Shown piece after piece: positions 1 through 64,000 of a stretch of 64,000 bases of DNA (position 1 is the first letter of the stretch; each line of letters starts with the position of its first letter). The notes below the pieces were generated by a model. It was not told the DNA's origin, ran no database searches, and was given only the letters and a program-made list of their open reading frames with translations. The position numbers and the translations under genes are program-made. The stretch comes from an uncultured Acidimicrobiaceae bacterium (GTDB taxonomy: Bacteria > Actinomycetota > Acidimicrobiia > Spongiisociales > UBA5794), in the NCBI GenBank assembly GCA_964460075.1, contig CAYWPC010000005.1, positions 2,873 through 66,872 of the forward strand, read 5' to 3'.

Positions 1-597
1 CGACTCCTGAAGGAAGCCCAAGCCGAGGCTGAGACGATCGCTCAGGAAGCAGAAGCCGCAGCGGCAGGCCGAACCGCCGGCACATCTGAGCAAGCCAACG
101 AACTGCTACGTGCTGCGACGAGGGCAGCCGCTGACAGGAGTAACGAAGCCGCCGCAACTCGACACGCAGCTTCGATCGCGAGCGCATGGATCACACGACG
201 TGCCAGGGAGAACGCTCGATCCACGATCGCCCAGGCCGAGGCACGAGCCGAGATCACCCTGCGCAATGCCACGATCGAGGCCGAGACGATCAGGGAGAAG
301 ATCTCCTCACTGCGTGCAGCAGTCGAATCGCTCCAGAGTGCAGCATCGAATCTCGCAACACATACCGCTGAGAACGCATCAGCAATCGCTATGGACGCTG
401 TTGAGGTGCTCGGAAGCGTCGATTGTGCCGCCACGGCTATCCATGGTACCGAAGCGTTCAAACCCCTCCTGAGCGTCGCCGAGGCCAGGGAGGAGCTTGA
501 GCTTGAGACCGAGAAGCCCGAACTGCTGTCCCTTCGACGACAAACGACTGGAACGCGCTTGAGCGATCGGATTAGGATCGCACGCATGTCCGGGTGA
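1..597 (+). CDS. Ala/Glu-rich coiled-coil protein; 3' fragment, 5' end lies outside the window
   Basis: Frame 1 is open from nt 1 to the TGA at 595-597. The translation is AEAE/AAAA-rich and helical. The antisense ORF 42..689 is its shadow. Confidence 0.45.
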   Translation, partial: RLLKEAQAEAETIAQEAEAAAAGRTAGTSEQANELLRAATRAAADRSNEAAATRHAASIASAWITRRARENARSTIAQAEARAEITLRNATIEAETIREKISSLRAAVESLQSAASNLATHTAENASAIAMDAVEVLGSVDCAATAIHGTEAFKPLLSVAEAREELELETEKPELLSLRRQTTGTRLSDRIRIARMSG

Positions 598-623
598 TGA
601 TCTGACGCGGGCGGAGAGATAGA

Positions 624-650
624 CACCGGTGGTTCTCCACCGGTGTTTGT
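624..650 (+). terminator. Rho-independent terminator: caccggtgg-ttct-ccaccggtg followed by TTTGT
   Basis: Perfect 9-bp stem, 4-nt loop and T-rich tail directly after the stop of the upstream ORF. Confidence 0.6.
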
Positions 651-702
651 CATTTCATAGTTCTCGACGATCGGCACTGCATGCAACACCCTCCGTGTTT
701 AG

Positions 703-2646
<1,944 letters not shown>

Positions 2647-2686
2647 ATCAGGTGAAACCGGACACGTCGAGATTTGCCGATTACCC

Positions 2687-2720
2687 GCTTGCCCGTTCCT
2701 CCTCAGGGGGGACGGGCGAG
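2687..2720 (+). promoter_or_regulatory. Imperfect GC-rich stem-loop in the dnaK-grpE spacer (ttgcccgt...acgggcga); possible partial attenuator
   Basis: Inverted repeat read from the sequence. The 175-bp spacer between dnaK and grpE often holds such structures. Confidence 0.3.
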
Positions 2721-2821
2721 GCGCCCGAGCGATGGGAGCCCACAAGCCTGGGGCTGGTCGACGTCCAACCATCTGATCCGCAATCCCACCAGATGCCACG
2801 TACCTTTCGCATGGAGTTCAC

Positions 2822-3442
2822 ATGACCGATTCACCAGACACGCGAGCAAAGAACTCTCCTCCCTCGGGCAAGGCCGGCGCCCACACAGATAGCGACGCTG
2901 GAGCCGAGATCATCGAAGTTCTCCCTGAGGAACCGACAGCAGAAATGCTCGGGCTTTCGCTCCCAGATGATCCGGATGAGACGCGGCGACTTCTCCTTCG
3001 AGAGCTCTCTGAGGCGCGGCAGGACGCAGGAGATCTACTGGCCAATCTCCAGCGTGTCGCTGCCGAATTCGATAACTTCCGAAAGCGGGTCGAGCGTGAT
3101 CAGGGCGAGAACGTCATTCGTGCTAGCCAGCGAGTGATCGAAGCGTTGCTGCCGGCGCTCGACAGCTTCGATGCTGCGCTCACGACAGAAATTTCATCCG
3201 ACTCGGAGCGACTCATGCTCGACGGCATGGCAAGCACGCATTCCCAACTGCTCGATGCACTCAACAACGAGGGCTTCGAGCCGATCGACGCCCTCGGCCA
3301 GCCGTTCGATCCGGCTCTTCACGAGGCGGTATCGGTGACACCCGGTGAAGGGAACCAGGTCGTCGAACAAGAACTCAGAAAGGGATACGTGATGAGAGGA
3401 CGGGTGATCCGTCCAACACTCGTGATCGTCGGCCATGCGTAA
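2822..3442 (+). CDS. grpE: Nucleotide exchange factor GrpE
   Basis: Acidic N-terminus then a coiled-coil and beta domain resembling GrpE. Position after dnaK. GGAG RBS. Confidence 0.88.
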   Translation: MTDSPDTRAKNSPPSGKAGAHTDSDAGAEIIEVLPEEPTAEMLGLSLPDDPDETRRLLLRELSEARQDAGDLLANLQRVAAEFDNFRKRVERDQGENVIRASQRVIEALLPALDSFDAALTTEISSDSERLMLDGMASTHSQLLDALNNEGFEPIDALGQPFDPALHEAVSVTPGEGNQVVEQELRKGYVMRGRVIRPTLVIVGHA

Positions 3443-4343
3443 GGAGTGGTTGGAGAAGGACTACTACGCCGAGCTCGGCGTAGACAAGAATGCTTCGCAG
3501 AAGGACATCAAGCGAGCGTTTCGCTCACTCGCGAGAGAGGTCCATCCAGACAGCAACCCTGAGGACCCCAACGCAGAAACGCGATTCAAGGAGATCAACG
3601 AGGCCTACGACACCCTCTCCGACGAGGAAACGCGTAGGGAGTACGACCACGCCCGCGAGATGGGGTACTTCGTTGGTGGACCGGGTGGAGGCCAGCAGTA
3701 CGTCCGCGTCGAGGACCTGTTCGGTGGCGCAGAGGGCGCATCGTCCCAGGATCTGTTCAGCGGATTCGGCGATCTGTTTGGGGGAGGACGACGTCAGAGC
3801 CGTCCACACAAGGGTGCCGACGCGACCGGCTCGATAACGCTCAGCTTTCACGAAGCCTTGGCCGGTACAACGAAGGAACTCAACGTCGGGGGAAACCCTG
3901 TGAAGGTGAAGATCCCACGAGGCGTCTCGGATGGCACGAAGGTGCGCGTCAAGGGCAGAGGCGGACCGGGTATCGGTGGCGGACCACCGGGGGATCTGCT
4001 CGTGAGGGTCCGCGTTGGCTCACACCCGATCTTCAGTCGAAAGGGAAAACGCGATCTCGCTATTGACATCCCGATCACGTACACCGAGGCAGCCCTCGGA
4101 GCCGTCATCTCGGTACCGACGCTTGACGGCTCATCCAAGATCAAGATACCCGCTGGGACACAAGGCGGAGCAACGATGAAGTTGTCTGGCAAAGGTGTCG
4201 AGACGGCCAAGGGATCGGGCGACCTCCTTGTTACGCTGCACATAGCGGTTCCGCCGTCAACATCGGACGAAGTACGCTCGGCTCTCGACGCGTTACGCAC
4301 GGCAGAAGACGGGTGGAACCCACGAGCCCACTTGGGGGTGTGA
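3435..4343 (+). CDS. dnaJ: J-domain co-chaperone, class B (DnaJ/CbpA-like); lacks the CxxCxGxG zinc-finger domain
   Basis: J-domain DYYAELGV...HPD...KEINEAYDTLSD, Gly/Phe-rich linker, then C-terminal substrate-binding domains. No Cys-rich repeats. Start overlaps the grpE stop by 8 bp. Confidence 0.85.
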   Translation: MRKEWLEKDYYAELGVDKNASQKDIKRAFRSLAREVHPDSNPEDPNAETRFKEINEAYDTLSDEETRREYDHAREMGYFVGGPGGGQQYVRVEDLFGGAEGASSQDLFSGFGDLFGGGRRQSRPHKGADATGSITLSFHEALAGTTKELNVGGNPVKVKIPRGVSDGTKVRVKGRGGPGIGGGPPGDLLVRVRVGSHPIFSRKGKRDLAIDIPITYTEAALGAVISVPTLDGSSKIKIPAGTQGGATMKLSGKGVETAKGSGDLLVTLHIAVPPSTSDEVRSALDALRTAEDGWNPRAHLGV

Positions 4344-4344
4344 A

Positions 4345-4737
4345 ATGGCAGAATCTACCGACGCCGTATACATCATTTCGGTAGCTGCCGAAATCGTTGG
4401 CATGCATCCTCAGACGCTTCGCGTCTATGAACGAAAAGGCCTCCTCGACCCATACCGAACTCCGGGAGGAACGCGCCGATACAGCCAGGTCGATCTCGAC
4501 CGACTCCTCCTCATCCAGGAACTCTCAAGTGCTGGTGTGAACCTCGAAGGCGTCAAACGGATTCTCCAGCTCCGCGCAGACAACGATCGACTCCGAAACC
4601 AGGTTGCGCGTTTGCGCCGACTTCTCGAGGAGGCGGAGGTCCGCAGGGGTGGAAGAGGAACGAGCCTCTTTCAGATGCGAGCGTCCGCAAAGCGCCCGCT
4701 GCCCGACATTCTTCGACGGAACCCTTTCGACTCGTGA
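4345..4737 (+). CDS. hspR: MerR-family heat-shock repressor HspR
   Basis: HTH region VYIISVAAEIVGMHPQTLRVYERKGLL...GGTRRYS typical of HspR. Last gene of the dnaK operon. Confidence 0.88.
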   Translation: MAESTDAVYIISVAAEIVGMHPQTLRVYERKGLLDPYRTPGGTRRYSQVDLDRLLLIQELSSAGVNLEGVKRILQLRADNDRLRNQVARLRRLLEEAEVRRGGRGTSLFQMRASAKRPLPDILRRNPFDS

Positions 4738-4799
4738 ACCAACCAGGGCCCGGTGCTGGGATATGAGCAGCCGGTTCGCTACGGGTTTCGCTCTGTCCG

Positions 4800-6908
4800 C
4801 TACTGCGCAGCGAGCTGCCTGAGTTCTGATGCAACCATCACCTCGGTGATGAGTGCGTGTGATTCGATCCCGAACTGTGGCCACGGTGCATCTGTGGCCG
4901 TTAGCCGCCGCGGAGGGGCAACGAGTTCGTATCCGCAACGCTCAGCGATCTCCGCCACAATCTCTGCAGCGATACCACCTGTACGTTGCGGCTCCTGGAC
5001 ACACAGCAACCGCCCCGTCTTGCGGACAGATTCGCTGACGGAGGCCACATCCCACGGATATATCGTGCGGAGGTCGACGACCTCGACATCGATACCCTCA
5101 TCAGCGACCATCTCGGCCGCGCTAACCGAGACAGGCACCATACTGCCGTAGGTCACGACCGTGACATCAGCACCCTGTCTCCTCACGCGTGCACGGCCGA
5201 GTGGAAGTTCGAACGCGTCGAGCGGAACCGGCTCCGAACCCAGCCGATACAGAATTTTGGGTTCGAGAAACATCACAGGGTCGTTCGATCGAATTGCCGC
5301 GGCTAGGAGACCCTTGGCATCCGAGGGACTCGAAGGGACGACGACGACGAGACCCGGAACGTGAGCGAAGTACGCCTCGGGGCTATCGCAGTGGTGCTCA
5401 TGGGCTCCAATACCGGCACCACTCGGCATTCTCACAACCATTGGAATGGACGCATTCCCTCTAACACGGAAACGCATCCGACCAAGGTGACTCGCGATCT
5501 GGTCGAAGGCTGGATACGCGAATCCGTCAAACTGAATCTCTGCTATCGGTCTCGCACCGGCAATCGCCATGCCGATAGCCGTTCCAATAATGCCGCTCTC
5601 GTTGATGGGAGTGTCGATGACACGCTTCGCGCCATATTTCGCGAGGAGACCCTCTGAGATTCGGAAGACACCGCCAGCAACCGCCACATCCTCACCGAGC
5701 AGCACCGTCGTCGGGTCAGCCTCCATCTCCTGATGTAACGCAGCGTTGAGGGCATCTGCCATTGTCATATCTGCTCTCGGGCCACTTGGCGCCAGATCCT
5801 CACCAACGGTCCACAACTGTGCGTCTGAGAACTCGCTCAACGGTTCGCCGACGTCCGCTTCCATCCGATGTAGTTGCTCGACCATCATGTTTGGGATCTT
5901 CTCGAACACGTGTGTCACGATGTCGGCACGCGGTGGGGGGTCGATCGCAGAGACTGCGTCAAGGGCTGCATCGAAGGTGTTTGCCGCATCCGCCGCCAGT
6001 TCCTCCTCCGCGGCATCGCTCCACCAGCCTTGGGCTGTGACAAAGCGCCGCATCCGAATCAGCGGATCGTACGGACGCCACAGATCCACCTCCTCCTGCT
6101 TTCGGTACAGCGTCGAATCATCGGCCGTCGCGTGCGGGCCAAACCGGTAGCACACTGCCTCGATCATCGACGGCCCGCCACCGTGTGCGGCCCTCTCGAC
6201 GGCACGCTGGGTTGCGTCATACACCGCAAGCACATCGAACCCGTTGACCCTCTCCGCCGGCATTCCGTAGCCAAGGGCCTTGTCGGCTATCGATGCCGCA
6301 GCCGTTTGACGGGAATACGGCACAGAGATTGCATAGAAGTTGTTCGAAACGATGAAGACTGTCGGCGTCTTCCACACGCCTGCGAAGTTGAGGCCGGAAT
6401 GGAAGTCGTTCTCGGATGTTCCACCGTCGCCAATGTAGGTCACGGTCACGACATCGTTGCCAGCGATTGCCTCCGCATATGCATGTCCTACGGCATGTGG
6501 CAGGTGACTCGCAATAGGAATCGTGATCACCATCTGGTTCATGGCGCCAGGGTCCCAGGTCGCATTCGGAAGCCCGCGCCAGTACGAGAGCATCGTCTCA
6601 AGCGGCACACCCCGAACGATCTGAACGCCGTGCTCCCTGTATCCGGGATAGACGAAGTCCTGACCTCGCAACGCATGTGCGCTGCCGACTTGCACGGCTT
6701 CGTGGCCCTCGAGCGGGGCATATGTCCCGATCCGACCCTGCCGCTGAGCGGCAATCGCCCTCTGGTCGAAGATCCGTGTGCGGACCATATCGGTGTACAT
6801 CGTGACGGCAAGTTCCTGAGTCAACCATGGGACGTCTGCGACCAGATCGCCTTCGATGCTGACCAGCTCAGAGAGCTCGTCCCAGTCGACATCTACAGGA
6901 TTCATCAC
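4800..6908 (-). CDS. Fused 2-oxo-acid dehydrogenase E1 component: alpha (TPP-binding) and beta subunits in one 702-aa polypeptide
   Basis: Alpha half carries the TPP motif IGDGG...SNNFYAIS. Beta half carries GEDV...GGVFR...EIQF...EPK. The sequence is one continuous ORF. Confidence 0.85.
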   Translation of the reverse strand: MMNPVDVDWDELSELVSIEGDLVADVPWLTQELAVTMYTDMVRTRIFDQRAIAAQRQGRIGTYAPLEGHEAVQVGSAHALRGQDFVYPGYREHGVQIVRGVPLETMLSYWRGLPNATWDPGAMNQMVITIPIASHLPHAVGHAYAEAIAGNDVVTVTYIGDGGTSENDFHSGLNFAGVWKTPTVFIVSNNFYAISVPYSRQTAAASIADKALGYGMPAERVNGFDVLAVYDATQRAVERAAHGGGPSMIEAVCYRFGPHATADDSTLYRKQEEVDLWRPYDPLIRMRRFVTAQGWWSDAAEEELAADAANTFDAALDAVSAIDPPPRADIVTHVFEKIPNMMVEQLHRMEADVGEPLSEFSDAQLWTVGEDLAPSGPRADMTMADALNAALHQEMEADPTTVLLGEDVAVAGGVFRISEGLLAKYGAKRVIDTPINESGIIGTAIGMAIAGARPIAEIQFDGFAYPAFDQIASHLGRMRFRVRGNASIPMVVRMPSGAGIGAHEHHCDSPEAYFAHVPGLVVVVPSSPSDAKGLLAAAIRSNDPVMFLEPKILYRLGSEPVPLDAFELPLGRARVRRQGADVTVVTYGSMVPVSVSAAEMVADEGIDVEVVDLRTIYPWDVASVSESVRKTGRLLCVQEPQRTGGIAAEIVAEIAERCGYELVAPPRRLTATDAPWPQFGIESHALITEVMVASELRQLAAQ

Positions 6909-7981
6909 CGCATCGCCGCCTCGTCGAGTGCGTTCAAGAACCGCGCGTTCTCGTCCTCTGCGCCAACGGTCACGCGTATGCCGCGCCCCAACACGCGCAC
7001 GATCACGCCGCGGTGCAACAGGATGTCGCCGAGTTCGGCTGCGGATCCGTCAGGCTCGAAGTAGACGAAGTTGGCCTGCGACGCCACGGGCTCGAAACCG
7101 AGCGAGGCCAATCCCTCGGTAAGCACTTGCCTACCGTGTGCGTTCACGTCCCTTCTCTCGACAACTCGATCTTGGTGCTTAAGCGCCTCGAGTGCTGCGA
7201 CCTGGCCGATCGACGTCACAGAGAACGGTGCCTGGGTTCGCCGGAGATTCGCCACGAGGTCAGCCGTGCCTACGCCGTAGCCGACCCTGACTCCTGCAAG
7301 GCCGTAGATCTTCGAGAAGGTCCGCGCGACGAGTAGGTTCGGTCGAGTCTGTGCCTCCTCGACGAATGTCCTGTAATCACCCACCGTGACGTATTCGGCA
7401 TATGCCTCATCGACGATGACGAGCACTCGTTCAGGGACGGCATCGACGAACGAAGCCACATCCGAACCGTTGATGTGGCCACCCGTCGGGTTGTTCGGGT
7501 TGCACACGTACACGATGGTCGTGTCGTCGCGAATCGCGGCGAGCATCGCATCGAGATCGTGCCCGTACCCCTTGGTCAGCGGAACCGTGACCGGCTCAGC
7601 GCCTGCAACCATCGTTGAAATGCGATACATCACGAACGAGGGCTCAGGAAACACGGCGGAAGTCCCTGGCCCGCCGACAGCAAGTGCGGCACAGCGGAGT
7701 ATCTCACTGGAACCTGCGCCAACCCACACCTTGTCTGGCTGGATCCCGTGATGCGCTGCGACCGCACGAGAAAGATCGTATGTCGAACTGTCCGGGTACC
7801 GGTTCAAGCCGAGAGCAGAGGCAGAGATCGCCTCGACGACCTCAGGGAAGGGGACTTCACAACACTCGTTCGATGCGAGTTTGTCAATTGAGTCAATCCC
7901 GAGTTCTCTGGCAACGTCATCGATCGGCCTGCCCGGCACATACCGCGGGATTGATTCGAGATCTGACCTGTACGTCGGCAC
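6905..7981 (-). CDS. Class I/II PLP aminotransferase; histidinol-phosphate or aromatic aminotransferase family
   Basis: YVPG...NPNNPTG...TFSKIYGLAGVRVGY (Lys-PLP motif). Its stop overlaps the E1 start by 4 bp. Confidence 0.8.
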   Translation of the reverse strand: MPTYRSDLESIPRYVPGRPIDDVARELGIDSIDKLASNECCEVPFPEVVEAISASALGLNRYPDSSTYDLSRAVAAHHGIQPDKVWVGAGSSEILRCAALAVGGPGTSAVFPEPSFVMYRISTMVAGAEPVTVPLTKGYGHDLDAMLAAIRDDTTIVYVCNPNNPTGGHINGSDVASFVDAVPERVLVIVDEAYAEYVTVGDYRTFVEEAQTRPNLLVARTFSKIYGLAGVRVGYGVGTADLVANLRRTQAPFSVTSIGQVAALEALKHQDRVVERRDVNAHGRQVLTEGLASLGFEPVASQANFVYFEPDGSAAELGDILLHRGVIVRVLGRGIRVTVGAEDENARFLNALDEAAMR

Positions 7982-8148
7982 GCGCTTCGACCTCCAAATA
8001 TCGTGTGTGCATCACAGGCTAATCGGTGGCGCACCTTCCGAGGAGGGACACCGACGTGTCCTTGCGAGTCTCGATCCCCGGACGCGTGGCCGACACACAA
8101 CGTCCTTGCTCGACTTCGCCAAGCCGAGGCCAAACGGAAACTACACGC

Positions 8149-8784
8149 TCACGCAACGATCGTTTCCGTATCGGGTTGCTGGAACACGAAAGCGACCACC
8201 AGTGTGCTGCGATTCGGCCAAGACCGCAATGCATCGTGTGCCGTCACATTGGCGAACGTGCGAAATTCGGACCATGTCATGACGGACTGAGGCGACACCC
8301 TGAGATCCAGCTTTGGCCGCGGGATCAGGGTCGTACCTTCGAGGTCGAAACCCTCCATCTCCACGACAGCTAAGTCGAGCTCTTCGCATTTCGTGACGAA
8401 CGCCTCTGCCACGGTCTTTGGGAAGAACCCCTCGCCATCACCGGTACGAAAGACCGCACGGCTATCGAACTCGCCAAGGAGCTCCGTGGTGGCAGGATGC
8501 TCCTCACTCCACTCACTGTTCACCTCAGCAACAGCGTCGCGCAACTCGGAGAACTCCTCCTCGAACGCGTCCGGATCGATGATCTGGAGAGCGGTGTCGA
8601 GAAGTCGTTGGAGTTCGTGCAGATCAAGATCGTGCACCTCACCGTCGCCAGAGGGATATATCTGGACGATCGGTGCGTCACCGTCCCAGAACACCATTCC
8701 GATGAAATCGTTCTCACGCCATAGCTCGACGACAGTTCCTTCGAAGTTGTCTCGTTCAGTTTCGATGATTTGGATCGGCAGCAT
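8149..8784 (-). CDS. Hypothetical acidic cytoplasmic protein (211 aa)
   Basis: Long ORF co-oriented with the downstream aminotransferase. No motif recognised. Very Asp/Glu-rich. Confidence 0.5.
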   Translation of the reverse strand: MLPIQIIETERDNFEGTVVELWRENDFIGMVFWDGDAPIVQIYPSGDGEVHDLDLHELQRLLDTALQIIDPDAFEEEFSELRDAVAEVNSEWSEEHPATTELLGEFDSRAVFRTGDGEGFFPKTVAEAFVTKCEELDLAVVEMEGFDLEGTTLIPRPKLDLRVSPQSVMTWSEFRTFANVTAHDALRSWPNRSTLVVAFVFQQPDTETIVA

Positions 8785-8857
8785 GAGGTAAGGGTAGACA
8801 TCTGGCAGCTATCAGTTGAAAGTCAGCACCGCTCGCGACACAGCGCGCACTGATTCC

Positions 8858-9142
8858 TCAGCGCTTCACCTTGACACCTCGCCAAAACGCGATGTAGTTC
8901 TTGATGTCGGCTGCGGCAGACTTCGGGTCCTTGTAGTACCACGCTGCACCGCGCACAACCTCGCCGTCGACCACAACGTCGTAGTAGCTTGCTGTGCCTT
9001 TCCATGGACATACGCTCTGAGCCGGAGAATCCCTCAAGAATCGCAGATCCACAGACTCGGGAGGGAAGTAGTCGTTCCCTTCGACCTTGATCGTCGCATC
9101 GCTCTGCGCAATGACCTGACCGTTCCAAATCGCCTTCGGCAC
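8858..9142 (-). CDS. DUF427-family small protein
   Basis: Translation has the DUF427 pattern (YFPPESV...CPWKGTASYYDV...WYYKDP). Confidence 0.65.
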   Translation of the reverse strand: MPKAIWNGQVIAQSDATIKVEGNDYFPPESVDLRFLRDSPAQSVCPWKGTASYYDVVVDGEVVRGAAWYYKDPKSAAADIKNYIAFWRGVKVKR

Positions 9143-9256
9143 GCGTCCATCCCTTCGTTACTTCCAACGACTGCAACGGATCCCACGGCTGCTGCATTCC
9201 AGTCGATCGAGCAAGGCCGCGGTCGCTGGAGCGGATGCTGTCCGTCAGATCTCCTC

Positions 9257-9757
9257 CTAGACGATGAAGGGGACGATGCGCCACGGCACAGAGGATCGAT
9301 ATGCCGCATACCCGTCCATGTACTTGACCATCATCGCCTCCTCGTGGGCCGACTTGGCTGCGAAGAACACGAGAAAGGTAAGGGAGGACACCAGCACGAC
9401 TGGGGTGGTGTACGCAAGACCTACTCCGAGTGTGAAGAACACGATGCCCGCGTACATGGGGTGACGGACGAAACGATAAGGGCCACGATCGATCACCGCC
9501 ATGCCCTCGACAGGGAAAGGGAAGGGAGAGAACTGAGAGCCATGGAGGAGGACCGACCAGGTAGTGAGCACTGCGCCGCCAACGGCGACAAAGACGCCGG
9601 CAACCCAGATGAACATCACCCCAGGGATGTCGGACAACGAGTCGCCGACAACGACCGAGATGAGGAAGAACACGAAGAGCACGCCCTGCGTTGCGACCCA
9701 GGCGACACCCTTCTGGCCACTCACACTTGAGTCGTTCCGACTCATATTATCTGGCAT
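9257..9757 (-). CDS. Membrane methyltransferase of the isoprenylcysteine carboxyl methyltransferase / phospholipid methyltransferase family
   Basis: Multi-TM protein with the [14 protein letters not shown] signature of the ICMT/PEMT family. Confidence 0.75.
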
Positions 9758-9815
9758 GTGCTACTCTATCTTGTGGTTGTACGGTCGTAGTATCGCACCA
9801 AGGACACCTGAAACC

Positions 9816-12383
9816 ATGGACTTCAATGCATTCACACAGCGGAGCCAACAGGCTGTGCTCCACGCTCGCGAGCTTGGCGCCGCGCGCAATCACCAGTATG
9901 TACACAACGAGCACATTCTCGATGGCTTGCTCGCGCAAACCGATGGGATCATATATCCGATCTTGGCGAAGGTTGGAGCACACGTAAGCGAAGTACGAGG
10001 GTTCAATTCCGCTGCACTCGACGCGATGCCATCGGTGTATGGGGGCACCGAGGTCACTTTTGCACAGGACGCCCTTGAGGTTCTCGACGACGCTGCACGC
10101 GAAATGGAGGCACTCAAGGACAGCTATGTCTCGGTGGAGCACATCCTCATAGCGCTCGCCACGTCCGAATCTGCCACGGGGAGCAACCTGCGAGCCGTGG
10201 GAGTCTCCAAGGAGTCGATTCTCAATGCGCTCACCGAAGTGCGCGGTAGCCAGTCCGTGAGAAGCCAGAACCCAGAGGACACCTTTGCACCTCTCGACAA
10301 GTACGGGCGGGACCTCACAGAGGATGCCCGCAAGGGCAAGCTCGACCCTGTCATTGGAAGAGACGATGAGATTCGTCGCGTCATCCAGGTGCTATCTCGA
10401 CGAACCAAGAACAACCCGGTCCTGATCGGCGAGCCAGGAACCGGCAAGACCGCTATCGCAGGAGGTCTGGCGCAGCGAATCGTCGATGGAGATGTCCCGG
10501 AATCTCTCAAGAACCGCCGGCTGATCGCCCTCGATATCTCTTCGATGATCGCAGGAGCCAAGTATCGAGGGGAGTTCGAGGAACGATTGCAGGCCGTCCT
10601 CAACGAGATCAAGGCGTCAGAAGGCCGCATCATCACGTTCATAGACGAGATGCACACGATTGTGGGCGCCGGGGCGTCAGAGGGCTCGATGGATGCGTCC
10701 AACATGCTCAAGCCGATGCTCGCGCGCGGTGAGCTCCGCATGATCGGGGCTACCACGCTCGACGAGTTCCGCAAGTACGTCGAGAAGGATCCGGCACTCG
10801 AACGACGTTTTCAGCCGGTACTTGTCAATCCGCCGAGCGTCGAAGAGGCGGTTGGCATCCTCCGCGGCCTCAAGGAGCGTTACGAGGTCCACCACGGAGT
10901 GCGAATCACCGATGCAGCTCTCATCGCTGCTGCTGTGCTCTCGGATCGGTACGTCACCGGCCGTCACCTTCCAGACAAGGCGATCGATCTCATGGACGAA
11001 GCTGCTTCGAAACTACGAATCGAGATCGACTCGATGCCGGATGAGATCGACGAGCTGGAGCGTCGGAGAAGACAACTCGAGATCGAGCGTCAAGCGCTCT
11101 CGAAGGAGAGCGACACGTCCTCCCTCGAGCGGCTCAAGGTCATCGAGGAGGATCTTGCAAACTTAGGAGAAGAACTCGACGGGCTCACAGCTCACTGGCA
11201 GCTCGAGAAGGAAGCCATCGCTGCGATTCGCGCTGCCAAACAGGAGGTCGAGGACACCAGGGCAGAGACAGACATGGCTGAGCGTTCCGGTGATCTAGAG
11301 AGGGCAGCCGAGCTGCGATACAGCACGCTACCCGCGCTCGATCTTCGTTTGGCCGATGAGCAATCGAAACTCGACGAACTTCAGTCGGAAGTCAAGATGC
11401 TCAAAGAGGAAGTCGACGAGGAAGATGTCGCAGAGGTGGTGAGCCGGTGGACGGGCGTGCCCGTAGCCAAGCTACTCGAGGGCGAGATCGAGAAGCTGGT
11501 CCACCTCGAGACACACCTCCACGAGCGCGTCGTCGGCCAGAACGCTGCAGTATCGGCGATCTCGAACGCCATCAGACGGTCCCGAGCAGGGCTGTCTGAT
11601 CCTGACCGACCGATCGGGTCATTCCTGTTCCTAGGACCCACCGGGGTTGGCAAAACCGAACTCGCAAGAGCTCTCGCAGCGTTCCTCTTCGATGACGAGC
11701 AAGCCATGGTGCGCATCGACATGTCCGAATACATGGAGAGCCATTCCGTGAGCCGACTCATCGGTGCTCCCCCCGGATACGTCGGTTACGACGAGGGCGG
11801 CCAATTGACCGAAGCGGTTCGCCGTCGGCCGTACTCGGTAATTCTGCTCGACGAGGTCGAGAAGGCACACCCGGACGTCTTCAACGCACTGCTTCAAGTT
11901 CTCGACGACGGGCGCCTAACCGATGGGCAGGGTCGTACTGTCGATTTCACGAACACTGTTCTCGTGATGACGTCGAACCTTGGGTCGGAGTTCATCGACC
12001 CCGACCTGCCCGATGAGGCCATCGAGAACCGCGTACTCGATACCGTCAAGGCGTCCTTTCGCCCAGAGTTCTTGAACCGCGTCGACGACTTGATCGTGTT
12101 TCACCGGCTCACGAAGGATGACTTACGCATGATCGTTAGCATCCAATTCGATGAGTTGAGGAAGCGTCTGGCGAGTCGCAAGATCACGTTGCTACTCACC
12201 GATGAAGCGACACACTGGCTCACCGAAAACGGCTACGACCCCGTGTACGGAGCGCGCCCGCTCAAGCGTCTCCTCCAAACCGCTGTGGCCGACAAACTCG
12301 CAATGATGGTCCTTGACGGAGTCATCACCGAGGGCTCTACCGTCACCATCGGCGCCCGCGACGGTGCCCTGACGTTCACCTAA
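9816..12383 (+). CDS. clpB: ATP-dependent chaperone ClpB
   Basis: Clp N-domain, two AAA+ modules (GEPGTGKT Walker A; [15 protein letters not shown] Walker A2) and a long coiled-coil middle domain. Start moved to the ATG at 9816 ([12 protein letters not shown]). Confidence 0.95.
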
Positions 12384-12411
12384 CCCCTGTTCTCGTGCAA
12401 CAGAGTGGCTG

Positions 12412-13617
12412 CTAGGTTGCGGTGCTCGCCCGCCGCACCTCGGGAACGCCCAAGAGCACAAGCGACGCGACACCTGCCATGACCGCACCGAACACGAATG
12501 CGGCTGCTGGACCGAACACTGCCCAGATCCCTCCGAAGATCACGCTTGCGGGCAGCGCGCCGATTCCGATAGCACCGTTGTAGTACCCGAAAGCCGATCC
12601 TCTGAGATCATCAGGAGCGAGGCTTGCGACCCAAGCCCGCTCGACAGGCTCGGTGAGACCGAAGTACAGCCCGTACACGAGGAACAGGCCGATGAGTGCA
12701 GCCGTTGAAGATGCAAGTGCCATCCCGAGATATACCAGCGCGTAGAACGTCCACCCGGCCAAGACGAGCGGCTTCCTGCCTGTCCTATCCGACAATCTCC
12801 CTCCGACCAGGTTCGCGGCCATCTTGACGAGGCTGAACATAGACCACAGAATCGCGATCCACACCACCGAGACGCCCGCATCCGACAAGCGCAGAAGAAG
12901 GAACGCGTCTGCACTGTTGCCCAGCGTGAACACGATGACGGCAGCCATCAGGATCCAGTACTTCGATCCCAACTCACGGCCGCGAGAGAACACGGATCTC
13001 GATGTCACATTCTCGCTCACCGCTTGATCGGGCTCCTGGACAAATCGCACGATGACAACGATCACGATCGCTGCAGGTATCGCAGCGAGGAAGAACACCC
13101 ATCGCAGCCCCAATCCAGCCCACAAGAGGGCAGCAGCTACGAGAGGCCCCAGGACCGCTCCGAAGTGGTCGAGGCTCCGATGGACGCCGTACGCGGCGCC
13201 ACGGCTCTCTACCGGCGTCACATCCGCTATCAGGGCGTCCCTTGGGGCGGTGCGGATACCTTTGCCGACGCGATCGGTGAATCGAATCCCCAGGACGAAG
13301 GTCCATGTCGTCGCGATCGCCATCAGAGGCCTGACCGCACCAGCGATCCCGTACCCGGCAAAGACGAACGGCTTGCGACGTTTGACGCTGTCAGTCCACC
13401 ATCCTGACACAACCTTCAAGATGGCTGCCGTCGACTCGGCGATGCCTTCGATCACGCCCAGCGCGAGTGCACCGACACCGAGAACCGACGTGAGAAACAC
13501 CGGAATCAACGGATAGATCATCTCACTCGACATGTCGGTGAACATGCTCACGAATCCGAGAGCGATGACCGTTCTCGGTACGCCCTTCGTGATCTTGGCT
13601 ATCGCGCGCTGTATCAC
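12412..13617 (-). CDS. MFS transporter
   Basis: About 12 predicted TM segments. MFS-like GxLaDrxGrkp loop (LSDRTGRKP). Confidence 0.8.
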   Translation of the reverse strand: MIQRAIAKITKGVPRTVIALGFVSMFTDMSSEMIYPLIPVFLTSVLGVGALALGVIEGIAESTAAILKVVSGWWTDSVKRRKPFVFAGYGIAGAVRPLMAIATTWTFVLGIRFTDRVGKGIRTAPRDALIADVTPVESRGAAYGVHRSLDHFGAVLGPLVAAALLWAGLGLRWVFFLAAIPAAIVIVVIVRFVQEPDQAVSENVTSRSVFSRGRELGSKYWILMAAVIVFTLGNSADAFLLLRLSDAGVSVVWIAILWSMFSLVKMAANLVGGRLSDRTGRKPLVLAGWTFYALVYLGMALASSTAALIGLFLVYGLYFGLTEPVERAWVASLAPDDLRGSAFGYYNGAIGIGALPASVIFGGIWAVFGPAAAFVFGAVMAGVASLVLLGVPEVRRASTAT

Positions 13618-13861
13618 GGTTGACCCGCGCGCAGCGTCGCCCTCGGCCCCTGGTGGGCATTGGGAGTCTCGACCCAGAAGCTACGCACGAATCCGAGAGA
13701 CGACATGCCCACATCCTACGTCGGACAACAGTATGCATCCCAATGGCGACCACTCACTCGACAGTTGGCCAAGATCCCGCTGGACCTTGACAACCTACCG
13801 ATACTTTGATATCAATATAACCAAGGTACCAAACCACGAGTGATAATAAGCGATATGTGAT

Positions 13862-14218
13862 ATGGCGAGAATGGATCATCGAAGCCAGCTCCTCAAAGGT
13901 GTTTTGGACATGTGCCTCCTCGCGATGATCAGCGAGGAACCCAGCTACGGCTACGAGATGGCGGACAAACTCTCGAAACGCGGTCTCCACCTCACGAGCG
14001 AGGGATCAATCTACCCAACACTGTCGAGGATGCAGCGCTCAGGGCTCATCGAAGGCTACTTCGTCGAAGCGGACGGCTCGGGACCACCGCGTAAGTATTA
14101 CCGCATCGAGAAGAGCGGGAAACAGAGGCTCACAGAATGGACAAAAGAGTGGTTCAGCCTCAGCAATGGCGTGGACCAGGTTGTGAAGGGAGTGGCGCGT
14201 GACCGATCTCACGGCTGA
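13862..14218 (+). CDS. PadR-family transcriptional regulator
   Basis: LKGVLDMCLLAMISEEPSYGYEMADKL...GSIYPTLSRMQRSGLIEG is a canonical PadR winged helix. AT-rich promoter region upstream. Confidence 0.85.
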   Translation: MARMDHRSQLLKGVLDMCLLAMISEEPSYGYEMADKLSKRGLHLTSEGSIYPTLSRMQRSGLIEGYFVEADGSGPPRKYYRIEKSGKQRLTEWTKEWFSLSNGVDQVVKGVARDRSHG

Positions 14219-15005
14219 CCAGGTGATCGACCGTTGTCGCAGCTTCTGGCTGAGCTCCGGTGTCGAGACTGACGGAGTGCAAGACATGACGGCCGAACTC
14301 AGATCCCACCTCGAAGATACACTCGCAGCAGGAAGGGACCTCGAGACGGTCACAGGTCCAAACATCGAGGAGTTCGCCGACGAGTGGGCCTCTGCGTCAC
14401 AGGGTCCCCGGCACCAGGCGTATGCCGCTCAAGAAGATCTAGTTCCCCCACCGGTGACCAGCACCGCATCTCCGCCAGCTACGTGGGGTCTCTGGCTCGG
14501 TACGCTGGCGATCGTTGCCGGCGTTGCAGCCGTGGCCGTGTTCGCACCCAAGGACGACACGCTCGAGCAGGGGCTATGGACCGGTGTTTGGTTTGTCGCT
14601 GCCGCAGTGCTCGCCGTCGGCGAGATGCTCACTGCCGGCTTCTTCCTATTGCCGTTCGGAGCAGGAGCCATAGCTTCAGGACTGCTCACACTCACTGGCG
14701 TTGGTGTGGCCGTAGAGCTCATCACGTTCGTTGTGGTTTCGTTGCTTTCTCTGTTTCTGCTGCAGCGTTTCGCCCGCAAGGACATCCACGGCGAGCTCCT
14801 CCCCGTCGGCGCTGCACGCTACGTCGGGACCTCAGCTCTCGTGACGGAACCGGTCAACAGGCTTCGTGGCACAGGCCAGGTCAAAATGGGGACGGAGGAT
14901 TGGCGGGCGACCACGAACTCGAACGTTGAGATCCCAGAGGGCGCTGAGGTTCTCGTCACCGAGGTCAGGGGCGCAAGGCTCGTTGTAGAACAGCGCATTC
15001 GATAA
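14199..15005 (+). CDS. Membrane protein with NfeD-type C-terminal OB-fold domain; N-terminal soluble helical domain then TM helices
   Basis: GTG start with GAAGGGAG RBS, overlapping the padR 3' end by 20 bp. C-terminus GQVKMGTEDWRATT...EIPEGAEVLVTEVRGARLVV is NfeD-like. Central hydrophobic block. Confidence 0.7.
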   Translation: MTDLTADQVIDRCRSFWLSSGVETDGVQDMTAELRSHLEDTLAAGRDLETVTGPNIEEFADEWASASQGPRHQAYAAQEDLVPPPVTSTASPPATWGLWLGTLAIVAGVAAVAVFAPKDDTLEQGLWTGVWFVAAAVLAVGEMLTAGFFLLPFGAGAIASGLLTLTGVGVAVELITFVVVSLLSLFLLQRFARKDIHGELLPVGAARYVGTSALVTEPVNRLRGTGQVKMGTEDWRATTNSNVEIPEGAEVLVTEVRGARLVVEQRIR

Positions 15006-15036
15006 GTCACAGAGCACAAGAGAGAGAAAGGGCACC

Positions 15037-15996
15037 ATGCAAGCTGCATCGATCGTACTGATCCTGATTTTCGTCTTGATCATCTACGTCGCACTCGCGG
15101 TCAAGATCGTGCAACAGCACGAACAAGGGCTGACCGAACGGTTCGGACGCTACAGGACGACACTGGACCCAGGGTTCCACATGATCGTCCCGTTCATCGA
15201 AAGGGTTCGCAAAATCGACATGCGAGAACAAGTCGTTGACGTACCTCCCCAGGAGGTCATCACCAAGGACAACGTGGTCGTCACCGTCGACGCGGTGGTC
15301 TACTACCAGGCGACCGATCCGGTGAAGCTGACCTACAACGTCGCGCACTTCATCCTTGCGGCAACGAAGCTCGCCCAGACGAACCTCAGGAACGTTGTTG
15401 GCGACATGGATCTCGATGCAGCATTCACGTCAAGGGAAACCATCAACACGGAGCTCCGCACGATTCTCGATGAGGCGACGGATGTCTGGGGAACCCGTGT
15501 GGTGCGAGTCGAGATCCAACGGATCGACCCACCGATCGACGTCACCGACGCAATGCACCGCCAGATGAAGGCTGAGCGTGACAGGCGAGCTGCTGTCACC
15601 GAGGCCGAGGGCGAGAAGCGAGCAGCCATCCTCACCGCAGAGGGCGTGAAAGAGTCACGAATCCTCGACGCTCAGGGACAGGCTGAGGCCATCAAGGAAG
15701 TCGCCGACGCAGAACGGTATCAGAAGGAGACCGTTGCCGAAGGCGAGGGCCGTGCGATCGAGCGGGTGTTCTCCGCAATCCACACAGGCGACCCGACACC
15801 CGACCTCATCGCCATCAGGTATCTCGAAGCTCTTCAGGGCATTGCAGATGGCAAGGCAACGAAGATCTACCTTCCCCTGGAAACGACATCGATTCTCGCG
15901 AGCATCGGTGCAATGGGAGAGCTCTTCGCAGACTCCCAGAAGGACCACCACGAGATGGGGCACTCACACGGCGACCACCACGAAGCAACGCCGTAG
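15037..15996 (+). CDS. SPFH/band-7 (stomatin/HflK/C-like) protein with His-rich C-terminal tail
   Basis: N-terminal TM then an SPFH core (VDVPPQEVITKDNVVVTVDAVVYYQ...). The NfeD-stomatin gene pairing is well established. Confidence 0.9.
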   Translation: MQAASIVLILIFVLIIYVALAVKIVQQHEQGLTERFGRYRTTLDPGFHMIVPFIERVRKIDMREQVVDVPPQEVITKDNVVVTVDAVVYYQATDPVKLTYNVAHFILAATKLAQTNLRNVVGDMDLDAAFTSRETINTELRTILDEATDVWGTRVVRVEIQRIDPPIDVTDAMHRQMKAERDRRAAVTEAEGEKRAAILTAEGVKESRILDAQGQAEAIKEVADAERYQKETVAEGEGRAIERVFSAIHTGDPTPDLIAIRYLEALQGIADGKATKIYLPLETTSILASIGAMGELFADSQKDHHEMGHSHGDHHEATP

Positions 15997-16008
15997 ATCG
16001 GGTTCAAT

Positions 16009-16066
16009 GACAGCGACCCGAAGGGGAGACAGAGCGCTCGAAACGCTGTGTCTCCCCTTCGCTGTC
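16009..16066. terminator. Extended GC-rich hairpin between convergent genes; bidirectional terminator
   Basis: gacagcg...ggggagaca...tgtctcccc...cgctgtc nested inverted repeats. Confidence 0.5.
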
Positions 16067-16178
16067 AGATGCTTGAGACCATCCACACGGCTGCGACCCC
16101 ATCTCAACCTCGGCGATCGCACTCACTGAGACCCGCCAAGGTCGTTGCGAAGCCGAACACTTCCGATGCGGAAAGCGT

Positions 16179-17135
16179 CTAGGAGACCGTTCCCGTGTCG
16201 CCAGAGTCATCAGTGCTGTCGCTCGAGACGGCATCCCCGGCATCAACGCTCTGGCTGTCCGTTCCGCCAGCTTCCGAACTGACCGCAGCAACCGTCGCTG
16301 GCTGCGGTGAGAAGATGCTCGGATCGTCGATGAGCGTTCGCTGCTCATCCCGTTTCTGCATCCACCGGATCCAGATCACACCACCAATGAACGCTGCGAT
16401 CGAAATCCAGCCATTGCGACTCAATCCGAATAGGCGGAACGTCGTATCCGTCCGAAGCAACTCCATCCAGAACCGAATGAAGGCGTACATGACGATATAC
16501 ACGCCGAACGAAGCGCCCTTTGCAAGCTTTCCTCGTTTTTCGAACCAAAGGATTACGGGAACCAGGATCAGTGCGTTCCAGAACGACTCGTAGAAGAACG
16601 TCGGATGAAACGTCTCGAACCCTGCGAACTGTGCTGGCCTGTTGGATTGGTCGATGATGATCGCCCACGGCAGATTGGATGGTGTGCCAAACAACTCTTG
16701 GTTGAAGTAGTTACCCCATCGCCCAAATGCTTGGGCGATTGGCACACCGATCGCCACGGCATCGCCGAACGCGAACAGATCTCCGTTGCGCTTGTTGACG
16801 AGGTAGATGACAGCTAGAGCCCCAAAGAACAGTCCTCCGTATATGGCAAGGCCACCCTCCCAGATGAACAACACTGCATACGGTCTGGCGGTGAAACGGC
16901 CGGAGTGGGTGAAGACGTATCCCGCTCGTGCTCCGAGGAACCCAATCACCACAGCCCATATCGCGACCGTCTCAAAGAACTCGCCGTCCCCACCGAATCG
17001 CACGTAGCGCTTGCGAGCAACGATGATCGCGACGATGACGCCGATCGCGATGAGGATGCCGTAGAAGAAGATCGTCAACGGCCCAATCTCAATGACGTTA
17101 CGTGTCGGCGAAGGGATGGCTGCTATCAGGTTCAT
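16179..17135 (-). CDS. lgt: Prolipoprotein diacylglyceryl transferase Lgt with Ser/Asp/Thr-rich C-terminal extension
   Basis: Translation resembles the Lgt membrane core; the Lgt signature motif was not confirmed. Low-complexity acidic tail. Confidence 0.88.
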   Translation of the reverse strand: MNLIAAIPSPTRNVIEIGPLTIFFYGILIAIGVIVAIIVARKRYVRFGGDGEFFETVAIWAVVIGFLGARAGYVFTHSGRFTARPYAVLFIWEGGLAIYGGLFFGALAVIYLVNKRNGDLFAFGDAVAIGVPIAQAFGRWGNYFNQELFGTPSNLPWAIIIDQSNRPAQFAGFETFHPTFFYESFWNALILVPVILWFEKRGKLAKGASFGVYIVMYAFIRFWMELLRTDTTFRLFGLSRNGWISIAAFIGGVIWIRWMQKRDEQRTLIDDPSIFSPQPATVAAVSSEAGGTDSQSVDAGDAVSSDSTDDSGDTGTVS

Positions 17136-17381
17136 TCGTACCGTTCCTTGAGCTCCTTGAAGGCCACCCGGTCATGGGAGGCGCAGACCGCCCTTGTTCC
17201 GCCTTCGCACTTCGAGCACGATGACGACCCGCTCGGTCCTCCTTGTCGGCATCATGCTACGGCGATCAGCGATATGTGGTGCGCCCGACCCGGACCTCGT
17301 GACCCAAGTTGCAGCGGCCCCTCTAGCCTGGCATTGTGCAAACAGCCCACCGACGTCGTGGCGACTAACCCTATTGATGAG

Positions 17382-18539
17382 GTGATCGTGGAGACCAAAC
17401 AGCGCGCAGAGGACAACTTCGCCGACAAGGAAGCCGAGCTCCAGGCGCTATCGCAGTGGATGTATGACAACCCGGAACTTGCCTACGTCGAACACAACAC
17501 GTCCCGACGCATGGTCGAGACACTCCAAAGCAGCGGATTCGATGTTGAGTACCCGGCGTACGGGCTCGAGACAGCATTTGCCGCTCGCATCGGCTCCTCC
17601 GGCCCGGAGGTCATAATCTGCGCAGAGATGGACGCCCTACCCGAGGTAGGGCACGCATGCGGCCACAACATCATCGCCACGGCCGGCATCGGCGCCGGCA
17701 TCGCGCTCTCGAACCTCGCAGATCAGCTCGGGATCAGGGTCACGGTGCTCGGTACACCCGCTGAGGAGCATTTCGGCGGCAAAGTAGACCTGATCGCGGC
17801 AGGCGCATTCGAAGGTGCCGCCGCGGCGATGATGATCCATCCGTCTCCGCTCGACGTCGTCGATCCACAGTTCATTGCGGTCACCCATGTCGATGTGGAG
17901 TTCTTCGGCAAGGAGACGCATGCCTCATTCGCACCTGAGCTTGGCATCAACGCTCTCGATGCAGCCGTTCAGGCCTACGTCAACGTCTCGACCCTGCGTC
18001 AGCACTTCCTCGATTCGGATCGTGTCCACGGCGTCATCACCCACGGAGGAACGGCGCCGAACGTCATCCCTGGACATACCCGCATGTCGTGGTATGTCAG
18101 GGCCGCAACAGACGAGCGGCTCGACGAGCTCTACCCGAAAATCAAGAGCTGCTTCGAAGCGGCGGCGCTTGCAACAGGGTGCCAACTCGAGATCGTCGAG
18201 CCAGGCCACCGATACAAGGACATTCGCAACGACGGACTCATGGTCGACCTCTTCGCCGCGAACTCGAAGGCACTGGGTCGCACCATGCCTCGCTACAACG
18301 AGCTTCCACCTCGTGGCTCCGGCTCGACGGACATGGGAAACGTCTCGTACGAAGTCCCAACGATTCACCCGATGATCAGCATCAACTCGTTCCCTGCTGT
18401 GAACCACCAACGCGAGTTCGCCGCCCACACGGTGACACAGGACGGGAAGGTTGCGATCCGTGACGGCGCTCTCGCGATGGCATGGACCATCATCGACCTC
18501 GCTGAAGGCGACCGCTGGGATGAGCTGGGTACGACCTAG
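17382..18539 (+). CDS. M20D-family amidohydrolase (N-acyl-amino-acid amidohydrolase / hippurate hydrolase-like)
   Basis: Cys-Gly-His metal-binding motif (GHACGHN), dimerisation domain. Start placed at the GTG at 17382/17388; an ATG at 17274 is an alternative. Confidence 0.78.
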   Translation: MIVETKQRAEDNFADKEAELQALSQWMYDNPELAYVEHNTSRRMVETLQSSGFDVEYPAYGLETAFAARIGSSGPEVIICAEMDALPEVGHACGHNIIATAGIGAGIALSNLADQLGIRVTVLGTPAEEHFGGKVDLIAAGAFEGAAAAMMIHPSPLDVVDPQFIAVTHVDVEFFGKETHASFAPELGINALDAAVQAYVNVSTLRQHFLDSDRVHGVITHGGTAPNVIPGHTRMSWYVRAATDERLDELYPKIKSCFEAAALATGCQLEIVEPGHRYKDIRNDGLMVDLFAANSKALGRTMPRYNELPPRGSGSTDMGNVSYEVPTIHPMISINSFPAVNHQREFAAHTVTQDGKVAIRDGALAMAWTIIDLAEGDRWDELGTT

Positions 18540-18551
18540 GGTGCGGTTCGC

Positions 18552-19337
18552 TCAGAGAATCTGACTGAGGAACAGTTTCGTGCGATCGTGCTGGGGGTTG
18601 GTAAAGAAGTGCTCAGGGGTTCCCTCTTCGACGATGGTCCCGTAGTCGAAGAACAGCACTCTGTCCGCAACCTCACGTGCGAATCCCATCTCGTGCGTGA
18701 CAACGATCATCGTCATGCCTGAAAGGGCAAGCTCCTTCATCACGTCGAGGACCTCCTTGATCATCTCCGGGTCAAGGGCCGAAGTTGGCTCGTCGAAGAG
18801 CATGATCTTCGGCTTCATCGCCAGAGACCGCGCAATCGCCACACGCTGCTGCTGACCACCAGAAAGCTGTCCAGGATACTTATCTGCCTGCTCGGGAATG
18901 CCGACACGCTCAAGGAGCGCCATGCCGCTCTCCTCGGCCTCGGCCTTCGGCAGCTTTCGAACCCACTGGGGAGCCAGTGTGATGTTGTCCAGCACCGTCA
19001 GATGAGGAAAGAGATTGAACTGCTGGAAGACCATGCCAACCTCTGACCGAATCTTCTCGACGTTCTTGATGTCGTTTGTTAGTTCGGTGCCATCAACGAT
19101 GATCGTGCCCTCTTGATGTGCTTCGAGGCGATTGATACAGCGAATGAAGGTGGACTTACCTGAGCCGGACGGCCCGATAATGACAACCACTTCTCGTTCC
19201 TTGACGGTGGTGGTGATGTTCTTCAGAGCCTGGAAGTCACCAAACCACTTCTTGACACCGTCGCTGATGATGATGTCGTCCCCAAGGACCCGCTCCTGGT
19301 GACCCGATCCGTTGTTCTCCATGTTGCCTCCTAGCAA
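18552..19337 (-). CDS. Polar amino-acid ABC transporter ATP-binding protein (AapP/GlnQ-like)
   Basis: Walker [13 protein letters not shown] signature [16 protein letters not shown], Walker [12 protein letters not shown]. Confidence 0.9.
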
Positions 19338-19345
19338 ATCTCAGA

Positions 19346-21181
19346 TCACCGCTCACCGACGCCGAGCTTCTTCTCCACACGTTGGGAGATGCGACTGAAG
19401 GTGAACGTAAACATCCAGTACACCACTGCGGCAAAGAGAAGTGGCTCACGTAACACGCCGAGGAAGTTGAAGGGCTGTGTTTGGGATGGGATGACGAGCC
19501 GAGCGATGTGGAGGAAATCGAACAGTCCCACGATGGTGACAAGCGAGGTGTCCTTGAACAGCGCTATCACCTGGCCGACGAGGGCAGGAATGACGGCTCT
19601 CAATGCCTGAGGAAGAACGATGAACACCGTGGTCTGCGTCGTCGTGAGCCCCATCGCCTGAGAAGCCTCGTACTGGCCCCTTGGGATCGACTGAAGGCCA
19701 CCGCGGACATTCTCTGCGAGGTACGCGGCAGAGAAGAACGTCATTGCCCCCATTGCCCGTGCAACGCTGCCTACCTCCACTCCTCTCGGCAACGCAACCG
19801 GCAGCATGATGAACGCCACAATGAGCCAGGTAATGAGCGGCACGCCGCGAATCAGTTCGATGTACGTCGTCGACATCAGTCGGAAGATCGGCAACTTCGA
19901 CGAGCGCGCTAGCGCAAGAATGATGCCGATTGGCAGTGAGAGGACGATCGAAACAACCGCAAGCACAATGGTTAGGAGGAGCCCTCCAAGGAACGACGTT
20001 CCAGCAACCTCGACGGTCGATGGAGCCGTGATCATTGCAAGGAAGAACGTCAGCACGACCACCGTGCCGGCCCAGAACGCCAAGAAGGACTTTCGCCCAG
20101 CACCCTCCCCGCCGAACGTTGGTGCTGCCAACGCGAACAGGGCGAGTGAGAACAGCGAGAACCGAACAAGGAACTCCATCGGGAACGCGAAGGAAACGAA
20201 CGACACGATGAGGAGCACCGAGCCAATCACCCTGCCCAACTCCCCCTTCGTGCTCGCAACAAAGTTGAGCACCAACCCACCAAGTACGACGAAGCCGAGG
20301 GCCACCGGCACGTACCAGATGAACACCCGTCCGTAGTCCATGTCGGGATCTCGCAGAATCACGAGCACGATGACAGGGAAGGACGCAACCCAAAGTCCAA
20401 GGAGAACGCTGCGAGCCAAACCAGCGGCGACACGATCGCGCAGATACCACACGACGAAATAGACAGCAACCGACAGCGCAACGATCAATGTCCACGGCAG
20501 TCGAGTCGTCATCGCGATCGGTTCTAGCGCAATGATCTGTACACCGGCAGCATCACGTGCCGGGACGGGCAGAGAGATCGTCCACACCAAAATGAGCACG
20601 ACCGAGACAACGGCAAGAACCACGCCCAACACCGGGATGGACCTCACCCTCGCCTTCTCCCCTGGCACTGTGCGCAGGAGATAACCGGAGAGGAACACGG
20701 CGGCTCCAACGATGACCCACCCAAGGAACCCACGCATCGACACGACACCGAAGGGCGCAGACTCGAGGCCCCACGGTCCAACGATGCCACCGACAATGGC
20801 TGTACTGCCAAACACTGCTAGGCCCGTGCCGACTTTCCGTGGACTTGTGCGACCTCCAACCCTGTACAGCGCAAGCGTCACGGCAAGCAGAAGGGCGACT
20901 ATGACGACCGACAGCCAGATTCGCGCCATCTGACCGTCCGGGTACGCCTGAACCATGAGCAGCCGCACATTGAACGTGACAGCATCCCATCGGCGTTCCG
21001 GAGCAAAAACGAAGCCGAGTAGGCCTCGGTACACGGCGAGCGCGAGCAGGATCGCAAGGACAGAGAGCGCTCCGCTGGCCCGCGTCGAGAACAGATTGTC
21101 CCTCAGCCACACCCGAGGACCGCTCGGAGGCAGCTCAGGAGCCAATTCAACGATGTCAGGGAGTTCGGTTTCGTAGGTCAT
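19346..21181 (-). CDS. Amino-acid ABC transporter permease (AapM-like) with long N-terminal multi-TM extension
   Basis: C-terminal 250 aa match the HisM/GlnP-type permease core with its EAA loop. 611 aa in total. Confidence 0.8.
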   Translation of the reverse strand: MTYETELPDIVELAPELPPSGPRVWLRDNLFSTRASGALSVLAILLALAVYRGLLGFVFAPERRWDAVTFNVRLLMVQAYPDGQMARIWLSVVIVALLLAVTLALYRVGGRTSPRKVGTGLAVFGSTAIVGGIVGPWGLESAPFGVVSMRGFLGWVIVGAAVFLSGYLLRTVPGEKARVRSIPVLGVVLAVVSVVLILVWTISLPVPARDAAGVQIIALEPIAMTTRLPWTLIVALSVAVYFVVWYLRDRVAAGLARSVLLGLWVASFPVIVLVILRDPDMDYGRVFIWYVPVALGFVVLGGLVLNFVASTKGELGRVIGSVLLIVSFVSFAFPMEFLVRFSLFSLALFALAAPTFGGEGAGRKSFLAFWAGTVVVLTFFLAMITAPSTVEVAGTSFLGGLLLTIVLAVVSIVLSLPIGIILALARSSKLPIFRLMSTTYIELIRGVPLITWLIVAFIMLPVALPRGVEVGSVARAMGAMTFFSAAYLAENVRGGLQSIPRGQYEASQAMGLTTTQTTVFIVLPQALRAVIPALVGQVIALFKDTSLVTIVGLFDFLHIARLVIPSQTQPFNFLGVLREPLLFAAVVYWMFTFTFSRISQRVEKKLGVGER

Positions 21182-21182
21182 T

Positions 21183-22727
21183 TCATCGCTCCACCAGCAT
21201 CATCTTGCGGTTGTAGTAGTTGACAACTGCAGAGATCGACAAACTCCCTGTCAAGAAGAATGCCATCCAGACAAGCACAATTGGGAGTGTCTGCCCATTC
21301 TTGTTCATGAGGATCGAACCAACAGCGACGATCTCTATGAAGGCAACCGCCACGCCGAGCGACGTGTTCTTGAAGAGGTTGAGGTACTGGTTTCCAATCG
21401 GGGGGAGAATGATGCGGAAAGCCTGGGGAAGAATGATCAACCTGAGGTACTGCGACCGAGTGAGCCCGACAGCCTGTGCTGCCTCCGTCTGCCCTTTCGG
21501 AACTGCAAGAATGCCGCCTCGCACGATCTCTGCGATGAACGCCGCTGTGTACAACGTGACGGCGAACCAGACGGCGAAGAACGGGATCGTCATCACGGCC
21601 CCTGTCTCACCGTACTGGGCAAAGTTTCCTCTCTGCACGACTGCTGCCTTTGCGAAGCTCAGCGGTTGCCCACCGTTTGACGCAAAGCTATGGCCAAGCC
21701 AGTCGAAGACATCGGCGATGCCTGTTCTCGTGAGTTCAGCGATTGTGACCGTGTCACCAGCAACCGTCAGAATCGTGAGGCCCCCAACCGCGAATGCAAC
21801 CACCGCAAGGATGAGCCCAGACAAGGCAGCAAAAATTACTCGGAACCAGTCGTCGTCTGTGATCTTGCCAAACCCGGCGGGTGTTCGCCTCGATTCGAAG
21901 AAGTTCCTGATCCACATGCCGGCTGCGGCCACCGACGCTGCGGCGATCAACACGGGGATGACGATCGACGGGACCGCGTCGACAAATGCAGCACTCCCTT
22001 CCAGCACCGGCTTGAAGAAGCCAATGATCGGCCACACGAACCAGCCAACGACAGCAATGGCCAGGAACGATCCGAAGGCCCAATACCCCGGATGGGCCGG
22101 CTGACCAGTCTCCTCTTGGATACGACGACGCCACCGAGCCAGGAACCTGCCGGCGAAAATACCGGCGACAATGAACACGAGCCATGGCCAGAACCCATCG
22201 CTGAGGGTCATCCAGGCAAACGCGAAGCCCTTGTTCGAACCTTTGAACCAATACGTCCTGATGTCGGACGCTACGAGACCGGGGAGTGCAATAGCCATCG
22301 CCTGCCAGAAGAAAATCTGAACGAGCAGCGGGATGTTGCGGATCGTCTCGATGTAGATGCTCGCCATCTTGGTGACGATCCAATTGCTGGACAGACGACC
22401 GATGCCGACCAGGGTTCCGATGATCGTCGCTGCGAGGATGCCGGTGACGGTGATGCGAAGCGTGTTGACGGAGCCCACGACCAGGGCACGTGCCCCGCTG
22501 TCTGGATTGAGGTCGATACCTTCACGCAGCAGGATGCTGGCGGGATCGGTCAGCCACCCCCAGTCGAACGTAGTCCCTGACGCTCCGAAGTTCGCGAACG
22601 CTTGCTTGCCTAGCACAGCCAAGAACCCGATCACAACAGCTAACGAGAAGAGTTGGGATGCCCACTTGAGGAACGCGGCATTCCGCCAAAGCGGCGTCTT
22701 CACCTGTTCGCGCACCTGTACTGTCAC
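21183..22727 (-). CDS. Amino-acid ABC transporter permease (AapQ-like)
   Basis: Permease core with an EAA-like loop at the C-terminus. 1-bp spacing to the downstream permease gene. Confidence 0.8.
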   Translation of the reverse strand: MTVQVREQVKTPLWRNAAFLKWASQLFSLAVVIGFLAVLGKQAFANFGASGTTFDWGWLTDPASILLREGIDLNPDSGARALVVGSVNTLRITVTGILAATIIGTLVGIGRLSSNWIVTKMASIYIETIRNIPLLVQIFFWQAMAIALPGLVASDIRTYWFKGSNKGFAFAWMTLSDGFWPWLVFIVAGIFAGRFLARWRRRIQEETGQPAHPGYWAFGSFLAIAVVGWFVWPIIGFFKPVLEGSAAFVDAVPSIVIPVLIAAASVAAAGMWIRNFFESRRTPAGFGKITDDDWFRVIFAALSGLILAVVAFAVGGLTILTVAGDTVTIAELTRTGIADVFDWLGHSFASNGGQPLSFAKAAVVQRGNFAQYGETGAVMTIPFFAVWFAVTLYTAAFIAEIVRGGILAVPKGQTEAAQAVGLTRSQYLRLIILPQAFRIILPPIGNQYLNLFKNTSLGVAVAFIEIVAVGSILMNKNGQTLPIVLVWMAFFLTGSLSISAVVNYYNRKMMLVER

Positions 22728-22874
22728 GCCTGAGCCTTCCCGTCAGCCCTCCCTCGATGATCGGGCTGATCATGCATGGCGGCACACTAGACACTTCCAC
22801 ACCCACTTTGCGAGCGAATGGGAAGACTTTCCGAAGACGACAGCAAAACATGCGTCCGAGGCGAGCGCACACAA

Positions 22875-22908
22875 CGAGAGAGGGGCGCCCCTAGGGGCGC
22901 CCCTCTCT
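22875..22908. terminator. Perfect 34-bp palindrome gagagaggggcgcccc-ta-ggggcgcccctctctc between the SBP gene and the first permease gene
   Basis: Read directly from the sequence: 16-bp GC-rich stem. Likely an intra-operon attenuator or terminator. Confidence 0.6.
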
Positions 22909-22928
22909 CATGTATTGCTACGCCTGGA

Positions 22929-24044
22929 TCAACGGAATGGTGGGGAGTAAATGAGACCCCCGTCGTACCACTGCATGTTGAAGCTTCCCTCGCGCTCAAG
23001 GTTGAGCGGTCCGAGGTTACGGTCGTAGATCTCGCCGTAGTTGCCAACCTGCTTGATGACCTGATAGAAGGCATCCGCTGACAGTCCCATCTTCGTCTGG
23101 ACCTCATCATCGGAATTACCGAGAAGTCGGGACATCTCGGGATTCACGCTCATCATGTCATCAACATTCCCTGACGTAACGCCGTTCTCTTCAGCGGCGA
23201 ACGTTGCGAACACCGTCCACTGCACGATGTCGAACCAGGTGGAGTCGTTCTGACGGACGACAGGACCTAGCGGCTCCTTGGAGATTGGCGACGTTGGGAA
23301 AATCACCCATTTATCTGCACCAGGTGTCCCGGCTGCGATGTTCGCTGCACGGTTCCCGAACAGGCCAGAGCCGTCGGTCGTAACGATGTCGCACGTACCG
23401 GCGATGAACTTGTCCATCGCGTCGGAGAAGTTCTCTACGGTCTCGAGAGAGATCGTTACGCCAGCAACTGCTGCGCCCTCAGAAATATTCTGCTCGGTGG
23501 TCGTTCCTGCATTCGTGCAGACGACTGCGCCGTCGATTGCTGCGAATCCAGCATCGACGCTCAAGCCGTCCAACCTCGCAGGATCACCCATGATCTGCTG
23601 GCCGTCGTAGAACGTCGTCGCTACGAAGTCGAGTGCCAAATCCGTGTCACGAGTCTGGGTCCAGGTCGTGTTCCGGATGAGAACGTCAATCTCGCCGGTA
23701 TCCAGTGCGGCGAACCGCTCCTTCGCCGTCAACTGACGGAACTCGACAGCATTCGCGTCACCGAGAACAGCTGCGGCCACTGCGCGGCAGTAGTCGGCGT
23801 CAAAGCCCTTTACGTTTCCTTGCGGATCCGTCTCCGTGAACCCGGCAGCGCCGGTCGAGACGCCACACTTGAGCGTTCCGCGAGCAACCACTTCTGCAAG
23901 TGTTCCCTCGCCGCTCGGGGCGGCCTGGCCGCTGTCGGTCTGCTCAACCGTAGTGGTTGTTGCATCGTCGCCTTCGCTCGTGCTCGCACATGCTGCGGCC
24001 ACAAGAGCGAGGACGGCAAAGAGCACAGCAAGTCGCTTCAGCAT
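22929..24044 (-). CDS. General L-amino-acid ABC transporter substrate-binding lipoprotein (AapJ-like)
   Basis: Lipoprotein signal MLKRLAVLFAVLALVAAAC. Family-3 SBP fold motifs. Confidence 0.85.
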   Translation of the reverse strand: MLKRLAVLFAVLALVAAACASTSEGDDATTTTVEQTDSGQAAPSGEGTLAEVVARGTLKCGVSTGAAGFTETDPQGNVKGFDADYCRAVAAAVLGDANAVEFRQLTAKERFAALDTGEIDVLIRNTTWTQTRDTDLALDFVATTFYDGQQIMGDPARLDGLSVDAGFAAIDGAVVCTNAGTTTEQNISEGAAVAGVTISLETVENFSDAMDKFIAGTCDIVTTDGSGLFGNRAANIAAGTPGADKWVIFPTSPISKEPLGPVVRQNDSTWFDIVQWTVFATFAAEENGVTSGNVDDMMSVNPEMSRLLGNSDDEVQTKMGLSADAFYQVIKQVGNYGEIYDRNLGPLNLEREGSFNMQWYDGGLIYSPPFR

Positions 24045-24282
24045 GCTGTAACCCCTCCTCTTTTTTTGCTTGTAGTTACGTGATGAGAAACATCACTTGC
24101 CACCGTCCGTGAACGGAAGCGACTCCAACCTAGCCATGCTCGGTGTCACCTGCCAAGCGGATCTTTTGAAATGCGCGGCAGAGATGACGAAGTCGCAGGA
24201 CATCCGATACGTCAAATCCCGTCTGCGCAACGAGATGGCCCTGCGAAAGTCGAGAAGGTGCGCTGCACGAGTAAGGAAGTAG

Positions 24283-25590
<1,308 letters not shown>

Positions 25591-25595
25591 CGGGT

Positions 25596-26873
25596 ATGCG
25601 CGTCCTTCTCCTCGGCGGTGGCGGCAGGGAACATGCAATCGGGTGGAAACTCGCGCAGAGCCCTCTCCTCGACCGCCTCGTGTCGTGCCCTGGCAACCCA
25701 GGTCTGGCGCAACTCGGAGACGTCGTACCAGACGTGGATCCCTCCAGTCCGGCCGCCGTCGTGAGACTCTGCGCTGAACGCGAGATCGACCTTGTCGTGA
25801 TCGGACCGGAAGGCCCACTAGCGGCAGGAGTCGCCGACGCCCTACATGTCGCAGCAGTACCTGTGTTCGGACCAGGCGCCGCTGGAGCACGTCTCGAATC
25901 CTCGAAGTCGTTCGCCAAGGAAATCATGGCCGCCGCGCATGTTCCAACCGCTCAATCGGCCACCTACGTAGACCGCGAAGCTGCCGTCATGAGACTCGAG
26001 GAACTCGATGGGCCCTATGTGGTGAAAGCCGACGGACTCGCAGCAGGCAAAGGCGTGCTGGTGACGGAATCCATTGAGCACGCCATCACCTGGATCGACG
26101 CATGCCTCGGCGGTCGCTTCGGATCAGCCGGTGCCTCGATCGTGATCGAGGACTACCTCAAGGGCGACGAGATCTCGATCTTCTACGTCTGTGCACGAGG
26201 CGACGCTATCCCCCTCGAACCGGCACGTGACTACAAGCGGCTCGACGACGGCGACACCGGTCCCAATACGGGAGGGATGGGTGCCTATTCGCCCGTCCAC
26301 GACATTCCGACTGGGCTCGTCGAGTGGACAACCAACAACGTGACGTTGCCGGTTCTGCGAGAGTTGGCACGTCGAGGCATCACCTACACCGGATTCCTAT
26401 ACGTGGGTTTGATGATGACGGAGACCGGGCCGAAGGTTCTCGAGTTCAACTGCCGGCTCGGCGATCCAGAGACACAAGTGCTCATGCCGAGGCTCGAATC
26501 CGACCTCCTCCGCGTGCTCAATGCTGCGGCAACGACTGGCCTCACCGGCCAAGTGCTGGAGTGGTCACCTCAATCTGCTGTCGATGTTGTCCTTGCGTCC
26601 CAGGGATACCCAGATGACCCCGAGGTAGGTTTTGCAATCATCGGTCTCGAGCATGTGAACGAAGCACTCGTCTTCCACGCAGGCACGATCCATGCAGAGA
26701 CTGGATTCCTCACGGCGGGCGGACGAGTCCTGAATGTCGTTGGGTCCGGCACCACGCTCGACGAGGCTCGGCTCGAAGCATATGCAGCGGCGAACCTGGT
26801 TCAGTTCCGTGGGAAGCAGAACCGGAGCGATATCGCACTTCGAGCATCCACACCCAGAGAGGAAGGGACATGA
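25596..26873 (+). CDS. purD: Phosphoribosylamine--glycine ligase
   Basis: MRVLLLGGGGREHAIGWKL N-terminus, ATP-grasp core. Confidence 0.95.
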   Translation: MRVLLLGGGGREHAIGWKLAQSPLLDRLVSCPGNPGLAQLGDVVPDVDPSSPAAVVRLCAEREIDLVVIGPEGPLAAGVADALHVAAVPVFGPGAAGARLESSKSFAKEIMAAAHVPTAQSATYVDREAAVMRLEELDGPYVVKADGLAAGKGVLVTESIEHAITWIDACLGGRFGSAGASIVIEDYLKGDEISIFYVCARGDAIPLEPARDYKRLDDGDTGPNTGGMGAYSPVHDIPTGLVEWTTNNVTLPVLRELARRGITYTGFLYVGLMMTETGPKVLEFNCRLGDPETQVLMPRLESDLLRVLNAAATTGLTGQVLEWSPQSAVDVVLASQGYPDDPEVGFAIIGLEHVNEALVFHAGTIHAETGFLTAGGRVLNVVGSGTTLDEARLEAYAAANLVQFRGKQNRSDIALRASTPREEGT

Positions 26874-27322
26874 CAGTGAAGGTCGCGATCTTGATGGGAT
26901 CTGATAAGGACCTGCCAAAGATGGAGCCGTGCGCATCGGTCTTGCAGTCGTTCGGGGTCGATCACGAGATCCACGTCATGTCGGCTCACCGCACTCCAGA
27001 GAAGGTCGCAGAGTTTGCGGCGGCTGCTCGCGGTAACGGTTTCGGTATCGTCATCTGTGGAGCGGGGAAGGCAGCCCACCTCGCTGGAGCGGTCGCAGCG
27101 CACTCTTCCCTGCCGGTGATCGGCATCCCGATCGCGACTGGAGGGCTCGGAGGCGTCGACGCGTTGTACTCGACCGTCCAGATGCCAACCGGCATACCTG
27201 TTGCAACCGTTGCCATCGACAGCGCCGCCAACGCCGCATATCTCGCCGTGTCAATACTGTCGGTATCGGATCCGGATCTCGCTAGCCGACTTGACTCCTA
27301 CAGGAAGGGCCTGAAGGGATGA
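26870..27322 (+). CDS. purE: N5-carboxyaminoimidazole ribonucleotide mutase
   Basis: VAILMGSDKD...GAGKAAHLAG...PVIGIP motifs. 4-bp overlap with purD. Confidence 0.9.
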   Translation: MTVKVAILMGSDKDLPKMEPCASVLQSFGVDHEIHVMSAHRTPEKVAEFAAAARGNGFGIVICGAGKAAHLAGAVAAHSSLPVIGIPIATGGLGGVDALYSTVQMPTGIPVATVAIDSAANAAYLAVSILSVSDPDLASRLDSYRKGLKG

Positions 27323-28617
27323 TCGAGCGGTACTCGACACCCGAGATGGCAGCGGTGTGGTCCGAGGACCACAAGCTCGCTGTCTGGAAAGAGGTCGAGA
27401 CACTGGTCGTCGAGGCCTGGGTCGAACTCGGTGTCGCACCTCCAGAGGCAGCAGCTGCGGCAAGGCGAGCACCGAACGTCGACCCTGTGGCATGGAAGGA
27501 GAGGGAGGAGGTCACGAATCACGATGTCGCTGCTTTCGTCGACCTGCTTGCCGCGTCGGTAGAAGCCGGTGGCGAATGGATCCACTTCGGTCTGACGTCA
27601 TCAGATGTGCTCGACACCGCAGGAGGGGTCCTGTTGAAGGAAGCGGGGGAACTTCTCTTGTCTGCCGTCGAGGAACTGTTCACCGTCACCAAGGACCGCG
27701 CGTTCGAGTTCAAGGACACGATCATGATTGGTCGCACGCACGGTATCTGGGCCGAGCCGACGTCGTTCGGCTTGAAGCTTGCAAACTGGGCCTTCGAGAT
27801 CGAGCGCGATCACGAGCGGCTCATCGATGCGGTCAACGGCGTTTCCTACGGAAAGACCTCTGGTGCTGTCGGCACCTATGCACATACGCCACCCGATGTC
27901 GAGTCATTCGTGTGTGCTCGCCTGGGCCTCAACCCCGAGCCCGCATCGACGCAGGTGATCCCCCGCGATCGTCACGCTCACTTCCTCTCAGTGCTTGCAC
28001 TTATCGGATCATCGATCGAGCGCTTCGCCACCGAGATCAGGCATCTTCAGCGATCCGAGGTCGCCGAGGTGAGGGAGGCGTTTCGCACAGGCCAAAAAGG
28101 ATCCTCTGCCATGCCACACAAGCGGAATCCGATCGGCTCTGAGAACCTCACTGGTATCTCGCGGCTGCTGCGCGGCTACGCATCGACTGGGCTCGAGAAC
28201 GTGGCCCTGTGGCACGAGCGAGACATCTCGCATTCGAGTGTCGAGCGTGTTGTGCTCCCAGACGCCACGATCGTCCTTCACTATGCGCTCACGCGTATGA
28301 GGCGCCTCATCGAGAACCTCGTTGTTGACACAGACCGCATGCAGAAGAATCTGGATGCAACCCGTGGCCTGGTCAGCTCACAAGCTGTGCTGCTGGCACT
28401 GATCGGCTCTGGTTATACGCGTGACGAGGCGTACCGAATCGTACAGCGCAACGCTTTGGCTGCATGGGATGGAGGCGACGCGTTGCTGGAAAGGCTCACG
28501 GCTGACCAGGATGTCGCCATCGATTCCGATACGCTCGCTGCGTGCTTCACCCCAGAGCGCGCCCTCCGAAACGCCGACACCATCTTCAACCGTCTCTCCT
28601 CGACTGTTCTTGCGTAA
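27319..28617 (+). CDS. purB: Adenylosuccinate lyase
   Basis: MIERYSTPEM... and the fumarase/ASL signature GSSAMPHKRNP. Its TAA stop lies inside palindrome copy 1. Confidence 0.95.
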   Translation: MIERYSTPEMAAVWSEDHKLAVWKEVETLVVEAWVELGVAPPEAAAAARRAPNVDPVAWKEREEVTNHDVAAFVDLLAASVEAGGEWIHFGLTSSDVLDTAGGVLLKEAGELLLSAVEELFTVTKDRAFEFKDTIMIGRTHGIWAEPTSFGLKLANWAFEIERDHERLIDAVNGVSYGKTSGAVGTYAHTPPDVESFVCARLGLNPEPASTQVIPRDRHAHFLSVLALIGSSIERFATEIRHLQRSEVAEVREAFRTGQKGSSAMPHKRNPIGSENLTGISRLLRGYASTGLENVALWHERDISHSSVERVVLPDATIVLHYALTRMRRLIENLVVDTDRMQKNLDATRGLVSSQAVLLALIGSGYTRDEAYRIVQRNALAAWDGGDALLERLTADQDVAIDSDTLAACFTPERALRNADTIFNRLSSTVLA

Positions 28618-28656
28618 CTGAGTCCCGCATTGCGGGACTCAGTTACGCAAGAACAG
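28604..28656. repeat. 53-bp hairpin palindrome, copy 1: ctgttcttgcgtaactgagtcccgc-att-gcgggactcagttacgcaagaacag
   Basis: 25-bp perfect stems and a 3-nt loop. Identical to copy 2 at 29598..29650. Contains TAA in both orientations. Confidence 0.9.
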
Positions 28657-29557
28657 ATGAGACGGTTGCTGCGGTGCGATCGGACTCGACAGTCACGTCA
28701 TTCCACGTAAAGCGAAGTGTTCTCCAGCCGAGCGCCTGAGTCCGGTTTTGTTTGTCACGGTCGCGTTGAAAGGCCTGTGAGTCAGAGTGATATGAGCGGC
28801 CATCGACTTCGATCAACAGCCGACGCTCCACGTATGCAAAGTCGGCACGACACACAATCCTGCCATCGTCGCCAACGACCTCATACTGAATGGCAGGCAG
28901 TTCGATGCCCCTGTCGAAAAGGTTCCGAAGAAAGCGATCTTCAAGAAGGCTCTCGGTCCTCCCGCTCACGCCTCGGTACATATCGAGCAGAGGCCGTATG
29001 ACACCAACGCCCCTTCGACCTCGCTTCGCAACCCTTGTCACGAAGGAGTCGATATCTGCAATGGTAAAGAGTTCCATCCGGATACCTGTGCTTAGCGCAC
29101 GCTCGACCAGCCACGGGCTTGTCGCGCCGAGATCGACAACGGTTCTCGGAGCACTCGTCACAGGTACGCCGCCGAGCCACATCTGATCAGACGCACAGAG
29201 GTCCAGCGATTCGTGCACCGCGCAATCGTGTCGGTGTTCTCGTTGCCATCGGCGAACCACAACGTGCGTGTCCCTTGGCCGCTGATTGATCATGCCCCAC
29301 AGGTACGCGGCCGAGTCATGTGAAATCGCGGCGTGAGGACCAATCGACAGCGCCTGCACGACGAGATCTTGGTCAAGCGTTGCTGGGCTTCCGCCGAACG
29401 CATAGACGGCTGGAGCACATCGCCTCAGCTGTCCTCGCGCCACTCTGCGCTCGATCATCGATGTCGATAGGCCAGCGCTGCGCAACGACTCCGCATGAAT
29501 CACGCCATGCTGTTGCTCAGCAACATACGCCGCGTGGGTATCAACTACGGTCCACAT
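28643..29557 (-). CDS. DUF559 (Vsr-like endonuclease fold) protein with AbiEi-antitoxin-like N-terminal domain
   Basis: N-terminus GVIHAESLRSAGLS...RRVARGQL is AbiEi_4-like. C-terminus RADFAYVERRLLIEVDGRSYHSDSQAFQRDRDKQNRTQALGWRTLRFTWNDV is DUF559. Stop codon sits inside palindrome copy 1. Confidence 0.75.
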   Translation of the reverse strand: MWTVVDTHAAYVAEQQHGVIHAESLRSAGLSTSMIERRVARGQLRRCAPAVYAFGGSPATLDQDLVVQALSIGPHAAISHDSAAYLWGMINQRPRDTHVVVRRWQREHRHDCAVHESLDLCASDQMWLGGVPVTSAPRTVVDLGATSPWLVERALSTGIRMELFTIADIDSFVTRVAKRGRRGVGVIRPLLDMYRGVSGRTESLLEDRFLRNLFDRGIELPAIQYEVVGDDGRIVCRADFAYVERRLLIEVDGRSYHSDSQAFQRDRDKQNRTQALGWRTLRFTWNDVTVESDRTAATVSSVLA

Positions 29558-29597
29558 GCGTACACCCTGTCAAACCGAGAGCACCGTTACCACCTGT

Positions 29598-29650
29598 CTG
29601 TTCTTGCGTAACTGAGTCCCGCATTGCGGGACTCAGTTACGCAAGAACAG
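29598..29650. repeat. 53-bp hairpin palindrome, copy 2 (identical to copy 1)
   Basis: Exact 53/53 identity to 28604..28656. Ends 5 bp before the purC ATG at 29656. Confidence 0.9.
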
Positions 29651-29655
29651 ACAGC

Positions 29656-30588
29656 ATGGAGGTCAACAGGCAACGCCGGTCGGCTACCATCGCACTCGTG
29701 CCAGCGCTGGAACACCTTGGATCAGGCAAGGTCCGCGAGCTCTACCGCGTCGACGACGACCGCCTCCTCATCGTTGCATCCGATCGCATATCCGCCTTTG
29801 ACGTCGTTCTCGGCGAGGACATCCCGCACAAGGGTCAGGTTCTCACGGGGCTGTCACTCCACTGGTTCGAGATTCTCGATACACCGCACCATCTCCTCTC
29901 TGCGGACACGTCCACGATGGGGTTCCTCACGCCGTCGCAGCGCTCCGCCTTTGCCGCCCGCGCGATGCTCGTGCGGGCAGCAAGCGTCATCCCGATGGAG
30001 TGCGTGATCCGTGGATATTTGTACGGATCATCATGGAAGGAGTACATCTCAGGTGGCGGACCAACGACAGAGCATCTCCCGAATGGCTTGGAGATGGCGG
30101 ACAAGCTCCAAGAGCCAATCTTCACGCCAGCGACGAAGGCGGAGAGCGGCCATGACGAGAACCTCACGGAAGCCGAGGCACGGGCCTTCGTTGGTGACGA
30201 CGTGTATGAGGAACTTCGATCGCGCTCGATGGAAATCTACCTAAGAGGTGCAGCATACGCTTCCGAGCATGGCATCATCCTCGCCGACACCAAGTTCGAA
30301 TTCGGCACGATCGGCAACGAAATCGTTCTCATCGATGAAGTGTTGACGCCTGACTCGTCGCGCTACTGGCCCGCAGATGCCTGGTCCCCCGGACGAGTCA
30401 TGCCATCGTTCGACAAGCAGCCCGTTAGAGACTGGCTCGATAACCAGGACGGCTGGGACAAGACTCCGCCAGCTCCGCCACTACCTCACGATGTACTCCA
30501 GGCCACCTCCGATCGATACATCGACGCATACGAACGCCTCACCGGGGATGACTTCGACACATATCTCGACGCCATGGCTGCCTCATGA
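29656..30588 (+). CDS. purC: Phosphoribosylaminoimidazole-succinocarboxamide synthase (SAICAR synthetase)
   Basis: LGSGKVRELYRVDDDRLLIVASDRISAFD motif. Start moved to the ATG at 29656; upstream track residues translate the palindrome. Confidence 0.9.
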   Translation: MEVNRQRRSATIALVPALEHLGSGKVRELYRVDDDRLLIVASDRISAFDVVLGEDIPHKGQVLTGLSLHWFEILDTPHHLLSADTSTMGFLTPSQRSAFAARAMLVRAASVIPMECVIRGYLYGSSWKEYISGGGPTTEHLPNGLEMADKLQEPIFTPATKAESGHDENLTEAEARAFVGDDVYEELRSRSMEIYLRGAAYASEHGIILADTKFEFGTIGNEIVLIDEVLTPDSSRYWPADAWSPGRVMPSFDKQPVRDWLDNQDGWDKTPPAPPLPHDVLQATSDRYIDAYERLTGDDFDTYLDAMAAS

Positions 30589-30833
30589 CGTACACATTCG
30601 TTGTCCGAATCGGGCGAAAGCCCGGACTCTCCGATCCTGAAGGAACAACCACAGCCAAGGCCCTCAAAGACCTGGGATTCGACGAGGTCAGCAGTGTCAC
30701 ATTCGGACGCACGATCACCCTCGAAGTCGATGCAGACTCCGAGATTGCCGCCAGAACCCGCATCGACGCAATGTGCTCCAAGCTGCTTGCAAACCCGGTG
30801 ATGGAGCACTACATCATCGAGGCAGTGTCGTGA
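30585..30833 (+). CDS. purS: FGAM synthase PurS subunit
   Basis: 82-aa PurS-like sequence. 4-bp overlap with purC. Confidence 0.88.
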   Translation: MTYTFVVRIGRKPGLSDPEGTTTAKALKDLGFDEVSSVTFGRTITLEVDADSEIAARTRIDAMCSKLLANPVMEHYIIEAVS

Positions 30834-31522
30834 CAATCGCCGTTGTGGTGTTCCCAGGAACCAACTGCGAACACGACATCACCTACGCGCTCGAACTGAT
30901 CGGAGCCGACGTCGACCAGGTGTGGCACCACGACACGGATCTCTCTGGCGCAAGCGGTGTGGTGTTGCCAGGAGGCTTCGCCCACGGCGACTATCTCCGC
31001 ACAGGGGCAATCGCCCGCTTCTCCCCTGTCATGGCAGAAGTTGAACGCCTCGCTGCCGAGGGTGTTCCGATCATCGGAATCTGCAACGGATTCCAGATCC
31101 TCTGTGAAGCAGGCATCCTTCCAGGCGGACTGATCGCCAACAGGGACCTCCGGTTCATCTGCAAACCCGTCTATGTCCGGGTTGAGTCCACCAACAGTGT
31201 GCTCACGCGGGCAGCCGATGTAGGCCAGATTCTACGCATCCCCCTCAACTCGTTCGAAGGCAACTACATCCCAACCGATCACACCGCACCCGACGATGAC
31301 GACGGCGTGATTCTGCGATACTGCGATGCTTCCGGCACGGTTGACGACACATCGAATCCAAACGGATCCACGAGATCCATCGCAGGCGTCGCCAACAACA
31401 TCGGTAATGTCGCCGCACTGATGCCGCACCCCGAACGAGCAGTCGAAGACATTCTCGGCTCTGTCGACGGACGAGTGCTCATCGAATCGTTTGTCGCGTC
31501 GGTCGAGACCGTCCACGCATGA
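30830..31522 (+). CDS. purQ: FGAM synthase I, glutaminase subunit PurQ
   Basis: GTG start overlapping the purS stop (GTGA). [12 protein letters not shown] and GICNGFQIL catalytic Cys motif. Confidence 0.9.
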
Positions 31523-33678
31523 CGTCCCAACACGTCCCTGCTCACATCCAACTCGGGATGACTGACAGTGAATACGAAGATGTCATCGACATCCTGGGAC
31601 GCGAGCCCCGGCCGGCAGAGCTCGCCATGTACTCTGTGATGTGGTCGGAGCACTGCTCGTATAAGTCTTCGCGCGAACATCTCTCACGGTTCCGCTCCCA
31701 CCAACCCTGGGTCGTGCTTGGTCCTGGCGAGAACGCAGGAGTCGTCGACCTCGGTGATGGTTGGCTGGCGGCGCTACGGATCGAGAGCCACAACCACCCA
31801 TCGTACGTCGAGCCGTATCAGGGCGCAGCTACCGGCGTCGGTGGCATTCTGCGGGACATCTTCACCATGGGGGCCAGGCCGATCGCCGTGTGGGATCCAC
31901 TCCGCTTCGGCCCTCTTGAGGAAGCCCACAACCGGTACCTGTTGGAGGGTGTCGTATCTGGAATCGCTGGATACGGAAACGCCGTGGGCGTCCCAACCCT
32001 CGGCGGCGAGGTCGAATTCGCTGACCGATTCTCGAAGAATCCGCTCGTGAACGTGATGGCACTCGGCATCCTCAGACAGGACCAACTCGTACTTTCAGCA
32101 GCATCGGGTGAAGGCAACATCGCTGTTCTCCTCGGAAACGCGACAGGCAGAGACGGTATCGGTGGAGCATCGGTCCTTGCGTCTGCTTCCTTCGAACAGG
32201 GTGACGAGGGGAAGCGTCCAAGCGTGCAAGTCGGAGATCCCTTCGAGGAGAAGAAACTGATCGAGGCATGCCTCGAGCTGTACGACAACGGCCTCGTTGT
32301 TGCGATCCAGGATCTCGGTGCCGCCGGCATATCGTGTGCCACGTCCGAGACCGCAGGCAACGGTGGCATGGGCATGGATGTGAACATCGACGCGGTCCAT
32401 ATTCGTGAACCAGGGATGACACCAGGTGAAATCCTCATGTCGGAGTCCCAGGAGCGAATGCTCGCCATCGTCGAACCACAGAAGGCAGCGGAGGTACTCG
32501 CCGTCGCAGCCAAGTGGGATGTCACAGCATCAACCATTGGAACGGTGACACAAGGGCCACAGCTGAGGGTGTACGCCGGAGGGGATCTCGTTGCAGACGT
32601 CCCTGCCGCATCGCTGGCAGACGAAGCTCCCAAGTACAGCCGCCCACGCATGCGTCCAGAATATCTCGACAAAGTGTGGGCCTCGAAGCCGGAAGTTCCT
32701 TGCAACCTCGACGCGGGGCAGGCCCTGCGAGTGCTTCTCGACGACCCTGCGATCGGAGATCGCTCCTGGATTTCGTCGCAGTACGACCACATGCTCTTTC
32801 TCAACACGATCATCGAACCGGGACATGACGCATCCCTGCTCCGAATCAAGGGAACACAGAAAGCACTTGCCGTGGCCACCGACGGCGACGCCCTCCGCAC
32901 CTATCTCGACCCGCGACGGGGCTCTAAGCGGATCGTTTTCGAGTCTGCGCTCAATGTCGCGGTCACAGGCGCTCGACCGTACGCCCTCGTTGACAACCTC
33001 AATTTTGGAAACCCCGAAGTACCTGGGGTCATGTGGCAGTTCGTCGAATCCGTCGAGGGGATCGCATGGGCATGTGAAGAGCTCGACGTACCAGTCGTCG
33101 GTGGAAATGTGTCGTTCTACAACCAGACCGACGGCGTCGACATCTATCCGACACCGGTCGTTGGGATGCTCGGCTTCTGCGATCCACGGCCTGAGCGTCC
33201 ACCGCGACTCGATCGAGCTGCGGAAGGGATGAGTATCTGGATCGTGGGACAGGACGCCCAAGGCGACTTCGCTGCTTCGGCCTACGACCGGATCATCAAC
33301 GGGCACCTTGGGGGTCGTCCGCTCGACGTGGAGGGGGACACGGCCAGACGCGTCATTGCAGCAGCTGCCGCACTCGCGTACGAGGTTCCCGTGCTCCATG
33401 ACATATCCGTTGGCGGTCTTGCCGTCTCGCTCGCGGAGATCGCCTTCGCGTCCGGCGTCGGATTCACGATCGACGGTACATCAGGTGGCAGCCTTTTCGA
33501 TGAGACTCCGCTACGTTTCGTCGCCGTCACACGAGGCGACGATCTAGAAACGCAGGTACCGAGCCGCAGGATCGGAACGGTTGGTGGCGACGTCCTCGAC
33601 TTCGGTGCCGCAGGCTCGATCACACACCGAGAGGCGAGAGCGATCTGGGAAGACGCACTGCCCAGACGCCTACGATGA
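31519..33678 (+). CDS. purL: FGAM synthase II, large subunit PurL
   Basis: 719-aa AIRS-fold duplication typical of PurL. 4-bp overlaps on both sides. Confidence 0.95.
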
Positions 33679-35129
33679 ACGACCTCGTTCGCCTCAGGGC
33701 CGTCGATCATGCCGCGATGTTGCGCCGCAAAGACGTTTCGGCGCGTGAACTGCTCGATGCCCACCTCGGCCAGATCGAATCGACGAACAGCGATTTGAAC
33801 GCCATTGTTACCCTGGTCCCCGATATCGCCTACGAGATGGCAGACGCCGCGGACACGGCACTAGCCAAGGGAGGGAATGTTCCGCTCCTCACCGGCCTGC
33901 CCGTTGCGCACAAGGATCTTCATGAGACCAAGGGCATCCGAACAACGTTCGGATCTCCTGTGTATTCGTCCTTCATCCCGACACGCAACACGTTGATCGT
34001 TCAACGAATGCAGGACGCAGGAGCGGTGACCCTCGGGAAGACCAACACACCTCAGCATGGGGCAGGGAGCCAGACATTCAACGAGGTATTCGGTTTCACC
34101 AGGAACCCGTGGAATCCGGACTACACGCCAGGTGGCTCATCTGGTGGCGCCAGCGTTGCCGTTGCCACTGGGATGGTTTCCCTCGCCGACGGCTCCGACT
34201 ACGGCGCGTCGCTGAGGAACCCTGCTTCGTTCACCAACACGGTCGGGTTTCGTCCGTCACCGGGGAGGATTCCCACATGGCCAACGACGGACGCCTGGTG
34301 GACACACTCGGTACACGGTCCGATCGCACGTACCGTTGAGGACATCGCACTCTTCATGGCCGCGACCGCAGGTCCGGATGACAGGATCCCCGTCTCCATC
34401 GACCGTCCCGGCTCAGACTTCGCCGCACCGCTGGCCGCTGATTGGACGGATGTGCCTCTGGCATGGTCCGAGGATCTCGGCTGCCTACCAATCGACCCGT
34501 CGGTGACGCGGGCGCTCGCTCCGGCCCGCGCCGTGCTCGAGGACATCGGTTTCTCCGTGACGGAGGCCTGCCCTGACTTCACCGGTGCAGAGGAATCGTT
34601 CAAGGTGTGGCGTGGATACTCCTACGCCAGGCAATTCGGGCGAGCCATTGAGTCGAACCCTGATGCCTACAAGGAGACGATCCGATGGAATACCGAGTAC
34701 GGGTTGACCTTGTCATCAGTGGATCTCGGCAGGGCCTCTGTGGCCAGAACCGAGCTGCGCGAACGCGTGCTGCGTTTTCTCGACACGCACCGCTTTCTTG
34801 CAATCCCAACTTCGGCGGTACCTCCCTTCCCTATCTCCATCGAGTACCCCACCGAGATCAACGGCGTAGACATGGAGAACTACACGTCGTGGTTCGCCTC
34901 GTGCTACTACATATCTGCGCTGGAACTTCCCGCAATCTCGGTCCCCGGTGGCTTCACAGATGACGGGTTACCGATCGGTCTCCAGATCGTCGGACGCCAC
35001 CACGCGGACCTCGACGTGCTGCGGGCAGCGTTCGCGTTTCAGCAGGCGACGATGCTATGGGTGAAGACACCATCTGCTATCGCTGGACCGTCGAGGCCCG
35101 AAGTCAAACCTAAGGGGGTTAGCGGATAG
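33675..35129 (+). CDS. Amidase-signature (AS) family amidase, GatA-like
   Basis: [12 protein letters not shown]...[12 protein letters not shown] Ser-cisSer-Lys signature. Start overlaps the purL stop (ATGA). Last 3-4 codons overlap the extended IS5-transposase frame. Confidence 0.85.
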
Positions 35130-35995
35130 GGCTTGATTCGGGGCTCCATCTGTCTCGCCAGTCGATGAGTTTCGCGGTGATCAACAAGACGGTGACGAGG
35201 CAGAGTTGTGCGTGGCGGTGCTCGTTACAGCGGTCGGTGTTGCGGCGAAGCTGCCCGTAGTTCGACAGTCACGAGTTGGTTCCTTCTACCACCCAACGCA
35301 ACCCGAGCCGCATCGGCTGCTTCTTGTACGGGATACCACGGGGTTTGCGTTTCTGGATGTTGAGATCGTCGAGACCCATCACGGCGAGCTGGTTCCGAAT
35401 CTTGGGGAAGTCGTATCCCCGATCGAGGTGCAACGTCTCAATGTCGAGATGGAGACCGGTCCTGCCGATATCGTCGAGGGTGGGTCCCAACAGCTTGACA
35501 TCGGAACGGTTTGCACCGTCAATGGCCCACCCGACCGGGACACCGTTCGCGCCGGTGGCGATCGGCCACTTCCATCCGAGTTTCGCCCTATCCACGGGGC
35601 TTTTCCCTGTCCCCTCCCCGCCACACGGTGCCTTATGGATCGACCCATCCAACGCGACGTCAGACATGTCCAACCCGATGATCCGGTCATACGCTTCCAT
35701 GGCCTCATCACGGATAGCGTCAAAGATGCCAGCCCCGACCCACGCATCACGGCGAGACCGCAACGTCGTATCCGACACCCTGCGTTCCAAGATCGCTTCC
35801 ACCGTGACCCACGAACATCCCGTCACCAGACGGATCAGCATCCCCCAGAAACACAACCGGTCAAAGATACGGGACCGGTGACATCCCAACGGATGCAAAT
35901 CGGGTATGCGCGGGATCAACGATTCGATGGATTCCCAGACAGCATCCACCACTTGTCGATCAAGCGCGCATACTGATCACCTCCACCGGATCGTT
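35100..35995. mobile_element. IS5-family insertion sequence, boundaries approximate; terminal inverted repeats not resolved
   Basis: Extent inferred from the transposase gene plus flanks. A 9-bp direct repeat cgtcgaggc occurs at 35088 and 36020 but could not be confirmed as a target-site duplication. Confidence 0.4.
35119..35952 (-). pseudogene. IS5-family (DUF4096 + DDE_Tnp_1) transposase with in-frame TGA at 35269-35271 where Trp is expected
   Basis: N-terminal DUF4096-like region, KAPCGGEGTGKSPVDRAKLG and LHLDRGYD DDE motifs. ORF stops at ...VVEGTNS*. The frame then continues LSNYGQLRRNTDRCNEH...LCLVTVLLI, matching the conserved TN(S)-W-LNRFRRL...RYE...LAxALI C-terminus of this family. 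Confidence 0.7.
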
Positions 35996-36121
35996 GGTTA
36001 TTGCGTGCACTCGACATCATCGTCGAGGCAATCCAACGACCGGTGGACCCTTACCTACTCGCGCGGCCCCTAAGGGCCCGGTCGCGTGATATGTCCGACC
36101 TGCTCCGTTTAGGCTCTCGTC

Positions 36122-36634
36122 ATGACACGATTCATCGACGGACCCGAGGTCGAAGTGGTCACCACGATCAACGCTCCGCCGAGCGTTGTTTGGGATTTGA
36201 TCACCGACATCAACCTCCCTGCACGATTCCAGGACGAATTCGCCGAGGCCGAATGGCTCGACGATGGGCCAGCATTGGGGGCGAGGTTCCTTGGACGAAA
36301 CAGGCGCGGTGAGCGCTCATGGGAGACCACTTCATGGATCGTCGCCCATGAGCCGCTGCGTACCTTTGGATGGGCGGTAATCGACGTGGCGAATCCGGCA
36401 GCAACATGGACATACCGTCTCGACGGCGACGAGAACACGACGACGCTGCGCTACCACAGGGTCGTCGGTCCAGGACCGAGCGGCCTCACGAGCGCCATCG
36501 CAAAACACCCCGATCGCGAAGAGGAGATCATCGCAGCCAGAGATGAGGAGCACCGCGTCCACATGCAGGCGGTTGTCGACGGGATACGCGACCTAGCAGA
36601 GAGCGAATATTCGTCACCCGACGACGAAGCGTGA
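36122..36634 (+). CDS. SRPBCC (polyketide cyclase/dehydrase, Bet v1-like) family protein
   Basis: 170 aa. N-terminal segment INAPPSVVWDLITDINLPARF fits the Polyketide_cyc2/SRPBCC pattern. Confidence 0.65.
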   Translation: MTRFIDGPEVEVVTTINAPPSVVWDLITDINLPARFQDEFAEAEWLDDGPALGARFLGRNRRGERSWETTSWIVAHEPLRTFGWAVIDVANPAATWTYRLDGDENTTTLRYHRVVGPGPSGLTSAIAKHPDREEEIIAARDEEHRVHMQAVVDGIRDLAESEYSSPDDEA

Positions 36635-36687
36635 CCGGCGCCATATTCAGGCCCGAGTACGTGGAGTTCCTCGACGCCTGGCGAGCC

Positions 36688-38205
36688 TCACCGCCCATTC
36701 TCCCGACTCGCCCGCTGCTCACGCAAGAGGCGCTTCAGAACCTTTCCCGCTGCGTTGCGGGGCAGCTCCCCCACCACCCATACGGCCTTTGGCAGCTTGT
36801 ACCGAGCCAGCTGGTCCTCGGCGAAGGCGAGGAACTCACGCTCGTCGAAAGCCTCCACATCTCGAAGTACCACAACGGCGAGGCCCACCTCCCCCCACCG
36901 GTCGTCTGGCACTCCGATAACTGATACGTCGCGAACGTTCGGATGACGGAAGTACACCTGCTCGACCTCGGCCGGGTACACGTTCTCGCCGCCGGAAATG
37001 TACATGTCCTTCCACCGATCCACGATGTACACGTAACCGTCCGCATCCATTCGCGCAGCATCACCGGTGTGAAGCCAACCATCGGTGAACGACTCGCGGT
37101 TCGCCTCCGGACGCTCCCAGTAACCTGGCGTAACGTTCGGGCCGCGTGCCCACAACTCACCAACCTCACCCGGCGCAACGTCGCCACCGGTCTCATCGAC
37201 GATCCGTATCTCGGTATGCATGGCGGTCTTACCAACAGAGCCTGCCTTCGACAGCGCGTGCTCTGTGTCTGTGAGGAACAAGGTTGGACTCGTTTCCGTC
37301 AAGCCCATGCCTTGACGAATGATGATTCCGTGCTCTGCGTAACGCTCAAGCAGCGCGACGGGCATTGGGGATCCTCCGCATGCCCAGGAGGTCACTCGCG
37401 ACAGATCTGCCGTTACCCAGATGTGATCCTCTACGAGGAACTGGTATACGGCTGGCACGCCGAAGAAGTGCGTGATTTCCCCAGACACGAGCCAGTGCAG
37501 CATCCTTTCAGCATCAAAGCCGCGCAAGATCACGGATGTTCCGCCCAGGTGAAGAAGCGGCGTTGTGTACAGATTGAGCCCACCGGTGTGGAATGTGGGG
37601 AGCACGTTGAGACCAATGGATGATCGTGTGAGCTCGACCTCTCCCCCGATGTTGACAGCGTTCCAGAAGAACATTCCAACCGTCTCTATGGCGCCCTTCG
37701 GCTTGCCGGTCGTGCCAGACGTGTAGAGAATCGCGAGAATGTCATCGTGAGTCGACGACATCCGAGGAGCAGCATCTGGGTCGGCTCCTCGCTTCGCTGC
37801 TTCGAAGTCATCCCCGAGACGCAACGAAACGGGAATGGGGAGACTCGCCACAGCATCCCCGAACTGCCCCTCAAAGATCACGGCACGAGGCCTGCAGTCG
37901 TCCACGATGAACGCTATCTCGGGTTGCGCAAGCCTCCAGTTGATCGGTACGAGGATTGCGCCAACCTTGGCACACGCAAAGAGCACCTCGAAGATGTCTG
38001 TGGTGTTCTCTGACAGGAACGCGACGCGGTCACCTCGACCGACACCCACAGAAACCATCCATGTGGCGAGGCGACGAACTCGCTCGCCGAGATCACCGTA
38101 GGTGATCGTCAGGCCGCGGTGATCATCGACCAGCGCCGTCTTGTTCGGACGCGTGGCCGCATGCTGTTCGATCCAGTCGAATGCCTGGGTCGCGCTCGGC
38201 GTCAT
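36688..38205 (-). CDS. AMP-dependent acyl-CoA synthetase/ligase
   Basis: AMP-binding motif YTSGTTGKPKG, plus TGD and GWLHTGD motifs. Confidence 0.88.
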   Translation of the reverse strand: MTPSATQAFDWIEQHAATRPNKTALVDDHRGLTITYGDLGERVRRLATWMVSVGVGRGDRVAFLSENTTDIFEVLFACAKVGAILVPINWRLAQPEIAFIVDDCRPRAVIFEGQFGDAVASLPIPVSLRLGDDFEAAKRGADPDAAPRMSSTHDDILAILYTSGTTGKPKGAIETVGMFFWNAVNIGGEVELTRSSIGLNVLPTFHTGGLNLYTTPLLHLGGTSVILRGFDAERMLHWLVSGEITHFFGVPAVYQFLVEDHIWVTADLSRVTSWACGGSPMPVALLERYAEHGIIIRQGMGLTETSPTLFLTDTEHALSKAGSVGKTAMHTEIRIVDETGGDVAPGEVGELWARGPNVTPGYWERPEANRESFTDGWLHTGDAARMDADGYVYIVDRWKDMYISGGENVYPAEVEQVYFRHPNVRDVSVIGVPDDRWGEVGLAVVVLRDVEAFDEREFLAFAEDQLARYKLPKAVWVVGELPRNAAGKVLKRLLREQRASRENGR

Positions 38206-38262
38206 GGTGAAACCTCTGTCGTCGTCCTGCGGTTATCGAGTGTGGCGGTTAGCGTCAAGGTG

Positions 38263-39264
38263 TCACCACCTCACCAGTGTTGCGGCCCAGGTGTAGCCGG
38301 TCCCAGCGGAGAGCAGCAAGACGAGGTCTCCTTCTTCGAGTTCGCCCTGTCGAGCGTCGAGTCCGACGATCGTATCAAGACCAGACATGTGGCCGTGACG
38401 CCTGATGTACACAGCGCGTTCTCGAGGAATGCCGAGTCCGTCGACGATCCACTCATGGATGGAGCGCTTCGTGTGCAATATCGGCAAGAGCCGAACGTCA
38501 GTAACGCTCACACCGGCACGGTCGCACGCCTCACGCGCAACCGTGAGGAAGTTATCCCCGGATACGGGATCGAGCCGCTGCTTCATTGAGACAGGATCGG
38601 CAACGTCGAGAGAGTGTCGACCATCCTTGACCGTGTCATGCGACGCCGGGATCCGGCTTCCTCCGGCGTACACCGCAACATCATCCGCGAACTGGCCATC
38701 ACTGATGATCCGATAGGAAACGATGTCGTGACCAGGCAGAGAGGATGACAGCAGCACAGCAGCACCACCATCACCGAAGTTGAACATGAATCGAGAGCGC
38801 GGGTTCGAGTAGTCGATCAGATGGGACTCCCAGCAGCCACCGACCAGCAGCACGTTGCTGATCGAAGGGTCGCCAGCAAGCATCCCTGCGATCGTCGCGA
38901 TCGCAACCGGGGCGCCGCACGAGACGTTCGCCATCTCAAGAGCCCAGGCGTTTGTCGCTCCGATGAGATTCTGTACCTTCGGGGCAGCCGACCACACCTG
39001 GTAGTCCTTCGCCATCGATCCGAAGTACGCGACGACGTCGACCTCTTCCGGCGAAAGGCCCGCACGCTCGATAGCCTGCACGCCGGCAGCCGCAGCCATC
39101 GTCGAAACATGATCGTCGGATCCTGCAATGTGCTTGCCGTCGAGGCCGAATCTGTCGACGATGACGTTCTCTGGTATACCAGACAGGTCGGCGATTTCCG
39201 ATGCTGACATCCAGTCCTGCGGCATGTAGGTGCCAACCGACACCAAGCGCGGTTGTCTGCTCAT
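38263..39264 (-). CDS. Ketoacyl-ACP synthase III (FabH)-like condensing enzyme
   Basis: Thiolase-fold. Candidate active-site Cys in ...ANVSCGAP..., C-terminal His and Asn/His region. Start moved to MSRQPRL; the track ORF has a 89-aa non-conserved extension. Confidence 0.75.
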   Translation of the reverse strand: MSRQPRLVSVGTYMPQDWMSASEIADLSGIPENVIVDRFGLDGKHIAGSDDHVSTMAAAAGVQAIERAGLSPEEVDVVAYFGSMAKDYQVWSAAPKVQNLIGATNAWALEMANVSCGAPVAIATIAGMLAGDPSISNVLLVGGCWESHLIDYSNPRSRFMFNFGDGGAAVLLSSSLPGHDIVSYRIISDGQFADDVAVYAGGSRIPASHDTVKDGRHSLDVADPVSMKQRLDPVSGDNFLTVAREACDRAGVSVTDVRLLPILHTKRSIHEWIVDGLGIPRERAVYIRRHGHMSGLDTIVGLDARQGELEEGDLVLLLSAGTGYTWAATLVRW

Positions 39265-40331
39265 CCGCCACGTCTCCCTATAAGCAACATTCGCAACCGA
39301 TTCAAGCCGTCCCGTCGTTGAACCGACTTTGCACGCCAGGTACCCACGATGCCGTACGGCAGGAAAAGCACAATCGCGATGTACGCGGCACCGAGCAGCA
39401 CCGATGCCGACCCTCCGAAATACTTGCCGAGGTAATACGCAAGAAGCCGGTACACCGCTGCACCGATGACGGCTCCGGTGAGCGTCCCGATGCCACCTAT
39501 CAGGATCATGAGGAGAGCGGCAACGGTCCATCCGAGGCCCGCGACCTGTGGAGTCACGATCGGCTGGTGCAGCATCCAGAGCATGCCTGCAACTGCCGCG
39601 GTCAACGATGACACGAACAGTGCAAAAAGCTTGAACCAGAAGGTGTTGTATCCGAGGCCGAGTGCCCTGTCCTCATTCTCACGATTGGCGACAAGAACCG
39701 CGCCCGTTGGTGACCGGAGAATTCTTCGGTATAGCGCGAACACAGCGACGAGCACGAAGAGCGCGAGCAGATACATCCTGAACCGATAGTTGTTCGTATT
39801 GATCCAGTCTGGAACCGGAACCCCCTGGAGCCCGACATCGGCTCCGGTGTAGTCCCTGAACTCTGAGGATTGCACGACGACGAAGAAAACGGAAGATAGC
39901 CCGAGCGTCACAAGAGCAAATGCAATGCCCTTCACACGCGGGAGGACTACCGCGAACAGCAACGCTTGGATGAGAGCCAGCAATGCGACGCCGAGCAGGG
40001 TCACCGGAAGCGACCAACCGAATGACTTCAGCATTATCCCAGCACCGTATGCGCCAAGGGCGAAGAACATCGAGTGGCCGAATGACAGGAGTCCAGCCAC
40101 GCCAAGAACGAGGTCGTAACTCAGTGCATACAACGCAAGGATGAAGACCTCAATCGCGAGACCCTGCAGGAACTTTGCGTTTCCCGCCTCCCCCGAGAGC
40201 ACAGCGGCTGGAGATTGGCCATCCACGATCGCAACGACGAACGGAAAAGCTACGGCGGCAACGACAAGGGCTATAAGTAGGCGGCTCCCACTCCATCTCC
40301 TGGACGACTCAACGATCTTGGTATCGTCCAT
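39261..40331 (-). CDS. Branched-chain amino-acid-type ABC transporter permease (LivM-like)
   Basis: Multi-TM permease. Start placed at MDDTKIV. ATGA overlap with the downstream KAS III gene. Confidence 0.78.
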   Translation of the reverse strand: MDDTKIVESSRRWSGSRLLIALVVAAVAFPFVVAIVDGQSPAAVLSGEAGNAKFLQGLAIEVFILALYALSYDLVLGVAGLLSFGHSMFFALGAYGAGIMLKSFGWSLPVTLLGVALLALIQALLFAVVLPRVKGIAFALVTLGLSSVFFVVVQSSEFRDYTGADVGLQGVPVPDWINTNNYRFRMYLLALFVLVAVFALYRRILRSPTGAVLVANRENEDRALGLGYNTFWFKLFALFVSSLTAAVAGMLWMLHQPIVTPQVAGLGWTVAALLMILIGGIGTLTGAVIGAAVYRLLAYYLGKYFGGSASVLLGAAYIAIVLFLPYGIVGTWRAKSVQRRDGLNRLRMLLIGRRGG

Positions 40332-40333
40332 CG

Positions 40334-41917
40334 TCACTCCTCCCGCCCGAAGATGCCTTGAGGTGCGACGAGCAGTACAACGATCATCAGAACGATGACC
40401 GACACAGGAACAAGTGACGGTGACGGCTTGAACGGCTCGTCCAGCCACGGAAGCGGGATACCGGTCGACCCGGCCTTGATGACAAACTGTTGCAAGAGGC
40501 CAACGAGGACGGCGCCGGCAGCCGCACCAGGGAACGACGTCAATCCACCGACAGATATGGCGATTAGTGCCAAGAGCAGCACTCTCGAGCCCATCTCCGT
40601 GCTCAGTCCGATGGCGGGTGCAGCGATAACGCCTCCGAATGCTGCAAGGCCGACTCCCAGTCCGAACACAATGGTGAATACGAGACGGACGTTCACGCCG
40701 AGCGCTTCCACCATCTCACGATCCTGTACACCGGCTCGGATGATCATGCCCATCCTGGTGCGCTTGATCAGCAGGGTGACCACGACAAGTACAGCGACGC
40801 CAACCAAGACGATGAAGACTTCGTTGTATAACCGAATACGAGTGTCGAGAATCTTCACCGTAGAGCATCCCGAGAACAGCTCCGAAAGTCCTTCACCAGG
40901 ACACCCGGGTCCCGTGCCGCTGAACAGGGCAGGCTTCGGCATCGTGAACTCGGGCCTGCCCCATACGGAACGGACCGCCTCGATGATGATGAAACCGAGA
41001 CCGAGCGTGATCATGAGTTGGTACAAGAGACGGTCATATAGCGGACGGATGAGCACTGTCTCGATGAGCGCCCCCAGCCCGAATCCGCCTATGGCGGCAA
41101 GAGCCAACGCGAGGAAAAATCGATACGTCGTGCCGAGTCCGAACATCCACTCGGTGATCTGGTCGTTGAACATCAGGGACGCGAAGGCGATCCCAAAAGT
41201 TGCGAACGACGGAACGAGACGTCGGATGTCCATGGGCAGCGGAGTCACGTCCGTCTTGCGTGCCAAGGCGATAGCGAACGCAACAAGGCTCACCGACACG
41301 ATCAGGACGACGACAGCCACCAATGCCGACCCGTCGAAGGAGTCTGGTACCGGCACGCTCTGAGTACCAACGTCGAAGGCCAGCGAGCTTGCAACCGGGG
41401 TGTCAGCAAAGGCCTCGAGGTCCCAGATAGAGAGAGGGAATCGCGGCAACACCCACACCGTGGCGCCGGTACCGAACGCTGCGAGAAGCCACGGCAGGAA
41501 CCTCCCCCATGCGCCTCCTGGACCGACACGATCCGCTAGTTGTGCAAACGCTGGCCCAGCGGCAAACACGGCGGCGATGAGCAGCAGCGGCAACAGAACA
41601 TCGACGAAGGTGTCTGGCCTGACGTAGATGGTCCACCCAACGTAGGCGCCGAGCATGAACAACTCCCCGTGCGCGAGGTTGAGGACGTCCATCAGCCCGA
41701 ATATGAGGCTCAGGCCCGACGCCACCAGGAACGTGATCGCACCTACCGCGAGTCCACGCAACAGCGTGATCATCCAGTCACCTGCATCCATGGAGAAGAG
41801 CCCGGAGAGCACGATGAACGCGATCACAGCAAGAATGGCCGCCCGACCGCGAATCCTCCTCAAGCGGTCACTGATGTGCCGACTGCGACTCTGGATGGCA
41901 GGTGGAGCGATCATCAC
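40334..41917 (-). CDS. Branched-chain amino-acid-type ABC transporter permease (LivH-like) with ~250-aa hydrophobic insertion
   Basis: N- and C-terminal segments match the LivH core. Central block adds extra TM helices, 527 aa in total. Confidence 0.78.
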   Translation of the reverse strand: MMIAPPAIQSRSRHISDRLRRIRGRAAILAVIAFIVLSGLFSMDAGDWMITLLRGLAVGAITFLVASGLSLIFGLMDVLNLAHGELFMLGAYVGWTIYVRPDTFVDVLLPLLLIAAVFAAGPAFAQLADRVGPGGAWGRFLPWLLAAFGTGATVWVLPRFPLSIWDLEAFADTPVASSLAFDVGTQSVPVPDSFDGSALVAVVVLIVSVSLVAFAIALARKTDVTPLPMDIRRLVPSFATFGIAFASLMFNDQITEWMFGLGTTYRFFLALALAAIGGFGLGALIETVLIRPLYDRLLYQLMITLGLGFIIIEAVRSVWGRPEFTMPKPALFSGTGPGCPGEGLSELFSGCSTVKILDTRIRLYNEVFIVLVGVAVLVVVTLLIKRTRMGMIIRAGVQDREMVEALGVNVRLVFTIVFGLGVGLAAFGGVIAAPAIGLSTEMGSRVLLLALIAISVGGLTSFPGAAAGAVLVGLLQQFVIKAGSTGIPLPWLDEPFKPSPSLVPVSVIVLMIVVLLVAPQGIFGREE

Positions 41918-42618
41918 GCTGCCCCCAAGTACTTTCGAATCGTCTCCTCGTCATCCACGAGATCTGCCATCATCCCTGAGGACACAGAACATCCTTCCTC
42001 GATGATCACGTACTTCGTGGCGAGCCTTGAGGCAACGATGAAGTTTTGTTCAACCAACAGGACAGTGGTCGTTGCACTCATCTCCGTGATGGCATCCATC
42101 ATCTGCTCGATCAGAACTGGAGCGAGGCCTTCTGATGGCTCGTCGATGAGCAACAGGCGGTTGTCGGGTACCAGCGCTCGGCCAACGGCGAGCATCTGCT
42201 GCTGGCCACCCGAGAGCTTGGTCCCTGGTAGATCAATCAGTCGTGCCAGATCGGGAAAGAGCGTCAGGATGAAGTCCCTGTGGGCGAGGTAATCACCCTT
42301 GGATCGCTCCGCGATCCTGAGATTCTCTTCGACCGAGAGATCCTTGAAGATCGCTCGATGCTCCGGCACGTATCCGATCCCTAGCTTGGCGACCTCGAAC
42401 GGTCTGAAGCCAGCAAGGTCGCGGCCCATGAACCTGACTGTGCCAGAGCGTGGCGGCGTAAGTCCGAGAATGCTCTTGAGCGTGGTCGTCTTGCCCGCCC
42501 CATTCCTTCCGAGGAGTGCAACGATGTCGCCTTCGTCGACGGTGACATCGACTCCTTCGAGTATGTGGAAGGGCCCGATGAAGGTGTGTATATCCGAGAC
42601 GTCGAGGATCGGATTCAT
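41914..42618 (-). CDS. ABC transporter ATP-binding protein (LivF-like)
   Basis: Walker A GRNGAGKTT, signature LSGGQQQMLAVGRAL, Walker B LLIDEPSEGLAP. Confidence 0.9.
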   Translation of the reverse strand: MNPILDVSDIHTFIGPFHILEGVDVTVDEGDIVALLGRNGAGKTTTLKSILGLTPPRSGTVRFMGRDLAGFRPFEVAKLGIGYVPEHRAIFKDLSVEENLRIAERSKGDYLAHRDFILTLFPDLARLIDLPGTKLSGGQQQMLAVGRALVPDNRLLLIDEPSEGLAPVLIEQMMDAITEMSATTTVLLVEQNFIVASRLATKYVIIEEGCSVSSGMMADLVDDEETIRKYLGAA

Positions 42619-43394
42619 TGCCCATCCTCTTCGTACAATCGCCCAAGATATGCCTCCTGGACTGCATCGTTGGCTGCGATTTCTGCCGGGGTACCTTCAG
42701 CGAGCACCGTCCCGTGGTGCACGACCGTGATGCGATCCGATGCGCTCATGACGACGTTCATGTTGTGTTCGACGAGAACGACCGTCTTATCTCCAGCCAC
42801 CTGGATGTCTGTTATCAAGTCTATGAGTTCCGGCACCTGGTTCGAGGCCATGCCTGCCGTGGGCTCGTCGAGGAGAAGGACCTCCGGATCAGGAGCCAGG
42901 ATCATGCCGAGCTCGAGTTTGCGTTGATCCCCGTGGGGGAGCACTCGTGCCAGTTTTAACGCGTCGCCGGTCAGTCCAACCCGCTCAAGGACCTCCTCGG
43001 TTCGCTCGTTCACATCGATGATCGTCTCGATTGACCGCAGGAATCGAAAGCTGTTCGTTCGCAGCGACTGTGCGGCCAGCCGTATGTTCTCGAACACGGA
43101 GAGGTTTGGAAAGACATTGGTTATTTGATATGAGCGACCGATGCCCTTTCGGATCGTTCGGTACACGGGGAGCGCTGTGATGTCTTCGCCCCTGTACACG
43201 ACAGACCCTGCCGTTGGCTTCACCGTTCCGCTCAACATGTTGAACAGAGTTGTCTTGCCTGCCCCGTTAGGGCCGATGATCGAATGCAGCGTATTCTCTT
43301 CGATCTCTATCGAGACGTCAGCAACTGCCACGAGAGCGCCGTACTCCTTGCGCAGTCCTTGGGTTTGAAGAATCTTGTTTGCCATAGCTTGCAT
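42615..43394 (-). CDS. ABC transporter ATP-binding protein (LivG-like); start uncertain (43385 or 43394)
   Basis: GPNGAGKTT, LELGM...LLLDEPTAGM, and the LivG-specific C-terminal extension. The track ORF extends through the hairpin and into the SBP gene, which is unlikely. Confidence 0.82.
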   Translation of the reverse strand: MQAMANKILQTQGLRKEYGALVAVADVSIEIEENTLHSIIGPNGAGKTTLFNMLSGTVKPTAGSVVYRGEDITALPVYRTIRKGIGRSYQITNVFPNLSVFENIRLAAQSLRTNSFRFLRSIETIIDVNERTEEVLERVGLTGDALKLARVLPHGDQRKLELGMILAPDPEVLLLDEPTAGMASNQVPELIDLITDIQVAGDKTVVLVEHNMNVVMSASDRITVVHHGTVLAEGTPAEIAANDAVQEAYLGRLYEEDGQ

Positions 43395-43397
43395 GGG

Positions 43398-43423
43398 GGC
43401 TGGGGGCGCGGTCGCCCCCAGCC
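43398..43423. terminator. GC-rich hairpin ggctgggggcg-cggt-cgcccccagcc between the SBP and ATPase genes
   Basis: 11-bp perfect stem read from the sequence. Likely an intra-operon attenuator. Confidence 0.55.
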
Positions 43424-43437
43424 ATGGGTATGTGTCG

Positions 43438-44814
43438 CTATCCGCCGAGACTTCCAACCGGTAGATCACCACACCGATCGGCGTATTCACCTTCGAGCAG
43501 GCACGGTACGTCCGGGCGATTCGTTGCCACGAGCGTAAAGTACCCGAACTCTGGGTCGTCCAAGTTGTCGAGGGTCACGATGTACATGTCCTGAATGGCG
43601 ACATGATCTTCGGCGCGGATGTCGATCGTGCCCTTGGGGCCCTCAAAGGACAGGCCCTCCATTGCTGCTCTGAGGGCGTCGACGGATGCGTCACCTCCCG
43701 TCACTTTCAGGGCTTCCACAATCATGATCGCTGCGTTCATCGCATCGGCATCGAAGAGGTCAGGGAAGGTCCCTTGTTCAGCGACCTTGTCGACTAGCCA
43801 GTCGTTGATCGGATTGTCCGGCAACGTGTATTGATACAGGATCCCTGAAGTCGATCCAATGCTGTTCCCGAAGAACACGGGCATGACAATGTTGTCCACG
43901 AATCCGGCCGCCATTGATTTCTCGTCAAGCACACCGAGGTCTGTCGCCGCCTGGGAGAGGGGCACAAAGCCTCCGCCCGCCCACGTTACGAGGAAGGCTT
44001 CCGCGTCGGTGTCGAGCACCTGCTCCATGTATGGCGTGAAGTCCGTAGTGTCGGCTGGAGCAAAGATGTCCTCTCCTGGGAAGCTGCCGCCGTAGAACGT
44101 GCAGGCGTCCCGGAACGCTTGAGCGCCGCCGTACCCGAATGAATAGTCAGGAGCGATTTGGACAAATGTCGAGTACTGCGTGACGAGATACTCACAAATG
44201 TTGACCGCATCTTGATAGTTGTTCCTCGATGTACGGAAGCTGTTCGGGTTGAACGTCGCGCCTGTGAGGTCGTTCGCCGCCGCAGGTGCGGCGATGTGGA
44301 TCACGTCATTCTGAAGTGCAAGTTCCTGAATGCCTGCTGTTACACCGGATGACACGGATCCAACGATGATGTCGACACCGTCGACTTCGATGAGCTCGCG
44401 AGCGAGCGTGGCCGAGGTTTCAGCATCGGATAAGTCGTCCTTGTACACGATCTCGATGGTGCAGTCATCGATCTGGTAGCTGTCCGGACCCGAGTCTCCG
44501 GTCGCATACTCCATGCCGAGCGGGAATGCGCGAAGGATGTGCGCCCCATAGATCGCAAGCGGGCCACTCTGGTCTGTGATGACACCCACCTTCACCGGCT
44601 CCGTGCAGGTAACACCCGCAGCTTCAGGCGCGAGCGTCGTCGTTGTTTCTGCTGCTGCCTCGGTTGTCGTTGTCTCTTGCTGGACCGAACTAGATGTTGT
44701 GCTGTCCTCTGCTCCACTATCGGCGCTGCTACACGCCGCGGCAACGAGGGCAAGTACAACCGCTAATACCAAGACTCGCGCTAGACGCGTTGTCATTCGT
44801 TTCTCCTTGTTCAC
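43438..44814 (-). CDS. Liv-type ABC transporter substrate-binding lipoprotein (family-4 SBP) with Thr/Ser-rich linker
   Basis: Lipobox LALVAAAC. Low-complexity TTTTEAAAETTTT linker, then a periplasmic binding fold. Confidence 0.82.
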   Translation of the reverse strand: MNKEKRMTTRLARVLVLAVVLALVAAACSSADSGAEDSTTSSSVQQETTTTEAAAETTTTLAPEAAGVTCTEPVKVGVITDQSGPLAIYGAHILRAFPLGMEYATGDSGPDSYQIDDCTIEIVYKDDLSDAETSATLARELIEVDGVDIIVGSVSSGVTAGIQELALQNDVIHIAAPAAANDLTGATFNPNSFRTSRNNYQDAVNICEYLVTQYSTFVQIAPDYSFGYGGAQAFRDACTFYGGSFPGEDIFAPADTTDFTPYMEQVLDTDAEAFLVTWAGGGFVPLSQAATDLGVLDEKSMAAGFVDNIVMPVFFGNSIGSTSGILYQYTLPDNPINDWLVDKVAEQGTFPDLFDADAMNAAIMIVEALKVTGGDASVDALRAAMEGLSFEGPKGTIDIRAEDHVAIQDMYIVTLDNLDDPEFGYFTLVATNRPDVPCLLEGEYADRCGDLPVGSLGG

Positions 44815-45878
44815 TTGCTTACCGACCTGAGGTGGGCGTGGAACACGCCATTGAAAGATTGAGCGTCGTCGATGTACGGCACATGTCCTGAGTTCTCAAG
44901 AACGACTTCTCTATATGAGCCGCCTGCGTTTTGGTATCGATGGAGCCACGCACGAGTTTGTGCAACCATCGGCTGTGGTGGATACACGTCTGTGCCTGGG
45001 AACCCGGGTATGAGACCCGTCGAGCCCCAGATTCCAGGATCTAGCGGACCGCCATCGGAGATGATCATGTCGTGCGCTCCTCGTATCCACAGCACCGGTG
45101 GCTTGCGTGATGCCTCGAGCGCGGTCACGCCTGCCTTCGCCCAACGGGGTGACAGAGCATTTGCAGCCCCATGGATGCCTGGTGCGGTGAACGGCCAATT
45201 CTCGGAGGTCACGGCGTCGCCTGGATAGGCTTCGGGGCCGAGATGGGTCGAGAGCATCGCTCCCACATGAGCGTCTTCACGCTCGGGGATGTACCCGACC
45301 TTCACAATCAGGCTTCGTAACACGGAGCGTGGGCTTACCGGGCTGCCCGTGGTCGTATCACCAGCAGCGAACAGCGAGACCATCTCAGGATTGATAAGTC
45401 CTGCTCCAGATCCGGCGAAGTCTTCGTACACCGCGACGCCGTCATCTCCCTTCGTTCCCCCGTATCCATATGGGGAGCCTGGGTTGACGACTACGGCGCT
45501 ATGGATGCGGTCAGAATGGTCTGCAATCATTCGCCAGATCACCGACCCACCCATGGAGCTTCCCACAACGACTGCGGTGCCAATGTCGAGGGCATCAAGG
45601 AGATGGGCGGCATCGTCAGAGAGGTCTCCCATCCCGCGAGTGGCGTCGATGGTCTTGTCCCTGTCGGCTTCGCCGTAGCCGCGCATGTCTGGCGCGATGC
45701 CGAAGAAGCCACCAGGGAGTGCCAGCATCGTCTCTTCCCACCAGGTCGCAGAAGAGATGTTGCCGTGAAGAAACAGGACTGCTACGCCATTCGCATCTCC
45801 GCATGTCAGGACACGCGTAGTCAGGCGACGCGACGAAGCTACGGATGCCGTGATGCCTTGGAGCGTCGCGACACTCAT
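44811..45878 (-). CDS. Alpha/beta-fold hydrolase
   Basis: HGN oxyanion-hole-like motif and nucleophile elbow GSSMGG. Start set at MSVATLQG (ATGA overlap with the tetR stop). The track's upstream 78 aa are Arg-rich junk. Confidence 0.75.
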   Translation of the reverse strand: MSVATLQGITASVASSRRLTTRVLTCGDANGVAVLFLHGNISSATWWEETMLALPGGFFGIAPDMRGYGEADRDKTIDATRGMGDLSDDAAHLLDALDIGTAVVVGSSMGGSVIWRMIADHSDRIHSAVVVNPGSPYGYGGTKGDDGVAVYEDFAGSGAGLINPEMVSLFAAGDTTTGSPVSPRSVLRSLIVKVGYIPEREDAHVGAMLSTHLGPEAYPGDAVTSENWPFTAPGIHGAANALSPRWAKAGVTALEASRKPPVLWIRGAHDMIISDGGPLDPGIWGSTGLIPGFPGTDVYPPQPMVAQTRAWLHRYQNAGGSYREVVLENSGHVPYIDDAQSFNGVFHAHLRSVSK

Positions 45879-46498
45879 GCTCGATCGCCTCGGTATTTCA
45901 GGCCTCGGGCTATGAATCCCATGATCTGTTCGAAGGCCTCGGGTGAAGGTGCTCCTTGACCTCGAATCACATACTTCCATCCGACGTACTCTGAGAGTCC
46001 CATCAGGATGTCGGCCGCGGTCTCCGCATCGAGGTCTGTATCGAGTTGACCTGCGTCGATCGCGGCCTGTATACCTTCCCTGTATCCGCGACCCAACGTC
46101 TCGTAGTGCCACCGGTAGAGATCCGAATCCACGAATTCGGCTTCTCTCATGATCTTGTACAGCGCCGTGTGTTCGTTGACGAACTGGAAGAAGGTGAGAA
46201 ATCCGATGCGTTCCATTTCCATGCGGTCCGTCTCATCTCCGATCGCGATCGCGATGGTTCTGCGCAGTAGAGCGTTGAGTTCGTGGACAAGTTCCACATA
46301 GGCGGCCTTCTTGTCCGGGAAATACACGTAGAACGTCCCCTGTGCCACCCCGGCTCGACGCGTGATCTCGGAGACGGATGCACGCTCGTATGCAGACTCA
46401 CCGAAAACGTCTTCCGCGGCCCTCAGGAGGGCCGCTCGCGTCGCCCTGCCACGCTTGGTAACAGGCTGGTTGGGGCCCTGTGTCGATAATCCTGCCAT
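45875..46498 (-). CDS. TetR-family transcriptional regulator
   Basis: N-terminal HTH RATRAALLRAAEDVFGESAYERASVSEITRRAGVAQGTFYVYFPDK. Confidence 0.9.
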   Translation of the reverse strand: MAGLSTQGPNQPVTKRGRATRAALLRAAEDVFGESAYERASVSEITRRAGVAQGTFYVYFPDKKAAYVELVHELNALLRRTIAIAIGDETDRMEMERIGFLTFFQFVNEHTALYKIMREAEFVDSDLYRWHYETLGRGYREGIQAAIDAGQLDTDLDAETAADILMGLSEYVGWKYVIRGQGAPSPEAFEQIMGFIARGLKYRGDRA

Positions 46499-46614
46499 GG
46501 CTGCTCCGTAACTTGAAACCTGACTCAGGTGTCATGTTTAGTCATTTGGCGTGCTCGATGTCAAGTCACAGGCGCTGCACGGAACAGCTTTGACCCCGGT
46601 GTCGTTACCTTTCC

Positions 46615-47457
46615 ATGACTATGGAAGAACAAGATGTGACTACGTGCTATCGGCACCCCACTCGGGCAACCCGCCTGTCTTGCACGAGTTGTGGGAGGCC
46701 GATCTGTGTCGAGTGCTCGCATGACGCATCGGTGGGCCAGAAGTGTCCAGAGTGCGCAGCACCCCAGCGTGGGGCACGAGTCATACATGCCAGGCAGGCA
46801 CTCGGGGGACCAACCTTCCAATCATCCCCCGTTTCGTTCGCGATCATCGGAATCACCGTCGCCGTCTTCGCAGCCGGCTATCTCTCACCTGAAATCCACC
46901 ACCAACTGATGCAGCTTCTTGCACAAGGCAACTTCCTCGTCGCACAAGGTGACTGGTACAGGGTCTTCACCGCTGCCCTCCTGCACGGCGGCGTCTTGCA
47001 CATCGGGTTCAACATGTACGCCTTGTACTTGTTCGGCCCACGCCTCGAGCAACAGGTCGGAGGCCCGGCATTCGCCGCGCTGTACGTCGCTTCGGCCGGG
47101 GTAGGAGGCATGGTCGCGTATGGGTTCGGGCCAATCGAGCAGGTGACCATCGGCGCATCAGGTGCGATCTTCGGGTTGTTCGGTGCATGGATGTTCGTCG
47201 CGTGGAAGATGCGAAGCACCCCGGGAGGACGGTCGATGTTCAACCAACTCGCCATCCTCTTGCTCATCAACCTGTCGCTCCCACTGTTCGTGCCAAACAT
47301 TGCATGGCGAGCTCACTTCGGAGGTTTCGCAGCGGGACTACTGATCGCTTGGCTGTGGTCTGTGTTCGCTGTCGGAAAGCCGAACGCACGCACGGTTCGC
47401 ACGGTCATCGCTGCCGCCGTGACGCTCGCAGCGATCGCTCTCACGATCACCATCTGA
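46615..47457 (+). CDS. Rhomboid-family intramembrane serine protease with N-terminal Cys4 zinc-ribbon
   Basis: CxxC...CxxC N-terminus. GxSG motif in GASGAIFGLFGA and a downstream His in a TM helix. Confidence 0.85.
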   Translation: MTMEEQDVTTCYRHPTRATRLSCTSCGRPICVECSHDASVGQKCPECAAPQRGARVIHARQALGGPTFQSSPVSFAIIGITVAVFAAGYLSPEIHHQLMQLLAQGNFLVAQGDWYRVFTAALLHGGVLHIGFNMYALYLFGPRLEQQVGGPAFAALYVASAGVGGMVAYGFGPIEQVTIGASGAIFGLFGAWMFVAWKMRSTPGGRSMFNQLAILLLINLSLPLFVPNIAWRAHFGGFAAGLLIAWLWSVFAVGKPNARTVRTVIAAAVTLAAIALTITI

Positions 47458-47491
47458 CCCGGGTCATCGGGTAGCCGGTACACTCGCACCC

Positions 47492-48916
47492 GTGAGCGAA
47501 CACACCGTTGGCAACCCAACATTTGACCGTCCGGGAGAAGCCTGTGGCGTGTTCGGCATCGTCGGACCCGACATCGATGCGGCCCGCCTCACCTACTTCG
47601 GACTGTTCGCTCTACAACACCGCGGGCAGGAGAGTGCAGGCATCTCGGTGAGTGACCGCGACAACATCACCGTATACAAGGATCTCGGCCTCGTCGCACA
47701 GGTCTTCGACGAGAGCATCCTCGCCGGACTTCCAGGCAGCCTCGCAATCGGGCACACTCGCTATTCGACCACCGGATCCAACAATTGGGAGAACTCGCAA
47801 CCGGTCTTCCGGCACCTCGGTGCAAGAGGGATCGCTCTCGCCCACAACGGGAACTTGACGAATACATCCCAACTCGCTGCCGACCTCGGCCCACTGCCAG
47901 CCACGACGGATTCGGAACTGATGACGGAGGCAATAGGCAGGGCCATCGACAAAGATGGCGTATCACTCGAAGACGCGCTCACCGCGACACTCCCAACATT
48001 CGACGGTGCGTTCACACTGACCGTCATGGACCGAACCACACTCGTTGGCGTCCGTGATCCTCGAGGTTTCAGGCCGCTCTGCCTCGGTCGACTTGCCGAC
48101 AGCTGGATTCTTGCTTCCGAAAGTGCCGCACTCGACATTCTCGGAGCCGACTTCGTTCGCCAGATCGGCCCAGGCGAAATGGTCGTCATCGACGACGATG
48201 GGCCTCGCAGCTCCTTCCCGTTCCAGCAGGAGCAGCCCCATCTCTGCATCTTCGAATTCGTCTACTTCGCACGACCCGACTCCACCCTGCTCGGCCAGAC
48301 AGTCCACTCGACAAGACAAGAGATGGGTCGACTTCTCGCGCGCCAAGCTCCCATCGATGCCGACATCACCGTGCCCGTACCGGAGTCAGGGATCCCAGCC
48401 GCTCAAGGATTTGCCGAAGTGTCGGGCATCCCGTACACCGACGGCCTCGTCAAGAACCGCTACGTTGGGCGCACCTTCATCCAGCCTGCGCAGTCGATGC
48501 GAGAGCGCGGCGTGCGCATGAAACTCAACGCCATGCCAGGCATCGTGTCAGGCAAACGTGTCGTGCTCGTCGACGACTCCATCGTCCGTGGCTCTACCAC
48601 CAGCCAGCTCGTCTCGATGATGCGGGAAGCAGGTGCCTCAGAAGTACATCTGCGTATCTCGTCGCCGCCATATCGCTGGCCATGCTTTTACGGCATGGAC
48701 ACAGGCGACCGGTCGACCCTCCTCGCTGCCGGGAGACGCGTGGAGGAGATCGCTGACGAGCTTGGCGTCGATTCTCTCGCGTACCTGAACCTCGAAAACC
48801 TCATTCGGGCGACTGGCACAACGGCCGACGCGTTTTGCACAGCCTGCCTCTCTGGGAGATATCCAACCGATGTGCCGATTGCCGACAGCAAATTCGTACT
48901 CGAGCGGTCCACGTGA
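47492..48916 (+). CDS. purF: Amidophosphoribosyltransferase
   Basis: GTG start. Propeptide then CGVFGIVG Ntn nucleophile. PRTase motif VVLVDDSIVRGST. C-terminal CxxxC...C Fe-S ligands. Confidence 0.95.
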   Translation: MSEHTVGNPTFDRPGEACGVFGIVGPDIDAARLTYFGLFALQHRGQESAGISVSDRDNITVYKDLGLVAQVFDESILAGLPGSLAIGHTRYSTTGSNNWENSQPVFRHLGARGIALAHNGNLTNTSQLAADLGPLPATTDSELMTEAIGRAIDKDGVSLEDALTATLPTFDGAFTLTVMDRTTLVGVRDPRGFRPLCLGRLADSWILASESAALDILGADFVRQIGPGEMVVIDDDGPRSSFPFQQEQPHLCIFEFVYFARPDSTLLGQTVHSTRQEMGRLLARQAPIDADITVPVPESGIPAAQGFAEVSGIPYTDGLVKNRYVGRTFIQPAQSMRERGVRMKLNAMPGIVSGKRVVLVDDSIVRGSTTSQLVSMMREAGASEVHLRISSPPYRWPCFYGMDTGDRSTLLAAGRRVEEIADELGVDSLAYLNLENLIRATGTTADAFCTACLSGRYPTDVPIADSKFVLERST

Positions 48917-49929
48917 CAAGTTACGAAAGGGCCGGCGTCAGCCTCGACGCGGCAGATGAGCTCGTCGATCGCATCGCCTGGCGGGTGACGAGCACCTGGG
49001 GAGGGAACGTCGTTGGAGGCTTTGGAGGCTTTGCGGCCGGACTACGGATTCCGCCAGGGTACGAGAACCCCATATTGATGATGTCGACCGACGGCGTCGG
49101 AACGAAAGCTGAGCTGGCCCGCCACGCTGGCCTACTCGAAGGTCTCGGCTACGACGTCGTAGCAATGGTTGCGGACGATCTCGCAGCTGCGGGTGCCCGC
49201 CCCATTGCGCTCACCGACTACATCGCCGTTGGGCACATGGACCTCGACCGCATCGAAACGATCGTGGAGTCGATCACCGACGCGTGCAACGAGTCAGACA
49301 TCGCGTTGCTCGGAGGAGAAACGGCCGAGCATCCTGGTGTGATGGGACCCGATCAGTTCGACATGTCAGCTACGGCTCTCGGAATCGTCGAGGCTGGGGA
49401 CGAAATCGACCCGCAGTCTGTCACCCCAGGTGATGTCATCGTCGGTGTACAGAGCCCAAACCTACGATCGAACGGCTTCTCACTCGTACGAGCCATTGCA
49501 GCCAAACACCTGCCACTCGACGCCCCGTTCCCAGACACGGACATCCCAACGGCACACGTCCTCCTCGAACCAAGCATCGTCTATGCACCTTCCGTGCTGA
49601 ACTTGCTCGCAAGAGTTCGCCCTCACGGTCTCTCCCACATCACCGGTGGAGGGCTCCCAGGCAACGTGATGCGAGTGCTCCCAGACAACACGAGAGCAAT
49701 AATCGAACGCTCCCGGTGGGAGATACCCCACGTTTTCAACGTTCTCCAACATCTCGGCGATATCCCGCCAGAAGACATGTTCCGCACCTTCAACATGGGT
49801 ATCGGCTTCACAGCCATCGTTGCTGAGGAGGACGTTGATGCGACACGCGCCGCATTCGAGTCAAGCGACCTCGAAGCCGCTGTCATCGGACAGATCATCG
49901 AAGGCACCAAGGGCGTGGAGCTCCGATGA
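48913..49929 (+). CDS. purM: Phosphoribosylformylglycinamidine cyclo-ligase (AIR synthetase)
   Basis: GTG start overlapping the purF stop (GTGA). PurM-like motifs through the length. Confidence 0.93.
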   Translation: MTSYERAGVSLDAADELVDRIAWRVTSTWGGNVVGGFGGFAAGLRIPPGYENPILMMSTDGVGTKAELARHAGLLEGLGYDVVAMVADDLAAAGARPIALTDYIAVGHMDLDRIETIVESITDACNESDIALLGGETAEHPGVMGPDQFDMSATALGIVEAGDEIDPQSVTPGDVIVGVQSPNLRSNGFSLVRAIAAKHLPLDAPFPDTDIPTAHVLLEPSIVYAPSVLNLLARVRPHGLSHITGGGLPGNVMRVLPDNTRAIIERSRWEIPHVFNVLQHLGDIPPEDMFRTFNMGIGFTAIVAEEDVDATRAAFESSDLEAAVIGQIIEGTKGVELR

Positions 49930-50040
49930 CGTCACAACGACGAGCTACGGGTCGACTGTCAAAGTCCTCGCCCGTGTGGGACACTCCAACCAAGACCTTC
50001 TGATGCACAGACACACGCACCAACGATTGCCGAGGCGGAA

Positions 50041-50655
50041 ATGACCGACGGATCTTCCCATCCAATCGACTTTAAGGTCCCCGTCGATGACGAGTACCGC
50101 AGCAGAGGGCTCGCAGCGCTCGGCTTAGTCGCGTTTGCCAAGGCTTTTCTGCTGATCCCTCACGTCTTCCTTCTGATCTTGTACGGAATCGTCGTGCAAT
50201 TCGTGGTGTGGATCGGGTACTGGTACATCCTCATCACAGGTGCAAAGCCGTTCTGGATAGAGAACCTCGAGATGATCTTCCTCGAGTGGAGCAGCCGCGT
50301 CTTTGCCTGGTTCACGAGTACGACAGATGTGTTTCCGACGTACGGAACGGACGAGCACCACCCTGCGCAAGTGACCGTGGAGAAGGCACCCGATCCCCAG
50401 AGTCGGGTACTTGCAGTGCTCGGCATTCTCTTCATTCGCACGGCCCTCGCAATCCCTCATCTCTTCATCTTGGCTTGGTTGACGATCGGTACGCTCTTCC
50501 TGGCGTGGTACGGCTACCTAGCAATCCTTATCAACGGATCGCTGCCTCTGCCGCTTCACTACTATTTCGTTGGCTTTCATCGCTGGTGGGCCCGAACGTG
50601 GGGTTGGATAGCAGGGCTCACGGATCAATACCCGCCCTTCTCACTCAAACCGTGA
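50041..50655 (+). CDS. DUF4389-family membrane protein (tandem repeat)
   Basis: Two repeats of RGLAALG...IPHxFxLxxL...YGYxAILINGxxP. Confidence 0.6.
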   Translation: MTDGSSHPIDFKVPVDDEYRSRGLAALGLVAFAKAFLLIPHVFLLILYGIVVQFVVWIGYWYILITGAKPFWIENLEMIFLEWSSRVFAWFTSTTDVFPTYGTDEHHPAQVTVEKAPDPQSRVLAVLGILFIRTALAIPHLFILAWLTIGTLFLAWYGYLAILINGSLPLPLHYYFVGFHRWWARTWGWIAGLTDQYPPFSLKP

Positions 50656-50671
50656 TCACGCATCGGCAGGG

Positions 50672-51640
50672 TCACAGCTCGGCTGGGTCTTCCTTGCGCC
50701 GAAGCGACATGAACAGCCTCGTGATGCCGTAGACGAGCAGTGCGAGAATTCCGATTGGCACGATCACCGCAGTGGCGACGATCATGAAACTCACCGTTGC
50801 AAGAAGCACCGCACCTGCCTCATCGAAGGCCTGTGCAATCACACCGGCGTCGACAGGCACAACCGAAGTGAATGACCCACCCGGAACTTCGGTGAGACCG
50901 ATCCTCAGCGTCGCAAACTCGGTCCGGCTATCCAAGTATCGCAATCGTCCCTCAATCCGCTCGACATTCAGGAGCACATCTTGCATTCGAGTCTGAACTG
51001 CGACGAGATCCTCGATCGTCGAGGCCTTCTCGAGGAGCCGTGCATAAAACGCCTCTTGCTCACGCCAGTAGCTAAGGCGACCTTCGAGATCAACATACTC
51101 CTCAGTCACGTCCTGGCTCGACAGTGCAGACGCAATGTTCTCTCCCAGGTTGCCGATGCGCTCAACGGCGTCATCGAAGCGGTCACTCGGGATGCGAATC
51201 GCGAACCACCCAACGGCGTATCGCTCCTCGCCGTTCTCCTCGATACGCGACTCACCTGAGGCGACGTAGCCACCCAGGTCGGCGGCAATCGAACGGATCT
51301 GTGCGCTTGCTACGTTGAACGATCCCTGATCGATCCGCAACTCGACGCTTCCGTCACGGATCACCCTCGTATCGATCGACTGGTCGTCGATCCTCTTGAA
51401 CACGACGCCTGTGTCGTCTGCCACAACGCTGTATGAGCTGTCCTCGTCCGCGTACGACGCGAACTCTGTGGCAACCCCAGCATCGGGGCTCTGCGGCACC
51501 TCCGCATAGGCACCGGCCTCGAATCTGTCTCCTGCGCTTTCATTACTACCAGAGCAGGCAGCCACGATCGCTGCAATCGCCAGTCCCACAACCACCAGCC
51601 ATACCCTTCGTCGGATCCGTGATGTTTCTGCTGGCCTCAT
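50672..51640 (-). CDS. DUF4349-family lipoprotein/membrane-anchored protein
   Basis: Signal plus lipobox (AIVAAC), a central domain with coiled-coil, and a C-terminal TM anchor. Confidence 0.65.
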   Translation of the reverse strand: MRPAETSRIRRRVWLVVVGLAIAAIVAACSGSNESAGDRFEAGAYAEVPQSPDAGVATEFASYADEDSSYSVVADDTGVVFKRIDDQSIDTRVIRDGSVELRIDQGSFNVASAQIRSIAADLGGYVASGESRIEENGEERYAVGWFAIRIPSDRFDDAVERIGNLGENIASALSSQDVTEEYVDLEGRLSYWREQEAFYARLLEKASTIEDLVAVQTRMQDVLLNVERIEGRLRYLDSRTEFATLRIGLTEVPGGSFTSVVPVDAGVIAQAFDEAGAVLLATVSFMIVATAVIVPIGILALLVYGITRLFMSLRRKEDPAEL

Positions 51641-51738
51641 GTCTCACTCCGTTCGTTACCGCCCGGCTTCCCAACCGGCTACCGCTACGACGGTCAACGA
51701 ACCAAGTTCGGTTCCTCACATCCGTCTACCCTCATGAC

Positions 51739-52596
51739 ATGCCTCGCTCGACTATCCCCACATCAGACGTCATCACCGTCGAATTCGTCGGCCACGTTGC
51801 CACGGTTTGGCTCGACCGTCCGGACCAGCGCAACGCTTTCGCCCAAGACTTCTGGGACGATCTGCCAGACATAATGAGCTCCCTCGCACGCGACGATGAG
51901 ACGCGGGCCATCGTCATCGCTGCGGTGGGCTCGTCCTTCACCGTCGGTATCGATCTCAAGGCCTTCGGACCAATGTTCATGAGCGGTGGCGCCGCTTCGT
52001 CCGACATCGGCCAGCCCGGATCAGATGTCGGGCGCCGCATGAGGCTGTATCACTCGATCAAGAAACTCCAAGGCGCCTTCACCTCCATAGCGCAATGCCC
52101 GAAGCCGGTGATCGCCGCCATCCATGGCCACTGCATCGGTGCAGGAATCGACCTCATAACAGCCTGTGACATCCGATTCGCAGCATCCGACGCCACGTTC
52201 TCCGTTCGCGAGACCCGGATCGCAATGGTTGCCGATGTGGGGACGATGCAGCGGCTCCCAAAGATCATCAACCCTGGCCACCTCGCTGAGATCGTCTACA
52301 CAGGGCGAGACTTCGACGCAACAGAGGCCGAAAACATCGGCTTGGTGACGAGAGTGCTCACCAACGCCGAGGCCACCCAAGCCGAGGCAGCGTCCGTCGC
52401 TCGGCAGATCGCAGCGAACTCACCGCTCGCGGTGCAAGGATCCAAGGCGGTTCTGGCTGCCGAAGAGGGGATGTCTACGGGTGACGCCCTCGACCATGTG
52501 GCCCTGTGGAATGCCGCGTTCATCCAGTCGAACGACGTTCAAGAAGCCGTCACGGCCTTCATCGAGAAGCGTCAACCAGAATTCACAGGAGAGTGA
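51739..52596 (+). CDS. Enoyl-CoA hydratase/isomerase (crotonase family)
   Basis: VWLDRPDQRNAF...VGIDL oxyanion-hole motifs. Start moved to MPRSTIP; the upstream track residues are Pro/Arg-rich. Confidence 0.85.
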   Translation: MPRSTIPTSDVITVEFVGHVATVWLDRPDQRNAFAQDFWDDLPDIMSSLARDDETRAIVIAAVGSSFTVGIDLKAFGPMFMSGGAASSDIGQPGSDVGRRMRLYHSIKKLQGAFTSIAQCPKPVIAAIHGHCIGAGIDLITACDIRFAASDATFSVRETRIAMVADVGTMQRLPKIINPGHLAEIVYTGRDFDATEAENIGLVTRVLTNAEATQAEAASVARQIAANSPLAVQGSKAVLAAEEGMSTGDALDHVALWNAAFIQSNDVQEAVTAFIEKRQPEFTGE

Positions 52597-52761
52597 CTGC
52601 GGCCACCCATCTCGCCGCATGATCTCGCGCTTGTCTTGCCAGGTACCATGGGGACATGAACCGGACACCTCGACACCATCGACGTCATCTCTTCGCAGCG
52701 CCGTAGGTGATCCGCGCACGCCTGCAGGACAACACATTTTCTACATCAACGGAGAGAAGAG

Positions 52762-54030
52762 ATGACAGATCTTCAGACACGATTCCATGACATCATCGCC
52801 CCGGTGATCACGTTCGACTACGAGACGGAGATCATTGAAGGCAAGGGTAGTTGGGTGACCGGTGCCGACGGCAAGCAGTATCTCGACTTTGCTTGTGGCA
52901 TCGCAACCACGAACCTCGGCCATCGGCCAGACGCCGTCGCCGCTGCAGCTTCAGCGCAGCTCAACAAGCTATGGCACGCAGGTGGGGCATTCCTCTACGA
53001 ACCGATCGTCACCGCAGCCGAGAACATCGTGGGTATTGCTCCAGAGGGTATCGACAAGGTCCTGTTCATGAACTCTGGTGCAGAAGCAGTCGAGGCGTCG
53101 GTAAAGCTCGCCAGGAAGGTCAGCGGCCGCCAAGGTATCGTCACATTCCGCGGCGGCTTCCACGGTCGCACGATGGGTTCGGTCACCTACACAACGTCGA
53201 AGGCGAAGTACCGCCAGGGCTACCACCCGCTCGTCCCATCCACATTCGTGACACCATTTCCTCACCCGTTTAGCTGGGGCATGAGCCAGGAGGAGGCGAA
53301 CGCATACGCGTTGCGTGAACTTGAGTTCAAGTTCAAGTTCGAGGTGACTCCCGGTGAGATCGCGGCATTCCTCGTCGAGCCGATGCAAGGTGAGGGCGGC
53401 TACTACCCGGCAAGCCACGAGTTCATCCACGCATTGCGCTCCATTGCCGATGAACACGGCATCCTCCTCATCGTCGACGAGGTCCAGACCGGATTTGGTA
53501 GGACCGGTGACTGGTTCACGAGCCAGGTGTACGACCTCAGACCCGACGTTCTCGTCATGGGGAAGGCGATCGCCAACGGTCTACCGTTGTCGGCAGTCGG
53601 AGCCTCGGCCGAGATTCTCGAAGCCTGGCGACCAGGTTCGCACGGCACCACGTTCGGAGGAAATCCGGTGTCCTGTGCAGCCTCGGCAGCCGTCGTGGAC
53701 GAGCTTCGCGGTGTACTACCAGGCGTCAACCGACTGTCGGACTACTCGCTGTCACGTTGGAACGAACTCAAGGAGCAGCACCGAACGATTGGGGACGTAC
53801 GCGGACTCGGCCTGATGATCGGAATCGAGTTGGTCACGAAAGGCAACACACCGGATCCCAACGCGTTCGCTGCGATCTCTTCGTACGCATTCGAGGCAGG
53901 AATGTTCATCCTGAATTGTGGGCCAGACGGGAACGTCATCCGGTTCATCCCGCCACTCAACGTCTCACAGGATGATCTCGACAAAGGTATCGACATCCTC
54001 GCAGCGGGAATCGCTTCGTACGAGGGGTGA
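52762..54030 (+). CDS. Class III PLP aminotransferase (GABA/omega-aminotransferase family)
   Basis: Class III aminotransferase motifs, including PLP-Lys in LVMGKAIANG and IVDEVQTGFGRTG. Confidence 0.9.
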   Translation: MTDLQTRFHDIIAPVITFDYETEIIEGKGSWVTGADGKQYLDFACGIATTNLGHRPDAVAAAASAQLNKLWHAGGAFLYEPIVTAAENIVGIAPEGIDKVLFMNSGAEAVEASVKLARKVSGRQGIVTFRGGFHGRTMGSVTYTTSKAKYRQGYHPLVPSTFVTPFPHPFSWGMSQEEANAYALRELEFKFKFEVTPGEIAAFLVEPMQGEGGYYPASHEFIHALRSIADEHGILLIVDEVQTGFGRTGDWFTSQVYDLRPDVLVMGKAIANGLPLSAVGASAEILEAWRPGSHGTTFGGNPVSCAASAAVVDELRGVLPGVNRLSDYSLSRWNELKEQHRTIGDVRGLGLMIGIELVTKGNTPDPNAFAAISSYAFEAGMFILNCGPDGNVIRFIPPLNVSQDDLDKGIDILAAGIASYEG

Positions 54031-54060
54031 CTCGCCACGTCGATCGACGCGACAATCATG

Positions 54061-54097
54061 TGAAGAAGGGGTGCCCTCTACGGGCACCCCTTCTTCA
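54061..54097. terminator. Perfect hairpin tgaagaaggggtgccc-tctac-gggcaccccttcttca; bidirectional terminator
   Basis: 16-bp stem. Sits between the + strand aminotransferase gene and the - strand small ORF/lnt. Confidence 0.7.
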
Positions 54098-54141
54098 TGC
54101 ATGAACTTGATTCCTGGGTGGTTCGTATCGAGTAGCCGTGC

Positions 54142-54333
54142 CTACTCGTCAGAATTCAGGACGCCGCGTAGACGAGGATATCGCACGGGCCGGTGCGTGT
54201 GGCAGAACTCGGCTCGATTGTATTTCGAGAGCCTCGTATCGCAGTTCGGGCTCTCGCAGGTTCGATCCTCGTCGTAGGTTTTAGGACGGCGGGATCTGCC
54301 CTTCGGACGCGATGCCTTGAGGATGTCAGACAT
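54142..54333 (-). CDS. Putative small Cys/His-containing protein (63 aa); possible zinc ribbon
   Basis: ORF co-oriented 104 bp downstream of lnt and bracketed by the terminator. C-x4-C...C-x-H spacing. No clear SD sequence. Confidence 0.35.
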   Translation of the reverse strand: MSDILKASRPKGRSRRPKTYDEDRTCESPNCDTRLSKYNRAEFCHTHRPVRYPRLRGVLNSDE

Positions 54334-54437
54334 AGGTTTTGTGCCTTTCTACGTTCTATTGATCAGGCACTCCTGCTGGGTGCGTTAGCCGCGGCAAGAG
54401 CGCCAAGAGGTTTCGGCATGACGCATTCTACCCGGAC

Positions 54438-55949
54438 CTATCTGGAATGTGCAAGGCCGGTTCGCGGCTCTCGACGTTCACCACGGACAATGTCACCACC
54501 CCTGATACCGGGGAGTGCCAATGCCCCGAGAGCACCAAGCATTGCAAGGAACGCTAGCCAGTCGCCAAAACGCACCCAGATCGTCTGTCCGTTGGCGTTG
54601 AATTGCAAGACTCCATACAACACCGTCTCATCGAGCAGTTCGGTTCGGTTGGATGTCGCCCCTTCGGCTTTGATGAAGGTGGACTTCCCCGTTATCGAGG
54701 CATACGCGGTGTCGAATCCGACTGCCGCTGCGTTGACGCGTACCATCCCGATGGCCTGATCCGACGCAGCAGAGTCGCCAAAGCTCGACGTGTTCGTCGA
54801 AACAGCCATCACCTCCGCGCCTGCGCGGGCGATCGATCGCATGCTTCGCGCGAACGAGCCCTCGAATGAGATGACCGATCCGAGATTTCCGAACGCTGTT
54901 GGGAACACGACAGGTTCAGCACCTCTGATCATGTCACGTGGCACCTGGTCGAGTTGGGGTATGAAGTCAAGCAATCCACGCAACGGCACGTACTCACCGA
55001 AGGGGACCGGATGTCGCTTCCAATACTCCCCAACCTTGACGCCTTCAGGGGAGTACAGGACGTTGACATTCAGGAACTCCTCGCTGCTGACCAGCCTCGT
55101 TCCTGAGATCAACATGTATGCATCGAGTCTGCGTGCCTCCTCGATTATCGCCTTTCGGACCTCGTCGTTGCCCTCCGGCTCGTACGGTGTAGCTGTGGAG
55201 TTCTCCGGCCAAATCACGAAGTCGACCGCTCCAGCTGGAATCGATCGTGTCAGTTCGAGGTGGCTCTGGTAAATGCGTTGGTTCTCGTTCTGACATCGGA
55301 CCATCGGGCATGGAGACGAACCCTGAACAATCGCCGTCCTCCACACCTGCGCGCCAGGGGTTGGGGGAAAGAGAAAGCCGGCGATGATGACGAGAATCGT
55401 GACCACCGAGGGGTCAACAGCAAGTCTCCACTCTTTATGCGACTCGATGACGAGAGCGAGACCCACGGCAACACCAACAACAAGCACCGTCCAACCCGAT
55501 GGACCGATCCATTGCACCGACCCCGACGCCCCAGGTAAGCCGGCTGCTGGGTAGCCAATATCGCCCCACGGAAACCCACCAAATGGAAACCGTCCACGAA
55601 CATACTCCATGCCGGCCCATCCCCCGACAGCGATAAGCCACCACCGCCACGCAGGCCACAGTCGAAACGTCCAAATTGCAATCGCGTAGACAGCCGTGAA
55701 CGATCCCATCAGAATCACGAGCGGGAACCAGGCCACGACCCCCAGCATCATCAGCCACCAAAGCAACAATCCGAAAAATGTCGCGCCCCATCCAAAACCG
55801 AGCATGATCGCCGTCGATGGACGTTCCACGGACCGTATTGCAAGAAAGAACGGCACGGGGGCGACGAACGCAAGGGGCGCCCAACCAAGTGGAGGGAACG
55901 CTGCCCACATGAGAAGTGAGCTCAGGGCAACAAGGGCAACAGGCACCAT
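54438..55949 (-). CDS. lnt: Apolipoprotein N-acyltransferase Lnt
   Basis: N-terminal multi-TM domain. C-terminal CN-hydrolase domain (VIWPENS...; catalytic Cys in EGSFARS region). Start placed at MVPVALV; upstream alternatives are 56021 and 56090. Confidence 0.85.
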   Translation of the reverse strand: MVPVALVALSSLLMWAAFPPLGWAPLAFVAPVPFFLAIRSVERPSTAIMLGFGWGATFFGLLLWWLMMLGVVAWFPLVILMGSFTAVYAIAIWTFRLWPAWRWWLIAVGGWAGMEYVRGRFPFGGFPWGDIGYPAAGLPGASGSVQWIGPSGWTVLVVGVAVGLALVIESHKEWRLAVDPSVVTILVIIAGFLFPPTPGAQVWRTAIVQGSSPCPMVRCQNENQRIYQSHLELTRSIPAGAVDFVIWPENSTATPYEPEGNDEVRKAIIEEARRLDAYMLISGTRLVSSEEFLNVNVLYSPEGVKVGEYWKRHPVPFGEYVPLRGLLDFIPQLDQVPRDMIRGAEPVVFPTAFGNLGSVISFEGSFARSMRSIARAGAEVMAVSTNTSSFGDSAASDQAIGMVRVNAAAVGFDTAYASITGKSTFIKAEGATSNRTELLDETVLYGVLQFNANGQTIWVRFGDWLAFLAMLGALGALALPGIRGGDIVRGERREPRTGLAHSR

Positions 55950-56019
55950 GGCGGCAGAGCATAGGCTTCGATCAGCCGTTCCCACCCAGGTGCGCGACGA
56001 TGCCGATACCATCTGGCTC

Positions 56020-56811
56020 ATGGACGACCTACACCTCGCGATCTCGGCTGCACGCGCTGGCGCCAACATCGTGAAAGCTGCATTCGGCAATCCTCACACC
56101 GCTCGCTACAAGGGGAAGTTCGATCCCGTAACAGCGATTGACGAAGCCTCGGAGGCAGCGATCCTCGCGGTTATCCGCAATGCCAGACCCAGCGACGGAG
56201 TGATGGCAGAAGAGAGCGGCGGGACCGCGCACTCTGGGAGGCACTGGATCGTGGACCCGCTAGACGGAACCGTAAACTTTGTCCACGGCTTACCTCACGT
56301 ATCGGTCTCAGTTGCCCTCTACGATGGCGATCGCGGGCTGGTCGGTGTCGTATACGACCCACTCAGAGACGAATTGTTCAGCGCGATCGAAGGTGGCGGA
56401 GCGCATTGCAACGGCCACAGCATCTCGGTTTCGACCGTCGGTCACCTCGGCAAGGCGATTGTCGCAACCGGTTTCCCCTACGACCACGACGTGTACGCCG
56501 ACTCTCTCTCGGTCGTAATACGTGAAATGCTGCGTGAGGTCAACGGCATCCGCCGTATGGGATCGGCCGCACTCGATCTCGCCTGGGTTGCGTCAGGTCG
56601 CTACGACGCGTATTGGGAACTCGGGATTGCGCCGTGGGATGGCGCGGCCGGGATCATCCTGGTTCGCGAAGCCGGAGGCGAAGTCACCGATCCACACGGA
56701 CGGCCGACGACGCCTTCAATGGGACTCGTAGTCGCCTCGAACACGCTGCTCCACGAGCCGTTCCGACGCATCGTCGAGACTTGGATTCCTCCCCACCTCG
56801 TATCCCCGTGA
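56020..56811 (+). CDS. Inositol monophosphatase family protein (SuhB/ImpA/CysQ-like)
   Basis: AEESGG...WIVDPLDGTVNFVHG and WDGAAG motifs. Start chosen so as not to overlap lnt. Confidence 0.85.
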   Translation: MDDLHLAISAARAGANIVKAAFGNPHTARYKGKFDPVTAIDEASEAAILAVIRNARPSDGVMAEESGGTAHSGRHWIVDPLDGTVNFVHGLPHVSVSVALYDGDRGLVGVVYDPLRDELFSAIEGGGAHCNGHSISVSTVGHLGKAIVATGFPYDHDVYADSLSVVIREMLREVNGIRRMGSAALDLAWVASGRYDAYWELGIAPWDGAAGIILVREAGGEVTDPHGRPTTPSMGLVVASNTLLHEPFRRIVETWIPPHLVSP

Positions 56812-58376
56812 CCCGGCTCGTCTCGGCAGATGCCGTCGTCACAGGCATCGGTGTCATCGGAAACGCCGTCCTCATCGATCACGGTAGGGTCGTCGCAACG
56901 GGCCAGAGGGAAGATCTCGCAACTTCAGGCATTCTGGAAGAGAGGTTCCCTGGCGCAACGATCATCCCAGGACTGAAAGACGCCCACATCCACGCCGTTG
57001 CGTTGGCTGCCCTACTGCGCGGATGCTCTCTCAAGTCAGCTGTCAACATCGCTGATCTCCAGAGCCGAATCGCTCGGTACGGCAAGACTCTTGCCCCGGG
57101 TATGCCCGTTGTCGCTATGAGGTTCGACGATGAGGCCCTCGCAGAGCGACGGATACCGACCCGTTCGGATCTCGACAGGGCCGTTCCCAATCGGCCGACC
57201 GTTATCTACAGATACTGCGGCCACATAGCAGTTGCCAACTCGGCCGCACTTGTCGCGTCAGGCATCACGGATGCGACAAGGAACCCAACAGGCGGCGCGA
57301 TCGACAGAGATGGCAACGGGGTTGCTACCGGCGTCCTGCGCGAGGCCGCCGTTGGGCTTGTAGCGGGAGCACTCTCGAGAGCAGCGACCGTAACTCCTGA
57401 CGACCTGGCGGACACGCTCGGCCGTCTCGCAGGTCTCGGAGTGACATCCATTGGAGCCATGATCGGTTATGGCGAGGCACCATCGGAGAGGCTCGAAGCC
57501 GAGGTCGAGCTGTGGCGAGATGTCGCCAAGCGACTCCCGGTCAAGGTTCACGGTTTCGTGATCGCCGATACACCAGATCGCCTCGAATCGTCGGCGAAGA
57601 CGCTCACCGGAGCCGGGCAACGGCTCAGGTGGCTCGGTGTGAAGAGATTCTCCGATGGCAGCCTTGGGGGACACACCGCAGCCATGAGGGAACCGTACGC
57701 CGACGCCGAGACCACCGGCGTGCTTCGCCTGACGCCGTCCGACACCGAGGTGGCACGTCACAGCCTCAGACTCGGCGGCATGGTCGCTGTGCACGCGATC
57801 GGAGACCGTGCCATCGATCAGGTGCTCAACCTCTTCGAAACGCTTCTCCTCGAAAGGGCTGACGCCGATGACCTGCGCATGGAGCACGCGTCGGTGATGA
57901 GCCCGAGTCAGATTGGTCGTCTCGCCGGAATGGGGTGTACAGCTGTTCTCCAACCTGCATTCCTGGCATCGGAATCAGCGTGGGTCGGGTCGCGTGTCGG
58001 ACGTGATCGACTCTCGTGGCTGTACCCTTTCCGTTCACTCATGACAGCAGGGATACCTACCGCAGGATCGTCGGATTGCCCTGTCGAGCCTCCCCATCCA
58101 CTCTGGGGGATGGCAGCCGCGATGGACCGGTACGGGATCAGTGAAACCGAGCGGCTGACCGGCCTCGAAGCACTTGCCCTGTTTACGTCAGGGTCTGCCA
58201 GGGCGTTACGTGAGCCACCCCCACTCTCCCCAGGATCCGCAGCCGACCTGGTTGTACTTGACGTCGACCCCGCAACGGCGAGTCCAACGGACATCCATTC
58301 AGCGGAGGTTCTCGACACGTATGTGGATGGATCGCCGGTGGAGGTAGACCGGGCACGCGCAGCGTGGGCTCCCTAG
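56808..58376 (+). CDS. Amidohydrolase-family (Amidohydro_3) metal-dependent hydrolase
   Basis: GTG start overlapping the preceding stop (GTGA). LKDAHIHAV metal-binding motif; C-terminal ligands were not confirmed. Confidence 0.78.
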   Translation: MTRLVSADAVVTGIGVIGNAVLIDHGRVVATGQREDLATSGILEERFPGATIIPGLKDAHIHAVALAALLRGCSLKSAVNIADLQSRIARYGKTLAPGMPVVAMRFDDEALAERRIPTRSDLDRAVPNRPTVIYRYCGHIAVANSAALVASGITDATRNPTGGAIDRDGNGVATGVLREAAVGLVAGALSRAATVTPDDLADTLGRLAGLGVTSIGAMIGYGEAPSERLEAEVELWRDVAKRLPVKVHGFVIADTPDRLESSAKTLTGAGQRLRWLGVKRFSDGSLGGHTAAMREPYADAETTGVLRLTPSDTEVARHSLRLGGMVAVHAIGDRAIDQVLNLFETLLLERADADDLRMEHASVMSPSQIGRLAGMGCTAVLQPAFLASESAWVGSRVGRDRLSWLYPFRSLMTAGIPTAGSSDCPVEPPHPLWGMAAAMDRYGISETERLTGLEALALFTSGSARALREPPPLSPGSAADLVVLDVDPATASPTDIHSAEVLDTYVDGSPVEVDRARAAWAP

Positions 58377-58421
58377 CACCTCGAAACCTGCGCATGAGAG
58401 GTCACACCGATGAGCGTGGGA

Positions 58422-59174
58422 TCAACCGCCGAGAAAGGCCTGACGCACCTCACGATTCTCGAGAAGTTCCTCACCTGTACCCGTAAACGTGCACTTCCCC
58501 AGCTCGATCACATAGCCACGATGACTCACAGCGAGACCCTGTTTGGCGTTCTGCTCGATCATGAGGACGGTGAGGCCGATCTCGTCATTCAGACGCCGGA
58601 TCGCCCCGAAGATCGACTTCGTGATCACAGGGGCAAGGCCGGCGGACGGCTCATCCATGAGGACGAGGTCAGGCTCCCACATGAGAGCTCTCCCGATTTC
58701 GAGCATCCGTTGCTCTCCTCCGCTCATCGTGCCTGCCGACTGCCTTGACCGTTCTGCGAGTCTGGGAAATAGTTCGAGAACGTAGTCGATTCTCTCCTGA
58801 ACACGATCACGATCCGGTTCCAAATACATCCCCAGTTCGAGGTTCTCATACACCGTCATCTGCGGAAACACGCTGCGAAGCTGCGGCACGATCGTTATGC
58901 CTGCCCGCAACGCATCTTGAGGGCGCACGTTCGTTATCTCCCGATCGTCGAACAGGATCCGCCCGGACCGCACGGGAAGGAAGCCGTATATGGCCTTGAA
59001 CACGGTCGACTTTCCTGCCCCGTTCGGACCAATCACGCAGACGATCTCTCCCTTGTGGACAGCGAGGTTGACTCCTTGGAGAATGTCCTCACCCTGGACA
59101 TATCCTGCGTGGATCTCATGCACCTCGAGAAGCGGCTGACTGTTACTCCACATCGAGATCTCCATCGTCGCCAA
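58422..59174 (-). CDS. ABC transporter ATP-binding protein (LivF-like)
   Basis: Walker A GPNGAGKST, signature MSGGEQRMLEIGRAL, Walker B MDEPSAGLAP. Confidence 0.9.
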   Translation of the reverse strand: MATMEISMWSNSQPLLEVHEIHAGYVQGEDILQGVNLAVHKGEIVCVIGPNGAGKSTVFKAIYGFLPVRSGRILFDDREITNVRPQDALRAGITIVPQLRSVFPQMTVYENLELGMYLEPDRDRVQERIDYVLELFPRLAERSRQSAGTMSGGEQRMLEIGRALMWEPDLVLMDEPSAGLAPVITKSIFGAIRRLNDEIGLTVLMIEQNAKQGLAVSHRGYVIELGKCTFTGTGEELLENREVRQAFLGG

Positions 59175-59907
59175 AGTACGCCTCGAGAACGCGCTCGTCG
59201 GCCTTGATCTCCTCTGGGGTGCCGTCTGCGAGCTTCCGGCCGTAATTCAGAACGATCACGCGTGAACACAGATCGCTGATGAACCGGATGTCGTGTTCCA
59301 CGAGCAGCAGCGTGAGCCCGTTCTTGTTCAGCTCCCGGAGACGATCCTTGATCGTCTCGATCAGAGATGGGTTGACGCCCGAGGTGGCCTCGTCGAGCAG
59401 GATCATGTCGGGGTCCGGCATCATGGTCATGCCGAGCTCCAAGAGCCGTCGTTGGCCCCCAGAGAGGGTCCCGGCCTTCGTCTTGAAGTGCGCCCCTAGC
59501 AGGAGAAAGTCTGCGATCTCGGTCGCTTTCCGATGCAGCGCAGGATCTGGCTTGGTGAAGCTCCGGTGTGTAGGGAGCAACCCCCACTGCTGACTCAACA
59601 CGAGGTTCTCTTCGATCGTGAGGTCTCCGTACACCCTGATCACCTGGAAGGTCCGCGCCAGACCCATCCGCGCGATCTGGTACGGCTTCTTCGACTCGAT
59701 ATTCGTGCCCTTGAACTCAATCGAGCCGTCATCGATGTCGTGCACCCTCGTCAGACAGTTGAACAGGGTCGTTTTCCCACTTCCGTTCGGTCCGATCAAG
59801 CCGATGATCTCGCCCTCGCTGACGTGAAAGTCAACGCTGTCGACGGCGACGAGGCCTCCGAATCGTTTCGTGACGCCTCTGGCTTCAAGAATGCGCGGTG
59901 GGCTCAT
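59143..59907 (-). CDS. ABC transporter ATP-binding protein (LivG-like)
   Basis: GPNGSGKTT, LSGGQRRLLELGM, ILLDEATSGV. Confidence 0.9.
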   Translation of the reverse strand: MSPPRILEARGVTKRFGGLVAVDSVDFHVSEGEIIGLIGPNGSGKTTLFNCLTRVHDIDDGSIEFKGTNIESKKPYQIARMGLARTFQVIRVYGDLTIEENLVLSQQWGLLPTHRSFTKPDPALHRKATEIADFLLLGAHFKTKAGTLSGGQRRLLELGMTMMPDPDMILLDEATSGVNPSLIETIKDRLRELNKNGLTLLLVEHDIRFISDLCSRVIVLNYGRKLADGTPEEIKADERVLEAYFGDDGDLDVE

Positions 59908-60953
59908 GACGACACCGACCGAGACTCGTCATCTGACACCTCTGCTGCGTCACCATCTGGTGGGGACCCACCAAAGCCTCTCCGCATGAGCCTGCCCAGG
60001 GTCGTTCCACCAGAACGATCCGAGAACGTGCCAATGATTCCTTCCGGTACCCACAGAATGATGGCAATCAGAATCGTTCCTTGAAAGATGAGGTGGTACT
60101 GGAGAAAGTTCGCCCAGATGAGATCTCGCAGCCAGAAAAGTACGACTGCACCAATCACGGGCCCCGCGACGGTTCCGAGTCCCCCAAGGATCACTGCGAT
60201 GATCGCGTTCAGTGTCCTGGTGTCGACGAAAACGATGTCAGGATCGATGAACGTGTTCTGGTAGGCCCACAGCGCACCCACGAGCCCCGCGATCGCAGCG
60301 GAGAGTCCAAAGATCGTGATCTTGTGGAGCGTGGTGTTGATACCGCGCATGTCGGCACCGACCTCGTCTTCGCGGATGGCGATAAGGGTGAGCCCAAACT
60401 GTGTTCGGCGCAGCCACCATGTCAAGAGAACGACGAGAACAGCCAGCACCAGAGTCACATAGAAGAACAGCGGCCGGTTGAGGTACGGAGGGAGCGTCAA
60501 GCCGATGCCGCCTCCGGTGACGGGCTTGACGATGCGCACGGTTTCGCGAACCGCAACGACCGTTGCGAGCATCGCAATCGAGAAGTAGCCACCCTTGAGG
60601 CGCAGCGTCGGAGCTCCGATGAGCAATGCTGCGATCAGCGTGACGCCTATGGCACCACCGACGGCGAAGGGAAAGGACCAACCAACCTTCGTCATCAGGA
60701 CACCAGTGGCGTATGCACCGATTCCGAACCACACGACATGTCCGAAGTCGACGTATCCAGTGAAACCACCTGTGAGATTCCAACTGCTCGCCAACGTGAT
60801 CAACATGAACATCTGGGTGAAGCTGAAGAGCAGCGAGTTGGTCACGAAGCCGCCGTCGGTAGTGAACCGTTGAATGATCGGCAGAGCCGCGAGCCCGATC
60901 ACGGCGACTGCGAAGAGGCCGAGTGACACCTTCGTTTTCATGGTATCCCTCAC
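59904..60953 (-). CDS. Liv-type ABC transporter permease (LivM-like)
   Basis: Multi-TM. 4-bp overlaps with both neighbours. Confidence 0.8.
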   Translation of the reverse strand: MRDTMKTKVSLGLFAVAVIGLAALPIIQRFTTDGGFVTNSLLFSFTQMFMLITLASSWNLTGGFTGYVDFGHVVWFGIGAYATGVLMTKVGWSFPFAVGGAIGVTLIAALLIGAPTLRLKGGYFSIAMLATVVAVRETVRIVKPVTGGGIGLTLPPYLNRPLFFYVTLVLAVLVVLLTWWLRRTQFGLTLIAIREDEVGADMRGINTTLHKITIFGLSAAIAGLVGALWAYQNTFIDPDIVFVDTRTLNAIIAVILGGLGTVAGPVIGAVVLFWLRDLIWANFLQYHLIFQGTILIAIILWVPEGIIGTFSDRSGGTTLGRLMRRGFGGSPPDGDAAEVSDDESRSVSS

Positions 60954-61831
60954 GATGTCGCCGCCTTGAGCCCGCCGAAGAGTCCTTGTGGTCGCATGAC
61001 GAGCACGACAATGAGGATGACGAACGACGACACGACGCCGACGTTCGTACCGACTCCAGGAATGAACGTGGCAAGGAGCACCTCGGTGATGCCGAGGAGC
61101 ATGCCACCGAGTAGAGCGCCAATAATGCTGCCCAAGCCCGAGAGTGCAGTGATCGCGAAGGCCCTCAAGGTGAGCGGCGGACCCATGAATGGGAACACAG
61201 GCTGGACCGGAGCGACCATGACACCAGCCACCGCTGTGATGCCGATCGCTATCGCGAAGGTCATTGCATACACCCTGTTGATCTCGATCCCGACAATGCG
61301 GGCGGCCTCACGGTTCTGAGCTGCTGCGCGGATGCTCTTGCCTAGCCGCGTGTGTTTCAAGAACATATGGAGGCCGTACATGATGATCAACGCAGCCAAC
61401 AGGATCGTGGATCTCGTCTTTGGAATGGTCACAGGGCCCAGAGCCCACAATCCGCGAACTGAGGCCTCCACCAACCTGGGAGTCGCGGTGAACAGCAGCT
61501 TGAACACGCTCGAGATGATGCTTGCAAGTCCGAACGTGACGAGGAGAGAGATGAGGTGGGGACGCTCGATCACGCGATTGATGATGACGAGTTGGATCAC
61601 GTATCCCAGAGCAGCCATGACAGGAAAGACGATCAGCACCGATACGAGCGGGTCAAGTCCGAGACTCTCCTGCAGTATCCATGCACCGTATGCACCCATC
61701 ATCACGAACTCGCCGTGTGCAAGGTTGATGACGCCCATCACGCCCCAGATGATGGAGAAGCCCAACACCATGATCGTGTAGAAACCTCCGAGCATCACGC
61801 CGTTCACAAGGGCTTGGAGAAGCTGATCCAT
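60950..61831 (-). CDS. Liv-type ABC transporter permease (LivH-like)
   Basis: LGGFYTIMVLGFSIIWGVMGVINLAHGEFVMMGAYGAW is typical of LivH. Confidence 0.85.
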   Translation of the reverse strand: MDQLLQALVNGVMLGGFYTIMVLGFSIIWGVMGVINLAHGEFVMMGAYGAWILQESLGLDPLVSVLIVFPVMAALGYVIQLVIINRVIERPHLISLLVTFGLASIISSVFKLLFTATPRLVEASVRGLWALGPVTIPKTRSTILLAALIIMYGLHMFLKHTRLGKSIRAAAQNREAARIVGIEINRVYAMTFAIAIGITAVAGVMVAPVQPVFPFMGPPLTLRAFAITALSGLGSIIGALLGGMLLGITEVLLATFIPGVGTNVGVVSSFVILIVVLVMRPQGLFGGLKAATS

Positions 61832-61893
61832 GCCGTTGGTCCTCTTCCTTTACTCCCTTGACCGATCTCGAGGATCAACCATGGGGAACATGT

Positions 61894-61919
61894 GGTGGAG
61901 GGGTGTTATCCCCTCCACC
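61894..61919. terminator. Hairpin ggtggagggg-tgttat-cccctccacc immediately after the SBP gene
   Basis: 10-bp perfect stem. Intra-operon position. Confidence 0.55.
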
Positions 61920-61931
61920 ACGAACTGTCTC

Positions 61932-63197
61932 CTATCGATCTCCCCACTGCGGTGATGGGTAGATAACGTCGGTCTCGGCGGCTCCTTTCGGTGCAACCAC
62001 ACGGATATCGCCATTCTGAATCTGGACAGCACCCATCGGCTTGGCAATGTTCTTGCCCGTCTCGTCGAAGTTGATCGGACCGTAGAACGTGGTCACGTCC
62101 AGATCTCGCAGCGCCTGTCGCACGGCATCAACGTCGAGTGATGCGGCCGCTTCGATCGCGAGCATCAACGCCAGTGGTGTCGCTGCTGATTCTGCCGCCT
62201 GATAGGTCGGAGGCTCTCCCCACTTCTCTTCATACCTCGCAGCGAAATCGGAAGCCGTTCCGAACCACTCACCCTCCCAGCTCATCGATGCCTCCCACTG
62301 CGTCGGTCCGATGATGGTGTTCGCTCTGGCTCCGACTTCGCTGACGAGCTTCGGGTTCGATGGTCCCACGGTGATGACCATGCCAGGAGGGCTGAACCCA
62401 ATCTCTTCCGCAGAGCTGATGAACAGCAGAGCATCGTTGAAGTGGCCACCACCGACGAAGATGTCAGGATCGAGGTTCCGGAACTTGGTCATAATCGCCG
62501 TGACGTCTGCAACGTCCTTGGGGTATGTCTCCTTCGCGAGTATCTCGAGTCCGTACTCCTCGGCCCAGCGGACCGCGCCCTCACCGACAGCAGTAGGGAA
62601 AGCCGTGTCCTCATAAGCGATGACGACGGTCTTGGCCCCCTGATCAGCAAGTAGCTTCAGCGACGACTGCGTGTAGTACGACGCTGGCGTCAGCAGGGCG
62701 AACAGGTTCTGGAAGCCTCTCTCGAACAACGACTCTGCCGCACCGTTGCCTTCGATCATGATCATGTTGTACTGCTCGGCGACGGCGCTCGCACCGGCTG
62801 TGAGACCGCTCGAATATGGGCCGAGCAAGAAGTTCACCTTGTCCTCGGTGATCAGCTTCTCAATGAGGTTGGCGGTGGTATCCGAGTCTCCCTCATCGTC
62901 GTAGAACACGATCTCGACCTTGTAGCTGTCCGCTCCTACCTTGATGCCCCCATGCTCGTTGTTCACCCAGTCGAGCCATGTCTCATAGCCCTGGCGAGTG
63001 TCCTTGCCCTCCCTTGCGAACTTACCTGTCTCGCTAACTGCAGCACCTAGAACGATCGTCCCTGCAAATTCAGACTGAACGGCATCTCCCGATGGGGCCG
63101 GCTCGGCCTCGTCCGTCGAACTACATGCGGCCAGCACCAGGGCCAAGACGGCGAAGAGGCTGAGCCATCGGCGTAGCCCGCGCTGTTGTCTCGTCAC
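61932..63197 (-). CDS. Liv-type ABC transporter substrate-binding lipoprotein
   Basis: Lipobox LALVLAAC. Family-4 SBP. Confidence 0.85.
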   Translation of the reverse strand: MTRQQRGLRRWLSLFAVLALVLAACSSTDEAEPAPSGDAVQSEFAGTIVLGAAVSETGKFAREGKDTRQGYETWLDWVNNEHGGIKVGADSYKVEIVFYDDEGDSDTTANLIEKLITEDKVNFLLGPYSSGLTAGASAVAEQYNMIMIEGNGAAESLFERGFQNLFALLTPASYYTQSSLKLLADQGAKTVVIAYEDTAFPTAVGEGAVRWAEEYGLEILAKETYPKDVADVTAIMTKFRNLDPDIFVGGGHFNDALLFISSAEEIGFSPPGMVITVGPSNPKLVSEVGARANTIIGPTQWEASMSWEGEWFGTASDFAARYEEKWGEPPTYQAAESAATPLALMLAIEAAASLDVDAVRQALRDLDVTTFYGPINFDETGKNIAKPMGAVQIQNGDIRVVAPKGAAETDVIYPSPQWGDR

Positions 63198-63283
63198 TTT
63201 TTCCTCCTTCTCGCGTACCCGTGAGGGCTCATATCGAGCGTATCCCCCAGCACCCTGGTCCCACGTGAAAAGGAGTCGTTATC

Positions 63284-63301
63284 CGTAAACGCAACGTAAA
63301 C
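63284..63301 (-). promoter_or_regulatory. Direct repeat GTTTACG-N4-GTTTACG (read on the - strand); candidate OmpR-family response-regulator binding site upstream of the SBP gene
   Basis: Sequence cgtaaac-gcaa-cgtaaac gives 11-bp periodicity. Lies 87-104 bp upstream of the SBP start and directly downstream of the response-regulator gene. Confidence 0.4.
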
Positions 63302-63308
63302 AAATGCT

Positions 63309-63998
63309 CTACTCCCCGAGGCGGTATCCGAGGCCACGTTCGGTGTGTATGTAGGTCGGATTCCTCGCATCGTCATGGAGCTTGGTGCGGAGCCGACCGA
63401 CATAGACACGCAGGTACTCGGCCTCATCGCCGTACTCAGGCCCCCAGACCGATCGCAGTAACTCGTCGTGCGACAGGACTTTCCCCCGACTGGTGAGGAA
63501 ACGGTCGAGAAGCCTGTACTCGATGCCGGTCACCGTGAGCGGTTCGCCACGGAACATGACCCGGCGCGCCTCGGGATCCAATGTCAGCTCGCGATAGGAC
63601 ATCGGATGGGTCGCGGCGCCGGCATCGGTCCACGAAGCTCTACGAAGCGCAGCGCCGACCCGAGCGAGAAGTTCGTTGACGCCGAATGGTTTGGCGAGAC
63701 AGTCATCGGCTCCCGCGTCCAGTGCCCGCACCCGATCTCGCTCCTCGCCGAGGGCGGTGACGATCAGGATCGGCACGATCGAGCGCTGTCGGATACGTTC
63801 GCATGTCTCCAAGCCATCCATGGAGGGCATCATCACATCGAGGACCACAAGATCGGGCTCGCGCTGCTGAAGAAGCGCAAGCGCTTCGAAACCGGTTGCT
63901 GCCCCCACGGCCTCGTACCCTCTTGCCTCGAGGTTTCGTACGATGAACGCCCGCATCGGCTGCTCATCTTCAACCACGAGGATGTAGCCCTTTGACAT
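63309..63998 (-). CDS. OmpR/PhoB-family two-component response regulator (KdpE-like)
   Basis: Receiver domain (LVVEDE...DLVVLDVMMPSMDG...) and winged-helix output domain. Confidence 0.88.
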   Translation of the reverse strand: MSKGYILVVEDEQPMRAFIVRNLEARGYEAVGAATGFEALALLQQREPDLVVLDVMMPSMDGLETCERIRQRSIVPILIVTALGEERDRVRALDAGADDCLAKPFGVNELLARVGAALRRASWTDAGAATHPMSYRELTLDPEARRVMFRGEPLTVTGIEYRLLDRFLTSRGKVLSHDELLRSVWGPEYGDEAEYLRVYVGRLRTKLHDDARNPTYIHTERGLGYRLGE

Positions 63999-64000
63999 CG

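Follow-up and report, generated by a model that had tools for sequence, protein, structure and literature searches.

A conserved padR, haas-nfeD and spfh operon in Acidimicrobiia suggests a HAAS-PadR switch on a stomatin-NfeD membrane complex

Introduction

The closest known kind of system to the locus described here is the HAAS-PadR-like wHTH two-protein system (Ravi et al., mSystems 2024, PMC11237479). The HAAS core consists of three consecutive alpha-helices, the third of which is kinked at a conserved GxP motif, and the domain is described as 'always' lying next to a standalone PadR (PMC11237479). Its published partners are PspC, LiaI-LiaF-TM, Toastrack, VanZ and other multi-TM domains (PMC11237479). 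In Listeria, the operon of LltR, Lmo0600 (a DUF1700 membrane protein) and Lmo0601 is autorepressed (PMC6624303), and the PadR protein LftR requires LftS, a DUF1048 protein, for derepression (bioRxiv 10.1101/2023.07.27.550809).

The function of bacterial stomatin/NfeD complexes is still debated, and structures show closed cages. E. coli QmcA-YbbJ (SPFH1a-NfeD1a, PDB 8z5g; Tan et al., Structure 2024) is encoded by an nfeD gene followed by a stomatin-like SPFH gene, as at the present locus, and Pyrococcus PH1511/PH1510 and Bacillus YuaF-FloT are nfeD-SPFH pairs grouped with it. Regulator-linked NfeD was not reported in a survey of prokaryotic SPFH operons (PMC2636767). Here, an operon of an uncultured Acidimicrobiaceae bacterium is described from a window of 64,000 nucleotides, which is the whole stretch of DNA analysed.

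Organization of the operon

The first-pass annotation described a padR gene overlapping a gene for an NfeD-type protein, followed by an SPFH/stomatin gene. All three ORFs, encoding PadR, a 268-aa membrane protein and the SPFH protein, were found at the positions it gave. The features are as follows:

12412-13617, minus strand: divergent MFS transporter
13787..13792, + strand: -35-like hexamer TTGACA, conserved as cTTGACa in the promoter alignment
13802..13828, + strand: putative PadR operator, lying in conserved promoter columns, where PadR is proposed to bind
13862..14218, + strand: padR, short (118 aa) PadR-family winged-helix regulator
14199-15005, + strand: haas-nfeD, the middle gene, GTG start, 268-aa membrane protein
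14199..14408, + strand: predicted HAAS/DUF1048-fold N-terminal cytoplasmic domain, residues 1-70, start codon inside padR
14409..14480, + strand: Pro/Ser/Thr-rich low-complexity linker, residues 71-94
14481..14543, + strand: TM1, extra transmembrane helix, residues 95-115
14568..15005, + strand: YbbJ-type NfeD core, three TM helices (residues 124-197) and C-terminal OB fold (about residues 205-265)
15037..15996, + strand: spfh, QmcA-like SPFH/stomatin protein of 319 aa with N-terminal TM helix
16008..16066, no strand assigned: hairpin between the SPFH stop codon and the convergent lgt gene, probable (bidirectional) terminator

The overlap between the 3' end of padR and the GTG start of haas-nfeD is exactly 20 nt, as first annotated, and conservation of the N-terminus (M/V)TDLTxDQ among homologues supports this start. 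In the window, spfh begins 31 nt downstream of haas-nfeD. On the other side, a 244-bp intergenic region separates padR from the divergent MFS gene. Together, padR, haas-nfeD and spfh make up one operon, whose promoter is conserved and which is followed by a strong terminator hairpin.

The 118-aa product contains a PadR domain (Pfam E 2.3e-21, 76 bits versus a 27-bit cut-off) that covers profile positions 1-75 of 75. Its best solved relative is 4esb (E 1.6e-26), and the closest solved relatives are all PadR proteins of 100-125 aa. The protein belongs to the short single-domain subfamily, which has a winged helix-turn-helix, about 110 aa and one C-terminal helix. None of the three operon proteins matched the PADLOC anti-phage defence models at E <= 0.001, and membership of the operon in a defence system was rejected on this result.

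A predicted HAAS/DUF1048-fold domain precedes the NfeD core

An extra N-terminal helical domain ahead of NfeD, resembling sensor domains that partner PadR regulators, was proposed at first pass. Such a domain is present: the AlphaFold model gives pLDDT above 90 for residues 1-70, which contain 17 invariant positions among 25 homologues. For its identity, the HAAS superfamily models Pfam HAAS (PF22564), DUF1048 (PF06304), DUF1700 and DUF1129 were considered with their curated thresholds. Residues 1-70 scanned alone matched DUF1048 (E 8.6e-4) and HAAS (E 3.8e-3), both below the curated cut-offs. The matches of this domain to DUF1048, HAAS and perm_prefix_1 are weak but consistent, DUF1048 being matched by 22 of 23 homologues and HAAS by 18 of 23. 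Direct Pfam HAAS/DUF1048 scores were 15-20 bits versus cut-offs of 27-29.6, which is sub-threshold in every family member tested. Two bridging homologues (P0209 and P0174) exceed the thresholds of both Pfam HAAS and DUF1048, and they match the profile of the window protein's family at about 1e-23 to 1e-26. When the N-terminal domain was aligned by hhalign with a threshold-passing HAAS domain, the probability was 98.3% (E 1.4e-14). PDB profile matches include 2o4t, 2o3l and 2hh6.

The predicted structure points the same way. The top PDB matches of the AF2 model of this domain (pLDDT 88.6) are the DUF1048 crystal structures 2o3l (TM 0.79, rmsd 1.3 A over 64 columns) and 2o4t (TM 0.74), with rmsd values of 1.3-1.9 A for the two. 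Helices are predicted at residues 6-20, 24-43, 48-52 and 56-68, the last two being separated by a break at the invariant G53, which gives the three-helix arrangement with a kinked third helix known from HAAS. The GxP motif reads GxD/N in this family, where G is invariant and the P position is D or N (D55 in at least 90%). Sub-threshold but consistent profile matches, the bridging homologues and the model all argue that residues 1 to about 70 form a HAAS/DUF1048-fold domain, in agreement with the proposed resemblance to PadR-partner domains.

The domain is followed by a linker in which residues 75-93 have pLDDT below 50 in the model, and the alignment there is poorly conserved and variable in length. 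A helix at residues 95-115 (TM1) follows. Ordinary NfeD proteins of 145-160 aa match the haas-nfeD family profile only from about position 120 on, and by this alignment TM1 is absent from them. TM1 brings the number of helices to four, and the HAAS domain and the OB fold could therefore both be cytoplasmic.

The NfeD C-terminal domain is at residues 206-264 (Pfam PF01957, E 4e-12, 46.6 bits versus a 29.1-bit cut-off). The top Foldseek match of the NfeD core was the YbbJ chain of the QmcA-YbbJ complex 8z5g (E 1.9e-6, 145 columns), and the next matches were the OB domains 3cp0, 2k5h, 3wwv, 2exd and 2k14. A ClpP-type protease domain was not found in the middle protein by the Pfam scan, and the OB fold follows a hydrophobic TM region, as in short NfeD1a/YbbJ-type proteins.

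The SPFH protein contains a Band_7 domain (Pfam E 2.3e-42, 145 bits), and residues 7-301 matched residues 5-299 of E. coli QmcA (8z5g_A) in phmmer (E 5.2e-73). With an N-terminal TM helix, Band_7, a coiled-coil region and full-length similarity to QmcA/YbbK, it is an SPFH1a/QmcA-like protein, and from this likeness an SPFH cage is predicted for the operon. Its C-terminus (...HHEMGHSHGDHHEATP) is His-rich, as first noted, the tail being encoded at about 15943-15987. However, the metal binding suggested for this tail did not hold up as a conserved property. In none of 69 complete SPFH orthologues do the last 22 residues contain at least 3 His, which makes a conserved role in metal binding unlikely. 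The tail is a variable low-complexity region among orthologues, and its His-rich form is specific to the lineage of the window.

PadR and the HAAS domain are present and absent together

Gene order was compared in 80 related genome loci with 34-72% identity, nearly all from MAGs of uncultured Acidimicrobiia. In each of the 76 testable HAAS-bearing loci, the immediate upstream neighbour of the HAAS gene is a standalone padR gene in the same orientation. The padR stop and the nfeD start overlap in 75 of these 76 loci (76/77 with the window counted). The SPFH gene lies directly downstream in the window and in 79 of the 80 loci, the 80th being interrupted by a contig end, which is the operon partnership known for the NfeD family.

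Two loci (L029 and L052) lack the HAAS domain, TM1, padR and the promoter motifs altogether, and keep nfeD-spfh in the same clpB...lgt context. This joint loss is probably a single event, because both MAGs come from one study. For L052, N-terminal coverage suggested by tblastn was rejected, as the extended ORF runs into the upstream gene and contains neither the ELxxHL nor the FAxEWA motif. An apparent HAAS-bearing locus without padR (L065) was likewise rejected as an exception, since the sequence directly upstream of the gene is an assembly gap of 100 N, and the HAAS-less representative P0122 was set aside for gene context, its contig being only 976 bp long.

The wider surroundings are also syntenic, with clpB upstream and lgt and an M20 peptidase gene downstream. 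Some of the conservation in gene order thus reflects vertical inheritance within a single class, and the loci counted do not represent independent events. Judged from these loci, the padR, haas-nfeD and spfh operon is conserved across the class Acidimicrobiia. The first-pass view of PadR and stomatin/NfeD as one co-transcribed module is thus supported by domain identities and by synteny in every testable locus; lack of similarity to PadR-partner domains together with lack of synteny would have spoken against it, and both similarity and synteny were found.

Many short PadR proteins, such as LmrR and PadR, bind small molecules directly. PadR could accordingly be a conventional autorepressor that senses a ligand, such as a lipophilic or phenolic compound, and controls the operon alone, the N-terminal domain of NfeD being a structural or oligomerisation add-on that does not contact PadR. 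The Pfam scores of this domain, below the cut-offs, fit that explanation, and vertical inheritance could account for the gene order. Against it, the domain has the fold of a family described as always paired with PadR, padR and HAAS are jointly present in 76/76 loci and jointly absent in 2/2, and in Listeria the DUF1048 protein is needed for derepression. We consider this explanation improbable, although it is the strongest of the alternatives.

Conserved promoter motifs and a terminator hairpin

The promoter was analysed in an alignment of the 28 closest related promoters, and 7-mers were counted over 75 promoters. From the -35 element to the ATG, the conserved columns are TGATATC and cAaGgTATc. 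CAAGGTA/TACCTTG is present in 35 of the 75 promoters and TGATATC in 30, versus about 0.8 in shuffles. In the window, TGATATC (13807-13813) is located within a perfect 10-bp palindrome, TTGATATCAA (13806-13815), and overlaps an extended -10 candidate, TG-n-TATCAA, with a 17-nt spacer. An imperfect inverted repeat, TACTTTG (13802-13808) and CAAGGTA (13822-13828), flanks the predicted transcription start. The 64-kb window contains one copy of the composite TGATATC-N6-12-CAAGGTA, where 0 are expected, and no copy precedes the nfeD gene of L029, a locus without HAAS and padR. The spacing and orientation of the conserved motifs differ between subclades, and because of this variation 13802..13828 is regarded as no more than a putative PadR operator.

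A different operator had been suggested in repeated GTGATA/ATGTGATAT motifs. Both strings are present, GTGATA at 13840-13845 and ATGTGATAT at 13855-13863, but the repeat search of this region found no repeat. In related promoters the stretch aligns with the variable 5' UTR and ribosome-binding region, and it was rejected as an operator because it is neither repeated nor conserved, the conserved elements being TTGACA, TGATATC and CAAGGTA.

The RNA fold of 15990-16090 had an energy of -51.6 kcal/mol (z = -6.3), and 0 of 200 shuffles were as stable. From this folding, the hairpin at 16008..16066 is a probable bidirectional terminator. The promoter was recognised through comparative alignment only and the terminator through RNA folding only: a simple sigma-70 consensus scan overlooked the promoter because its -10 candidate lacks a final T, and the terminator consensus scan did not list the hairpin, because it has no U-tract.

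The signal could also run in reverse, in that PadR binding to HAAS regulates assembly or activity of the NfeD-SPFH cage, in which case PadR would be a sensor and adaptor in the cytoplasm, and control of transcription would be secondary. Comparative data give linkage and not direction, and one HAAS per NfeD would provide many PadR-binding sites per cage if the stoichiometry is like that of the 26-mer QmcA complex. However, PadR retains its complete winged-helix DNA-binding domain, the promoter footprint at -10/+1 is conserved, and known PadR-HAAS pairs act on transcription, which makes this direction less probable still. That PadR mainly regulates the divergent MFS transporter in this genome, its adjacency to nfeD-spfh being incidental, is very improbable: PadR-efflux pairs such as LadR-MdrL and LftR-LieAB are common and the MFS gene diverges from padR, but an MFS homologue adjoins padR in only 1 of 80 loci, whereas nfeD-spfh always follows padR with overlapping codons, and the conserved motifs are 34-60 nt from the padR ATG versus about 190 nt from the MFS start.

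Discussion

The reading that we favour, and hold to be rather more probable than its opposite, is that a stomatin-NfeD membrane complex of the QmcA/YbbJ type has acquired a HAAS-PadR two-protein pair, which acts as a switch on the operon. PadR probably autoregulates the operon. A PadR dimer would bind TGATATC/CAAGGTA over the -10 region and the transcription start and repress its own operon. The cytoplasmic HAAS domain would be held on a flexible linker and an extra TM helix ahead of an otherwise ordinary NfeD, whose OB fold would dock on the SPFH cage. The HAAS domain would touch PadR, and the assembly state of NfeD-SPFH, which may stand for membrane stress, client load or the amount of NfeD assembled into cages, would alter this contact. 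PadR could then be held at the membrane or released from it, turning the operon on or off. In the simplest outcome, the amount of SPFH cage would be set by a loop based on feedback or induced by stress. That the PadR-HAAS contact controls DNA binding is inferred by analogy, and its sole precedent is genetic, LftS being needed for LftR derepression. The direction and the signal of the switch are likewise proposed.

The padR/haas-nfeD arrangement predicts a protein contact between PadR and HAAS. A repressor wired to NfeD would also provide a natural reporter, since promoter activity should follow the state of the complex. For the HAAS-PadR system, so far largely computational, the operon adds a new input and extends it beyond the Psp/Lia envelope-stress domains. 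More broadly, and tentatively, NfeD proteins may be signal-output subunits of bacterial SPFH cages through which cage assembly or load is read transcriptionally, a link that may have evolved at least twice, with HAAS and free PadR in Acidimicrobiia and with a fused XRE HTH in Clostridia. If this is true, SPFH-NfeD complexes gain a defined regulatory output and a natural reporter for what the cages sense.

In databases, the haas-nfeD proteins are labelled merely 'NfeD family', because the Pfam HAAS models stay below threshold. This annotation gap runs throughout the family.

The HAAS-PadR pairing in general is already known, and the fusion to NfeD and the link to SPFH alone appear undescribed. 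The first-pass statement that the wiring is uncharacterised still stands, as no paper was found that describes a HAAS-NfeD fusion or its SPFH link. NfeD was not found in the text or supplementary file of PMC11237479, and no PadR appeared among the top-ranked papers when literature joining PadR with NfeD, SPFH, stomatin or flotillin was searched. As in HAAS-PadR systems, a standalone short PadR gene is located immediately upstream of, and co-transcribed with, a protein of predicted three-helix HAAS/DUF1048 fold. HAAS is N-terminal and, by prediction, cytoplasmic, and is followed by transmembrane segments, and the promoter footprint suggests an autoregulated operon. Unlike in the published systems, HAAS is fused here to NfeD (TM bundle and OB fold) with an SPFH partner gene, and GxD/N replaces GxP.

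The likeness to QmcA-YbbJ lies in the full-length SPFH match to QmcA and in the NfeD TM and OB region, which superposes on YbbJ. YbbJ-type proteins are about 150 aa long and lack a cytoplasmic N-terminal domain, whereas the present protein has about 115 additional residues (HAAS, linker and extra TM helix), and its start codon is overlapped by the gene of a dedicated transcription factor.

The XRE-HTH-TM-NfeD fusions of gut Clostridia (e.g. P0227) join a DNA-binding domain physically to an NfeD membrane protein. This family, in which the XRE HTH is fused directly to TM and NfeD, is large and is named just 'NfeD family protein' by the sources, and no description of it was found in the literature. 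In the one locus examined (L082), an SPFH gene directly follows the fusion gene. By domain content, these fusions are a second, independent link of a DNA-binding domain to NfeD, with another HTH family and in another phylum. The clostridial design uses one protein, whereas the operon described here uses two, a free PadR and a HAAS docking domain.

HAAS domain fused to NfeD between padR and the SPFH gene

Three ORFs stand in tandem in the window, at the positions where the first-pass annotation had placed padR, an NfeD-type gene and an SPFH gene:

13862-14218, + strand: padR, 118 aa; Pfam PadR, 76 bits
14199-15005, + strand: HAAS-NfeD gene, 268 aa; GTG start, begins 20 nt inside padR
15037-15996, + strand: SPFH gene, 319 aa; Band_7, 145 bits

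The GTG start at 14199 is credible, because the N-terminus (M/V)TDLTxDQ of the middle protein is kept among its homologues. The parts are members of known families, namely a short PadR, HAAS/DUF1048, a YbbJ-type NfeD and a QmcA-type SPFH. The AlphaFold model of the middle protein (25 homologues as input, mean pLDDT 79) contains the following parts:

Residues 1-70: compact helical domain, pLDDT above 90
Residues 75-93: Pro/Ser/Thr-rich linker, disordered
Residues 95-115, 124-145, 150-165 and 170-197: four transmembrane helices
Residues 212-265: OB fold, five strands

In Foldseek, the TM-plus-OB part superposes on YbbJ of the E. coli QmcA-YbbJ complex (8z5g, E 1.9e-6) and also matches five further NfeD OB-domain structures. 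Searching 1.84 billion cluster representatives with the profile gave 6483 relatives. Among the best 150 of these, most were ordinary NfeD proteins of about 145-160 aa, which align to the profile only from about position 120 on, and only about two dozen representatives were full-length. Therefore, the standard three-helix NfeD carries an add-on here, made up of HAAS domain, linker and first TM helix. The extra helix is what a cytoplasmic N-terminal domain would need if the OB fold were cytoplasmic too, the topology that we infer. Two charged segments agree with this topology, namely acidic APKDDTLEQG in the loop that follows TM1 and basic QRFARKD behind TM4.

The N-terminal domain has a predicted HAAS/DUF1048 fold. 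Its likeness to the sensor domains of PadR partners, suggested by the first-pass annotation, was borne out by Pfam matches that are sub-threshold but consistent, by profile alignment and by the predicted structure. Scanned directly, the domain matched DUF1048 (E 8.6e-4), HAAS (3.8e-3) and NCBIfam perm_prefix_1 (3.9e-3), all under the curated cut-offs. DUF1048 was matched in 22/23 homologues and HAAS in 18/23, and more distant family members behaved alike. Three of the seven weak PDB matches to the domain profile were the DUF1048-type crystal structures 2o4t, 2o3l and 2hh6. Two database proteins with two HAAS domains each, P0209 and P0174, pass the Pfam thresholds for HAAS and DUF1048 and match the profile of the window family at about 1e-23 to 1e-26; hhalign gave this link 98.3% probability (E 1.4e-14). 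The separate domain model (pLDDT 88.6) had 2o3l as its top PDB match (TM 0.79, rmsd 1.3 A, 64 columns) and 2o4t as its second (TM 0.74), whereas the next unrelated matches reached TM 0.5 or less. Its third helix is broken at the invariant G53, in agreement with the published HAAS helix pattern, in which the third helix is kinked at a conserved GxP (PMC11237479). The proline position of the canonical GxP is, however, Asp or Asn in the window family.

P0174 (403 aa), P0209 (452 aa) and a similar protein, P0180 (343 aa), contain two HAAS domains with multi-TM segments after each and no NfeD. In sequence, these HAAS domains closely resemble that of the window (E about 1e-23 to 1e-26), and the HAAS-plus-TM add-on may derive from proteins of this type.

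padR and the HAAS domain occur together

More than 200 full-length homologues of the middle protein (55-72% identity) were found in metagenomes, annotated only as NfeD. With the HAAS domain below the Pfam thresholds, the architecture goes unseen in standard annotation. A one-genome-per-species scan gave 412 relatives, and the best 80 of the 412 (34-72% identity) were fetched with their loci, nearly all from Acidimicrobiia MAGs and a few probably mis-binned. The neighbourhood census proposed by the first-pass annotation was run on these 80 loci, and padR-NfeD-SPFH synteny was conserved. padR lies directly upstream on the same strand in 76/80 and the SPFH gene directly downstream in 79/80, the remaining locus being cut by the contig end; these counts are not independent, because synteny in this class extends over the entire region. 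The stop of padR overlaps the next start in 76 of 77 cases (the 76 loci and the window), by 4, 8, 14 or 20 nt, which argues for co-transcription of padR and the HAAS-NfeD gene and possibly for translational coupling.

Of the four loci without padR, L046 has its contig end 37 nt before the gene, and in L065 a 100-N assembly gap lies directly upstream. In L029 and L052, NfeD starts just before TM1, without the HAAS domain and without padR. These two loci keep clpB upstream and spfh-lgt downstream, and an unrelated secreted-protein gene takes the padR position. Thus padR and the HAAS domain are both present in every testable locus with the domain and both absent in 2/2 HAAS-less loci, although the two MAGs without the domain probably reflect a single evolutionary event.

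The gene in the padR position, between clpB and nfeD (L029, 3954-4862; L052, 4090-5034), encodes a predicted secreted protein of about 300 aa with an N-terminal signal-like sequence and a Thr/Pro-rich linker. The Acidimicrobiia-type operon was also seen in MAGs labelled Acidobacteria, Kiloniellales, Armatimonadetes or Gemmatimonadales (L004, L005, L011, L031, L034, L044 and L069). Their contigs often share the clpB/lgt neighbours, and mistakes in binning or labelling, not horizontal transfer, probably explain these cases.

Neighbouring genes of the operon

The MFS-type transporter gene (12412-13617, - strand) is divergent from padR across a 244-bp gap. It is probably outside the module, because only one related locus, L001, has its homologue beside padR. 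In 36/80 related loci, clpB was found upstream of the operon within the fetched flanks. The ORF listed for ClpB in the window (9564-12383, + strand, 939 aa, GTG start) begins too far 5'; comparison with homologues and with the L029 ORF (866 aa) suggests a real start about 75 codons downstream. The ORF at 16905-18539 (+ strand, 544 aa) is probably over-extended too. Only its C-terminal part of about 380 residues, resembling an M20-type amidohydrolase/peptidase, is conserved in related loci, and its 5' part overlaps lgt on the opposite strand. A hairpin downstream of the SPFH gene (-51.6 kcal/mol, z = -6.3) parts the operon from the convergent lgt.

Candidate operator upstream of padR

The 95 nt upstream of padR were aligned for the 28 closest loci. 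The conserved blocks follow a footprint-like order, cTTGACa, 14 nt, TGATATC, about 9 nt, cAaGgTATc and then GATA close to the start codon, and the stretches between them vary. In the window the blocks are:

13787-13792: TTGACA
13807-13813: TGATATC, within the perfect palindrome TTGATATCAA, overlapping the extended -10 candidate
13822-13828: CAAGGTA, about where transcription would start

The extended -10 candidate is TG-n-TATCAA with a 17-nt spacer. CAAGGTA/TACCTTG was found in 35/75 promoters and TGATATC in 30/75, versus about 0.8 in shuffles, with kinship inflating the counts. Distant subclades have the half-site again, in palindromes or spaced at 17-nt intervals. The 64-kb window contains a single copy of the composite motif, and the sequence before the padR-less nfeD in L029 has none. 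From this pattern we infer that PadR binds the conserved elements; a repressor bound at this site would block RNA polymerase.

The GTGATA strings pointed out by the first-pass annotation are present, but they lie in the non-conserved 5' UTR and were rejected as a conserved promoter motif in the 28-locus alignment. Short tandem repeats just upstream of the -35, about 60-100 nt before padR, were seen in one subclade (L011, L016 and L051), with units containing GACGTC, such as TCTGACGTCGGACGTC repeated. L022 has CCTCTGT units upstream of the -35. No such repeats are found upstream of padR in the window.

SPFH partner

Along its full length, the SPFH protein is related to QmcA of E. coli (E 5.2e-73), and QmcA assembles with YbbJ as a 26-mer cage (8z5g, Tan et al., Structure 2024). 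The His-rich tail described in the first-pass annotation is in the sequence but is not conserved, being absent from 69/69 complete orthologues. It is a lineage-specific feature of a variable tail. QmcA is reported to face the cytoplasm (Chiba et al. 2006), so that the cage, together with the OB fold and the HAAS domain, would lie on the same membrane side as PadR.

Possible coupling of NfeD to transcription

The first-pass annotation knew of no characterisation of this wiring, and the literature search likewise found no description of NfeD as a module fused to HAAS, or of an SPFH-NfeD operon with a transcription factor dedicated to it. NfeD is unmentioned in the PSP/HAAS paper and its supplementary file (PMC11237479), and no regulator is mentioned in the survey of prokaryotic SPFH operons (PMC2636767). 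Among the 12 top-ranked papers listed for PadR together with NfeD, SPFH, stomatin or flotillin in full text, none mentions PadR.

A parallel case came from the representative search. P0227 fuses an XRE-type HTH_3 to a TM region and an NfeD OB domain in one protein, which resembles a transcription factor built on NfeD and tethered to the membrane. In its locus, L082, an SPFH gene comes next:

L082 38-892, + strand: XRE-HTH-TM-NfeD gene, protein of about 284 aa
L082 895-1224, + strand: SPFH gene, starts 3 nt downstream

Among the matches listed in a database search, 120/120 clusters (at least 120) combine HTH_3 with NfeD, one of them named as a protein of Candidatus Enterenecus. The family (P0227, P0270-P0388) is large, apparently from gut Clostridia, and named only 'NfeD family protein' in the sources. 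NfeD has thus been joined with a DNA-binding domain on at least two occasions and in different ways. The second case lends weight to the view that NfeD can provide an input to transcription.

By analogy, PadR would most likely repress padR-haas/nfeD-spfh, and the state of the NfeD-SPFH assembly would control PadR via the HAAS domain. This would give induction under stress or a homeostatic feedback on how much cage is made. The HAAS-PadR principle itself is already published: such pairs were proposed as an alternative to two-component systems, in which a membrane module fused to HAAS alters the HAAS-PadR contact and hence transcription (PMC11237479). The experimental backing is from Listeria: the PadR protein LftR needs LftS (DUF1048) for derepression by aurantimycin (10.1101/2023.07.27.550809), and LltR is the autorepressor of an operon with a gene for a DUF1700 membrane protein (PMC6624303).
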